From assembly GCA_010093815.1 (NCBI GenBank), contig ML996570.1: DNA of 64,000 nucleotides, one strand, 5' to 3'. Of the stretch, positions 1-64,000 are shown in pieces (the stretch's first letter is position 1; each line of letters opens with the position of its first letter). The position numbers were made by a program, and so were the translations under genes. The notes under the pieces were generated by a model. It did no database searches and was not told the DNA's origin. It saw nothing but the letters and a program-made list of their open reading frames with translations. The DNA is from Pseudovirgaria hyperparasitica (lineage: Eukaryota).

Positions 1-45
1 GGTATTGTGCTCGGTGTGTATTTTGGCGCCGTCAATCCTCCAGGC

Positions 46-79
<34 letters not shown>

Positions 80-87
80 GCAATTAG
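1..87 (+). CDS. 3' end of a gene entering the window: C-terminal hydrophobic anchor plus poly-Asn tail (tail-anchored, syntaxin/SNARE-like ending)
   Basis: Frame 1 reads GIVLGVYFGAVNPPG(N)11GN then TAG at 85-87. The hydrophobic tail resembles the end of a tail-anchored membrane protein. Only 28 codons are visible. Confidence 0.45.
46..75 (+). repeat. (AAC)10 microsatellite encoding poly-Asn
   Basis: Direct reading of the sequence. Confidence 0.95.
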
Positions 88-2028
88 CGGCCATCGAAGA
101 CGGTAAATACATGTCACTCAAGATCAAAAGCGCCAATAGTATATTTGCGTCAGCAGTATGACCACACAGTGAGGGCCAATGCGTGGGCAGTAAGAAAAGG
201 CATGTCATGGCAGATTGGGCAAATGACTTTTCATAGTTGGGCGTTTTGTGTCTTCAGTGTACACCAGAGGTCTGTACTGGTTTCTGGCTACGTACTGGTT
301 AATAATTAATACCCCTATCTCTTCGCATCGCTTTTCCCAATGCAGTTCTGTATTGATGAAGCATGTCAGACGTCTAATTCGTAACACCCACGTTCAATGT
401 GTTGATAGGTCTCTTGAACAATTTGATGTGACTGCTGTCTTTTCACAAGCTGTCAGGCCTGTCATAAGAGTCCTGTTGAGCCGCTTCACATGTCTGCCAC
501 ATGCGGAGCTGATATGTCCAAATGTAGTTTCGTACGCTCTGTGTATCATACTCCGTTCGTTGTTCTCTATTTACACTGCCATGCTGCAGTTAGTTTTCCA
601 CCAAAAATGGCCATTTCAGACGTCGTATGATCATCTGTAACAGCACCAACAGCACCTCTCAGTCCACAGACAGCTCTGAGAATAGGGCAGGGGAGACGTT
701 GCAGTGTATGCTCTGAGCCGCTAGGTAGGCCCTAAGAACATACCTCTAGTAGTATATATATATACCACCCTCACTAGTACCAAAGCCTTTCGTGCTCGAC
801 ATAAAGGATATCATATTCATCTATATAGATGCAGCTCACATGCTCACTTCGTACCTCTGTCGTGGAAGCATCTATATCAGATACCGGTCTCGAAGTATCC
901 TTGTTCTATTGAATCAAGAGCTTCTCGCAGACCCTCAAAGAGACTGTTCATGTCCTGTGCGTTGGACTGGAGTCATGTTAGGGATGGTGTTGATCGTTAT
1001 CATATATGTGTGATGGGGATCGTGGGCGGCAAGTGTTGTCGGGGCATAAGGATGTGATGCCCATGTGAGTCCACTGGCTTTGTGAATGGCTTTGGTCCCT
1101 GGCTTGGCAGCTACTTCACTATCTATATCTAAACGTAGGTTTCGTGGCCTCTGCAACACTCATACCTGCTGCGTCCTTGTGGGACATGTGGGCAGGGGAT
1201 AGATGTGTGGTGTGTCGAGGACATGATGGTCCGACCACCTATTCCATGACTTTACTCGCGTCGGCAAGGCCGAAGTTTGACGCGAAGCGCAGGTAGCGTT
1301 GGTGATGATTTGCAGCATATGAATACGATACCGCTCAGCACCAGCCGAGTTTAGTGCTCGTATCACACGTCATCTCCAAGGAGATGCAGGCGTGGACGGC
1401 ATCACTATCGAACGGAGATAGGTCCGAGTCATTTCACAGCGAGGACGGAAGCCCATCAACCTATCTCAGCAGGGTAAGCGTCGATATCACAGTCATTGCC
1501 AGACGACGGAGGATAGCGACATTCAAATTGTGCTTTCTCAAGGAGTGAATACTACTTATGAATTGGAAGGGGTAGTACTCGAAATACCAAACCTCAAATA
1601 GAAAGTGAAATTCTAGGCTACAATTACAAGCTCTGTTACGCGATCAAGCACTGTCCTATTTACACAATTACCACTTGCATTAACTAACCACTGCTGGGTA
1701 AGACGTGTCTTATCCACCCTCTAGGTATGTGTACGTATCCTATAAAAATCCTATATAACCCATCAACAACACCCTGTTCCACACCATCCCAGAACCACTA
1801 CCCAAGCGCCCCTTTACTATCATGGCGTCCTATGATCTCCACCATCCAAAGCCTGAATTCTCGGATTCATGCTCCCCTGTTCCTCTTTCGCATCAAGGCA
1901 AACAGATCTTGTATCTGTTCCCCACGGACGCAGTCCTGTTCATGGGGTTGTCATACTTGTATCCGTGGACATCGCCTGCCATGCTCTTCTTCGGTGCTTT
2001 ATCGTTGTGTTGATGATCGTCATAGACG

Positions 2029-2066
2029 TGTGGTGGTGGTGGTGGTGGTGGTAGTGGTGATGATGA
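2029..2066 (+). repeat. (GGT)n microsatellite grading into (GAT)n
   Basis: Direct reading; it explains the poly-V/W/H/T ORFs here. Confidence 0.9.
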
Positions 2067-3288
2067 TCATGATCTGATAACGACGCTCGCCGGCACGCTT
2101 TCCGTGACAATGAGAATAGTGTATATATGATGCATGAACCCGGGCCCGCACACACTCGTCGCTGTATCTTGCATGAAGGCATGTGCATAGTGTTTCAGGA
2201 TGGTTCAGAATGCAGGCAGCGACCGACGAGGAAGCGTGTCTTCCTCTGCTAGTAGGATGAACTATCAACATCAATATGATATATCATCACACGAAAATAC
2301 ACCACGGAAACTTCAAGGAGGATATTATATATTGTGAGAATGATTGAGAGGAATGTGACGTAACCATGTTATATGCCGGGTAGATGCAGAGCGGGGGGTT
2401 TATGATGGTTGGTCTATCTTATGACATATATATATATTATGCGGATATCTGCACCACAGGTTCTTCGTAACGACGTTCAGGGGCGACTGATACATATCCT
2501 GCCTGGGCTTTTTGCCAACCGATGTTCCATGCTTCTAACGATGTTGTTGTGGTATGTGACTTTATTAGTCTCTGTCACGTTTACGATTCCGTTAGAGACG
2601 GTAGAATAGCTCTGCGCGTGCGTGCGATTGTGCGATTATTAGGGTTTTAGCGTATGTCTCATTTACGGAACCCATTGTTACGTGATGATGAACGGGATGG
2701 GATGGTCATGGTGTTATGGTGGTGAACACTATCGTTCAGATGCCCTTCATCTAAAATGCTTGTTCTGTGGTGTATGAGATTCTGTTTGGCTAGTTACTGA
2801 GCAAGATTAATCGAATAGTGTACACTCGCGACCCAATGTCCGTATTCTGTCTCCAGCGCCATTCGTTGATCACCATCATATACATATAACTACGATAAGC
2901 AAGCATCTACAGTCTAGATCTTGAAAACTTCCGGTAAGTATTAGCGTCGACCTGACTGGAGCGTCAACACTAGATCACCTGTCGAGAGATGAATAGTCAT
3001 ATGCTCCGGTAAGGAGAGGAATCTTGTGGTGATGCTGTGGTGATGCTGATTTATGTGCCAGGCTGCAGTGCGGTGATGATGTTGTTCATCATCTCATGGT
3101 GGCAATGATGACAGATGTCGTTGGACGCGATATGATCAGTGAGCATCATCTGTCGTCAGTCGACATTGCGTATCGACACTGTGTACGCCTTAACGCTGGT
3201 CGCTGACCACCGGAATCACATGTCGGCTATATCTTCGATATTAGCCTGCCTGTTGGCAAGCGGCGAGTATATTCGATGATAGCATTCA

Positions 3289-4483
3289 TCATTCGCCAGG
3301 ATCGAGGAACGCGTCGTCGAATGCAGTTCCGTCACCACCGGTCGGACCATTCATCCAGTCTTCACTGTCGTCTTGGTCAAAGCTGAACAGATCATTGAAG
3401 TCATTCTGGTCGTTCGTGTTTATAGCATCTGTCGTCGTTGTAGCAGCTTGCTGTGCGGCGGCTGAGGTTGTTTGCAATGTCGTAGTGGCAGGAGCCGACG
3501 TAGTTGGGTTGGGATTGGAGACCTCTACTTGCAAGTCTGTTATGGTGAAATCGTCTATACCGTTACTGGAGTCTAGGTTCATGTCTCCTCCGCTGTTTGC
3601 ATAGTCCTCAAGGCCCGCGAGAAGAGAATTGGACGCGTTATCGCCTATGGCAAAGCCAAGGTCGTTGTCATTATCGTTGGTATCCATGTCTTGATCGTTG
3701 CTCAGATCCTCGAACATCTTGTCGATGTCGACGTTGCCGATCCCAGCAGTCGTAGGGGTCTTACCAAAGAGATCATCAGTAGCTGTGAGAGGGTTGTTAG
3801 TAGCCTCATGCTCAATCTCAGGGTCAGATTTCTTGCTCTGCTCGTTCGTTTGTGTCTGAATTGGTGGCGGCTTTACAGGCTGTGGGACCCTTGTGTCAGA
3901 AATGGATGTTGCATTCTTCTCCTCCTCGGGCATAATTGAAGGCTTCGCGTCGTCATTGGGTGCATCTCCCACATCTTCCATGTCCACGTCCTGCGTAGCT
4001 GTCGACTTCTTCTCTTCGTCAAGAGTTTCGGTCAGATCAGGCTTCTGCGGAGATGCAACGGCAGGGGCTGGCGCAGTCTTTTGCTTCTCTGCAGCCTCTG
4101 CCTCTCTCTTCTCTCGTTCCTTTTGCTTGACAGCTAGGTCTCTACGTATCACCCGTTGCGCAAACTTCTGTCTGGGTGATCAGCAGGTAGTAACAAAGCA
4201 ACCAACTAGACTGCTTACAATTTTAGTTGAAAGCTCATCCAGATGATTATGGTAGCTAGACAATGCAGCTGGAATGACTTTCTTCAAGCCACTCTGTGCA
4301 CGTTTTGAATCACGCAACGCAGGATCAGCAAAGAATCGACCGGTTTGCAACAACTACGTGCGTCAGCAAGGATCATGGCTCTATCAGTGCGAACGCCCTC
4401 ACCACTAGGTTCAACATGGCTTGAGCAGCATCAATCGGATGGTGTGGAGGCGGAGTCGCTACCTGCTGCTTCTGGGCATCCAT
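3289..4483 (-). CDS. Hypothetical protein of about 364 aa, probable Mediator tail subunit (Med2-like): helical N-terminus, acidic low-complexity C-terminus
   Basis: Exons 4403-4483, 4219-4353 and 3289-4167 join in frame via GTGAGG..TAG and GTAAGC..CAG introns. N-terminus MDAQKQQ...LLQTGRFF...LKKVIPAALSSYHNHLDELSTKIKFAQRVIRRDL, then a D/N/F-rich tail ending FDDAFLDPGE. The Med2 assignment is inference. Confidence 0.75.
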
Positions 4484-5812
4484 GATGGTGAAGAAGAGGC
4501 AGGAGCGAAGCTTGAAAGCCAAAGAAAAATCTAAGCTTAGTGGATTCGCGCCGATCGGCAGTAATGGAGCATGCGAAGCAATTAGGATCGCTGTGGGCGA
4601 ACGGTCACGTTAATGAGCTACTACTCCGCAGCTGCAGATGCAAGATGCAAGATGCAAGATGCAAAGGCAGCGCAAGCCAGAGCAGGGTACAAGCGCGGTC
4701 GATAGATTGATAGGCAGGGGAGAGTGGAGACAATGGGTGTGTGTCTCGTTCGATTAAAGAACCACCATGGGCAGGCCAGCAAGGCGGCCTGGTCTTCGTG
4801 GCGGTTGGAACACGGATACGCTCGCTAGCCAAAACTATCGGGGGGGGGGCTAGGCTAAGTGACGGCCCGTCTCGATGGTGTGAGAGAGTATGTGTGGACG
4901 AGGCTTAAGATATTATATCATCATATAGAAATAATTGCATGTAGAGAGAGATGGTGATTACAGTGAATACAATCCATGGTGTAGCAGTTCCTCTAGTCGA
5001 TACTAGCGCTAAGCCTGGAGCAGGCTGGCGAGTAATGTATTATAATTAATGACATGTATTTAACGTTATCTGATATCAGTCAAGAATGATGCCTGACAGC
5101 AGCGACTCGGGAGCGACACAACCCCGTTGCAGCCTTAGAACGGGGGCCTCAATCTCCTACTGGCGAGCGAGTCACCTCCACCCCACAAATCGATTCTTGT
5201 TCAGTGAAAGGTGTTTGGTGTGGCCGCTAAGTAATGTTGAGCTAGCGGGAGAGTGGAGGGAAGCTCAGGCACAGCACACCCTCACTACCTTACCTTACCT
5301 ACTAATTACTGCACTGATTCTGCTTTCCTCTCCTACTCTTCACACCTCATCTTCCCCTCTCAAGCATCGTCTTCCTGCACTCTCAGAAACGGCGTAACGA
5401 GTCTCATACTCTGTCGTCTCCTTTCTCTCCTCTTTCCTTCGTCCTTGTTTCCTTGTCGGCATTTTCCTCCAGCAGCTCATTAAGCGCCTTTCGTCAGCTT
5501 TCCACAAAAATCTCGCCAATCATCTGGACCGAAGCTTGAGCGCGCGTTATATTCACGACTCGACGTGTCTACAGCTCCGCCATCATTTCCCCTCGGTATA
5601 CGTACGGATATCATCTGCTTTTCGTCGCGGCACATTGGCGCACGGCTCGCTGTATAGCACATCAGTTCTGGAAAGGATCTCAAAGCTCTTCTGCTGCCTT
5701 CCACCCTTAACCCCTACCCTGCACATCACCTGTGCCAGACTGTTTGAGTAACACACGAAGCAAAATCCTCCTCTCGCTAAGCGAAGCATCAATCTAGACA
5801 TACTGAATCAAC

Positions 5813-7498
5813 ATGTCTGACTCTACCCACTCCGGAGCATCTCTTCCTCCGAATCCAGCTTCTGCTGGAGCCCCAGGCTTCGATGGCCAGGGAAATCCCC
5901 AAGGCAACACCTCCCACATGCCGCCTCCAGCACTCGCCCCTGTCATTATCCCTCAAAACAACAACCCTATTCCAACTGCCATCGGCTCGCCCATGTCCGG
6001 CGGACTTACATCGCCTACCAGCGCTGGTGGCTTTGTTCGTCGCGCCGCTCCTGAGCCAAACAAGAGGGCTTTGTATATTGGTGGATTGGACTTACGTGTA
6101 ACGGAAGATGTCTTGCGTCAGATTTTCGAGACCACTGGACATGTCCAAAGTGTTAAGATCATTCCCGACAAGAACGTAAGTGAGACTGTAATCACGCCTC
6201 TATCTTCCATCATTTAGCCACAGCTGACACAGCCTGCTTCGTATCAGGCCAAAGGTTTCAATTACGGTTTTGTCGAGTATGACGACCCCGGTGCCGCCGA
6301 CCGCGCTATGAACACGCTCAATGGACGACGGGTTCTCAATAACGTAAGGGTCTACACTGTGCATAGTTCGAGGCAAGAAGGCTGAACGTAACAGGAAATT
6401 CGTGTGAACTGGGCATACCAGACCAACAATGCACCCAAGGAGGATACATCGAACCACTTCCATATCTTTGTTGGAGACCTCTCTAACGAGGTCAATGATG
6501 AAGTTCTCCAGCAAGCATTCGGAAATTTTGGGAACGTCTCAGAGGCGCGTGTCATGTGGGACATGAAGACCGGACGCTCCCGTGGATATGGTTTCGTTGC
6601 ATTCCGTGATCGCTCCGATGCTGAGCGTGCACTCTCGTCTATGGACGGAGAATGGCTTGGGTCTCGTGCTATTCGATGCAACTGGGCGAATCAGAAGGGC
6701 CAGCCTTCTATTTCTCAGCAGCAGGCTATGGCGCAGATGGGCATGACACCCACGACCCCGTATGGCCACCACCAGTACCCCACCCATGGCATCCAAAGCT
6801 ACGACATGATTGTCGCCCAGACTCCCGGATGGCAGACTACGTGCTACGTCGGTAATCTGACACCCTACACCTCGCAGTCTGATTTGGTGCCTTTGTTCCA
6901 AAACTTTGGCTATGTCGTCGAGACCCGCTTTCAGTCCGACCGCGGCTTCGCATTCATCAAGATGGACAACCACGAGAATGCCGCCATGGCAATCTGCAAC
7001 TTGAGTGGCTACAATGTCAACGGCCGTCCTCTTAAGTGCAGCGTATGTTGCTCAGCTCATTTACAATAATCAGTGCTAATTTGGTTCAATTTAGTGGGGA
7101 AAAGATCGTCCACCGACAGGGCAATTCGATGGGGGTGCCTATTCTCCGGCGCAGGGTCCCAGCTCCGCATATCCTCCTACCCCTAATGCATATTTTCCTC
7201 AATACGGTGGTCCAGGTGGCCCAATGTCTCCTCAATGTATGTACTATGCGTCAACTTCCACTGTACAGAAGCTAATCTATATTCCCTTTTAGCTGGACCT
7301 AGTCCAGGTGGACAACCAAACTATCAGGCCCAACAAGGCTTCGGAGGCCCAGGTATGGCCCAACCCTATCAGCAAATGCCACAGAATCAACCTGGATACG
7401 GGCGCGGAGGTGGTGGCCAACCCCAGGGTCAATGGCCTCAACAAAGCCCCGGAGGTTACGGCCAGGTGAACAATGGCTTTGGTGGCTACCAAGGCTAA
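5813..7498 (+). CDS. PUB1: Poly(U)/poly(A) RNA-binding protein Pub1/TIA-1 family, three RRMs with a Q/G/P-rich prion-like C-terminus
   Basis: RRM motifs LYIGGL, YGFVEY, IFVGDL, RGYGFVAF, CYVGNL and RGFAFIK; RAIRCNWANQK. Four short introns near 6176, 6344, 7043 and 7237. Confidence 0.93.
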
Positions 7499-9191
7499 AT
7501 CCATCCTACATGCATCGCTTGTCTGGGATTTTTGACTCTTCATAGACTCGGTCTGGCGCACTTCGTCTCCTATGTTTGGATATACCCGCCCGGCCCTGCT
7601 CCGTATTGAACGTTTCATGTGATCTCAGGATCAAGAATCTTAGCGCGTAATGTACGAGGCAAGCTAAAAGTATGTGGCTTGACCCATCATTGTTTTGGAA
7701 CCTATCGGACGAGACATATCTACTTTTCCTTACTTCCTCACTACATTACTGCAATATTCAGTCGACCTATCCTTGTCAGTTACCATTTTCTCCTTCATCT
7801 TCATGACTTTTTGGCTTCATGTCTTGGCCAAGCCTCCTCTCAAAAATGTGTGTATGTGTTGTTTCTGACTTCATATATTTGGGTTGGATTAATGAATTTC
7901 CTTGATCTTCCCATGGACCATCTACATGCTATGTTTCCTGCTGCCAAAGCGCATGTGAGCTTGTATTTATCTCCTTGAGGCTGTCCTCGCTCCCAAAAGT
8001 ATGACGAATTTTTCGATGCACTTCCCTTCGGCTGCTTGCTGCTCTTGCTTTCGCATGATACACGCACCATACATACCCTTATTCAGATAACAAACGGCTT
8101 TCTCTGTAACACACTTTGCTTCTTTCTACAGCATGCGCAAACATTGAATACCTAACGAAGCTTCACGCATCTCCTTGAGTTCTGCTGTTGCTGCTATGGC
8201 AGCACAGCGCTTCTCTTCGTTTCTTCGTTCCTTTTGAAACGGTTTCAAGAAAAACAAAATGAAAAGCGAGAATAGGGGTCCATACACATACCGTCATGTT
8301 TTGTCTTGTGTCGGTGTTGTGGGACAGTTTTGCTCGGGAACAAAAGGAGGTTTGGCTGGAATGGCTGGAATGGAGAGTAGCGGGTTGGGAAGAGTTTCTT
8401 GTTCAGAGCGGCAGAGGAAGATGATTTTTTTCTACTTTTATTCTTCTTCATGTCCTTGTTTTGCATTGTTTGGGATGTTTGGGCCAGGGATTGGCTAGAC
8501 TAGCTAGCTAGCTAGCTATAGTTGCGAGTTTGGCTGGATGATGCTGGAGTCGAGGGCATCTATGTTCGAACGAACGGTCGTACGTCAGCTGAAAATATAC
8601 ACTCTCCATTCTTCCCGATACTGCGTCTTCTTGGATTGTTGGCGTGCTTCCCCTAGCCACGTGTTGACGGATACATACATGGCCTGCTGATTGGCTCTGT
8701 TTTGGATTTGCACCCCTCGTTATTGACTTTAAGAAGTCATGACATCACAGATCTCTCTGTCGTTGAAAGACACCCTACAGCTGTGACAGATGCTCGCCCA
8801 GTCAACATGTAGAATCCAGGGGTCATACTGTAAGTCTCCGGCGTCATATACTTCCAATGCCTGCAGCGTTCGAAAACGTGTTGGCAATAAATATATCACC
8901 CGGTTCACCAACACAGTTTTATCGTGTGAAAGCGCCCACATACAGCGTAAAGAGCTAATCGAAGGCTTATTTATGAAAGAGGTGACCCACTTCAATACAT
9001 TGATTCTTTCAGTGTTGGCCTACTTTTGCGCAACGAGAAAGCAATCCGAAGAGACAACAATTTGAAAGACTCCGATGACAAGTCCTTAGCCATTTGATCC
9101 TCCGTATCGTGCTACCTTGGCTGTCTGTACTCGGTCCGAAGTTGTACACTGTGCTCTCCAGTAGAGTTGTGACAGACACACAACATGCAAC

Positions 9192-11367
9192 TTAGTTCAA
9201 AACGATCATACAGAGCCAGCCCCCGGCTCCAACGATGAGACTGAGCGCAACGACACTCCTGAGAATTCGCGTAGTTGCTAATAGACCTACCTTGGTAGCA
9301 CTGGAGGAAGTGTCCGGCTCGTGCATCGATGAAGTTGTGCATTCCTGTAGGTTGTCCAAAGCTATACGAGCGTTCGTTAGCATAGCTCATACCAATCATG
9401 CAATCTCATACCGTCATCTTCCTCACAAGCAATCTTAGTGATATCAACAAAGCAGAGTCGCTGCGCGTGCAAAACCCAAGTCCTTGTACATAGAGTTAGT
9501 TAAATAACACCATATTTGTCTCAGCGCGAATCGTAAAGAATCTTTCCGAGACCAGACAGATTGTGCTTTCCACTCACCCAAGGTTCTGCGATATCCATTT
9601 GCAACTTATAGGAACCACTTCACCACTGGCGATGGGAGAATTAGAGTCTTGTGTAAAAATTACGTTGTCCACGCAGTATTGGTCTTCGGTGCTTTGGCAT
9701 TCTAAAGGTTCGTCAAGCTTACTCAAGGCCGGAGTAGCAAGCGCCCCGATAGCTAACCACAGGCTAAGGAATGCTGTGAAGAGAAAAGTGGATGTGAAAT
9801 CCGAGCGGCGAGTGCTGCTGCCACTCGTGGCGCCGCAGCAGTCAGACTCCTGTTCTTGGGTGTCAGATGGCAACATTGGTATTCCGTTAAGATTGTCTAG
9901 AGGATAGCCAAGATTGGTCTCGTTGTATAGACACCTGACGTCGTTGCCATGAACTTGAGAATGTTCAGCCAAACATGAACACATGATCGACGAGCAATGA
10001 CTCACTGTTCTTCGGGCAACCTGACCATCCAGCTCGCACATAGCACTCATCATACGTGTAGATCCAATCCCTGGCCATGGTCAATAAAATGTTACACCAT
10101 AGTAGGTCTTTCAGCAGTCTTAGGCCTGCCGATAACCTGTGGATGCCACTGGTATACTTACGTGCCTGTGCCTAACAACGTCCCTGTGCTGCATTTTTTC
10201 TCGAAATGGTCACCAGGCATGTAGCGTATAATGGTCTTCCCGGAAATGATACATTCAGTCTCCTCATCAGGCCAGCAAGTTTCCCGATTTTGGTCTTTTG
10301 CCGACGCAAATGTAGCGAAGGCCGTGACGCCAAACCATAGACTGAGAACTAGGCTGAAGAATGGAAACGAGTAGATTACCGAGCGGCTACTGCCAGACGG
10401 AGAGTCTGATGTTTGGCTCGAGGCTTGGCCGCTGCAGAAGGCATCGAGACCTACAAGCGTCAGTTATCTCTTGATGAAACTGAGTTAAGGCTTACTTTCG
10501 CCGCCGTTAGCCTCGCAATAGAGTAAGGCTGCGGGTACATAGCATTGATCATGTTCGGAAAACCACCATTGCCTGCAACTAGTCAGCTGTGCGGGCCGTA
10601 GCAAAACATTGGAATGAATGGTGTTACTTACCCGACAGCAGGATCAACACAGCTGACCGTCAGGACAGCACCTAGAGGATACTGGATGAAGTGGTTGTTG
10701 AGGTCGTTTGTATTAGGGGTCTTGAAGCACTTGGCTATACCAGATATGGTAGTACAGTCCTGGATTTCCTTCTCCGTCGATGATGATGAGGCATAAACCG
10801 AGCTAGCGAACCAAAACCCAAGTAAAACAGTCAACAGAAGGGATGAAATCTTTCTGGAGCGGCTACTGCCTGAAGATTCATCCGAAGTTGACTGTGATGT
10901 CGGTTTTGGTGCTGGGCCGGAGGCCACGTCGCAGAAGGCGTTGATGTCTGAGCGCGAGGTAGTTAGCTTTGCCAAAGATGAATAGAAGTATAACCTCGAA
11001 TCCTACCTTCGCCCCCAGTAACCATACAATCGACATGGTCTGCAAAGACATAGCATTGATCACTAACGGAAAACCAGATTTGTCTATGACCAATGTCAGC
11101 TGTCTGAATTGTATTGTATCAAACTGATCTGTTCATGATTGAGACCCCTTACCCAGGAACAGGTATTGCGGATTTGGTGCAGGCGAGATCCAGTACAGTC
11201 CCTGGAAGATATTCGATGAATGGGTTACCAATGTCGTTTAAATTCTGGGTCTTGAAGCACTTGGTTAAGCCGAATGTGACGGTGCATTTCTGAGTAGGGT
11301 CTTGGGCATGCGTTGACGCGATGGCAACGACTAGTAGAGAAGATAGGGTGGCGGAAAAGAAAAGCAT
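9192..11367 (-). CDS. Secreted tandem-repeat protein, 551 aa: signal peptide plus four 6-Cys SH3b-like modules, each followed by a Ser-rich linker and hydrophobic segment (candidate polyprotein)
   Basis: Exons 11153-11367, 11007-11083, 10632-10947, 10496-10572, 10162-10450, 10006-10070, 9578-9953, 9412-9482 and 9192-9361 sum to 1656 nt with no internal stop. All 8 introns are GT..AG, most with a recognisable CTRAC-like branch site, and intron phases alternate 2,1 in every module. Confidence 0.88.
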
Positions 11368-12405
11368 GGGGATAACGTTAAAGATGACGATGGGGCGCTG
11401 TAGAGACCGATTGATAAGTATACTGGGAGTTCAATCGAGAGAGGTATTAGAGATGATGAAGAAGGAGAAGGAGAAGAAGAGAAAGAGTGCCGACCTTAAA
11501 AGGACTTCAATGCTCAAGGACTTGCCTTCCTTCCCATTGGATATCAAACAAGCAGCTGTGACCTGAACTCATGGAAGTCAACATCATTTTCCTTTGGGGT
11601 CATCACAAGCTGGAGTCATGGCCGTATACACTTCCTTTCTGGAAGGTGCTCTTTGGTACGGTCTCTCAGGACTTAACTTTAAATATTCAGATGCTATGTT
11701 TTCTGCTTAAATTGCAGAAGTACTGGCTAGGCCATCAAAATTTCGACTTCAAATACGCAAACCTTGTCAAGAGCATATTTGCGAATGTCTTGCATCATGT
11801 TTGAAAGTATGCTGAGCGCCTTCCGAACCTTGATGAGGTCAGGAGCGCGCATGCACGGTACGCTATACCTGCGTCTGCTGGCACCAGTGATGTTATAAAG
11901 GGTATGAGAAACAACGGTCAGCCATGTAGGACTAATTAACTTGGCGTCCATTGATGCAAGTATCAATGACTATGGATTGACTAATGAGCCGGACTGAATT
12001 GGATAGACGCGGTATAAACAAAGAGGGAAGAGGTCAGGCTGCGACAAGCTTGGAAATGAGTCGTGAGCAGGTCGATCATACCTGCTGGAGCCATACCTTC
12101 TCCATATGCCTTCAAAGAAATTTTCAATTCATTGCAAAGCTTAAGAATTGAATGAAGGTGCACTTTAATGTCCGTTGTGATAGCGAGTACAACCTCTCAT
12201 TTGATGAGAGATGATTGCGGTCACGTGCTCAGTTCCGATAAAGCACCAACGCGTTGCCATCGCGGAACTACGCGATTTCACGATATCTTCGATTCTCATT
12301 CCAGGACCGCTACAAATTGCATTGCTGCCCAGCTGGTCAGCTTCTGCGACACTTGCTACCGAAACCATCCTATTTTATCCAGCTGCCGCTTTTCTCTTCT
12401 CCTGT

Positions 12406-15331
12406 ATGCTTGTACTTATTCGCACGCTCTTGGCTGGTCCTAAAACGCCTCGCTTGACGCGACCCCCTACATGCTCGCTGCACTCAATACCACAACCGAC
12501 ATCCATTCAGTCACTTTGGGCGCGGCCTCTCTCTACTACAATGTTCAGGAAAGCTGTTGATGTCCAGAAATCATCACAGCCTAAGCCCAAAGCCCTCGCT
12601 CAGCAATTGTTTCCATCCAGCAGCCCAGATATACATCCCGAACCCAAGCATACGTCGCGACCGGGAGCTCAACCATTAGCCACTGTGAATGGAAATATCA
12701 TAAGACATAATCATAGGAATACCCAAACAGGGCCGGCTGCTCCCTACAAGCTGCCAAGCTCCGTGAGCGGTGTCAAGCGGACCTCAAGTGGCTTAGAGAA
12801 GGCTTTACAGGCGCAGAATAGTGGCTTTGAACATGCCACATCAAACAATGCGCAAACCTGCAATGGAGACATCAAACACGAGAGCAGAGCAGTGCCCCCT
12901 TCGGACAGAACGACATTTCACGATGAGGCCTTTTATGACGAAAATGACTTCGAGAGCGATTTGGACCTCGATGTTGAAGATCCCTCTACGATGCCTACAA
13001 TCGAGTATCCGAAGCTCCCAAACCGGCACCTAGACAGCACGAATCTTGGCCGCTCCATGTTCAAGCCCACTGCTCCAAATGCGGCCGCGATGGCAGCCAG
13101 GGAATACTCAGTGGATTCAGGGTATGGCACGCATAAATCTTCAACACCGTACATACACTCCGAAGTCCCACAGTCGAACACTTTTGCGACTCCCAAATTT
13201 AGAAACCCTCAGTTAGGTTTGAAGAGGGAACAAGAATCGGAAAGACAGACAATGAAGCCCGAGTCTACGATAAAAACTGAACAGTCCCCAGGCACCTTTC
13301 TTCAATCTTCTCAACGTGAGCCCCAGAGCAGTGCCGCTCTACCGTGGTCTTCATCGCCTGCTGAACACCTTCACTCGCCTCCAAAACACCTTCAGTTCGA
13401 ACGATTTGAATACCAACCTGCAGTGAAGGTGGAGCAGGGATGCACACAAGATGTGACTCCGCGACCGACAAAGCGGAGGACTCTACCGTGGTTGCAACAG
13501 GAGGCAGAAGAGAAAACTGCTGCGGAGCGACAAATGAAGATAGACAAGCCTAAGCAGAGCTACGCGGAACCGGCAACGTCATTCACACCCCTGCCGAAAA
13601 ATAAAGATGCTTCGACTACATATCCCTGGAATACGACCGCGAGCGCAATCAAGGCACAGCAGAAGAACTTGCGACAAGCAAACAAGAAACTTGTCAAAGA
13701 GAATGAAGCAACGGACGAAGGACTACGGAGAGCTATTGAGAAGACTAAAAAGAACAAGATCTCGCAGATATTTTTGAGCGAAGAGCAACAGCACATCCTT
13801 CACCTAGTAATCGAGAATAAGAAGAGCGTCTTTTTCACCGGTTCTGCTGGTACCGGTAAATCCGTATTACTGAGAGAGATAATCTCGGGCCTGCGGCGAA
13901 AATACGCCCGTGAGCCTGATCGCGTTGCAGTCACTGCCTCTACGGGCTTGGCGGCATGTAACGTTGGTGGCGTCACTCTACATAGTTTCGCTGGCATCGG
14001 ACTGGGCAAGGAGCCAGTGGAAGAGCTTGTGAAAAAGATCCGGCGTAATCAAAAAGCTCGCCACCGCTGGATGCGGACGAAGATACTCATCGTTGATGAG
14101 GTTTCAATGGTTGATGGTGAGATGATAGATAAGTTGGAATCTATCGCGCGAACGATCCGCAACAACGGCAGACCTTTTGGTGGAATCCAACTTGTCATCA
14201 CAGGAGACTTCTTCCAATTACCACCCGTTCCTGACAGCGGGAAAGTCGCAAAGTTCGCATTCGACGCAGGAACTTGGAATACTTGCATTGAACACACTAT
14301 TGCATTACATCATGTTTTCAGACAAAAAGATCCTGGTGCGTTCTGCAGCCATGTTATCAAATAGGAACACACTGACATATTGACTAGTATTCGCGAATAT
14401 GCTCAATGAAATGCGTGAAGGGCGACTCTCGCAAGCATCCATAACATCCTTCAGTTCTCTTTCCCGCGCTCTACCAGAGGACAATGGAGGTATACAAGCC
14501 ACAGAACTGTTCCCAACTCGTAACGAGGTCGACCGTGCGAATCACGTACGCATGCATGCTCTCCCTGGCGAAACCAAAGTTTTCGAAGCTAAAGACGGCG
14601 GCTCCATCATCGACAAGACCATGCGCGACAAACTTCTGTCGAATTGCATGGCTTCCGAGAAGATCGTTCTCAAGAAAGGGGCACAAGTCATGCTCATCAA
14701 GAATATCGACGATACTCTTGTCAATGGGTCCCTCGGTAAAGTTGTCGGCTTCATGTCCGAAGCCGAATTCGACAGCTACGACCAAGACGAAGAGAATTTC
14801 GCCGCTCTACAAGACGCCGACCCTCTCGATCTCAACCCGGCTCAGCAGCGTCAGAAAAGGAAGCTTGAAATCGCTGCGACCACGGCGCAGAAGTACCCAC
14901 TCGTACGCTTCGCCATTGCGGATGGTACGACGAGAGACCTGCTCTGTCAGCGAGAGACCTGGAAGGTCGAGCTGCCGAACGGTGAGGTGCAGGCCAGTCG
15001 TAGCCAAGTCCCACTGATCCTCGCGTGGGCACTCAGTATCCACAAGGCGCAGGGTCAAACTCTAGAGCGCGTAAAGGTCGACCTAGGAAAAGTGTTCGAA
15101 AAGGGCCAAGCTTACGTCGCGCTAAGTCGCGCAACAAGCATGCAAGGGCTACAAGTACTACGGTTTGACGCGCGGAAAGTCGTTGCTCACGACCGCGTCC
15201 GCAAATTCTATGCTGGACTCAGCCGAGCAGGCGAGAAAGGATGGACGGAGGGCGAAGCTGTCGGCGACACAGAAGGCGTGATGAATCGGATGATGAAAAA
15301 GGCGAAGAAAGTCGACAGTGGGACATTTTGA
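12406..15331 (+). CDS. PIF1: ATP-dependent 5'-3' DNA helicase Pif1 (SF1B)
   Basis: Walker A GSAGTGKS, TASTGLAA, LHSFAGIG, IVDEVSM, GDFFQLPPV, VFRQKD, LAWALSIHKAQGQTL and GQAYVALSRA. Intron 14336-14387. In-frame ATGs at 12406 and 12541. Confidence 0.96.
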
Positions 15332-16433
15332 ACAGAGCCGCCAAAAGGGGGCTCGTTCGGGTCTGGGCTAGATTTATATGTGTATTCATTGCACCACTCG
15401 CACGCGCGCATTAGCTGCTACACAACGCAGCAAAGCATCACCATCTCGTCAGTTTAAGATACCGAAGCGTATATGCATCGAGCATTCTCTGTACTAGACC
15501 TCACGCGCACTACACAGCTAAATGAAACCGAGCAAGGCATTGCATCCAGCGTCTGTGCCTGTAAACACGACTAGATTGTATTTGCTAGCAGATATATACA
15601 TATACATATATAACGACGTCACAATCAATCGTCTCGGTTGCAGATTTCCCGCTTGTGTTGAGATCTACGTCGTCATATGCGCACACACAACTGTGTGCTC
15701 TACGGTTCTATGGACGGATCATTTTGCAAGGCTTCGTGCTTCCGATATCATGCCCCCCCCCTGAGGTTCTTCTCCGGCAGCTGACATGACTCCTCGGGAC
15801 CTTCCCCCACACATACCCCACACACCCCACACTTTTCTTTCGTCAGCCCTATGTAATGCAAGGAAGCGAGGCGTGGGCACGTTACGTTATTCTTATTCCG
15901 TCTAACGTGGTTGGTATATCAATGAATGCGGGACTGATACGGCTTGCTTGGCCCCCTAGTATATATATATATAAATGGGCACAGCGGAGAACATACAAGA
16001 ATGATGGTCTATATCTGAGGGAATCTTGGGGGGAGGGAGCACTGCGGGATGGAATAGCGTCAAAGTGCGCGTAGACCAGAGTACGACTTTGCTGTATTTA
16101 TGTAGTAAGGCAGGTGGACACATGTCATACATATCATATCAAAGACATTCGTCACAGAAGTGCTTTCTAACACACCAGCATGCACCAAAAGGAAGAAAGG
16201 GAAACGTTGCAATACCGAGATATATATGTGTGTGTGTCTTTTCTTTCTTTTCTTCTCCATTAATTCTCGTTAAGTGAGTTCAGGCGGGGTAATAATTTTA
16301 CGTGCGTTGATTGCTCACAGAGAACCCTTTCCCGTTCTTTCCCTTCTTTTTTTGTTTAGTAAGTTACTAACATGGGACCGATGAGTATAATCAGATTGAC
16401 TGACTGATGGGGATTGAATATGATATACCCCGT

Positions 16434-16465
16434 TTGATTGATTGATTGTAATTGATTGATTGATT
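16434..16465 (+). repeat. (GATT)n tetranucleotide repeat
   Basis: ttgattgattgatt...ttgattgattgattgg read directly. Confidence 0.8.
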
Positions 16466-16874
16466 GGTTAACCGTGTCAGTAGCTGGCTGGTTAATTATT
16501 GCATTTGCTTTTGGAGCTGGTGCTGTCTGGTTGATGACGCCCTTCTACCATTGTGATGCAGCGCCTCAATACAGAATGCCCTAAAAAATTGAAAACAAAA
16601 GCAAAAATGTTTGGAAACAAGTAATGCCGCACGGTTCGAGTGGAGTTGAGAGTGTGAGAGTGTGTGTGATTGAACAGAGTGGGCCGCCCACCCTGAATAC
16701 GTCCGTAATGCGTGGGTTATTGTGCCATCCTTTACCTGTCTTGTGTTTTTGCCGTGCCCCATCCTCATATTTTTGGTGTTCTTCATGATAACAACCAGGT
16801 ATTCGCCGTCTGTCCGTTATAAACCGTCCTATGCATCCCATTGTGCTTCTAACCAAAACGCCATGAACCTGTCT

Positions 16875-18667
16875 CTACTGCTCGTCTCCCGAAACGCCCT
16901 CTAGCAAAATATACTCTAGGATATCACTAAGGGTCAGCACACCACGCAACTTGCTCTGCTCGTCAATAACAACCAATCGATGCACGCGTGACCGTCGGAT
17001 TGTGTCGAAGATGGTGTCAAGACGATCGTGTACGGAGCACGAGTAGATACCGGGAAAATCGTCTGGACGTTTGAGTAAGGCTTCGCCGACGGGAAGGGTC
17101 AGTTCGTCGTAGTTGCCGCCTTTGATGACAGATATGACATCCACAGATTCGAAGACGTTTATTACGGTGCCTAGGGGTGTGAGTTCAAAGTCTGGAAGGA
17201 ATATGTCCTGAGGGGCTCTGAGGTGGTGAAGCAAGCTTACCATCACGGTCCAGAATGGGTACGCTGGAGATGTTCTTGCGAACGAGCATGTGGATGATGT
17301 CGATGACGGGAGTCTCCATATTTGCGGTCTGAATGTTCTCGTATGTGCCTACATTCATGTCACGGAGTGGCTTCTGCAACATCTGCGTCTCCTTGACGTT
17401 GACGGCGATGAATTTGAGGATGCGGTATTGGGTGATGACGCTGACTACTAGAGGACGATCTGTTTCATCGTCAACATCTATCAATGGAATACGTCGAGCA
17501 CGAGATTGGAGCATCTTCCGACAAGCTTCGTAGAGCGGTTTCTCGGGGTGAATCGATACCGTTTCGATTGGAGCAACATGGAGGGCCTTTTCGATATCTG
17601 ATGCATGTTAGACTCATGTCCGTGCTTAGGCTTTGATAGTTGATCATCTTACCTCGAAGACTGTCCAGTCTGAATTGATCAACTTGTTCGAGAGCATGAG
17701 GATGCTGCCAGTAGTACTGAATGACATTGATGTAATCAGAGGTAGTCAGCAGACCGGCAAAGGTCGAGGAGGTAGAGTCCCACAGTGGGGCTGAGACAAT
17801 CGCTGCGTGGCACAGGGAAGTTAGTCAGAGCTACGAAGATGAAGTCCGCGGAGCACGTACCGTTTTGGAGAAGAATGTTTAGACTCTTTTTGACCAACAG
17901 GCGGGTGTCGAGGATGATCAAGCGGTAGCTTAGAGGGAGCACATCATAACTCGTCCGGAGCTTCAAGAAAGCTCGGATCGCTCGCTGTCAAGAAGAATTG
18001 AGTTAGCTCTTGGCTGATCGGGATGGATGATAGCAAGCCATACGGCGGTGAGGGACGATGCCAACGACTAGGGAGATAGCCACGTGGGGTGCCACAGACA
18101 CAGCGAAACAGATATCGGAGGTGCATGAACAGGAGTTTTGGTGCTTCCCCATGTCTCCGTGTCTTAGCGACGGCACGGCTCTTGTCACCGAGCCCGCGCG
18201 CCTGGCACACAAAGCTAGTCTCAGGGTAAATGTCATGGGACGGGGTAGTGATGGTGAGATGTGAGGAGGGGGGTTAGGGTGGGATGAGATGCAGGCAGTA
18301 AGTACCGCGGCGTCGCGCAGTCAGCACGCTGAGCAGACTTGAAATAAATCCTCGGACTCACCAATCCTTGAAGCTGTTCGCGGTCGACGGGGTCGTCGGA
18401 ATCGAGGAGAGATGTCGGCGTCATGGGTCTCGATGCAGGGCGAGGACGCAGGTACGAGGCCGGATGCACGACTTGGAAGGCCGGATTGGGGTGATTGGAG
18501 TCCGCGTGACCTCCAGCGGCCCCGATGAGACTCGGGCCACTACTGCTATTACCTAGATGGGAGGAGTAGCGAGTAGCATCATGTTGTTGTTGTTCATGAG
18601 CAGCTGGCTGGTTCTCTTCAAAAGGAGTTTCCCTTGCTCCCGGAGAGTTACTGGCCGAACCAGACAT
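16875..18667 (-). CDS. SNF4: AMPK/Snf1 complex gamma subunit (CBS domains)
   Basis: [59 protein letters not shown] and [18 protein letters not shown]. Exon 1 is 18362-18667, followed by a 377-nt first intron (17985-18361) and three short introns. Confidence 0.95.
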
Positions 18668-19847
18668 TGGATTAAGATGGCAGACGCTGACGCTGCCTCA
18701 TAGAGGTGGTTGGGGTGTCTCGCGACGAAGCCAAGGGCGCTGGGAGTCTAGCGTGGCGGATCACACAAGACACAGCGATGGTCAAAGGGAAGGGCCAGTA
18801 ATGGCGAGAGAGGTGCGGTGCGGTGTCAGAGCCTCAGAGCTGCAGATAGAGTGGCCGGCTGTCCAGATGATGTGATGCGGTGGCAGAGAGAACGTGTTGG
18901 TGGTAGTCGTAGTAGTAGTGTAGGAGAGTAGTAGGTAGCTGGTAGAGGGGGATGGTAGAAAGCTATTAGTTAGTCTAGTGAAAAGGTCAACGTTCAGAAA
19001 AGGTGATTCCGGAAGACAAGAACGAACAAGATCAGTGTCAGTATTAGTGTCGCTGCGAGAGAGTCACTTAGAAGCTCTTGGAAGCGTTCGTGGCCTCACA
19101 GTCACTCTACTGGGCGTGATTCACTCAAGACACTTGATACACTTGCTGTTGATATCTATTTCTGTCCATATTACAGTCACTGTCCCTTCCTGTTACGGAC
19201 TCCTGTTTTTGCTGTTATTGATCTCCCACCCCACGTCTGCCAGAGCTTGCCCAACCCCGCCGTATCACATGCGCCCCACGTGACTATGAGCTATCCCCAA
19301 ATATACTGTGATTGGCCACAGTTCTGGGGCACTAAAGTGAATGAATATCATTCACCAACACCAACTACAGCGTACATCTTCATCACATGACAGGATATGC
19401 ACTTGATCTTGCGGTTACGACGTTTATGTATGCTAACAGGATCCTGAACACGGCTTGTGGCCGTACCCCTTCCGTAATGCTGGACTCTTGGTGAGTTTGC
19501 AGTGTGTCCCAGCCGTACCACCGCCAACTTCATGTGTGCCACATCGCTACAACCCATACAGCTTTCGCTGCCTCTACAATCTCCTGCAGATGTCCATAGT
19601 GCGGCTTATTATCCCCATTGATTCCACTGATACAGAATAGACGCCTGCCACATGCTTCTTCCACGTGAACACAGAGCTGTTTCGCCAATGCTGAAAACGG
19701 ACTGCTGAGACTGGACAGAGCCACCGAAACGATTGTGACGGGACGCCAGACATTGTAGGAAGATACATCAACTGAGCCCTTGGATTTCAACAGCGCTCGT
19801 GAACGAGCCAGGAAAAGAGCACCCCTTCGTAAGCTGGACTGCTTATC

Positions 19848-21581
19848 CTACTTCTTCTGCTGGGTCTCCTTGAGTGCATCAACGTTGAGCTCCGGCCCTG
19901 TATCCTCTTCCTCTTCCACAATCATGTTGGGTGTTGCTGTCTTTTCAAGACTGTCTCCCGATTCCAGTTGCTTCTTGGCCTGAGACACTATTGCTTCTGT
20001 CTCAGTCATGCCCTTCGGCTTGACTCCTTCAACTTCGACCCCCAAGGTTGGATCTTCCCGACGCTGCTTCAGCGCTTTATTGTCGAATCTAACGATCATG
20101 CACGAGAGGTTGTCTGTCGAGAACCGTGCAAGCGCGTGGTCCACCAGTTGCTTGGAAGCCGCTTGCGGATCTTGCATGTGTCGAACGAGATCGACTGCCT
20201 CCTGGTCCGAGCAGACATCCCACAGCTATGTATGGTCAGTAATCGTCAAAGTAATCACTTCTGCTGCACCTACTCCATCGCATGCTAGTATCAAGAACTC
20301 ATCAGAGTCCGGCTGTATGACCGTCTCCGTCGTGTAGGGATGGCCAGTCACTAGATCTTTCATGTAAGCATCTCCTAGAGCTCGAGTAACAGCAAGGACA
20401 CCATTGACACGGTTGTTGAGAATGAGTCCACCAGCATTTGCAACACGTCGGCCTTCGTTCTCGTCGCTTCCTTTGTGGTCGTATGAAAGTCGAAGGGCGC
20501 GTCCGTTTCGGCATAGAACAATGCGGGCGTCGCCGACATTGGCTGTGTACAGCACTCTCTGTCGTGAAGCACTCTCACGTAGTCTCGCCTCGGAGGCTAC
20601 AGGATCCGAAGACACGGTAGTTGTGACGTCTGAGCTATTCTGTGTTCCAGTGCTTGCCTCCCCAGCAGTTCCTTTGTTCGAGCCCTCGGTTGCTGATTTG
20701 ACGACTGCTGCTGCTGCTGGAGCAAAGAACGCCGACCCTGTAGCCGACTGGGAATTGGGCACTCGGTCTTCCCAACGGAGGACCGCGATGACAGCAGTAC
20801 ACCCGCTGTTCTTCAAAGGAAGTTTCTCCAGTTGAGTATCCACAGTGGTGAAGGTCTGGTCTAAAAGTTCGGGAATAGGTGTATTCGGGTTTCTTTTGAT
20901 AGTGTCCTCCAAGAGTAAATGTAGCTTCTTCCCACACCAGTCCGCAGCAAAAGTGCCGGCATGGCCATCAAATATGGCAAAGTATCCGTTGTCTGTCTCA
21001 ACGACTTGCTGCGTCCCATCAGAAACTGTACTTGAGTTCGTTTCTGTTTTTGATAGCTTGCTCTTAGCATCGCTATCTAGACCTAGCACAGGCGCTGGCG
21101 TGCTGAGGAAATTATAGAGATAGGCATGGGTATCTTCCATGGTGCGACGACATTTCCTGTTCTTGTCTTCCGTGACACCAACACGGAATGTGGATCGAGG
21201 TCCAGGCACCGATTCGCCGGCTGCATTGTTGAGAGATCCTGGCAGAACGCTCAGCGCCGGATCGCTCTTTGCGAGTTTCTGCATGGGTGTCTGTTGTGCT
21301 TTTGAATCTATGGGCGAGGATGAGGTGGGTGAGGAGCCAAGATGGAAGGACTGCTTCGCACTGGAGAATATGTCGCGAGCGCGCGAGCCTCTGCGCTTCT
21401 TTTCGGCTCCGTTCTCGTCGTCTTTGCGGTTAGGGCTGCCGCCTTCGCTGGACCGCTTCTCACCGCCGTTGCCGGGCTCGCTTGAGGTCGGGATGGTAGG
21501 AGTTCTTTGTGAATCGAGGGAGCTGGACGAATCTAAAGCAGAATCATCCTCTTTACTTAGCGTACCGGAGCTGCCGAACAT
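19848..21581 (-). CDS. PTC1: Type 2C protein phosphatase Ptc1
   Basis: [63 protein letters not shown] and STDNLS. Intron 20226-20273. Confidence 0.95.
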
Positions 21582-23195
21582 TCTGTTCAACAGACCTCCT
21601 TGGCTAGAAAAACTCCTCCGCTTATTTCCTGCCAGGTTGAAAGATGTGACGAGGGTCGTGCAGCTTCGAAGAGCCGTGGGTATTTATAGAGGGGTGCGGG
21701 GTTGGGTGGGTTTGTCGACGAAGTTCGTTGTTGCAGCAAGGTAGGCTGGGCAGGGCAGGCTGAGCCGTGCGTGCGGTTGAGTGATGGAGCGACAGGTCAG
21801 TCTGCAAGCCACAGGTGGTCAGCAAGCATGCGAGACGAAGCAAGTCACGTTGCTTTGTGTATGGTTTGACGCCGTACAAGCGCTGGGCCAACTCACGCTA
21901 GTCGCTGGCCTCGCGGCGAAGCAAGATCAGGTTGTTATGAAGTACAGCCGGGTGAGGACAGTGTTGGAACGGGCGAGAGTTGTAGTGTTGTGCAAGGTGA
22001 GCAGTGCAGATGAGAGTTTTGCTGTTGTTCGGAGAAGATCCGAAGGCAACGTGGAGATGCCGGATGCGCGAACGTTTGAAGGAGGGGGACGACTTGTGAA
22101 CGAGGGGACGAGGGAACGAGGGGACGTTGGAGGCAGGCCCGATGACGAAACCACGTTGTGGCTAATGATTAATACCTACGGGGAGGGCAGAGATGTGTTT
22201 GTGGCGGTATTATTGCCAGCTGAGATGGGATGGCTCGAACAATGTTGAGAGAAGATATATATGCATAAATATATAGATATTTGTTGGGCAAAAGGGTTCC
22301 CTGTCAAGTATGATAGCCAGGTCAGAGTTAATAAGGGGAGCAAACGGGTCATGCAGCAACAGCAGCAACCCATTGATTCATTCATTCATCCTCGGGCGCA
22401 ACCAGGGTGTGGAGACCACAATGGACTTAAGGGCCGCCAGGGGAGGGGTACCGTGAGTTGACAGACCTAGTTCGGTATTAGGTTCTCATTGCTGACGCCT
22501 AGGCCTCTGGGTCACTATTAAACAACATTCTGTCGACGAACAGAAGGCGTTCAAAAGTATCGCATCAGGCCGTCAGCGTGGTCTTTGTTACAGTGAGACT
22601 GCCGCAACGATGTATTCGTACAGCACGAAATATTTACCACGCGTACAAGACAGCTAGGACCGGCCGGGCTTCACGATGCATTAGATCTAGCTAGCCTGAG
22701 CCAGTCTGTGCTTGTAATACTATCTTGGAAAACTCTCGCAATATTGACATGGTATGCATAGTCTCAGCGTCTTGCGGATACCTCGTGGCGAAAAGCTTTT
22801 GCCTGCCTGGAGATATTGCCTGTTGCCATATGCAGCATGCAGCCGCAGCACTGACGAGGCAGATGAATGCTTAGCACACAGCCTTTCCACCCGACGTTCG
22901 CAGTGAGGCGCGTTCTAAGCGCCAGAGCTGCCGAAGCGCAGGCTTGTAGATGCCCCATTCCACAGATGGTACGACTTGAATGACGGACATCCACACCGGG
23001 TATCCTGTCTACCGTGCAATTTTTCTACCATGTACTGTCTGATGCATTGTCCTGAAAGCAATGCTGTTCGTTCCAATTGTGCCCAATTTGGCCTACCGTC
23101 CAAGTCTGCCTTAGGAGAGCCTCTAGATACGCCTTCACACCCAAACTCCATTACCAGCATGGCGTGTATTATGTTCATAATGAATGCTGTCTGTT

Positions 23196-24074
23196 CTACC
23201 GGCGGAGGCTATCAAGACGTGCCTGGAGGTCGTCATCGCCGGGATCTCCACCCCCTACCGCTTGGGCGACCCTGCTTTCGGCAACTTGGTTCTTCTGTAG
23301 ACCTTGTGGAGTTTCTCCAAGCTGTGTGACATTATCAGTATGGTCGGCTTGCGGCTGAAGCTGCTGTAACATACCGCATCCTTGAGATCGATGCCTATTT
23401 CGTCGAGGACTTGGTTGACTACATCCTCGCTTTCTTCCTCGTCTTCAAGACCAGTCACATCGTCAATCGCATCATCCATCATCTCCTGCCGTTGGTCCAT
23501 GATGTCGTTCTCTTTCTCAAACTCCATTGCGATTCGTTGTAGGGCGGGGAGATTCATCTGACGATTCATGCTGCCAAGTAGAGCTGTTGCTCCCTTCATA
23601 GACTGCATCATCTGCTCGTTGCTGCGGACGGTCTTGAGGGCACAGTTAGTGGAAGCCAGCAGCGTATGCCAGGTCCTCATAGTACATACCTGGATCCGCA
23701 GAGAGATGGCCTGTAGTTGTGTGCGCATCTGATAGAACTTCTGTATATACCTATACTCGCCATCAGCACTTTTTTCAACTCTCAGGCGTGATACCATACC
23801 GTCTCGTTCGGACAAGGTCCTTGGCTTGTATCTTGAGTGGGCCCGTCTGCCCATTCTTCGCACTTTTCTTGATATCTGCAACCAGCTTCTTCTCTTGGTT
23901 TTCCAACTTTACTCTCTCACGGTCCAACTCTCGTTGTGTCTTTTCTAGCGCTCGTTGATGTTTGCGCAGGCGCTCTGCGGGCGTCATGCGCTTTCCGAAT
24001 GCCCATTCCACGATCTAATTCCTGTAGTATTAGCTGGGGCACTGTGCAACATCTAAGGCTTAGCTTACATTCAT
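23196..24074 (-). CDS. VPS2: ESCRT-III subunit Vps2/Did4 (CHMP2A)
   Basis: MN-IVEWAFGKRMTPAERLRK, AKDLVRTRRY, QLQAISLRIQ, MNLPALQRIAMEFEKE and C-terminal MIM1 DDDLQARLDSLRR. A 6-nt first exon (24069-24074) and four introns. Confidence 0.95.
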
Positions 24075-24561
24075 CCTGATAGTGTCACTAGAGAATTGAG
24101 GTTGTGTTGTTGAAGGTAAGGCTACGACGTTGCTGTGCAGCTGTGCAGAGGCAGAAAAGTGGGCTGCCTCCACGTGCTAAGAGTTGCAACACGCTCGTGC
24201 ACGATGACGAAAGTGATAATCAGCACTCCCTCTGAGCTTAATTTGATGCCGTGCAGTACATTGGGGTCTAGCTTGTCCTCGAGTGGCGCTGCAATACACT
24301 AAAACAAGCTACTTCTGCTCAGAAGATAGCCTATCTAGAAGAATTAGGAGATCGATCATGTATTGGGTAGAATACTGCAGATGCCCAGGGGTTTTGACCA
24401 TTAAAACCGGACCGGACGCTAAGTTTTCGCCGCTCCGGGGTCTTACCGACCTCACAACCGTCACTGACAACAATTCTTGAGCCTGATACTATTATCCCTA
24501 CGACCATCGCAATACGCGACATGCCTGACCATACCCTACATAATCCTCAAACACCCTCATA

Positions 24562-27446
24562 ATGGATCCAGATGAACGTCGCAATCATGGCTCATCGTCC
24601 AAACCGCGGCGATTCGAAGAGCCTGTCCCTCGCCACCAGCGGCCGGATTACATGAGTATGACCGTGGGCAATGGGCCTCGTTCTCAGCACGCTGACCACC
24701 TCACGACCCTGCTTCACGACGACTCAGGCTACGGTGCTAGCACGATGGATGGTAACTTTGCCGATGGATGGAATCCAGGAATGACTGAGGACCGGCCGAC
24801 ACCTGGAGGTACTCCAGTCCTCGACGATGGAAGCGAAGAATCGGAGCGCCAGCGCGAAGCCATAGCTGGCCACACCATTCAGATGTATTACAACAGGAAT
24901 CGTACTTCTTTGATCCGCGCAATTGGTGATACTGAGGCAGTACTTGCCAAATTTCAAGAGATGAATCAAACATGGCCTACTCAATATCCTCAAGAAATTC
25001 AAAATGAACCTCACAGTGCATCACCTACCCGCCCAGGCTCTAGACCGAGCCTGCAGCATTCCTTTTCCACCCGCGATCTTGATAACGAATCTGCTCCCTC
25101 ACCGAGACCTGGCCCTAGGAGGGCTGAGACGTCATTAGGATCAAGAGTATCTGCCGAATCGAGTTCCGCAGCTGCGCAGCAGCTAACGTCGTTACCCGAA
25201 CCTAGATTGCTAAACGCCCAGGTCGCACATGAGTTCTCCCTCCTGAAGCTTGAGCTAAAGATGGCTGGTCGGGAACACTCAGTACATTCTTTCGACAAGA
25301 ACGCAATCGCCTCCTTGCTAGACAACCAGTTCCGAGAGAATATTCGACATCTGCACTCTCTCCGCGACCGTGTTGAAGACACATCGAGTAAGGTTCTTGT
25401 TACTGGAGACCTTAACGCTGGCAAATCGACCTTTTGTAATGCGCTCCTGCGGCAGAAGATTTTACCAGAAGATCAACAGCCTTGTACAAGCATCTTCTGC
25501 GAGGTGCTTGACGCAAGAGAAAACGGCCAAATTGAAGAGGTACATGCAATCCCACACAACTCGATCTACAATCGCGATGATGAGAGCACATACGAGGTGT
25601 TTGCTATTAAGGAGCTTGAGCAGATCGTCACTGAGCACGAAAAGTATTTAAACTGCAAGATTTATATTAAAGACGTTCGACCGTTTGAGCAGTCACTTCT
25701 GAATAATGGCACAGTCGACATTGCGCTCATAGATGCCCCCGGTCTCAACAAGGACTCGGTCCAGACAACAGCAGTCTTTGCACGACAACAGGAAATAGAT
25801 GTTATTGTTTTTGTCGTATCAGCTTCAAATCATTTCACGCAATCTGCAAAAGAGTTCATCTTCAATGCTGCGAGGGAAAAGGCATACATGTTCACAGTTG
25901 TGAACGGTTTCGATCAAATAAGGGACAAGCAAAGATGTGAAAAGATGATTCTCAGTCAACTTGCCAAACTAAGTCCGACCACGTTCAAGGAATCCAAGGA
26001 GCTGGTGCATTTCGTCTCAAGCAATGTTATTCCCATGGCTCCTGGCTCTGGACCTAGACCCGGTGGCGACTTCGCGGCAGGAGGCGGTGGATCAGGATCA
26101 GGCAGTTTTGATCCCAATGGAGATGACGATCCATATGACGGAGATGGTGAGAAGGAGGGCAAGCATGGCGAGCCCGGTTCACCAGCCAAGGGTAAGGGTA
26201 AAGGGAAAGAAAAGGAAAAGATCCGAGACTTTGACTACCTTGAAAGCTCACTTCGACGGTTCGTCTTGGAGAAGCGTGCTCGGTCAAAATTGGCCCCGGC
26301 TAGGACATATCTTATGAATCTTCTTGGTGACATGAACCGTCTGGCGGATTTCAATCGCGATGCGGCACAGTCAGAGCTGGACCGAGTTCAAAAGGAACTC
26401 GAAGATCTAGAACCACAGCATGAAGCGTCAAAAAAGGCCAGGAGCGAAGTCAGTGAAGAGCTTGACATCACTCTTGAATCCTCAACCACGGATACCTATA
26501 ATTACACTCGCGAAACTCTCACCGACTCTATTAACCGCGTTTCCGAACAAGACCTTGGCTTAACATATCCTGGCCCCTTTAGCTGCCTTCAATACGCAGA
26601 AGACATCAAAGACGCAATGCTCTCGGAAATTTCCAACACCGTCTACCTATGTGAGGAGCGCGCTCGCAATAAATCCATTCAGGGCTTCAACGCCATTAAG
26701 AACCTCGGCCTGATGCACGTCGGTAACAAATTCTATGAAGGACACATCTTCCACCCTGAAAAGATGTTCATGAAGCGACGACACAATCTCGCCCGCCAAG
26801 TCGACATCGACCTCGAAATGCTTGACTTCTTCGACTTCAGCTACATCTGGGAGAAGCAGGAAAAGCTTGCAGGTACCGGCATGGCCGGCACCGTCGCCCT
26901 CGTTGTCGGCGGCCGTCTCTTAGGCGGCGCAAGCTGGATCGATGGCGCGCTCGGCGCATTCAAGATCATGGGCGTCAACGGCTCAAAGCGCCTTATACTG
27001 CCATCCCTCATCACTCTCGGTATGTGCCTTCCTCTCCCCTATCCCTAGTTATCTTCACAGCCAGTCAGTCTAACAAATCCACAGTCGGCGTTGCCCTCGC
27101 CTTCGCGATTCAACAAATCCCGGCATCCCTACCCCGCCGCCTCTCTTCCAAACTCGCAACTCAACTCGCCGCCCAGGACTACGTCCACGATAACGCTACT
27201 CGCATCAGTGCCGAAGTCCGTCGCGCCCTCAAGAACCCCTCGCAGGACCTCCGCATCGAGTTGCAGCGCGGCGTGGAGAAGCTTGAGAAGGACCGCGAGG
27301 ATCGTCGTGGTATCAAGGCCGAGGCGGAGCGTGCAAGAACGTATTTTGCAGGCCTGGAGAAGAACAGTGCGAATGTGCGGAGGAGAGTGGAGAATGTCGA
27401 TCTGGAGGGTGCGCCGCCCGGGTTGGCGAGTCAGTATGCTGCCTGA
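24562..27446 (+). CDS. FZO1: Mitofusin, transmembrane dynamin-like GTPase Fzo1
   Basis: G1 GDLNAGKS, QQPCT, DIALIDAPGLN, VVNGFD, LRRFVLEKRARSKLAPARTY, two hydrophobic segments and a C-terminal coiled coil. Intron 27020-27084. Confidence 0.95.
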
Positions 27447-28101
27447 GGATGAGATTGCGGCATGCCCTTGTAGGTTCATGAGCAGGATGATAAGATTAGC
27501 ACAAACATTTTGATATGGGCGTTTTGGGTGGAGGACAACCCCTATGACCGGCTTTCGCTTTTATGTAATGAAATTGGACTGTCTGTGCAGTGGCTGGGAG
27601 ACAGGATGTTGTTTATCGGGCTGCATGCAGTCAGGTGTTTGTTCTATTCTACTCTGCACATAATTCAGACGCTCTATACTCGCTTAAATAAATCGACTCA
27701 CTCGCTGTACCACACACACGTACGTCACAAAGCAAAGTGGAAGTGTCTGTTTCCGCCATTTTCTCATCTCATTTCTTTCTACATAATTAAAGGGTGATTT
27801 GTCTTAATCTCAAAACCAGGTGCAAGACGTGTATTCGGTGGGACACAGTCGGGGGACAAGTATCTCTACGACTATCCTCGTACAGGTTGTGATTCGTGCC
27901 ATTCCATACATATATCGTGTTGTTACATCTGCTACGACCATCTCAAACTGTTGCGTTAGCTAGTCTTCAACCAGTAATTTTGGAGATGTATCGCACATCG
28001 TATTCTCGTCTCATCGCATTAGGACATGGTACAGTATAATCTGAGATCCGCGTCTGAGCGTACGTATCGACGCAAACGTATCGACGCAACAACACACGAA
28101 A

Positions 28102-31100
28102 TCAATCGATATCGATCAATTTACCCATTTTCGGGCCATCTGTGCAGGACCATGGCTCCGCCTGGGTGGGTATCGGTTCATCGTCGTCACAAGGATTCAG
28201 GAGAGGTTCGTCAACAGGTGGTGCTCGAGTGTCCCTGTCTGGAAAGGCGTACAGTAATTGAGATTGGGCTGAATGCGTGCCAGCGTCATGTGTCGGATTT
28301 GAATGTAGGCTCGATAGCACGTGTGGTACTCGTTTTGGCTTGCCTTTGTTCTTCTTGTTCTTCGAGTCGGTCTGGCTGTTGAAGACTCTCGGAGTCCCTG
28401 CTGCTACTGGTGCTGATACTTCTGCTGTGGCGCATCGGCTTGGCTGCTGTTGACCAGGTGCAATTTGGATATTAAATTCGGTCCCTCTGGTTCCCATGGC
28501 TGGGAAGTTATCATTGTAATCGATCTCAGTGGGTCTGTCCCATGGATCATCTCGGGTATGGACTATTTCAGGCCTTGAACGGCCCTGAGGCGACAATGCG
28601 GTCATGGCTCGTGGGTACCCTGCATTTCTGGACGTTGATGAGTATGCTGCACGACGACTTGTTTCACTGAGGTCATGGACAGAACGAGGTAGCTTCGTCG
28701 TGGGTATGCTTGAGGCAGCAGACGGACCCGCAAAAGGAAAAGGGTTGTCTCCAAGTCGGTAGCTTGTATCTTGGGAAGTTGCTTTGTGTTTCCATGTGTG
28801 AACTTCCTTGCTTCTCAAGGGAGTCGATGATATGTTAAAAGTAGCTTCCTGATCTTTCGACAAAGAAGACCTTTCGACAAGAGAGCCATGCTGGTTGCGA
28901 ATCTCGATGTCAGCAAGGGAGACGTGGTTCTGTCGTCGAAATTCCGTTGCATTACGCTCTAGTTCAGCGTCCTCCTGCTTGGCCTGCCGCCTTGCATAGC
29001 CTTGCCACTTTAGAGGATCAGAGGTCTCAGAACTGGCCAACGTACTTTCAGACGCCTTTGCAATCTTCTCGGTGCGCGGAAGCCTCTTCTTTGGCGGACT
29101 GTTAAATTCCGTGCCAGCCGGTGGGCAATCTTGGCAGACTAATATTGCTCCGCAGGGTTGAATAAGTGTGTGCCCACATGGGAGCAAGGTACTGCATTCA
29201 ATAACACAAACAATGTCGTCACACGGGAAAGCGTGACAGTGAAGCTGACATGGGTGACCGCAGCTGCGCTTCTCACGACACTTGCAGCGGCAACCCCCAT
29301 CGACGCCCTCCCAGTCGTTATATTCTTCGATGAAAGTTTTGTTATCATGCTTGACGCATTGCAGAGTGACATGATATCCAATCCGACGTCTCGTTTTCGT
29401 AGCACCTGAGGTGTATTTGCGCCGAAATAGTATGTCTATGACTTGAGACCATAATCGGCTTTCACCAGCGAGAAGCTCGCCATTCCCAAATATATAGAGT
29501 CCTCGCCTGGCACGAGAAAGCGCAACGCACACTCTGTTTTCGACTTCAAGGAAGCCGATGCTACCACGGCCATTATTCCGCACCAGAGACAGGATGATAA
29601 TATCATTCTCTTCGCCTTGATAGGAGTCCACGGTGACAACGTTGGTGCTGTCGCGCCCCAAATATTCTTTCAACTTTGCCTGGAGCAACTTTCTCTGTGC
29701 GTTGTAGAAGGTCAAACAGGTTATTCGTTCCACGGGCGTGCCATTCATGATGAGATATCTGCAGAATGCATAGATCATGTCGGCTTCGAAGACGTTCTGG
29801 CATGATGACAAGTCGTCGCGACTTTCCTCATATTCATGCGTGTAAAAGTACAAGCTACAATCGCCCATTCCAGGCACAGGTGGCCTTATTTCAGAATCGC
29901 TGAGGCCTGGATCATCAATGATGAAATTCTTCCCGTAGATTGGGTCTAGGATTTGGCGTATCTCGGGAATCATACGTCGCTGCATACGCAAGGTGGTGAA
30001 GTCGACCTTGTTTTCGACCAATCGTTCGAAAAGTGAAATGTTGAAGTTATAATCGTCTTTCTCAAGTTTTTTGAGATTACAGTGGGGACGGAGCTGCTTG
30101 TGGTCACCCACAAGAATGAGGTGTTGGACCGATTCGAAACAACCAGCAGTGACAGGAGCTTCCAGTGTCTCAGCAGCTTCTTCGATCAGTACGATTTGCG
30201 GATGCGAAGCTGTGAGCATAGGGCGGTATTTGCTGAGACCTGTCGTAGTGACTCCAATTATTTTCACCGCCTTCAAAAGCTCCGCATCCGATTGCCAACT
30301 GTATGCTTTACGCGATTGAACCATTTTTCTGTACTCTGTGGCTAGGGAGCGGAATCCTGCCAACACTCTCTCTTTCCCTCGACGCTGGAAGTACTCGAAA
30401 ACTGTCCCCCGGAAACGCTTTTTGATCGACCAAAGGTTTTTGTGCTTTGCCAGGAGAGCTTCCACCTGTTCATCCGTAAAGTCTTCAAAGCTGTCCGCGG
30501 CCCAGTTATTGGTGATGTATTGAGTGTGGCCTTTGAGTGCCTCGATATCTCGCTCATCATCTTTGGCTTGGAATTCTGCTTCTCGTTCTTCCACTTCTTC
30601 CTCTTCCAAGTCAACCTCTTCGAAAGGTAATACAGCTTCGTCAATGCGGTCAGTAGCAGGTGTTATCTGTCTCAATTGACTGCCTGCCCAGACCAAAAGC
30701 CTTGACCCTTCTCCCGTGTCCTTCGTGTGATTATACTTTGGATCATCTTCCAGGAGAGACTGATACTGATCTTGAGAGATTATATCGAGTTCCCGAAGCT
30801 TATCCAAGGGAAACGGTTCGGCAGCTTCGTCGGGACCCTCGGGTGGCTTAAGGACGGATAAGGCTTCTTGCATCTTTATTTCAATATTTCTCATATCCTT
30901 TCTGAGCCATAAAGGGACACCTGCCCCTCCGCCATTCTGTTTCCGCACTTCGAAAAGCGTTCGTCTCTTGATCACATCTCCGCCTTTAGAACGACCTCCA
31001 AGACGTATGAAGCTGTCAGGCGCAAAATCAGCTACTTTGGAAAGGATTTGATCAAGCGCATGGTTGGTTTGGCATGCCACTACGATCGGGGGGTCGCCGG

Positions 31101-32587
31101 CTCTCGAATGACCCATCATTATCCTTAGGGCCATGACCGAAACATACGTCTTACCGGTACCAGGAGGCCCTTGAATGATCGCGACACGTTTAGTTAGGAT
31201 CCTATGCAGCGCAGACTGCTGTGAGGCATCCATGCCACTAAATACGATCTCATTTGGCCAAGATTTGAGTACATCTATGTGTTGAAACCTGTCTCGATCG
31301 GCGAATGAGTCACTGACAAACGCGCCCAGGTTGAGGCGGGGATTATCGCAGAAGTATTGTGGTGGCTCTACTTCTTGCTGCACATCTACGATGTGCTCGC
31401 TGAGGGGAAACCTGCTCGATTTTAGATAGGGCGAACAGAGTGTGGACTTCATAGTATGCTTACGGTTCCTTCATGAGCTTTTGTAGAGATACCATTGTGT
31501 GACGATCAGACTCAAAATAGGCGGCTCGATTTTCAACCATGATCATGTCTTCATTGGAGTCGAGACACATTTCCTCATCATTAGGGAAGAAAAGATCGAC
31601 AGCCGGGGGATACTCACCGAGTAAGTCTAGAGGCCGCGCAGCAACGACCGCCATGACACATCGACTCCGAAAACAGTCTGCGGCGGGTGAGAGAGCAACA
31701 AGAGTACCGCTTATGAGCCGCTTTGACTGTTCCCATCTTATTTTCTTGCCGACGCGGCGGAGTGAGAACACCACTCTGACAGCGACACCACGAGCCGGAG
31801 CAGTTGTAAAAGCGACCGGGGTAACCTTTTCATAAATACCGATACCTGTGCCAATGCCGAATCTTGAGTCGGCAAAGTCTGCCTCAAGTCCATTAGGATT
31901 TCGATGTAGAGCCTCTACCGCATCGCATAATGCGCGTGTGCTGTCCTCTCGGACAAGGCGGTACTGGGCTTCCAGGTAGGCATCCTTGGACGGCCATGGG
32001 CCCTTGATCAAGTTTTTCGGGAGTTCGTTGTTGTCAATGATTTCTGAACCAAGAAAAGGACATATCTCTCCGGATGACGGAATTTCTGGCCGGTGATACC
32101 ACCTATCGCTGCTATCACATGGAGCAGCAGCAGCTTTGAAGTAGTCGTGAACTGTCGTTAAGTGGCGCCCACCTCGTGCGCGGGGATACTGTGTATGTAC
32201 ATCTGACGAGCTTTCATTGGGATGGCGAAAACGTTCAGGTAATGTTGCGTTCAACTCGTGAGGATCTGGAAGACTTTAGCAACAGTGTCAAGCGGGAGTG
32301 ACGAATTGAACACGAAAACAGGTGACTTACGTTGAGGCGATTCACTGCTGGCGTGATACCTTGCTCTAGACGTACCTAGTGACATGAGCATTTAACAAGA
32401 CACTATAGTCGAAGACTTATTAACCTCTGCTTGATTGTCTTCCAGATGCCCGTCCATGTGAGCGACTGCCACGATTAGGACCTACTTCTTGCCATGCAAC
32501 GCCATCGCGTGTTTCTGACGCCGAAGCGCGTGAAGGGGGGCTGCTTGCGAAGTACCTCATAGAGGCCCGCTGCGACGGATGTGGCAT
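28102..32587 (-). CDS. SF1 (Upf1-like) RNA helicase with NF-X1-type Cys/His fingers; Hrr1/ZNFX1 family (RNAi-linked)
   Basis: W(E)QSKRLISGTLVALS, IQGPPGTGKT, CQTNHALDQ, IEEAAE, LVGDHKQLRP, SLFERL, QRRM, TVDSYQGEE, NRVCVALSRA and CGHPCQLHCH. An intron at about 31414-31462 joins the two long ORFs. The 5' exons and start (32587, 32560 or 32391) are uncertain. Confidence 0.88.
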
Positions 32588-33874
32588 CAGGCCAATTTCA
32601 GACGTGAGGTAACTTCAGAATAGTGACAACAAATAAATCCAAGTAGCGAAGGTAGGTATTGCGTTTGATGAAACGAGCAAGAAAGTCTAAGACGAAAAGT
32701 ATCCAGGTGGAAGTGCTGAAGAAGCAGCGAAGCAAGGAAGCAGCTGATTGGTCAGATCCGGTGCTGCGCAACGGCAACAACAACCTACGGCAGTACACCG
32801 GTTGAAACCAGAACAGTAAGGCGAATCACTGTAAAGTGAAATGAACATTCGGATGCTCCTAGTGCGCTCGACACGCTGCCCAAATAAAGCCATTCCACCC
32901 AAAACGCTTCCAGGGGAATTGAAACAGACATGTTTTCAGGGGCTTCAAGTACGCCCTCATCGACAACGTATAGTTGAAATGCATAAGAGCGGCTGGACGA
33001 GTTTTTGGAAAGGTTCAACATGTACTTGAGCCGGGATCTTTCGCATAGACAAGTACAACAAATGACGGGCCGTGTATATTTCCTTCCGGGGGAATAAAGG
33101 ACATCTAATGGTATTTGGAGCTTGTACAGTAACACAGTAACGCAGGAACATGAGACGCTTCATGTAAGTAGGCCAAATAGTAGAAGTAGAGGACTTAGCA
33201 TTAGCCAGGCTCTTGGAAGGGATTGTGATATGTCCGGTCTAGGGATGAATGATGGGAATCAAAAGTATTAAATGAAGGATATCGAAAGGATCAACCGAAG
33301 GACATTGAGAGTACCAATGAAGGAATCGAGAGCGCATTTCAAGAGCATGTCTTGAATCAACTCGCATGTCTTGCCTAGATTTGTCTGTTACTGATTTTGC
33401 TTTCAACTCTTAGTTCACGTGTTTACGTTGTTCCGATCATGAGTACACAATGGTCTCTTGTAGTGCTCAGGCTTTGTTTACAGTGACGGATTTCTGCTGC
33501 TCGACTCAGCAATTATAATTAGAGATAGGAGTCGAAAGTCGAAGCACGTCAGTCTAGTGACTAATTATGGCGCGCGTCTAATATGGATCCATAGGGCTTA
33601 TGGATCGATTACCTAATCCTCAATGGTGGCGCCGAAACCCGCGGACGGTTGCTGCCGGCTTGGCGTCTCCAGCGCGTCGTGCGGTGCTATGATGAATGCT
33701 CCTTTTAACGTCTCATGAATCACTATACTGTTGACGCAAGGTCCTACTTCCTCTTGACTCTGTTACCCCCATAATTCACGCCCAAGATATTGCAGTAGCG
33801 CGGCGCCGTTCTGACCGGCCTTTCCTACCAGACTTGCATGACAACCGGGAATTGAGTCCAGGAGGCTGGCCGGG

Positions 33875-36041
33875 ATGAATTTAGCAGACGATGACGAAAA
33901 TGGTGCCGGTGAGCGCTTGAGATTGATCAAGAGTTCATGCGTTAATATTTCGACTAGGGTCCGCTGAATCTGAATCCGATAATGAAGTAGACGAGACTAT
34001 GGAAGATGTTGATCCTGATGACGACAATGGAGAAGAAGGAGACGGTGATGGAGACGGTGATGGCGATGGCGATGGTGATGGAGATGGCGACGGAGACGGT
34101 GATGGCAACGACGATGACGATGAAGGCGATAACGATGATGACGACGACCAAGACGAGCCTGATTCACCTTCTCAGCCGAGTCGAAACCTACAAAATGGAG
34201 TGTCCACCACACCGCGCAATGGCCAAGACTCTATAACAAACCCAACCGTCACGTTCACTTCTCCTTCGCCGCGAGCCCCTTCGTCCGGGCTGACGTACCC
34301 AATCCCTATCCGCCCCAGTGTTCGCCCGGAAGCACTCACAGCAACTTTCTATGATATTGCACCCACCATAGCCGCCCCTCACAGTACCTCAATCAATGCA
34401 GTCACTGGAACCCCTGACATGAGATGGATCTTCACAGGTGGCTCCGATGGCTACATCAGAAAGTTCAATTGGGTCGATACAGCAAATGGCAAGCTAATGC
34501 TTACGGTTGCGCAACGGCATCCATTCGTAGACAGTGTTACAAAAGCTGGTGTGCTACTGAGTTACTGGGAAAATGAAGAGTCGAGATCTATGGACACACC
34601 AAATGGCGATGACTCAGCCACGCTTTCTCCCGTGTATTCGTTAGCAGTTCATCACCAGGCGTTATGGCTCCTTTCAGGTCTTGACTCAGGCGGTATTAAT
34701 GTCCAATCTGTTCGACATGAAGAGGGAAAGCGTATAACGTGCTTGCAGGGTCATACAAGTGCGGTTTCTGTGCTGACACTATCTCAGGACGAGAGATCTG
34801 TACTATCAGGAAGCTGGGACAAATCAATCAATGACTGGGATCTGAATACAGGGCAAGTGAAGAGAAAATTCACGACTAGCGGTGGGCAAATATCAGCAAT
34901 TGAATTGCGCCCGCAATCTTCTTTGCCCGTGCCTCAAGATTCAACGCCTCTGGTTCTGTCGAACGGCACTTACAGCTCCAACAACGCTGCCCGGCCGACT
35001 ACCAATGGCATCATTGCAAACGGGGCGATGGCTACCGAAAAGACAGGTTCTCTTAAGGAGGAGGACAACGGCGTCGAGGACCCTCAAGTATCTCCTGGGG
35101 GATCCTTATTCGGTGATGGCGACTCGCTTTTCGGCGACAAAGACGATGGGCAGTCTGCCTCAGGTGTCCCAGCCCTTGGTGACGACGAGGACGATGAATT
35201 CTCTCGTGCGATCGCCAGCGGCATACAACAACAAGATGACGAAGATGGGCAAGCCGACGTGGATATGATAGACTCTGGGGGTCCTGTACAGCCAGCGGAT
35301 ACCATCACAGTTCCTGTGGGATCAAATGACATGATGGTAGCGTCAGATGAGTTGATCACAGATGAGGCGACCGATGTGCAGGCAGATAGCCTTACCAATG
35401 GCTTAGCCCACGCTGAAGAGACTCGTCCGCTTGAGGACCAAACAAGCTCCTCCCTAGGCCAGACTGACACCCCAGCTTCATCGAACTCGGTCTTTTTGGA
35501 TGCCTCCATGGATGGCACTCTACGCGTATGGGACAGGAGGCAGCCAAATCCCATCGCACGTATTGCGCCGCCCCGCTCAGTGCCGCCATGGTGCATGAAT
35601 GCTTGCTGGTCACCTGACGGAAACTTCATTTACGCTGGACGGAGGAATGGAACAGTGGACGAATACAGCTTACACAAAGGTCTCCGTGATCCCAAGAGAT
35701 CATTCAAGTTTCCATCGGTTGGTGGCGCCGTGAGTGCCGTTCGAGCCATGCCAAACGGTAGACACCTTATATGGTAAAAACATTATCACTCGCAACAAGG
35801 CATCAATTGACTCATACTTAGCGCATCTCATGATATCCTCCGAATGTACGACTTGGACGAAGGGGCAACTTCTAGGCATAGAGCGACTCCGTTTAGTGTC
35901 GTTCCAGGTCACCGTACTGGCGTCATATCCCAAATTTATCTCGACCCAACATGTCGCTTTATGATCAGCACAGGTGGTAATAGAGGCTGGGAAGGGAGCT
36001 CTACAGAGGTCCTGCTAGGCTATGAGATCAACGTGATATAA
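33875..36041 (+). CDS. SPT8: SAGA complex WD40 subunit Spt8
   Basis: Acidic N-terminus, YDIAPTIAAPHSTSINA, GGSDGYIRK, GKLMLTVAQRHPFVDS, LSGSWDK, PPWCMNACWS, YAGRRNG and GNRGWEG. Introns near 33909-33958 and 35773-35821. Confidence 0.93.
34017..34150 (+). repeat. Coding (GGN-GAY)n hexamer repeat giving (GD)n plus poly-Asp in the Spt8 N-terminus
   Basis: ggagacggtgatggagacggtgatggcgat... translates as GDGDGDGD. Confidence 0.9.
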
Positions 36042-36651
36042 AAGTCGCGTATCGCACTCTACGTTTTGGGAGGGGGGGCGCTTTGTTTGATATACCCAAA
36101 TGCCGATGGCGGCTTGGCGTTTGAAATCGAGTTGAGACTCTCGGTTCGTATCGATCTCTTGTTTGCTACTTGAACATGGATTGTGAAGGCTATCTATGAG
36201 GATGCGTGTGCTTTAACTTGATTCACCAGATGTTGAATATCATGCAGGTCAGTGACTTTGTCAGACACAAAGCCTTTGGTTCACTTGTTTTCATTTCTTC
36301 GATGACGTTAGTCACGTTCCAATAGTGATTTCGGACACCTGGTGCCGTTCCTAATTTCAAGGAACCATCAAATAATTGAGGGTCGCTGCCGCATTGTTCA
36401 CGCAAGCTTCAGCTTCCGCTTCCGCTTCCGCTTGCAACTACACCTCAAATTTTCTTCCCGCACAACCTTACGCACCATTATTAGACCCTGCTACCAGGTA
36501 AGTTCGTTTTCATCTTTCCTTGTGTCTAGCTCTTGTGATCCAGAAAACCGGGTAGGGAGGCGGTATGATTGTCATTTGGTAGTACCATCGTAGCTTGGTC
36601 ACTGACTCAACTAGCAGGCCTCCGCGAAAGATCACGACGAGACTCATCATC

Positions 36652-38974
36652 ATGCCAAAGTTCCGAGGTATCGACGTCAAAATCATTACACAAGATCTCG
36701 AGCCATTGCCAGAATATGGTTTCACAGTCAGGAATAGACACAAGGAGTGTTCGTGTTACATTGAGTCCGCGACAGACTTGAGCTTCCAAGTCAAAATCGC
36801 CGCAGACCACCCTTTTGCTCAGGGAGAAGACCGCATCAGCACTTATGATTTTGATACCCATGACTGTATTGAATATCAGCACTGAATGGCTTATAGGCTA
36901 ATCACTCACATAGATGGCTTATATCTCAGTCCATCACGCGCGCCTAAATATGACCCACCATGTCCCTTCCATCTACTGGCTAGCATCTATCTAGACGGAC
37001 GTCATAAACCCGAGCGCCGCACAATCGTATATCTGGATCCTGCACATAAGCACTACAATGATGGACCGACTTACATGAGATCACGCTGGGTAAAGCACGA
37101 GGACGGAATAATCAAGTCTCATAAATGGGTGTTCAAAGATGCTGTAGGGATCGAGACTATGCTCGATAAGATGATAATCGCGGGAGAGCTCCCCATTCAA
37201 GGCAGTCTGGACAAGGATCAGGATGATTTAGTCGCCGCCCTCAATGCATCAACAATTCAGGCTGGGACAAGAGACGAAGATTGCCGAGATTCATCAGTTG
37301 GCAGTATCATGATCACCGTACAACGGGTGACAGTAGGAAATATCAAAACCGAGAAGCACTACCAACCGAGTCACACATTGAAAGACAAGGAAGATGTCGA
37401 TATGGATGGAGCATCAAGTCACATTGCAAAACCAACTGAGGAAGGTGACGTGGTAAGTGGGTTGCAAGAATCAGTTCAGGTGATTGAATATAGCCCATAC
37501 ACACTGGATGAAGAAGATATGTATGCAACTTTCAAGTTTCTATACCGCAGTAAAGGTGAGTCCACATTTTATCCAATGCACAGGCTGCATAGGTAAAGTA
37601 TCGGTTGCATAGTGATCTCTTAAGGCTTTCTTCGCAAGTGCTAAATACTAGATTAGCCGTCCTCCAAAAGTTCGACTTTCCCGAATTCGCTTTGCAAATG
37701 AAAGCAAAACCACGGGCTGGCGGCAGCCGACATTTCAGCCACTTGATGGCCAAAACTATTCCTCTGAGCATCACGGATCCGACCAAGTCCAATCCTGGTC
37801 CCAGGAAGAACGACGCCAAATCTTCCCCATCGGCTCTTGTACTTCGTGTCACCAATACTGATGGCAAACTTGTCGTCTCAAAGTCTTTAAAGAAAGGAAA
37901 AGGCTGCGCACGAATCGGACAATCTAGCAAGTGCCCTCGGCCTATAGCCACAGAAGATGAAGGCTCTTTAAGCGAGGCTTCCATGGACTTATCCGCCAGC
38001 CGTTTTGATTCTGATCCTGACTCTAGCACCGAGTCCGACTCCGATAATTCCGGATCTGATTACGATCCAAGTAGACAAAAGGGCCGCATGATCGAATCCG
38101 TTGACAGAGGCAAGTATGGTGTTAGCGGAAAGTCGGAATTATCAGTGTTAGTCTCTTTGACATGGCCAATAGGTACCTCTTTGATGCTAATACAACCAAT
38201 AGAAAATCTGCATCCCCTGACGACTCAGCTCTAGACAAAGGCTCCGCTTTCAAATTTGTACCAAGTAGCGACGCCGACGCTGATGACGAAGATGACGACG
38301 GTGATACGGATAGTACATCGAGGCGCCATCTAAAACCATCACCCTTTGCCAATGCCGACAAAAAGACTCTGAAGCGGCCTCGTAATCTTGACGAGGATCA
38401 TGAAGCTCCTGAGAACGAATTTCCATCTGGTCTGGCCGGCAACAAGGATGATGAAGGTCTTGGTGCTGCATTGGAGAAATTCACCGTCGAGCATAAAAAG
38501 TTACGCAGTAGTAGCATCACAATATCACCGCACGAGGATACTTCGCCTCGCTTCGATCTAGCCAGAATTCCAGACGATTACGAAAATATGCCACTAAAAC
38601 AACCCAGGCTAGCCTTTGCTAAGGCTCTAAATTTCTACAAGAACCACAGCGAAGAAGAGAGGCTTGCTCTGCCTTGGACTGCGAATACATATAATTCTGA
38701 GGGAACCAGTCTTTGCCCAGATAAACATAGGAAGCCAAGTCCCGTCTCCTCACCATCGAAAGACAGCGTACCCCCGCTCTCGCGCCTGTTGTTGCATGAC
38801 AATTCGGGCTCTTTTAGTGATGCGTCTGGATACTTTGGCGACAAGGAGGACGATGGCGAACGCACTCCAAACCTGAGACAGGATTCGACAAATGACGAGA
38901 ACAGGGCACCGGTCACGCTCATGCTTACCAATCAAGCGTCGAGGAGGGAGGAGGATGGAGAAACTCACCGCTAG
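36652..38974 (+). CDS. Fungal hypothetical protein: N-terminal beta-rich domain of a widespread uncharacterised fungal family (DUF7918-like) and a disordered C-terminus
   Basis: MPKFRGIDVKI..PLPEY..CYIES..F.VKI, LLASIYLDG, GSIMITVQR and ATFKFLYRS. Four ORF segments are bridged by putative introns, with a 5'-UTR intron near 36498-36617. The family label is from recall only. Confidence 0.7.
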
Positions 38975-40339
38975 TCGCAATAATCCACGAACGAGCGATC
39001 GCTGCTATATCTGAAGAAGGAAGTATTAATCTCCACGCCCGCTTAGCTTCACTGTTGGGCCATGTCACTGCACATACTGTGTGGGTGCCTGTCTGTCACT
39101 GCAATCAGCTGATCCGAGTCTCACATTCTAATGTCGATATGAATGAGCATGACAGAATAAGTATAGTGAGACGAGCACAGCAGGACTAGAATAGCAGAAA
39201 TCACCTTGGTGGAACAAGCGAATTGGACATGGAAATGTAGCGTTCTCTGTCTTCTTTGATGTGGATCACTAGTCTATTAGATGTTCTTCTTCCACTGCCA
39301 GCAAGTTTACATAGCGAGATAGTCGTGTAATAGCAAACAAGTCTCTGGATCAGGGACAATTGATTGCTCGCTTTTGAAGGTAATCAGGGGACCTTGAATG
39401 TACGTCGGTCACAGGGCATTTGTGCTAGCAATAGATAACAGAAAACTGCAGAAGAATGGAACATATTTGTCATGGTCATCATTGGAGTGTTGGTGTCGGT
39501 GTTGGTCTTGGTGTTTGTATGACCGACGCTGTTGATAGTGATGGGTAAGGGATTTCCTTGTCCATTTGCTCCTACGCTGGCCTTGCTGGTTTCGGTTGGA
39601 TGTGTAACTTCGTGTTTTCACTTGTGGATGTCGACGTCAGTGCTCAGGGCATACTTACCTATTCAATGTGCTGATGTAGTGTAAACTGCGATCACTGTCT
39701 TGGCATCAACATCAGGTATCTAGATGGGAGTTCATTGCGCGCTCCACTTGTCATCTTCGCAATCAGTTATGGGTGGTTCCTCAGCTTGTTGGTAGATTGG
39801 ACATGCATCCTGGCTTTGTGGAATGCATGGCCATGGCCTAGCACGACGCTGAGTGACAATACAGTGTACCAATTAGGAAAAGGCAAGGGTATCTGCTGGA
39901 GGTTAGTTTCAGAAGCGCACGTGAATGAAAAGTTGCGCTTTCAACGGATTATACAGATTCTTAACATTAAATAGTTAGATCCGCAGGCCTCTGTCTCTCC
40001 CGTACACGCACAGAAGTGAGGGACCCCTTAACGCTTCATGCGTATATCTCGCCTTGTTCGGAACTTGTTTTGGTTCCTGTCCGTGTGATACATCCAGCTT
40101 CTTGCTTTCAAGCCTCGTTCTTTCTACAATATCTCTTCCCGTGGTAGTAAAATAATAGGGTCGCTAGCCAGCCAACGCACGAACCGAATGTATGTTAAAA
40201 GGAGTACCCTGATAATCGCCATGTTACATGGGCTAGAACGCCAATCGCCGGGATGTCAAATCGTTGAGTACCCCAGACAGAGTGTACAGGTGTTTCTGAG
40301 AAGACAAAAGGAAACGGAGAACTGGTATCTTCATAGCGG

Positions 40340-41104
40340 TTATATGTATGCCAGCAATATGACTCCAGCTGCGGTAGGAACGAGTAGTGTAACAAGGTGA
40401 TTCAGAGTGAGAGATGAAGCTGCGCCGGTACCGGCTGTGACATCAAATGGGCTACCACCACCACTGTCAGGATTGGATAGCTGCGGGGGCAAGCCATCTT
40501 GGCCACCGTTCTGGGATGGAGCTGGCTGAGTAGCAACGATGGTTGTTTCGGTCGGTGCGGGCGGAGGGTTTGCATCTGTCGCAATAGGAGTCTCCGATTG
40601 TATTGACGATGGTATCGCTGAGGGACTCGCCTCAGTCTCAGTAGGTGAAGCCGAATTCGCGCTTGAGATCGCCGTCGAGGTCTGTGACGGTCTATCTACC
40701 GTTGAAGATACTGATGGTGGTGCGGAGCTGGGCGTTGGTTCACTGTTTGGCGGCGCCGGCGGCAGAATCGTGGTGACTGCGAAGTTTGGACATAGTTCGG
40801 TGATTACATCGCCTTTGAGAAAGCGTCCGATCAGACTTTGCGCGTCGAGAGCGAGGCCACCGCATGCTTTCTGCACCGCCGTTTGTATTACTACCAGACC
40901 ATCCACACATGCCTGTGAGCATTTCGCCTTGTTGGTAGTGCCCATGCCAATGAAGTCGGCATTCACGCAGCCGGGGACCTGTTGGTTGTATACGCGATCG
41001 CATCTTTCAGGTAGATTCGTGTTACGAGGTGTGAAGTCGACGAGGGCCACAGCGGAGGTAAAAGGGAGGAGACATGCGAGCGCAAGTACGTCTTGCTGCC
41101 GCAT
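40340..41104 (-). CDS. Secreted, probably GPI-anchored protein with a Cys-rich N-terminal domain and Ser/Thr/Pro stalk
   Basis: Signal peptide MRQQDVLALACLLPFTSAVA, a six-Cys domain, an S/T/P-rich region, GGGSPFD, and a C-terminal GAASS plus hydrophobic tail. Confidence 0.85.
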   Translation of the reverse strand: MRQQDVLALACLLPFTSAVALVDFTPRNTNLPERCDRVYNQQVPGCVNADFIGMGTTNKAKCSQACVDGLVVIQTAVQKACGGLALDAQSLIGRFLKGDVITELCPNFAVTTILPPAPPNSEPTPSSAPPSVSSTVDRPSQTSTAISSANSASPTETEASPSAIPSSIQSETPIATDANPPPAPTETTIVATQPAPSQNGGQDGLPPQLSNPDSGGGSPFDVTAGTGAASSLTLNHLVTLLVPTAAGVILLAYI

Positions 41105-42294
41105 GATGAGGATGACGTTGCTGATGTTGCTTGTTGTTGTTAGTGGAAGAGGGAGAGGTGGAGTTGTGCGATAGCAGCGAGCAATTCACGATAGACGCTG
41201 CGGAGCGCCTGACCCTGGCTCCACGAAACTAAGATGACTGAGTGAAGGTTTGTCTTCCAGGGTGATGGTGCAGATGTGAATGTGGCGAGGTGAGACGTTC
41301 CCAGTCTGAAGTTTGAGCTGCCGCGTTCGGGCGAGTTGTCAGGGTCCGGCAGAATTGAATCACGGTCCAGCCAGAACCAGCCGAAGCAGAAGTATCTACG
41401 AAGCACACTTTAAGATGAAGCCCAAAACCTAGTCTCGTTAGTGATCAGTTGGTGACATCCTGTGGTTGTCGAAGGCATAAAGTCGGCATCATGTTGAACT
41501 CACCAACACGAGTAAGTGAGCGCCATGCACAGTTTGGGATGTGCGACAGCCGCTCAAAGCAGAAGAAAGCTTGGAATAGGAAGGCGGTCGACACCTCACC
41601 GAAAGGAGAAAAGAAGCAGTATAAAAGAAGAAAAATGGATATCACAGAAGGTAGGTAGACTTATGGAATACCTGTCCGTTGCAGACGTGAAGGAAAGGTT
41701 GACGCCTGCAACCTACGGTCCCCAGGGCCTGTGAGAGTCTGACGCAACGAGAAAAAGTCGGGGTTGAAGTAAGAGAAGTTTCAGACCTGTACCTACAACC
41801 CGGACAAGCGTGCGATTATGGAGCTTCGCCAACTCTATCAAACGCCACCGCCCCGTCGCCAACCATTATGAAGGAGAACCATGGCTGAACTGGCGTTCAT
41901 CACAATCATGAGCAGTAGCCCGCGGATTGGCGCGCGCGCAGTTCAGCGCGATGGTGCTCCGGGATAGTGAAAGAGTTGTGGATGGCGACGACGAGGAGTT
42001 GGTTGGTTGTCGCAGGAGTCGCTTCACGAGCACCGAAGAAGTCTGAAACAGCGCTAGTTGACTCGCCCGCCAATTGGCGGCCCTCGATTCGGCGTGGCGT
42101 TGACGCTTGACAGCCTGAGGCCACAAGACGTCCATAGTCGGCGTGCTAAAACAATCATAGGTCACTACTTAAGACTTTGCTTGCATATGTGAGGAAGATA
42201 TATACAGTGTTTCGCCTATTCTGAACCTCCAACTATATACAATGAAATGTTGGCTGCAACGAGACACCCTCTCTATCAGTACAATTCCCCTGAC

Positions 42295-43485
42295 TTAGGC
42301 AGCACGACGTCCCGCACCGGAAAACATCTTGCGCTTGTTATAGTCACTTCTTTTGACGGACCCAGTGGAGATTGCTCCGTTGGGAGGAGGTCCCGATCCA
42401 CTCGGTGGAGCACCGCCGACTCCTCCATTCGCGTTGTTGTGACCACCAGTAGCATCGTAGTATGCAGCATATGAGGCATCGGCAGTGTGGTTGGCAGTGG
42501 TATCGATGCCAATTGAGATCCAAGCCAACAGACCATCCGTGATATCGTCAGAGAGGTAGACAAATTCCGGGAATGGGTCGTAGTTGTTATCAGCTTGAGT
42601 CGGCGCCCACATGTCGTCATCATTTGACACGATAGCCTGTGTGTTGGTGTTATAGGGGTAAGTCGCCTCGACAGCCGATCGCAGAGACTCGTCGAAGAAG
42701 AGCTGGCCGATGTGGGCATAGGTTCCTCCAATCCAGCTGCCGTTGCGCAAGGTCTGGGCGTTGGTATGCACAACAACATGCTCGTGGATAGCTCTGCCGT
42801 CGTAATGGCCAGGGAAGATCGTGTCAAACTGAACAACACCATCGGAATCAGATTGCTGAAGGCCACGAAGGAAAGTGGTATTCAGACCGGCTTGACCAGA
42901 AGCGACATCAATGCCAGAGTATGTACCAGTGGCGTTGCAGGACCAAATATCGATTAGGAGCCGGGGCACCGGTTCGCAAGTGTTAGTGTCGATGAATTGC
43001 ATCTCGAGATGCATGGGCACGCCCGCCTGGTCTTCAGCGACATTTTCTCTCAGGAGCTCACCAATGACGTAGTATGGACCAATGGTGTTCTCAGGAGTCA
43101 GGACGCAAGAGGTATTGGCGGAAAAGATGGCAGATGGATCATGAGGGTTGACAGTCCCGGTGTAGTTGTGGTTGACGGTCTCGAATTTCTGGAGGGCAGC
43201 CAAGTCCCTACGGTGGAGGTAAGGAGACATGGTGATACCACGAGCTTTGCGAAGACGTTCCGCAGTGGCAGCACGACGGGTGATCGCACGCTGCTCCAGG
43301 GCGCGAGCCTTTATTGTGCCGGCGCAGTTTCCAAGGGAGCGGGCGGCTTTGGAGGCAAGGTGGTCGCGGACTTGGATCTCTCTTTTGACTTGAGCGTGGT
43401 CGTGAACCTCTCCAGGATGGGCAGTGACTGATACAACGGAAACGGTAACAGCCAATGCCGTAGTAAGCTTCGAGAACAGTACCAT
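42295..43485 (-). CDS. Secreted intradiol ring-cleavage dioxygenase-like protein
   Basis: Signal peptide followed by HPGE, CVLTPE..GPYY, DQAGVP, IDIWSCNATGTYSG, FLRGLQQSD.DGVVQFDTIFPGHYDGRAIHEH and HIGQLFFD. The Tyr/Tyr/His/His iron-ligand pattern is present. Confidence 0.92.
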   Translation of the reverse strand: MVLFSKLTTALAVTVSVVSVTAHPGEVHDHAQVKREIQVRDHLASKAARSLGNCAGTIKARALEQRAITRRAATAERLRKARGITMSPYLHRRDLAALQKFETVNHNYTGTVNPHDPSAIFSANTSCVLTPENTIGPYYVIGELLRENVAEDQAGVPMHLEMQFIDTNTCEPVPRLLIDIWSCNATGTYSGIDVASGQAGLNTTFLRGLQQSDSDGVVQFDTIFPGHYDGRAIHEHVVVHTNAQTLRNGSWIGGTYAHIGQLFFDESLRSAVEATYPYNTNTQAIVSNDDDMWAPTQADNNYDPFPEFVYLSDDITDGLLAWISIGIDTTANHTADASYAAYYDATGGHNNANGGVGGAPPSGSGPPPNGAISTGSVKRSDYNKRKMFSGAGRRAA

Positions 43486-44590
43486 AATGAAAGATTAGGT
43501 GAGACACGCTTGATTGAGCAGCGGGATCAATGATGGTGATGGTGGTAGAAATCAGTATTGACGAATCTTCCGGAACCTACTTATACAAATTCTCATAATG
43601 AGGCCACGCATGCTCGGCGTTGAGACAAATATGGGCGTCTCTCACATAGCAATCCGCCAACGGAGCAGCTTCGGTTTCCAGATACCGTGGTATCGTGTCC
43701 ACCGAGAATTCTCACCCAATGACGACGCCTCTAATTACACACTACAACGACGATGAAGTCGTACATAGTAGTATACCAAAACAAGAAAACCCAGGTCATA
43801 CCCAGATCTATGCTTGAGTGGATCGAAGTACGCAAGCCATGGTAGTGCCTTTGAAGGGGCTCTCCGCCATAGGCGTCCACTGTAATGCCAGTTATGACGA
43901 AAACGACAGTTCGCAGTAGGTTCTCCGACTACACGGATCATTGAAGTCTTCAAATCCGATGTCTGCCATTGGCTTCTGTTTTGTCGACGTCGTGGCCAAG
44001 CTTTAATCCAGGCTCTTAATCCACCATCACCACACGCCTCTACGCGTGGCCGATTCTTAAGCTTTCAAGTCGGGCATAAGATTGGTCTATGATGTGAGAC
44101 GCCAAGAGTTCATATGCTTCAGATTAGTTGTTGCGAGGGACGGACATGATATTGCGCAAGCAGTGCACTTCAACGTGGTGAGGACTCTGGGAGGCAGCCT
44201 GGTAATAGAAGGAGAGAAAAGCCGACGCGTTGGGTATGCTGCCTTAGTGCCTTAAGGCAATAGTGCCCCTTTTGGCCTGCCAAGACCGGCGCCGGTACGA
44301 ATCCTTCTAACTTGAAACTCTGTTGCACGCGTATACACCCACATCACCGACTCATGGAGACGAAAGGACGGGCTGAGCCATCAATCCACGTGTAGTGTGG
44401 TAGTACAGACGTAAACAGATTTGCTGGGACCTCATTTTTCTATCGTATCGACATCGGCCTCACGACTCTGTAAGATGAACATCGAGGTTATTGCGGCCAT
44501 CTAATTCGTAGATCGAAGCTGTAGCGGGTTACTCATTTGTGTATCATACTGCTCATGGCACTGATAGAAGGTCCAGCAACTTTTGGCACT

Positions 44591-45621
44591 CTATCCTGGC
44601 ATCTCATGACACATGACCTCAGCTGGAAGCTCCATGGGCCCATCATGTCTTGCCACAGCTGTTGAAGTCTTCTCATAGACTGTGTATCGGGACATAAATG
44701 GCTGTCTTCGGTGCCTTTTCAGCAAATATATAGCTAGCGCCAGAGCTATTTACCTAATAATACTCAGAGGTACGCCGACTCCGATACCAATTCTGGTTCC
44801 TTTCGACAATCCAGTATCAGGGGGCGTTGCTGTGCCATTTGGAATATTGAAAGAGCTAGGTAGCAAACGAGATACATCAGATGGCTGATCGTCAATGGGG
44901 GGTGTAATGGAGATAAGAACCACTATAACGATAGCATTCATTACCGATGTGAATCCGGATAAAGGTGCCGTGATGCCTATACCAAAGCTCTTACCAGTAT
45001 CTGTTCCTCGAGCATTACTGATAGGTGTAGACGTCGCTCGGGCTAGCATTGGAGCTGTTGTCCCAGTGATCATGTTCCGACCGCGGATTGCATCTCTTCC
45101 CAGCACATATCCATCGCTGATGGTACTGGTCTTGATATCGGCATTGTATGGATCGAAGGGATAGTCATATGACGTATAAATAAACACATAGCCACTCGAG
45201 ACGACGGTGTTGCAGTCCAGACCAACGCCACCATGTGGTTCATCTCCTCCGTTGTAGGTATATCCACTTTGATTGCATCAGCTTACTCCAAGATCGATCA
45301 GGTTCGGGCAGCTCACGGTGGACAACGTAGTATATCGACAATAGACAGTGCGACTGTAGACTCCCAGACCGTATGAGAGGCTCCAGGGCACTTCAGTGGT
45401 CCATAGCTTGTTATACCGCCAGGACTTCGACAGTGCGTAAACGCGTCTGGGTAGCAATCGACTTTTAAGTCGATTAGAACTCCGTAGCTTAGATCCCATC
45501 CTACAAGTTAATTTGCGTATTATTTGTAGTAGCTACCGCATCTCCCTGGCGCTAAGTAGCTGTCTGTGACCGGTACCCGTGTCGTGGTGGTGCCATCGTG
45601 GGTCTCTGGTGGCCAGGACAT
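44591..45621 (-). pseudogene. Pseudogene of a Cys-motif, single-pass membrane protein (Mid2-like C-terminal TM followed by basic residues)
   Basis: ATG at 45621 reads MSWPPETHDGTTTTRVPVTDSYLAPGRC..VDCYPDAF..YGPLKCPG..CP(intron)PGYTY..LSKGTRIGIGVGVPLSIIR*IALALAIYLLKRHRR..PMELPAE. In-frame TAA stops lie at 45520-45522, 45508-45510 and 44750-44752. Confidence 0.7.
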
Positions 45622-46206
45622 TGGATATACCGGTGGCTAAGGATTGCATATCTTTGTGGCACATCGATGCATAAGACTTCAGAGGAAAGGGTAGCCCTAT
45701 GCCATAGGGACTTGTGTGTCGCGCTGTAAGATGTAATATGTTTGATCTGACGTGGTGAACTTTGTGTCTACTAGAGGCTTGCAACAGAGCGACTGTTCGT
45801 GCAAAGACTTGTCACCCGTACCTATTATGCTAGTCAAAGCATCACGTACGACACCTATGTACCATTACAGGAACTGCTGCTATGGAGTAAAGGAGAAATA
45901 ATCTGATCACAATCATGAATACTGCCCGATCATAGCAGTCACTGATAATGGTGATGAATGTAATTTGTGCTCGTGATGGGGGAAACGTGAGCCTGACACA
46001 GACTCCACGACGTCAGAATCATGTGTACTGTCTACCCATTTGCTGCAATTCGTTCCTTTCTCCCTGTTCATATACTATACTGCGGGCGGTGGTCATAATA
46101 GATGCTTACAGCGGACTTGTCATACACGACCAAACACCACAAATTTCGAACAAATCCCAACCTCTCATTTGTAATACACCATCGTCAAGGAAGCAAAAGA
46201 AGCATC

Positions 46207-46217
46207 AAAATACAAAA
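46207..46217 (-). terminator. Pol III oligo-T terminator of the 5S gene
   Basis: TTTTGTATTTT directly at and after the 5S 3' end. Confidence 0.7.
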
Positions 46218-46335
46218 CATTCAGCAGTGGGGATTCGCTAGTGGTCACCCACCTAACTACTAATCCACCCCTAACCAGCTTAAATAGGCGGGAGCGAACG
46301 GGACCGCTTGCTTTCTGGTTGGTATGGCCGAATGT
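46217..46335 (-). rRNA. 5S rRNA gene (dispersed copy)
   Basis: 119 nt: ACATTCGGCCATACC...CCCGTTCGCTC...TTAAGC...TTAGTAGTTAGGTGGGTGACCACTAGCGAATCCC...GCTGAATGT. The termini pair as helix I, and a T-run follows. Confidence 0.96.
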
Positions 46336-46355
46336 GGGAGACGAAATGAAAAACA

Positions 46356-46365
46356 AGTATATATT
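46356..46365 (-). promoter_or_regulatory. TATA-like element about 25 nt upstream of the 5S gene
   Basis: AATATATAC on the minus strand, at the position where Neurospora-type dispersed 5S genes carry a TATA box. Confidence 0.6.
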
Positions 46366-47394
46366 GAGGATATGCCTCCTCGGTGAGTTGAGTAAACGAC
46401 CTCTATCCCTCCGTCGGAGACTCCAATAAGAAGAGCTATCAATAGAACACCATGGACATGTAGAGATCTAGATAAATATCTCAAGAAGCTCGTAGCAGCC
46501 ACTGAGCTTTGGAGACGAAGATTCCTGCAGGAATGATCCTTTGGTGGATAGCCTTCAGATAGTCAAATCCGATAAACACCGCACGCAACCTCACACTCGA
46601 CCAATCAAACAAATCATATATCTATAGCAACCGTTATATATGACTCTCTGCCAACAATCCACTGACATTCCATCGTATTAAGCCACGGCATCATCGCCGC
46701 GTCGCGAAAGTCATTCCTCATAGCACGCACCATCCACTCATCCATTCATCCATTCCCTCCCGAGGGGGCCCTTACCCCCCCGAAGGCATCACACAAACCA
46801 CCTACCCGAACCAGCACCGCCTCGCATACCACCTACCAACTCGGTGCTGCCCCACAAACCCAGCCCCAATAGATACCACGCTCTCCACAAAACGTCGCCT
46901 CCAACATACCTACCTGCATCATATACCGCAAACTGAGTCATCTCACACTGCGCCAATCCCACCTTTCGAAATCCTCTCTTCTCTTCCCATCTGCCCTTGA
47001 CAAGCAAACAGCAACAGCCAAACACCTCGTATTCGACACGGGTATACTAGGCAACCCCCAGCCCCCAGCCAGCCAGCCAGACAGCCCAGCCAGACAGCCC
47101 CCTAGCCCCCAGCGCAGGCAGCCCAGCGCAGGGTCCCCCCCAGCGCCACGCGCGGGGCTCGCTCGCAGCGGCGCAAGGAGGAGACGGTAGGGGTTAAGGC
47201 GCGTGGGCAAAAGACACGCTACAGTCGCCTTGGTCCGGCACGCCTCCAGGATTCCCTCCTAAGCTCCCGCTGTCAAACCGTGCTGTTGGGGAGACTGGAC
47301 CGGGGGGATGTGGACGGGACTGGTTAGGTCGGGGGACGGGCTGGGTTAGGTTTCTCTGGCTTTGGGCTGGTCCCCCGGGTGTGTGTGCCGCTGC

Positions 47395-47440
47395 GGCTAC
47401 GGCTACGGCTACGGCTACGGCTACGGCGACGGCTACGGCT
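47395..47440 (+). repeat. (GGCTAC)n hexanucleotide repeat, about 7.5 units
   Basis: ggctacggctacggctac... read directly. Confidence 0.9.
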
Positions 47441-49076
47441 GAGAGGAGGGGCGCAAATGCTCCCGGCTGGAATGGCGCGCTGCTAGAATGTCGGTAGAAG
47501 GTAGGTCTTTACACGCACGCTCTTCTGCTTATCTGTTTGTTTTGTGGTTTACCGCGTGCTTTCATGTGCTGCATTCGCGGTTTACTGTGTGTCTTTCCGG
47601 CTATCCGTCAGCAGTGGACGTCACACTTGATCTGACTAAGCGGGACCATACCATACACAACTTACTCTAGGTCATTAGGTCCGACACCACCACATACCAC
47701 CATAATAACCCCACGCACCCATCTCAATCACCATAGCGCCCCCTCGGTTAGAGGCTTCACAGTCCCTTCACACCTCTCGCCCCCTTGCGGAGCACGATAT
47801 CCGCCATGCTATCCATGCCTACTACCTACATGGCATACATGTCATAACAAGCCATCCCTCCCATGCACGCAAGCATACTCAGACAGCAATGCCATTCCAT
47901 TCCATGACAAACGCGCAACCAGCGCCAGAGTTACACGGCAGAAACAGAATACAGAATGCCATCATTCAAACTATTCAGTGATGTTAGAATCAGTCAGTCG
48001 TGTCGGTTGGTTGTTTAGTCGTTTGGGTAGGTAAGAAAACAACGTCCAAATCCAACGCCGTCTCACGCGCCGCATGCTGGACGTGCTATATGACATATGT
48101 ACTATATACTGTATACAGTGCCATACAGCGCACGGGATGAGCATGCTTACCAGACGAACACCCAACCAACCAAACAAACACCCAACCATCAGCAGCCACC
48201 ACCAAGCTCAAAGACAAGAGAAAACGCCTATTTGTTCTGCCTACCTACCTACCTAATACAAACCCACTCAGACTCAACCTCACAACCCCAAGCCGCACTT
48301 GGAAGAGGCCGCAGTCTGGGGGCCCAGAGGGGTAGGGGGCCGAGAAGAGCGAGCAGCACAGCAAAGTAGGATTGTGTTTGGCAAGAAATATGGCCTTGCT
48401 TGCTTACTTCCCTACTTACTTCCCTACTTACCTACTTACTTACCTGCTTGCGTGCTTGCTTTCCAATGTTGCCTGCGTCCTACCTCACCTCACCACCCCA
48501 TTCAACGCGCTCTAACCCCTCCCCTCCCTACTCTCCCCTCCTCCTCCTCCGCACTCCCCAAACCACGCACCACCACCAAACAACCCAAACAACCAACAGC
48601 CCAGGAACGCGCAGTCCCCATACCTAATTAGTCCTAGCCAAGAAAGACTCAAAAGGGCAAAACCTCGGGGATAAAAGACGTGATGAATCGGAGAGCAGCC
48701 CGAAAGGAAAGTTGGGGGGGGGGATCGGAAGTGCTGTCGGATAGGGTAGGTAGTGTGAGGTAGGGTAGCGTAAGCTAAGGTAAGGTGATTGGCGTAGTGT
48801 AGTGAGTGTTAGTCTTTCGTGGTTAAAATGGCTCGTCGCGAGGTCTTCGTTCTGGCTATCCTGGATCTGGGTTAATGTATGTGTGTGTGTGGGTGGGATG
48901 TGGGTGGGATGAGGCAGGGCATGGACTTGCATGGCACGCAAGGGCTCATGCTCATGCTCATGCAAGAACCTATTCACAACAACGCATGCTAAAGTATATG
49001 TCCTGTATAAATCTTTTTTTTTCTTTTTTGTCTTTAAAAGAATTTCCGGTGTATTTAGAACCAATCTCCACCAGGC

Positions 49077-49106
49077 AGAAGAGAAGAGAAGAGAAGAGAA
49101 GAGAAG
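49077..49106 (+). repeat. (AGAAG)n pentanucleotide repeat
   Basis: Direct reading. Confidence 0.9.
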
Positions 49107-50402
49107 ATATAGCAAAGCACAATAGACCACAAGACCAGGAGACATACATCATGATATCACGAGGAGAGAGAGAGAGATAGAAAAAGGTTATGAAAACAAA
49201 TACATTCCATTTTCGTCAAAATCCCCCGAATTGACTTGGCTTTCCATTCCATGTCCCCCGTTAGCCGTTTGTGCCAGTCAGTGTAATGAGACATCCACGT
49301 TCATCTATCCCTATGGAACGTTTGTACGCCCCACCCATGTACGGCCGTTTCAATTCGTATGCTGCGCATGCTCGTGCGCCATGTGCGTTTCAGGACGAGT
49401 TCAAAAGACATGGATCCACCCAGTTTTGGAAAGATCCCTCCCCCGGAACGACATGAACTCTCCCTCAAAGATAAACAAACAATAAACGAGACCGACGACC
49501 AAGAAACGCCGCCGATAGTAGTCCGTGCCAACAAAAGACATGCCAGTAAGATATATCAAAGGGAAAAAAAGGTGCTAAAATGTAAAACAAGAAAAGACCA
49601 CCCACGTAGATACAATCCTCAGAGTTGCGGTAACGTGGCGACCGTTGGAGCGACGAGAATGGTCGACGAGTCCGGGATAGTGGTATACAGGGCAACATCG
49701 TCCAAAGGAGAATGACGGCGACATGAAGATGCGAGAAGACTGTACTGGTTCTCTCATCTGTGTGTCAAGGAAGAAAAGGCGACAAAAAGGTTGAATGTTG
49801 GTTGGCAAGGAAGTAAAGACGTTGAAATGCAATACCGTTGCGCTAATGTGCACATAGTAAGCAGGGCTGCGGAATGAAGAGAGTGATGCAGGGGAATGGT
49901 GGGAATGTCCAAGTGGAAGAAGAGGAGGGGTCCCAGCCGATAAAGAAGTTGACAGCTGCATCGACCGATGATGTTGATGAAGGCGCCGAGGAAGTCAAGA
50001 ATCCCCCGTCCAGCGAAGGATCAGAAGACAAGACAACGTAAGCCTGCGAGGTTCGCCAGCAGGAGTATCCATCATAGGGCATGGAAAGTATGGAGGAGAC
50101 AGCAACAGATTCAGACGCCATCCCAGTCGTAAGGAAACGCCAATTGCTGACGTTCCAGACAAAAAAGCTCCGACCGACACGCATCCAACGGGACGACGAG
50201 TCACGACCAGGAATCCCTCAGCCGTTGAAGTATGGGGTCTAGCGCGCTTTTATGCCAAGAATGAGCCGGAGCTGCATTCTGCACTTGGACATGCCCGACA
50301 TTGACATTGGCTCGTTGTTAGGTCTTTCTCCGACATGACTTGCGTGCTCGACTTCCCCCAGTGGATACAGACAGCCACATCCTGGACGATAAGAGAATGT
50401 AT

Positions 50403-53021
50403 TTAAGGAGAGCTGGCCCGCTTGGAACGCTTCGACCGTTCCATCCAGCGCTTCTTCCCAACACGCGTGTCAAAGTGCGGTGCCTTCTGTGCAATGTCAT
50501 GTCCTGCGGCCATCATCGTACTGCGCATCTTGTTGCGGTATGCATCCACTATCATCCATCGTTAGCACTTCTCCTCATCCTTCTTCCACATCTTTTGACA
50601 TCACTTACAAGATCGCTGCAAGAACAACGTACGACCGGCGAACACTCTGCCTTGGCTCCAGCTCATGCGATAGCCCAATTCGTTCAGAGTGACTTCACGT
50701 GATCGTTTGGTCCGCGTGATTCGTGGCTTCGGCAGTTTGATGTCACCGCCGTCCATTGTTGGCACTGGAACGAGAGTTCGGCCAGTGACTGGAGCTTCGG
50801 CTTCGCGCTCGTCCTCGGGATCACTCGTGAAAACGTGCGTTCCACGTGGCGAAGCTGGAGGTGAGGCTGTCTGCATGTCAAAGCACGAGCGCGGGAAAAC
50901 CGAGTTAGATTTACGGTACGAGTCTGGAATCTCGTCCATGTTGACTTGATCGAGCATGACTCGTACGCGAACTCTGGTTCCTCGCTGAGCGTCGTCCACA
51001 AGAATGAACTTGCGACGCTTGGCCTCTGGTAGGTCCCCGAACAACGCAATCATACGCTCCTCATCAGCCCGTTTACCGGCAGGAGCAGCGCTTGAGTGCG
51101 GATGCGCATGACCACCAACGTGATCCATTGACCCGTGAATCGAGGGCATCGAAGAATTGCCTGCCGATGAGTAGCTAGGGTACGTAGGGCTGAAACTGTG
51201 TGCCGGGCGAACGTCGTTTGGTGAACTGATTCCCTGTCCATTGGTGGAGCCATGATGGTGGGTCTGCGGGCTTTGGTCGTAGCTGCTGCCTGATTGAGAG
51301 AAAGAAAAGTGATTAGCCGCCAGTCCACGCCATTGAGCGTCGTTAGTCGTTGCTGAGTGTGGGTGGTGGGTAGAGATGCGGCCGCGCAATAAACATGACA
51401 AGTGCAACTTTTCGGGCATGATGCTAAGTGCGTACTTGGATGATGGGTAAAGGGTAAAGACGCAGTACGAGGGGCCGCACCGGGAGGGAAACAATAATGT
51501 ACATGTGCAAGGCAAAGGTGACAAGAAGTGCATCTGAATATAAATCCCACAATCGCCAAAGTGCCAATCAATCATCCCATCTGGTGAAACATACCGCTGA
51601 CATCGTCGCTGCTACCCGGCGCGCCGCCTGGGTGCTCGTGATGATGGTGGAGCTGACCTCCCATTCCCATACCTGGCCTTGAACCTGGGGCTCCTGGCAA
51701 GCCCGCCGAGTTGGGAATCCCTGCGCTTCCCGGCGCGCTAGGCGTCATGTGTGGACCATGCTGCCCTCCCTGCACAGCTTTCCTGTTGGTGATCTTGGCC
51801 ATTCTTCGGACTCTGCGACTGCGAAGTCGTGGGTCTTGGTTGCTGTTCCTCCAGCTGTCCACTGCACGCTGGATCAATCCTCTCTTGCCTCTCAAGCATG
51901 GATTCAATTGCGCAAGAGCCCAGCCGACAGTGTTGCATTCCGTCTCGTAATGCAGGCGATTGCCTTTGTACTGATCCTTGTGGCAGCATGCGCGAGGGTA
52001 GACACAGTTCTCGGTCTTGAAGTCTTGCGGCAGTTCCTCCACATTTACCGACTCCACGTCACATCGAATGGTGTATTCCATCTTGACGCGATCTCTCGAG
52101 TACTCAAACGCAATCCACTGGACACCGTTCTGGTCTTGTCGAACAACAAGCGGAGTTGTGGCTGGGATAGGGCCTGGAGCAGCGTTGGGGTTTACGTTTG
52201 CTGAATTACCCGGGTGCATGCTACCAGCACTTCCAGGCGGACCCTGTGGAGTAGTCTGCGACGCGCCAAGTCCAGAAGGTGGTCGTTGATGTGGTGTCTG
52301 CGGCATCCGTGACTTTGGGCTGCCGGTCAAGCCTTTGTAGTCTGCGTGGGGAGATTGATGAAGTGGTTGACTGTGTGGGCCTTGAATCAACGATGGACTG
52401 GTGTGCATTGGGTTGTGTTGAACATGTTGACTGTATGACGTTTGTTGGTGAGGTAGCGAGTATTGAGGATAGTACATGCTTGATCCCATGCCTGATGCCG
52501 GTTGTCCATAGATCGGTCTGCCATGAGCATCGTGCTGCGGTGACTGCACCGGTGCGGGCGAGTTTGTTTGCGGAGTCGCGTACATTGGCGGGAATTGTCT
52601 CATCGTTGCGGTCGCCATTCCTAGCTCTGGTGTATCTAGATTTCTGTCAGGGGCAGTCCAACGACATACATGACAAAGCGGAAGCAGATTGCGATAGATG
52701 TATCGCTACTGCTGTTTGCTTACCTGCGGATGATGTGTAACTACCTGGTCCGCTCCCTGCGCTATATGGACTTGGATGCGATGAATAATAGGAAACCTCT
52801 GGAGGAGGTTGGTTAGGCTGACCCTGAATCGGATAGGGACTCTGGTGTTGCTGAGGAATTGAATGAGTCGAATTGTGAGGCGAAGGGTAGGGTCCTTGTG
52901 GCGGTGGTTGCGGATGCTGCGGTTGATGTGGTGAGCCTGGATGCTGCTGCTGGATCACTCCTGGTCGCTGGTGGAGATGCTGCGGCGGTGGCAAGCCTTG
53001 CGAGGACTGATGGGGATGATG
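50403..53021 (-). CDS. Conserved filamentous-fungal protein with Q/P/H-rich regions and two diverged copies of one domain; putative transcriptional or developmental regulator (5' end unresolved)
   Basis: Exons 52724-53021, 51595-52635, about 50608-51289 and 50403-about 50547 join in frame. Domain 1: WIAFEYSRDRVKMEYTIRCDVESV..FKTENCVYPRA..CNTVGWALA.LN..LRGKRGLIQRAVDSWRN. Domain 2: RVRVRVMLDQV..YRKSNSVFPRS..LNELGYRMSW..FAGRTLFLQRSLDAYRN. Confidence 0.85.
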
Positions 53022-54605
53022 CTGGCGACGGCAATGTTAGCATGAACAGCGTGGTTTTGCAAAATAGCAGAGTGCATATGAGCGAAGTTGCAGGATTTGG
53101 GAGTGTGAAGAGAAGAGCTGCTGCCACGACCCGTCACCCTCGTACGCGTCTGTAGGTAAACAAGAAGCCTGTGCCTAGGCAGGGATGAAGGCTCAAGGGT
53201 TGATATGAGTCCTGGTCCCGACCTGGTTCCTGGACAGACAAGATCAGGCATGCCATATTTCTGCCGAAATGTCCGGGTATGGGTGAGAGAAAATGGACTG
53301 GCAGCATACATGACGACTATTGTTTCTGTCCTCTCCAGACAATTGCAACAGAAACCTTGACAAGCGGGCAATGAACGGGAAACTTGGAGACAGTAAAGGA
53401 AGCCTTACAAGAGGGAGATTCTGCTTTGAGATGGAGACAGGAAGAGGGAGAGATTGGAAGAAGGAGAAGAGTAAGGATGACGATTGGCAATGAACGTTGA
53501 AGAAAGATGAAGAAGGATGTTGGTGGGGAGGTGCAACGGGGAGGGATGTTGTACAGCAGTGGAGTTTCTTAAGCAGAACCAACTAGCAGGGATAGAGCAA
53601 GGCGTAGAAGAGGTGGTACGATGATAAACAGCAAGCAGATAGAAAGCAGACGGAAACAGCGTAGAAGCAGAAAGTAGATGACAGGGAACCAGGGAGCAGT
53701 AGAACAATAGACCAGGGAGGGGGAGGGGGTAGTGGTGTGGTGGGGATAATGATGATGATGATGGTGGTGGTGGTGTTTGAGAAGAGTATGAGGGTGCAGG
53801 GAAGCGGTCAGCAGTCAGCAAGTCAGCCAGAACTGGGCAGCAAATAGCCAAATTGCGCCTGTGCTTGTTTGGGGGGGGGGAGGGGGAGGGGGAGAGGGCA
53901 GAGGGAATTGGGCAGCGGGCGGCGGGCAGTGAGCAGTAAAGTTGGGGTGGCGTCTTGGCGACAGAAAGAAAAAGTAAAGAAAAAAAGGGCCCGGAGGGTG
54001 AATCAGCCACGGTAAGAGAAGCGGCGCATACCATGTAGGGAGCCAGAACCACGCGAGAACGGAACGAGTACGTGAGTTTCGAGGGGTCGATCGCTCGTCC
54101 AAAATAAAATATACCTGACGCGGCCTTGTCCTTGACACGCAACCACGATGCGCTCAGATAGCCTGGTGCATGCAGGAGAGGTCCAGCCCAGTCGAATGTA
54201 ATGCTAATATCCCGTGCAATACAACAAACAAGGTTTGCGCCGTGAGAGCAGCGACCGGACGGCGGCCTGGGGAGAGATGGATGCAAGGGAGAGGGAGAGA
54301 GATAGAGACAGAGATGGAGAGAGAGCGAGAGACAGAGTTTGCGGATGAGCGCTGGCTGGACGTTGATGCTAAGTGGGCGCGTCGACGGATGTTCCCAGCA
54401 ACGACAGTGCAATCGTGGTCCTCGTCCTCGAGGGTTGTTCTAGGGCGGCTGTAGCAAGGGGAATGATGTCGCGCAGAAAATGGATTGGGTTCAACGGTAG
54501 AACTTTGTAGAAAGAGCAAACAAGCAGACGAGAGTAGCGCGTATAGAAGTAGTAGACTGCTTGTCGTTCTGACAGGGCCGGCCAGTCGCCAGGGTTGTTG
54601 GTGTC

Positions 54606-54662
54606 GGTATGGATGGTATGGACGGTATGGATTGTATGGATTGTATGGATGGTATGGATTGT
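54606..54662 (+). repeat. 9-bp tandem repeat (GTATGGAYK), about 6 units
   Basis: gtatggatg gtatggacg gtatggatt gtatggatt gtatggatg gtatggatt. Confidence 0.9.
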
Positions 54663-57600
54663 AGGCGGAGGCCCCCAGGAAGTGGCAGTAGTGCAGGCTG
54701 TCAAGCAGCGTGTGCGCATGCGAGAGGGATTGCGAATGACCAGGGAGGGCTTTTTGGGGCTTTTTTTCTTCAACTTACCAGTCCTTCCGCCACAGGCTCG
54801 GCCCTGTGGTATCTTTGGGGAGACATTGCCCTCTGGCGCGGCGATGCATGCGCCATTCGTAATGACCGTACTGACGATGACGATGGTGATGGTGATGACG
54901 AAGATGAAGATGATAAAAAAGAAGACCACGATGGGTTGGTGATGTTATTGATATGGTTGGCTGTTAGGTGATGGGTGTGTGAGGATGGTGCAGCGTGCTG
55001 ATCGGAGCAGCGAGGCTTCGACTACTTCAGAAACCACTGGGCTCCGGCTACAGGATGACAAGTTGCAAACGATATGGTCGGTCGAACTGACAGAACAAAA
55101 GGAGGGGGAGGGTGTGAAGGGCAGGATATGGGATGGAAGGGGAGGGGGGAGGGGGGGGCAAGAGGTAGTGGTGATGCAGTGGTGTGTGGGTGGTGGGAGT
55201 TGTGTTGTGGTAATGTAGTAGCTAGTGTCAGTGAGTGAAAGATAGCGAGCTAGTAGCCTATTAGGCAGCTAGAAGAGTGGAGAGAGCAGGCAGGTAACAT
55301 GAAATGCAGATGGGCAGCAGCTGTTGAATGTTCAAGATTCGGGATGGGGGCCTGAGGTGGTGGTGGTGCTGGTGGTGGTGCTGGTTGTGAATCTGTGTGG
55401 TGGTGGGCAGCGTCGAGGGTCGAGGGGTCGAGGGTCAATCAAGGGCGTCAGTTGATTAAAGTGGAGCTTGGGCCGGTGGGCGCTGGTTTGGTCGGTTACA
55501 GGGTGAATTACAGTCATCATTACAGGGTGGTGCGGCTCGAGACAGGCCTGACAATTAACTTAAGCTTCAATATCAACGCATACTGTTTGTTAACGCATCT
55601 CCACTAATGCTTGTATTTCATCATATGGTCAAATAGGCGAAGAATGATGAGTGACAAGTAAAGACAGTACACACAGTAATACGCGGTGCAGAGTGAAGAT
55701 AGACCGGTCACGCCTGGGCTGGGGGTGTGTAGGGCAATTCAATGCACTCGGTAATTGATTAATTAGAGCATCAATATTATTAGCATTTCTGGAGAGCCCT
55801 CCGCAGAAAGAGGTTTATTCACTTGGATGCTGACGCGCTCTGTGCGAGCCACGAGCGAATTAGCTACCTCTCTCTGTCGCCGCTCATCTCATCGTCAGGC
55901 TCCAAGGCAGAAATCATGGCCAACCACCGCGAATCATTTTCCTTTTCACTCCCACTCTCACATTCTGACAATGTCGCCTCTCTATGAATATTGACTCTCT
56001 CTGTCTCTTCCTCTCTCTCTTCTCATCCACCAAACCCCCCCCCCCCCCCCCTCCTGGCACTACTGCCCCGCCACTCGACCGTTGTCTGTGCTTCTTGCAT
56101 CTTGCATCGCTCTCCTCAATCTACTGCCCGAAGCCACTCGCCGCTGTCTTGTCCTCTTCCGCTTCCTCCTCTCCCTTCGCGTCTCAGCTTTCCATTCGCA
56201 CACTGACCAGCTCCAATGCCGATAACCTGCCGGGCCAGTCAACGATGGCCCTCCTGATGGCGCTGGCGCACGCAAGAATAAATCCAAAACACGCCAGGGA
56301 TCACGGTCCCATGGCCTGTCTATCCCTCTCTCGTCCAAGCGTACCCAGCAATTCTGCCTACCCGCTTGCGACATCGTACACAAACATACATGGCACATGC
56401 AGCAACAGCGCTTGCTGCTTCTTCCACTTCCTGATGCCCTCATCTATGACAAGCGATGCATGGCTGTGTGCGACTTTGCTCATTTTCAAGTCACCAGAAT
56501 GCCACCCCCCGCATGTCGCGTCCAGTGTGCTGGTTCAACCGTGGAACTGCGCTTCAGCGCTTGATGAGGCGTGGCACAGCTTTTCAGCCCATTGTGCACC
56601 ATGACTTGTGACTCCGACTTTCACGGGCCGCCCAGAACTGCTGAGGCGTGGAAAGAAGCGTGGACAGGAGCGTGGGTCCCGCGTGGGCTGCTGGTCTCTT
56701 CGGGATCCCTGGGTTTTGACGACCGAGGAAGGCATATACTATGTATGGCAAAAGAGCTGGTCCATGATACCGTAACTAGGTATACACCAGGTAAACGCAA
56801 AGACCGTTTCTAGCTTTGGAAACTAAGCATGGAGGCCATGTTCGCGGGTACGCCCGTGTCTATCATCAGCCTGGCACCTGGTACACAAATAGTCGACACA
56901 AGCTGAAAATTAATCTGGTGGCCATCATAGATGGAGCTTGCGCGCAACACAAAGGCAGTTCATCATCAAGCTCTCCAACAACAAGCCCCTATCAATGTAT
57001 GGCGCTACGCGGAATTTATATGGCTTCCACATGCCACTCGTACCGGCAGACACGAGATCGGAAGCCGATGTTTCCATTTTTGCCGACTTTCCTGTTCGCC
57101 ATCCTGCAGATAATACTGCTGACATAATTGAATTTTCTGTTGCGTCGGGTTAGCGGGCTCAGTCCATCCTTCTGCCCGTCGTTCTGCTGGTAGGGAGGGG
57201 GCACGGCGTTACACACTTTGTAAGCAATAGCGTACTCTCAGCCGGACCTCGGAACATCGTAACGAAAACTATTATGCATGCGTCCGGTGACAGTTCCCGT
57301 CATCAACGACAAGTCATGATGATTGATCGGAGACTCGGTCGTGTTGTCAGTATAGGTCGACGTCGTGATGGTCCCACACATCTTCCGTCACATCATCTCC
57401 CTAAGCCTCGCTTTACTTTTACGGTCGCGTCGGTTTAATACGAGACTAAACAGTCCTTCAACGCTAGTAGTCAATCTCTAGACGTGTTTCATGTTAGCAA
57501 CTCTCGGCCCGTGAACTGTGCCTGAAGTGATTTAACCCACATACACCGACCGAACGCCACAGGAAGTGATGCTCGGCCCATCACCGTCTCGCCTGGTTCG

Positions 57601-60600
57601 CGCTTTCAGAAATGGTCGATGCGGAACAGCCGACGATAATATCAGACTCCGCTATTCCTCTCACTGACAGACAGCCCAAGAGCATCAAGCACGCGTCGTT
57701 CAAGTGTTCCGCTCGTTTACTCTTCTAGCGCCCCGCGTGCTCGTATTCTTCCACGTCTTCGTATCGGCGTTCGCGACGTCGTCTCTCGGTGCGTTTCATC
57801 GTTTCCGTGTGGGTTAGGCGTTCGCTTACGTCGTTTCCCACCGTCGGCAGCGCTTGCTTCATTTCACCCTTGCGTGATCATGCCCACCGGCTTTATACAC
57901 TGCTAACGGTCTTTGACGTTCTTGGCCGCCGGAGTACTGTTTCCTAGAATGTGTCTGTTTCCTTCACAATAGCCGACATATTAGCGCACGGAAGTTGCCA
58001 GGCCGCTTATCTGCGAGTCCCCAATAGCCATCTCAGTCTGCTCTTACACTCGCGCTAGGAGCTCAGAAAAAACTCAATCGCTCAACGTCTCATACACGGT
58101 ACACCTACTACTCAGACGAAGCTTTTAGCGTCTCCTCTCGACTCCTCGTAGGTACTGACCACAGAGTTCTTTTCCTTTTGGCATAATCAGATTGCCGCGT
58201 TCCCGGACCTCAAAGCGAAGATTGGTGCATATCACAGTGCCTTCCACTGTTGTCATCACATGTCAGAAGGATAATGCTTGCCGGAAGCTAGCAAACTGCT
58301 TAGAACTTGTGGCCAATTACTCACGCAGAACTATTCTGCATGCAGTATCTGATTCATCACGCCTCAGTCGTTAAAACTCGTGAAGCTTTACGCTGTTGAA
58401 GTCTCATCATAGCCCTGTCTTCGTCTTTTTGAGGTAGGTGTGCTGCTTCATGATGCTGCACATGAAAAGGTGAAAGACACGCAGACGTAACTCAACAAAC
58501 CACACACGCAATGGGAGGCAAGATGCCAAACCTTCTCAATACAAACAGTCACCAACCTCAAGTATTCCCCAATGCTTACCTACTTGCTTGAACCGATAGG
58601 TAGCATAATGACCGGGAGGACTTTGTATCCAGAAGAATATTTGTCGTGCAATTAGGCTCACTTACTCCCTGGACTATTCTATGTGGAGGCATCATGGGTA
58701 TAATATATAATGTCCGATGCCGTGAAGCGATCATGGTTCTCTTCCTGGTACCGAGATGGCAGCCCGCCCAGGGATGCCAGGTCAGAGGCGCAAGGCATAC
58801 GACAGGACAACAGATGATCGCAGGAACTGCTCCATCAACAAGATCTATCATCTTTGGCCGCCACAATCTACGAGCGTCTCGATAGAGAGGTGCTCTAGTG
58901 CTTTCCCATCACCTCATAAGATTGTTCCTCCTACTGTTATATGTTAAACTTGGAAGTTTTCATTAAAGAACTGTGCTGTACGTACGTGCTGACAAGATTC
59001 CCCATGGCGCAGCCTCTTTAGGCGTTTACCCATGTGGCAGCCTACGGGAAAGGAAAGAACCATGGACCCACGTTCAAGCCTAAGGCTTCTGTATAAGTTT
59101 TAGAGGCTTAGGAACATAGTACGGGAGAGACCAGGGTTCCAAAACTCCGACATAATCATCATCTTCACGGAAAGACCAAGGTAGATCTACCAAGCTTCCC
59201 GAATACATGGGCGACTTCAGATCACTGACACATTATTGGGGTTTCGTCCGGCTCGGAGAAGCACGGGGTCCTGGTCAACGAGACATGTTCCACCGGGGCC
59301 ACGGCCCACAAACCATCGGATAGAACGCAATGATGGACCGAATGCTTTTCGCAGCATCTGTGTTGGCCCACACATGTGGTCTCCTTTCCATTTTCCTCGG
59401 ACTACGATATGCAGTTGCCCAATCTACAGCGGCAGCTTATCACAACTGTGTGAGACATTGGAATTATCTCTGCTGCCATCCTTGGCCCAAATAGTGCAGA
59501 GACCCGGATTCCTCCATGATTTCAGACATGCGATTGGGTGGTGCGAGCTGACGCGAGATGCAGCTTGCACGGCAATATCGTGTATAAACAAGCCGTTCAC
59601 ACGCACCTATATCCCGAAGACCTGACAGCTGAGATATGGGAAATTAAGGACTAGTTTCACTCCAGCACTCACTGCCGGCCATGATCAGAGCGACAAATGA
59701 CAATTGGATGAAGGCATTGGCTCCCGTAGAAAGGCCGAGTGGTTTCGGTGGTACTGCGGTGCTCAGCCAGCGACGATATTGTGTATAGGCCCAGAGTACA
59801 TAACTGCGGGTCACGGGTGCTTTCAGTCAACTAATAGCTTGGCTGTCCGGGTGACCTTGGAAGGCTGATGGCTCCATCGCCAGGCTCCATGATGACGATC
59901 GATCGAAGCCAGGGACCGGGACTTCAGAACTCCAGAACGCCAGAACAAAGCTTGCCAACGATGATTCCCTCACGACAGTGAGCGGAACCATTCGATGCAG
60001 CATCTGGACAAGACCAACAGGACGCGAAGTTAATGCCGCTGTCAAGGCCGATTTAAAAATAACGATATACTGCTTTGAAATGCCGCCCAGCTCGCTTGCA
60101 AACAGACGGCCAACTTCCTAACGTTCATGCATAAGTGCTCCTGCTTGCAAAAGACGATTGGCTCCAGCGCTGGCGACGAGGATGAGTGAAAGCCGTCCGC
60201 GGTATCCTTACGTCTAACAGACATGGGCTCGGATAGTGCATGGAGGGGGTTTTATACCAGGGGGGAGGGGGCCGGGACAAGTTCGAAGAGCTCTGCCTAC
60301 CCTGTCTCCTTGCCCCTGTCCCTGTCCCCCTAGGCTCCCGCCAGAATCCTGGACGAAGCAAGGAAGAGAGCAGACGAAGAGAGAAGACGATGCAAGAAGA
60401 AACGACAGCAGCAACAAGATCAGGCCAGGCCAACCATTCCATTCGGTCCGTTGACTCTGACAGTTACTAGGGCGGGGGTGCAGGGTATGGCCAGCCAGGT
60501 TTTACTGGCTGCACCGTGGCGCCACTACCCAGTCGACGCTACCTAGGCACGCATGCTGCCATGACCAGGCTCGATTTTCTTTCTGGCACGCCTGCATCTG

Positions 60601-63600
60601 TCTGCATCGACATGTACATGGTAGCTATCTCATCTTGAAGCCTCATACCCGAAGGTGATCCTGAATCCTGCACTCGCAGGCTGGAGCATGCATTTGCCAT
60701 CTGCTTGTCCTTGTTGACGACAAAGGGTTGCCCTTCATCTCCGGTTGTACCTCAGCCCGACTATGCGGCAACAGGCCTCCCACTGCCGCGACCGCTACGA
60801 TCGCGTCACCCTAGACTTTCCAGATTGGTGTTTGACAGCTGCGCCAGATTGATTCTTCACCCGTCGCCCAGCCTTGACCAGAGCTTCGACAACGACCATC
60901 CGGCACGTTACACACTCGAAACACGCCCTGTCCATGCCATGAACCGTCTCCAGTATCGTATCTGAGAACTCTCATTGCATCGCACCGGTCGAGAACGACG
61001 ATACGGGTCGCATATCGACGAGCCATCATCCTACCAGACCCGCCTATTCCGATTCGTGAGGTGCGTCATCAAATCGAGCGCGAACAGAGCTTGCTTCTGC
61101 CTCAGCTCTGAGCTATCATCCTATACTTCTGCTGTCCGCGACTCGACAGTTGTAGAGACCCTTAGCGAAACTTATTGTGGCATTGTACGACCTCGCGTGC
61201 ACTGAAATGACCAATTATCTTCGTATTGCAAGATTTGAACCATCAGGCGACTCAAAGGTATGATCAGATACATCATGGTCAAATTGGTCCTAAGAAGTCA
61301 GCGCCTCGACCGCAAACGAAGTCTAATGCCGTTCGAGACTAAATTCGCAGAGTCACTGGAGCCAGCAGTTACTATAATTAGCTTTATACGTTTACGTTAA
61401 GATTGCCATCATTTGACGCTATGCTCGGATCACCTTATGCCCAAGTGGACCCAACGGTCACGCGTGCGCGCTATCACATCTAATAATTGCTAATTAATAG
61501 TTACTGTGTGCAGCTCAAAGTTCCATATGCGTCACGTGTGGTAGACGGCTTCATTTCTGGGCCGCATCCGCTGCGGTGAGTCGGGAGAGCTCCACAGCGA
61601 AAGCTTCAAGGCGTCTCGACTCATGGCCGCCATCAAGTCCCTCCTCGTCTCGACATTCCTTGTAGTCTACAACTGCACCGCACGGACAGTGGAGACCGTC
61701 TCTACGCTGTGTTGTTAGAGCTAACACGAATTCAAGGATAAGCAATATGAGTGCTAGAGGTCGCCGTAGAGTGCGCGAAACTCCCTAGGTTTCCATCTTG
61801 AGAGTCAGCGGACATCCCGAGACTTCACATTCATGACTGAATTCACCTGCCGCATCGGAGCTACTTCGTCTTTCGGAAAAGCTGTCCCCCGATCAGGACG
61901 TCGGCGTAGAGAGAGATGCCGCGGAGCATCTACTTAGAAGGTTGGGTATTCATACAAACATCCTACTGGCAATCGTCTTGATCCACTCCACTTCCCGAAA
62001 GGCCGCGCGCAACAGCGTCTGGAGTCGCACAGCCAAGCCGAGCTGAGCAGTTCTATCTTTGACTATGCCCAGGCCTTCTCTATGCCTCCATAGGTCCACT
62101 TCTTTGGCCTTTATCTCACCTCATCTTGGGCTGTTTCACATTCGAGCGCGGGACGAATGCCGGTGCTTTTTGCAGGTGACACTCCTCACCGATGACCAAT
62201 CGATACCCACCGCGCTATGATTTTCTTTTTCCCTTTCCTTTATCATCGACGCCACTGAATCATTGTGGTACGAGTCTTAAACGGCTTCAACGGTGCTTGA
62301 TTATCGACTAAGGAAACACATAGGCCGGTCTTCTACTAACGTGCTAAGACGACATGGTTCTCCAGACCTAAAAGGCATCCACAGCGGCGAACGTTGAGGT
62401 CCTGACTCAGGTCAACTCTTTCGGTTGCCTTCACGTATTTGTGCTTGCTCGTACGAAAAGGCACCGACGCGAGGGACAATCCGCAAATAGCCGACTTGCA
62501 ATCCCTATCATCAGATGCTGTTTTACGCGCGTAGTGATGCTGTGCTCAAGACAAAGTTCGGAGAATGCCCTCAGTTCACTGACTGCTATCGTAGCGGGCA
62601 AAGGCTATACCTGCAGAAGAGTCATCAAGTTTCGGTGTTGCAGGAACTAGTTCCAATTGCCGGATATTGCCTCAGGACCGATCGGTCAAGTCCTCCTCGG
62701 TCAGACTATGCATTCGTGAGGCACGCCGCACACGAAGTCAATATCCAGATTACTGCTTCGGAGAGACTGAGATATTGCGTGGTCGCGTAGAGCGTTCATC
62801 ACCTTCGAGTCTGGAGCGTGTACAAGTTCTTGTGAGGCCCCTTTCTCCGTGCAGCAACATCATTCGATCTCACGTGTCGCCATGCGTACGCCTCACTTTT
62901 GACACCGTCGACTTGCTGTAATCAGTCTTCGCTGGCAGTGCAGTGGAGATCGTAAGCCATTTCTGGAGTCAAAACTGTGGAACCGAACTGAAGTTCCACC
63001 TGGCGATTGCCAGAGGGGTTCGTAGTGCTGTGGGCGGGCTCATAGATCGAGGAATGCCTGTTGAGATTCTCACGTCCCATCCAGGGATGACATTACAGGG
63101 CTTTGCATTTCATGGAGTTTGGAATCTCGTTAATCGCCCTCCCGCGTCTTTTATGCGTCTTCGTGGACCCAGATTAACTCCATGCTACCTTAATTGTGGT
63201 ATCTGAATGTGATGTTTGGCATATGACATGGTGAATGCACTCTTAACCACATCTGCTCACTGTTGGGGTTTCTGAGCCTAGTGGAGGTGGTATCCCTGCT
63301 GGACTGGGTCACAGAGGGCTTCTTTGCGCTGCCCTTGAGCACACTCAATGAGCCTTTGCATCGTTCCTGGTTGTGTCAAGGCTGATATCAGGCATGCTTG
63401 GATACTGAGACCCTGAGCGCTCAAGCGGTGCTCCCTACCCTTCTACTGCCAGGAAAAGTGTGATGTGAGGCATGCGAGAATGTTACGTCTTCCAGCGCCA
63501 CCCAAGTACGCCAATTTCTTCATTTGCGGTGATCAAGAGCTTTCGCTAGGCATGGCTGTGAGACTGTGCGAAGCTCGTAGATGACCATCTCATGGCGACG

Positions 63601-64000
63601 GCTGTCATGACCAAGAAAATAAGCGTCGTTCTCATACAGCTGCTGGTCACAGTCTTATTGTGTGCTAATGTCTGTTCTATGATCCAGACATGACTTTCGA
63701 AACGCTGATGGCGTCGCAAGCCTCAACGTATATATGTCCCCACGGCTTGTAGTTGGACCTGAAAGACTTTGAAACACCGTACGAACAGATGCGTTCTACC
63801 GGGAACCATGAGCGCGTCTACATGGACTTGATGGACTGCTGTATTATATCCTTACGAGTGTTCTGGACAAGAGTACTCTCTCTTTACGACCTCCTGGGTC
63901 GCCATATATCCATCAAATGACGACGACGAATAACCGGCGTTGAGCTGTCAAACCGGATGAAATACTAGTTTCTCTCTCGCGCATCCTCTCTACCAGCCTG

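Follow-up and report, generated by a model that had tools for sequence, protein, structure and literature searches.

What becomes of a secreted polypeptide chain that carries GPI-type signals between its domains as well as at its end? The question is raised by a gene of Pseudovirgaria hyperparasitica that lies within the 64,000-nucleotide stretch of genomic DNA analysed here (part of contig ML996570.1, assembly GCA_010093815.1; hereafter the window). GPI signals are, in the textbook description, strictly C-terminal, and secretory polyproteins are cut either at dibasic sites or at viral two-span junctions. A sequence-only reading of this DNA had described a single spliced open reading frame of 551 codons, encoding a signal peptide and four copies of a module made up of a six-Cys domain, a Ser/Thr linker and a hydrophobic segment, and had suggested that cleavage at the internal segments would release each module as a protein with a GPI signal of its own.

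The nine-exon, minus-strand gene model given in Table 1 reproduces this reading frame, and its product matches letter for letter the public entry XP_033601607.1/KAF2759156.1, a Pseudovirgaria hyperparasitica hypothetical protein. The single transcript that the earlier proposal called for is seen as one spliced form: in each of two sequencing runs, both from one sample of one study and of a kind that is not recorded, all 8 coding introns, every one with GT..AG ends on the minus strand, are removed in one contig with no further letter differences, and we infer that these contigs are RNA-derived. Both contigs also join the pieces on either side of a 5' UTR intron. An in-frame stop is located 4 codons upstream of this 5' UTR splice junction, so that there is no longer N-terminus and residue 1 is the true start. 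The contigs extend into neighbouring genes and transcript starts and ends are not visible from them, so internal transcript starts are possible; among the Met residues of the protein (positions 1, 92, 306, 373, 508 and 547) there is none that heads an internal hydrophobic segment.

Residues 1-21 are hydrophobic and end in T-H-A, as expected by eye for an ER signal peptide, and are followed by four paralogous units (residues 22-150, 151-279, 280-419 and 420-551), each consisting of a 6-Cys domain, a Ser/Thr stalk, a cluster of small residues, basic residues and a hydrophobic segment of 20-27 amino acids, in agreement with the modular layout described earlier. The spacing of the first six Cys residues matches among units 1 to 4 (gaps of 9/26/19/9/12, 9/26/16/9/12, 8/20/19/9/11 and 8/24/18/9/12, respectively) and intron phases alternate 2,1 in each of them. 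Pairwise identity is 48% for units 1 and 2 and 17-27% for the remaining five pairs, and the repeat reflects homology and not chance. The count of six Cys per module needs a correction: the conserved six are present in all units, and there are extra Cys residues at 385 and 386, in the linker of unit 3, and at 546, in the tail of unit 4. For units 1 and 2, the one pair in which dS is not saturated and to which the comparison of rates is limited, differences amount to a pN of 0.34 vs a pS of 0.64, and to 0.37 vs 0.79 in the linker and junction. Retention of Cys spacing and intron phases at 17-48% identity, together with pN < pS for this pair, argues that the units, including their junctions, are constrained and that all of them are used. 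They would have arisen by in-frame tandem duplication of a segment running from the mature N-terminus through the end of the GPI tail.

Table 1. Features of the gene, with positions in the window
Feature	Position	Strand	Basis or detail
Whole coding region	9192..11367	-	9 exons, 8 introns, 551 codons + stop (9192-9194)
Exons 1-5	11367-11153, 11083-11007, 10947-10632, 10572-10496, 10450-10162	-	spliced ORF
Exons 6-9	10070-10006, 9953-9578, 9482-9412, 9361-9192	-	spliced ORF
5' UTR intron, 97 nt, GT..AG	11398..11494	-	pieces 11153-11397 and 11495-11800 adjoin in both contigs
N-terminal signal peptide, residues 1-21, ends T-H-A	11305..11367	-	hydrophobic; -3/-1 rule by eye
Unit 1 domain, Cys28 to Cys103	10931..11286	-	residue mapping; two introns within
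S-G-S-S (123-126), candidate omega site 1, then R-S-R-K	10862..10873	-	sequence
Junction segment J1, residues 131-150 (20 aa), Trp143, V-Y-A end	10790..10849	-	hydrophobic peak
Unit 2 domain, Cys162 to Cys234	10434..10756	-	residue mapping
S-G-S-S (247-250), candidate omega site 2, then R-S	10386..10397	-	sequence
Junction segment J2, residues 253-279 (27 aa), Trp267, ends A-F-A (274) and A-S-A (279)	10299..10379	-	hydrophobic peak
Unit 3 domain, Cys287 to Cys354	9931..10277	-	residue mapping
S-G-S-S (390-393), candidate omega site 3, then T-R-R-S	9814..9825	-	sequence
Junction segment J3, residues 399-419 (21 aa), Trp412, A-L-A end	9736..9798	-	hydrophobic peak
Unit 4 domain, Cys432 to Cys503	9339..9699	-	residue mapping; weak Pfam PF24679 match at 443-514
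C-terminal hydrophobic tail, residues 532-551, Trp544, V-L-N then stop; candidate terminal GPI signal	9195..9254	-	hydrophobic peak

The four junction and terminus strings quoted in the sequence-only reading are all found exactly as quoted, and its statement that the internal segments fit both a GPI-attachment signal and a signal-peptidase substrate is upheld, a basic N-flank, a small-x-Ala end and a small-residue site with spacer being present in each. S-G-S-S occurs in all three junctions, followed by 1-3 basic residues, and when the rule for GPI signals (small residues at omega to omega+2, ~5-10 polar spacer residues, hydrophobic tail) is applied by eye, the pattern (S-G-S-S, 4-8 polar or basic residues, hydrophobic stretch) is found in 3/3 cases. 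The terminal unit has S-S-S-A, with an unusually long spacer to the hydrophobic tail. The Gly lies 26 and 28 residues from the unit end in junctions 1 and 3 and 31 residues from it in junction 2, where the first A-F-A is reached after 26; GPI propeptides usually have such a length. In units 1, 3 and 4 a Trp is placed exactly 7 residues before the unit end, and in unit 2 the same distance separates the Trp from the first A-F-A. This constant offset implies that the true C-terminus occupies a position homologous to those at which the internal cuts are proposed. Small-x-Ala ends are confined to the internal copies, VYA, AFA/ASA and ALA vs the terminal VLN, and the -3/-1 residues at the ends of all three junctions are small and uncharged, as the rule for signal peptidase has it. 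The charge bias is also the same at all three, basic ahead of the segment and neutral or acidic behind it. The flanks show a further asymmetry: by our own count the Ser/Thr/Pro-rich stalk ahead of each junction has ~13-37 residues, and the following unit reaches its first Cys only 7-13 residues after the junction. Each junction shows a single hydrophobic peak, of 20, 27 and 21 residues, with a Gly within every segment. A hydrophobic tail at the very C-terminus is found in unit 4 only, as 401, 272 and 132 residues are still to come after units 1, 2 and 3. Because the junctions are paralogues, features that they have in common are not three independent observations.

The Kyte-Doolittle 19-residue means of the four segments lie between 1.73 and 2.43, and a topology predictor would by default call a multipass protein whose junctions and tail are four transmembrane helices; units 1 and 3 would then face outward, and units 2 and 4 would be cytosolic. 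We consider such an arrangement quite improbable since units 2 and 4 share their six-Cys spacing and Ser/Thr stalks with units 1 and 3 and since the charge bias across the three junctions is the same, not alternating. Four domains with the same 6-Cys spacing and with fewer non-synonymous than synonymous differences (units 1 and 2) should all be extracytoplasmic, in which case a junction with one hydrophobic segment cannot span the membrane in the ordinary way; the earlier argument that cytosolic placement of alternate modules is implausible is borne out. Hydrophobicity sums, from an approximate scale, are +1.10, +0.22 and -0.43 for J1 to J3, +0.57 for the N-terminal signal peptide and -1.29 for the terminal tail; on this approximate scale the junctions bracket the signal peptide and are weaker than the tail. 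Processing of the chain into separate products appears to be the best reading of these features.

Several well-known classes of protein share parts of this layout. Fungal repeat precursors processed by Kex2 (alpha-factor, Ustilago Rep1) likewise place several tandem products behind one signal peptide in one fungal ORF; their cleavage takes place in the Golgi, at KR/RR within hydrophilic spacers, whereas the fungal gene studied here has hydrophobic spacers and an RR at only 1/3 junctions. With the RR at 395-396, in junction 3, as the sole KR/RR in the protein, the pattern of a Kex2-processed repeat precursor, which calls for KR or RR at every junction between repeats, is not present; the earlier remark that the junctions have no conserved KR/RR is to be qualified by this one site. 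Viral envelope polyproteins, too, give rise to several lumenal domains by cleavage of one chain at hydrophobic stretches with small-x-small ends. At the junctions of Flaviviridae prM/E/NS1 and of HCV E1/E2 a stop-transfer is followed by the next signal, as two spans or as a hairpin, whereas each fungal junction is a single 20-27 residue segment with a GPI-type site ahead of it. The viral type of signal-peptidase polyprotein fits only in part, as the small -3/-1 residues are there in 3/3 junctions but there is one peak per junction in place of two stretches or a hairpin. Small Cys-rich GPI proteins of the fungal wall or membrane have a short mature N-terminus, a disulfide domain, a Ser/Thr stalk, small residues, a spacer and a hydrophobic tail; the same layout is found in each single unit here, the difference being that four units are fused without a stop, a start or a second hydrophobic segment between them.

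Two enzymes could act at such junctions, and their order matters. In the established model signal peptidase needs an N-in/C-out loop. The sequence-only reading had signal peptidase cut after each junction during translocation, leaving the transamidase to use ordinary C-terminal GPI signals thereafter. This order would make use of the small-x-Ala ends, which in 3/3 internal segments stand right before a polar stretch and which the terminal tail does not have, of the basic N-flank and neutral or acidic C-flank of every junction, and of a Gly-to-cut distance of 26-31 residues that suits a C-terminal GPI propeptide. It is nevertheless rather improbable, because with one hydrophobic segment per junction and the upstream unit already lumenal there is no N-in/C-out loop, and because a result obtained with a chimera goes against it. 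In the THA-HA chimera (Finidori 1987, J Cell Biol 104:1705, PMC2114505) a signal peptide was placed, as in the fungal chain, between two lumenal domains of a translocating chain; signal peptidase reportedly failed to recognise this signal peptide, located after a domain already in transit, and the peptide crossed the membrane, a result that speaks against the peptidase-first step and for full translocation. Unlike the fungal junctions, this signal had no omega-site region ahead of it, and it was reportedly neither cut nor retained in the membrane. The DAF-hGH chimeras (Caras 1991, J Cell Biol 113:77, PMC2288913) resemble the fungal protein in having one N-terminal signal peptide, an upstream domain, an omega region, a hydrophobic stretch and a downstream secretory domain. 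In these chimeras an internal GPI signal reportedly still yielded GPI-anchored upstream DAF, including when the hGH signal peptide was the hydrophobic part, and a hydrophobic tail at the extreme C-terminus was reported not to be absolutely required for GPI anchoring. These chimeras are artificial, two-part and expressed in COS cells, whereas the fungal gene is natural, has four homologous units and is known from sequence alone. As an internal GPI signal works in one chimera and an internal signal peptide stays uncut in the other, the transamidase-first order is the more likely of the two. Both precedents are mammalian-cell or in-vitro systems.

We therefore favor, with a probability of roughly 0.4, cleavage by GPI transamidase first and trimming by signal peptidase second, by which the four-unit precursor would give rise to anchored proteins. 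The N-terminal signal peptide would bring the chain into the ER, and the junctions, being marginally hydrophobic and signal-peptide-like, would not stop transfer, so that all four disulfide domains would be lumenal. GPI transamidase would then recognise an internal GPI signal in every junction, made up of the S-G-S-S omega region, the basic spacer of 5-8 residues and the hydrophobic stretch; the enzyme's cut would anchor units 1-3, with unit 4 anchored via the terminal signal. Downstream products would begin with a left-over hydrophobic peptide ending in small-x-Ala, which signal peptidase may trim, and one mRNA would in this way yield as many as four individual surface proteins, each small and Cys-rich. 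That the gene encodes a natural ER polyprotein in which a junction is the GPI signal of the preceding unit and then the cleavable signal-type peptide of the next is a proposal that we make tentatively. The sums for J3 (-0.43) and J2 (+0.22) are perhaps such that these segments are hydrophobic enough for membrane integration, a possibility that counts against the transamidase-first reading, as does the long spacer of the terminal signal. Nor do we know of a precedent for cleavage by signal peptidase when the N-terminus of its substrate is already in the lumen.

The chain might instead remain uncut, with its junctions in the lumen, or as in-plane or re-entrant helices in the outer leaflet; a single large protein with all four domains would then be attached through the terminal GPI signal and possibly also through the junctions. 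Their marginal hydrophobicity sums on the approximate scale and the Gly inside each segment are consistent with such a protein, which we regard as unlikely given that exposed hydrophobic segments of 20-27 residues would be expected to draw ER quality control and that small-x-Ala ends on the internal copies alone would be left unexplained. The chimeras bear on both sides of the matter: the internal signal of THA-HA was reportedly translocated without cleavage (Finidori 1987, PMC2114505), whereas a lumenal pattern of S-G-S-S, spacer and hydrophobic stretch is what the transamidase reportedly used in DAF-hGH (Caras 1991, PMC2288913).

Searches for homologues returned little besides the protein itself. 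A phmmer search with the 104-aa exon-3 piece against 1.84 billion representatives gave the self match only, as did a word-based search with the whole protein among 8000 scored 'near' candidates; of the 'shorter' candidates none of 4227 reached E <= 10 with the whole protein, and region 22-112 yielded no candidate in the 'shorter' class. Pattern matches in metagenome contigs (25, then 412) led to no confirmed case, a search of the PDB by sequence gave one chance-level row with an E of 2.2, and tblastn detected no second copy within the window. The order Acrospermales, to which the fungus belongs, is sparsely sequenced, so that missing homologues are weak evidence for uniqueness of the gene. An orphan gene, with no relatives found in these searches and with units 3 and 4 strongly diverged, is also what one might see if only unit 1 (or units 1 and 2) became a working anchored protein, the remainder being a degraded read-through remnant. 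Such an accident is very unlikely in the light of ~400 downstream codons that are still open, of 6 further introns that retain their GT..AG ends and phases and are spliced, and of six Cys residues per unit retained at 17-27% identity.

Were the transamidase-first reading to be correct, the protein would be the first substrate from nature to carry GPI signals internally and would represent a new route to stoichiometric sets of anchored proteins; no natural internal GPI signal or GPI polyprotein was found in the open-access literature. A natural, expressed and constrained gene with GPI-type signals between lumenal domains would show the 1991 chimera result used in nature, and the system would help to probe how segments of marginal hydrophobicity are sorted by the translocon, the transamidase and signal peptidase. 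Annotators now label such proteins as multipass membrane proteins, a practice to which this case would alert them. Pseudovirgaria hyperparasitica is a mycoparasite of rust fungi, and the products may thus be surface proteins relevant to that interaction.

With regard to the fold of the units, none of the five exon pieces matched a Pfam family, and a search with the whole protein gave Nodulin_C (PF24679) in unit 4 only, at 17.2 bits and an E of 0.0051, below the gathering score of 26.5 bits; no mention of PF24679 was found in the literature. AF2 models are of low confidence, both for the whole protein (pLDDT 39.2) and for unit 4 alone, which is predicted as all-beta (pLDDT 53.4). A Foldseek search of the PDB with the low-confidence AF2 model gave none at E <= 0.001 among the 495 matches listed, and in the VIA wide comparison 173 chains were found at Z >= 2, none at Z >= 5, the best being 3.5. 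The nearest predicted-structure neighbours of the Atlas models for units 1 and 4 are clusters with bacterial SH3b domains (SH3_3, PF08239, or GW, PF13457), with TM values of 0.42-0.50 for unit 1 and 0.63-0.72 for unit 4, and the units are possibly SH3b-like, which we offer as a lead only. Pfam SH3_3 itself gave no match at E <= 10 with either the whole protein or the 5 exon pieces, and the bacterial domains are without the six conserved Cys residues of the fungal units. The sole N-x-S/T sequon of the protein is at position 357, directly past the unit 3 domain.

Removal of eight short GT..AG introns (45-95 nt) from the minus strand between 11367 and 9192 leaves 551 codons in 1656 nt of coding sequence, and their translation is identical to P0001, the public model XP_033601607.1/KAF2759156.1, which is annotated as a 'hypothetical protein'. 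The model comes from Pseudovirgaria hyperparasitica, a member of the Acrospermales (Dothideomycetes) that has been described as mycoparasitic on rust sori (PMC3317363). Two public sequencing runs, from one sample and one study, share 0.61 of the words sampled from 9100-11500, and in one contig per run 8/8 coding introns are missing with borders exactly as modelled and no other difference from the window. The four-unit spliced ORF described in the sequence-only reading is thus confirmed, and every string quoted there occurs in the protein exactly as written. We infer that these contigs are assembled transcripts, the kind of run not being on record; they may be the same data that the annotators used and hence are not independent confirmation of the gene model. 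The contigs, 5.8 and 5.2 kb long, extend beyond both gene ends into neighboring genes (8800-11800 and beyond), probably through overlapping UTRs or unstranded assembly, and cannot reveal RNA starts or ends, so that the gene's own transcript ends are not fixed by them. Both also skip a 5' UTR intron, whose joint was left out of the joints table because of a purine-rich simple repeat at 11448-11490. When the reading frame is followed back across this splice, it reaches a stop four codons upstream of the junction, which makes the first Met the initiator and leaves the first hydrophobic stretch genuinely N-terminal.

Each of the four units contains six Cys with nearly equal gaps (9/26/19/9/12, 9/26/16/9/12, 8/20/19/9/11 and 8/24/18/9/12 in units 1-4) and two introns in the same places, in phases 2 then 1, enclosing middle exons of 77, 77, 65 and 71 nt. 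Downstream of the sixth Cys is a Ser/Thr/Pro-rich stretch, followed in units 1-3 by S-G-S-S (the candidate omega region), 1-3 basic residues and a hydrophobic junction segment (J1, J2 and J3, of 20, 27 and 21 residues, respectively), and in unit 4 by S-S-S-A, a longer spacer, a 20-residue tail and the stop. The unit 3 stalk carries an extra Cys-Cys at residues 385-386 (window ~9835-9840, minus strand) just ahead of S-G-S-S, and the sole N-x-S/T sequon of the protein is at residue 357, also in unit 3. A Trp is found exactly 7 residues ahead of the unit end in units 1, 3 and 4, a detail not used in the earlier reading; in unit 2 it is 7 residues ahead of a first A-F-A, after which five further residues (275-279, window 10299-10313, minus strand) give a second end, A-S-A, as if a short piece around the cut site had been duplicated. 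The constant distance marks the real C-terminus and the three proposed cut sites as homologous positions, and the repeated unit thus begins at the mature N-terminus and closes with the final residue of a GPI-type tail.

Units 1 and 2 are 48% identical, with pN 0.34 < pS 0.64 overall and pN 0.37 < pS 0.79 in linker plus junction, synonymous sites being saturated for all other pairs. The remaining five pairs share 17-27% identity, and despite this every Cys is kept; past junction 1, ~400 codons stay open and six more introns are kept and spliced. Taken together, these features argue that all four units are in use, and we regard a largely non-functional read-through as very improbable.

Two domains joined by one membrane span end up on opposite sides of the membrane. 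On the grounds of homology, the disulfide-type Cys pattern and the Ser/Thr stalks, all four domains should be extracytoplasmic. The charge bias is the same at J1, J2 and J3, with basic residues ahead of the segment and neutral or acidic ones behind it, which is at odds with an alternating multipass protein and leaves that topology improbable. By the approximate insertion sums listed below, the junctions appear marginal and signal-peptide-like rather than strong anchors, and would therefore be either removed or not membrane-spanning. We consider it unlikely that the four domains stay joined in one uncut protein whose junctions lie in the lumen or in the plane of the membrane.

Features of the gene and its surroundings (insertion sums are simple sums on a membrane-insertion scale and are approximate)
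Feature	Residues	Window position	Strand	Insertion sum	Remarks
Signal-peptide-like stretch	1-21			+0.57	N-terminal
Unit 1	22-150
J1				+1.10
Unit 2	151-279
J2				+0.22
Unit 3	280-419
J3				-0.43
Unit 4	420-551
Terminal tail				-1.29
5' UTR intron		11398-11494	-		97 nt, GT..AG; skipped in both contigs
296-aa open frame		3289-4179	-		acidic, Thr/Asp/Asn-rich; no Pfam family at E <= 0.001
Two-RRM RNA-binding protein		6392-7069	+
PIF1-type DNA helicase		12208-15331	+		two large ORF pieces; PF05970 E 8.5e-46, Pif1_2B E 2.9e-11; divergent from this gene
CBS-domain protein		16875-17348	-
PP2C phosphatase		20226-21683	-

Signal peptidase needs small residues at -3 and -1, whereas a GPI tail or membrane span does not. 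The internal units end in V-Y-A, A-F-A/A-S-A and A-L-A, in contrast to the terminal V-L-N, and this restriction of small-x-Ala to internal ends is suggestive of signal peptidase use, with the proviso that the junctions are paralogous and so do not amount to three independent observations. Met is absent from the head of every internal segment, and the only KR/RR in the whole protein is an RR in junction 3; four separate genes and a Kex2-type precursor, respectively, were rejected on this basis.

Experiments with chimeras bear on the order of events. A signal peptide placed behind a translocating domain escaped recognition by signal peptidase and, rather than halting transfer, itself crossed the membrane (Finidori et al. 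1987, PMC2114505), while a GPI signal between DAF and hGH still yielded GPI-anchored DAF, even with the hGH signal peptide as its hydrophobic part (Caras 1991, PMC2288913). The DAF/hGH construct is an artificial counterpart of the present junctions, and the two studies favor full translocation followed by GPI transamidase. We therefore propose, with a probability of about 0.4, a polyprotein in which the whole chain would be translocated and transamidase would cut at each S-G-S-S region, leaving the next unit headed by a residual hydrophobic peptide, whose small-x-Ala end could permit trimming by signal peptidase. The sequence-only reading had signal peptidase acting first; its architecture and topological argument stand, but that order probably does not, given the Finidori chimera and the loop orientation that the peptidase needs, which is out of reach for a lone segment preceded by a lumenal domain, and we judge it rather improbable. 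The design combines known signals in what appears to be a new way, and open-access full text yielded neither a natural protein carrying GPI signals internally nor a GPI polyprotein. If processed as proposed, the chain would offer the first example in nature of GPI signals used internally.

As to the domain itself, no Pfam family was matched at E <= 10 among five exon pieces, and with the whole protein only PF24679 Nodulin_C was obtained, on unit 4 and sub-threshold (17.2 bits vs a cut-off of 26.5). In the protein Atlas, whose neighbors count as leads only, units 1 and 4 are nearest by features to the same unnamed Ascomycota clusters (349, 129 and 119 aa; scores 0.79-0.86) and by predicted structure to SH3_3 or GW clusters (TM 0.42-0.50 for unit 1, 0.63-0.72 for unit 4). 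AlphaFold models are poor (pLDDT 39.2 for the whole protein, 53.4 for unit 4), that of unit 4 being all-beta, and comparison of these low-confidence models with PDB structures gave no clear match. The domain may reasonably be guessed to be a small SH3b-like barrel braced by disulfides.

No homologue was found by any search route, nor a second copy of the gene within the window. The genomic setting is one of housekeeping genes, with no obvious effector or subtelomeric cluster.
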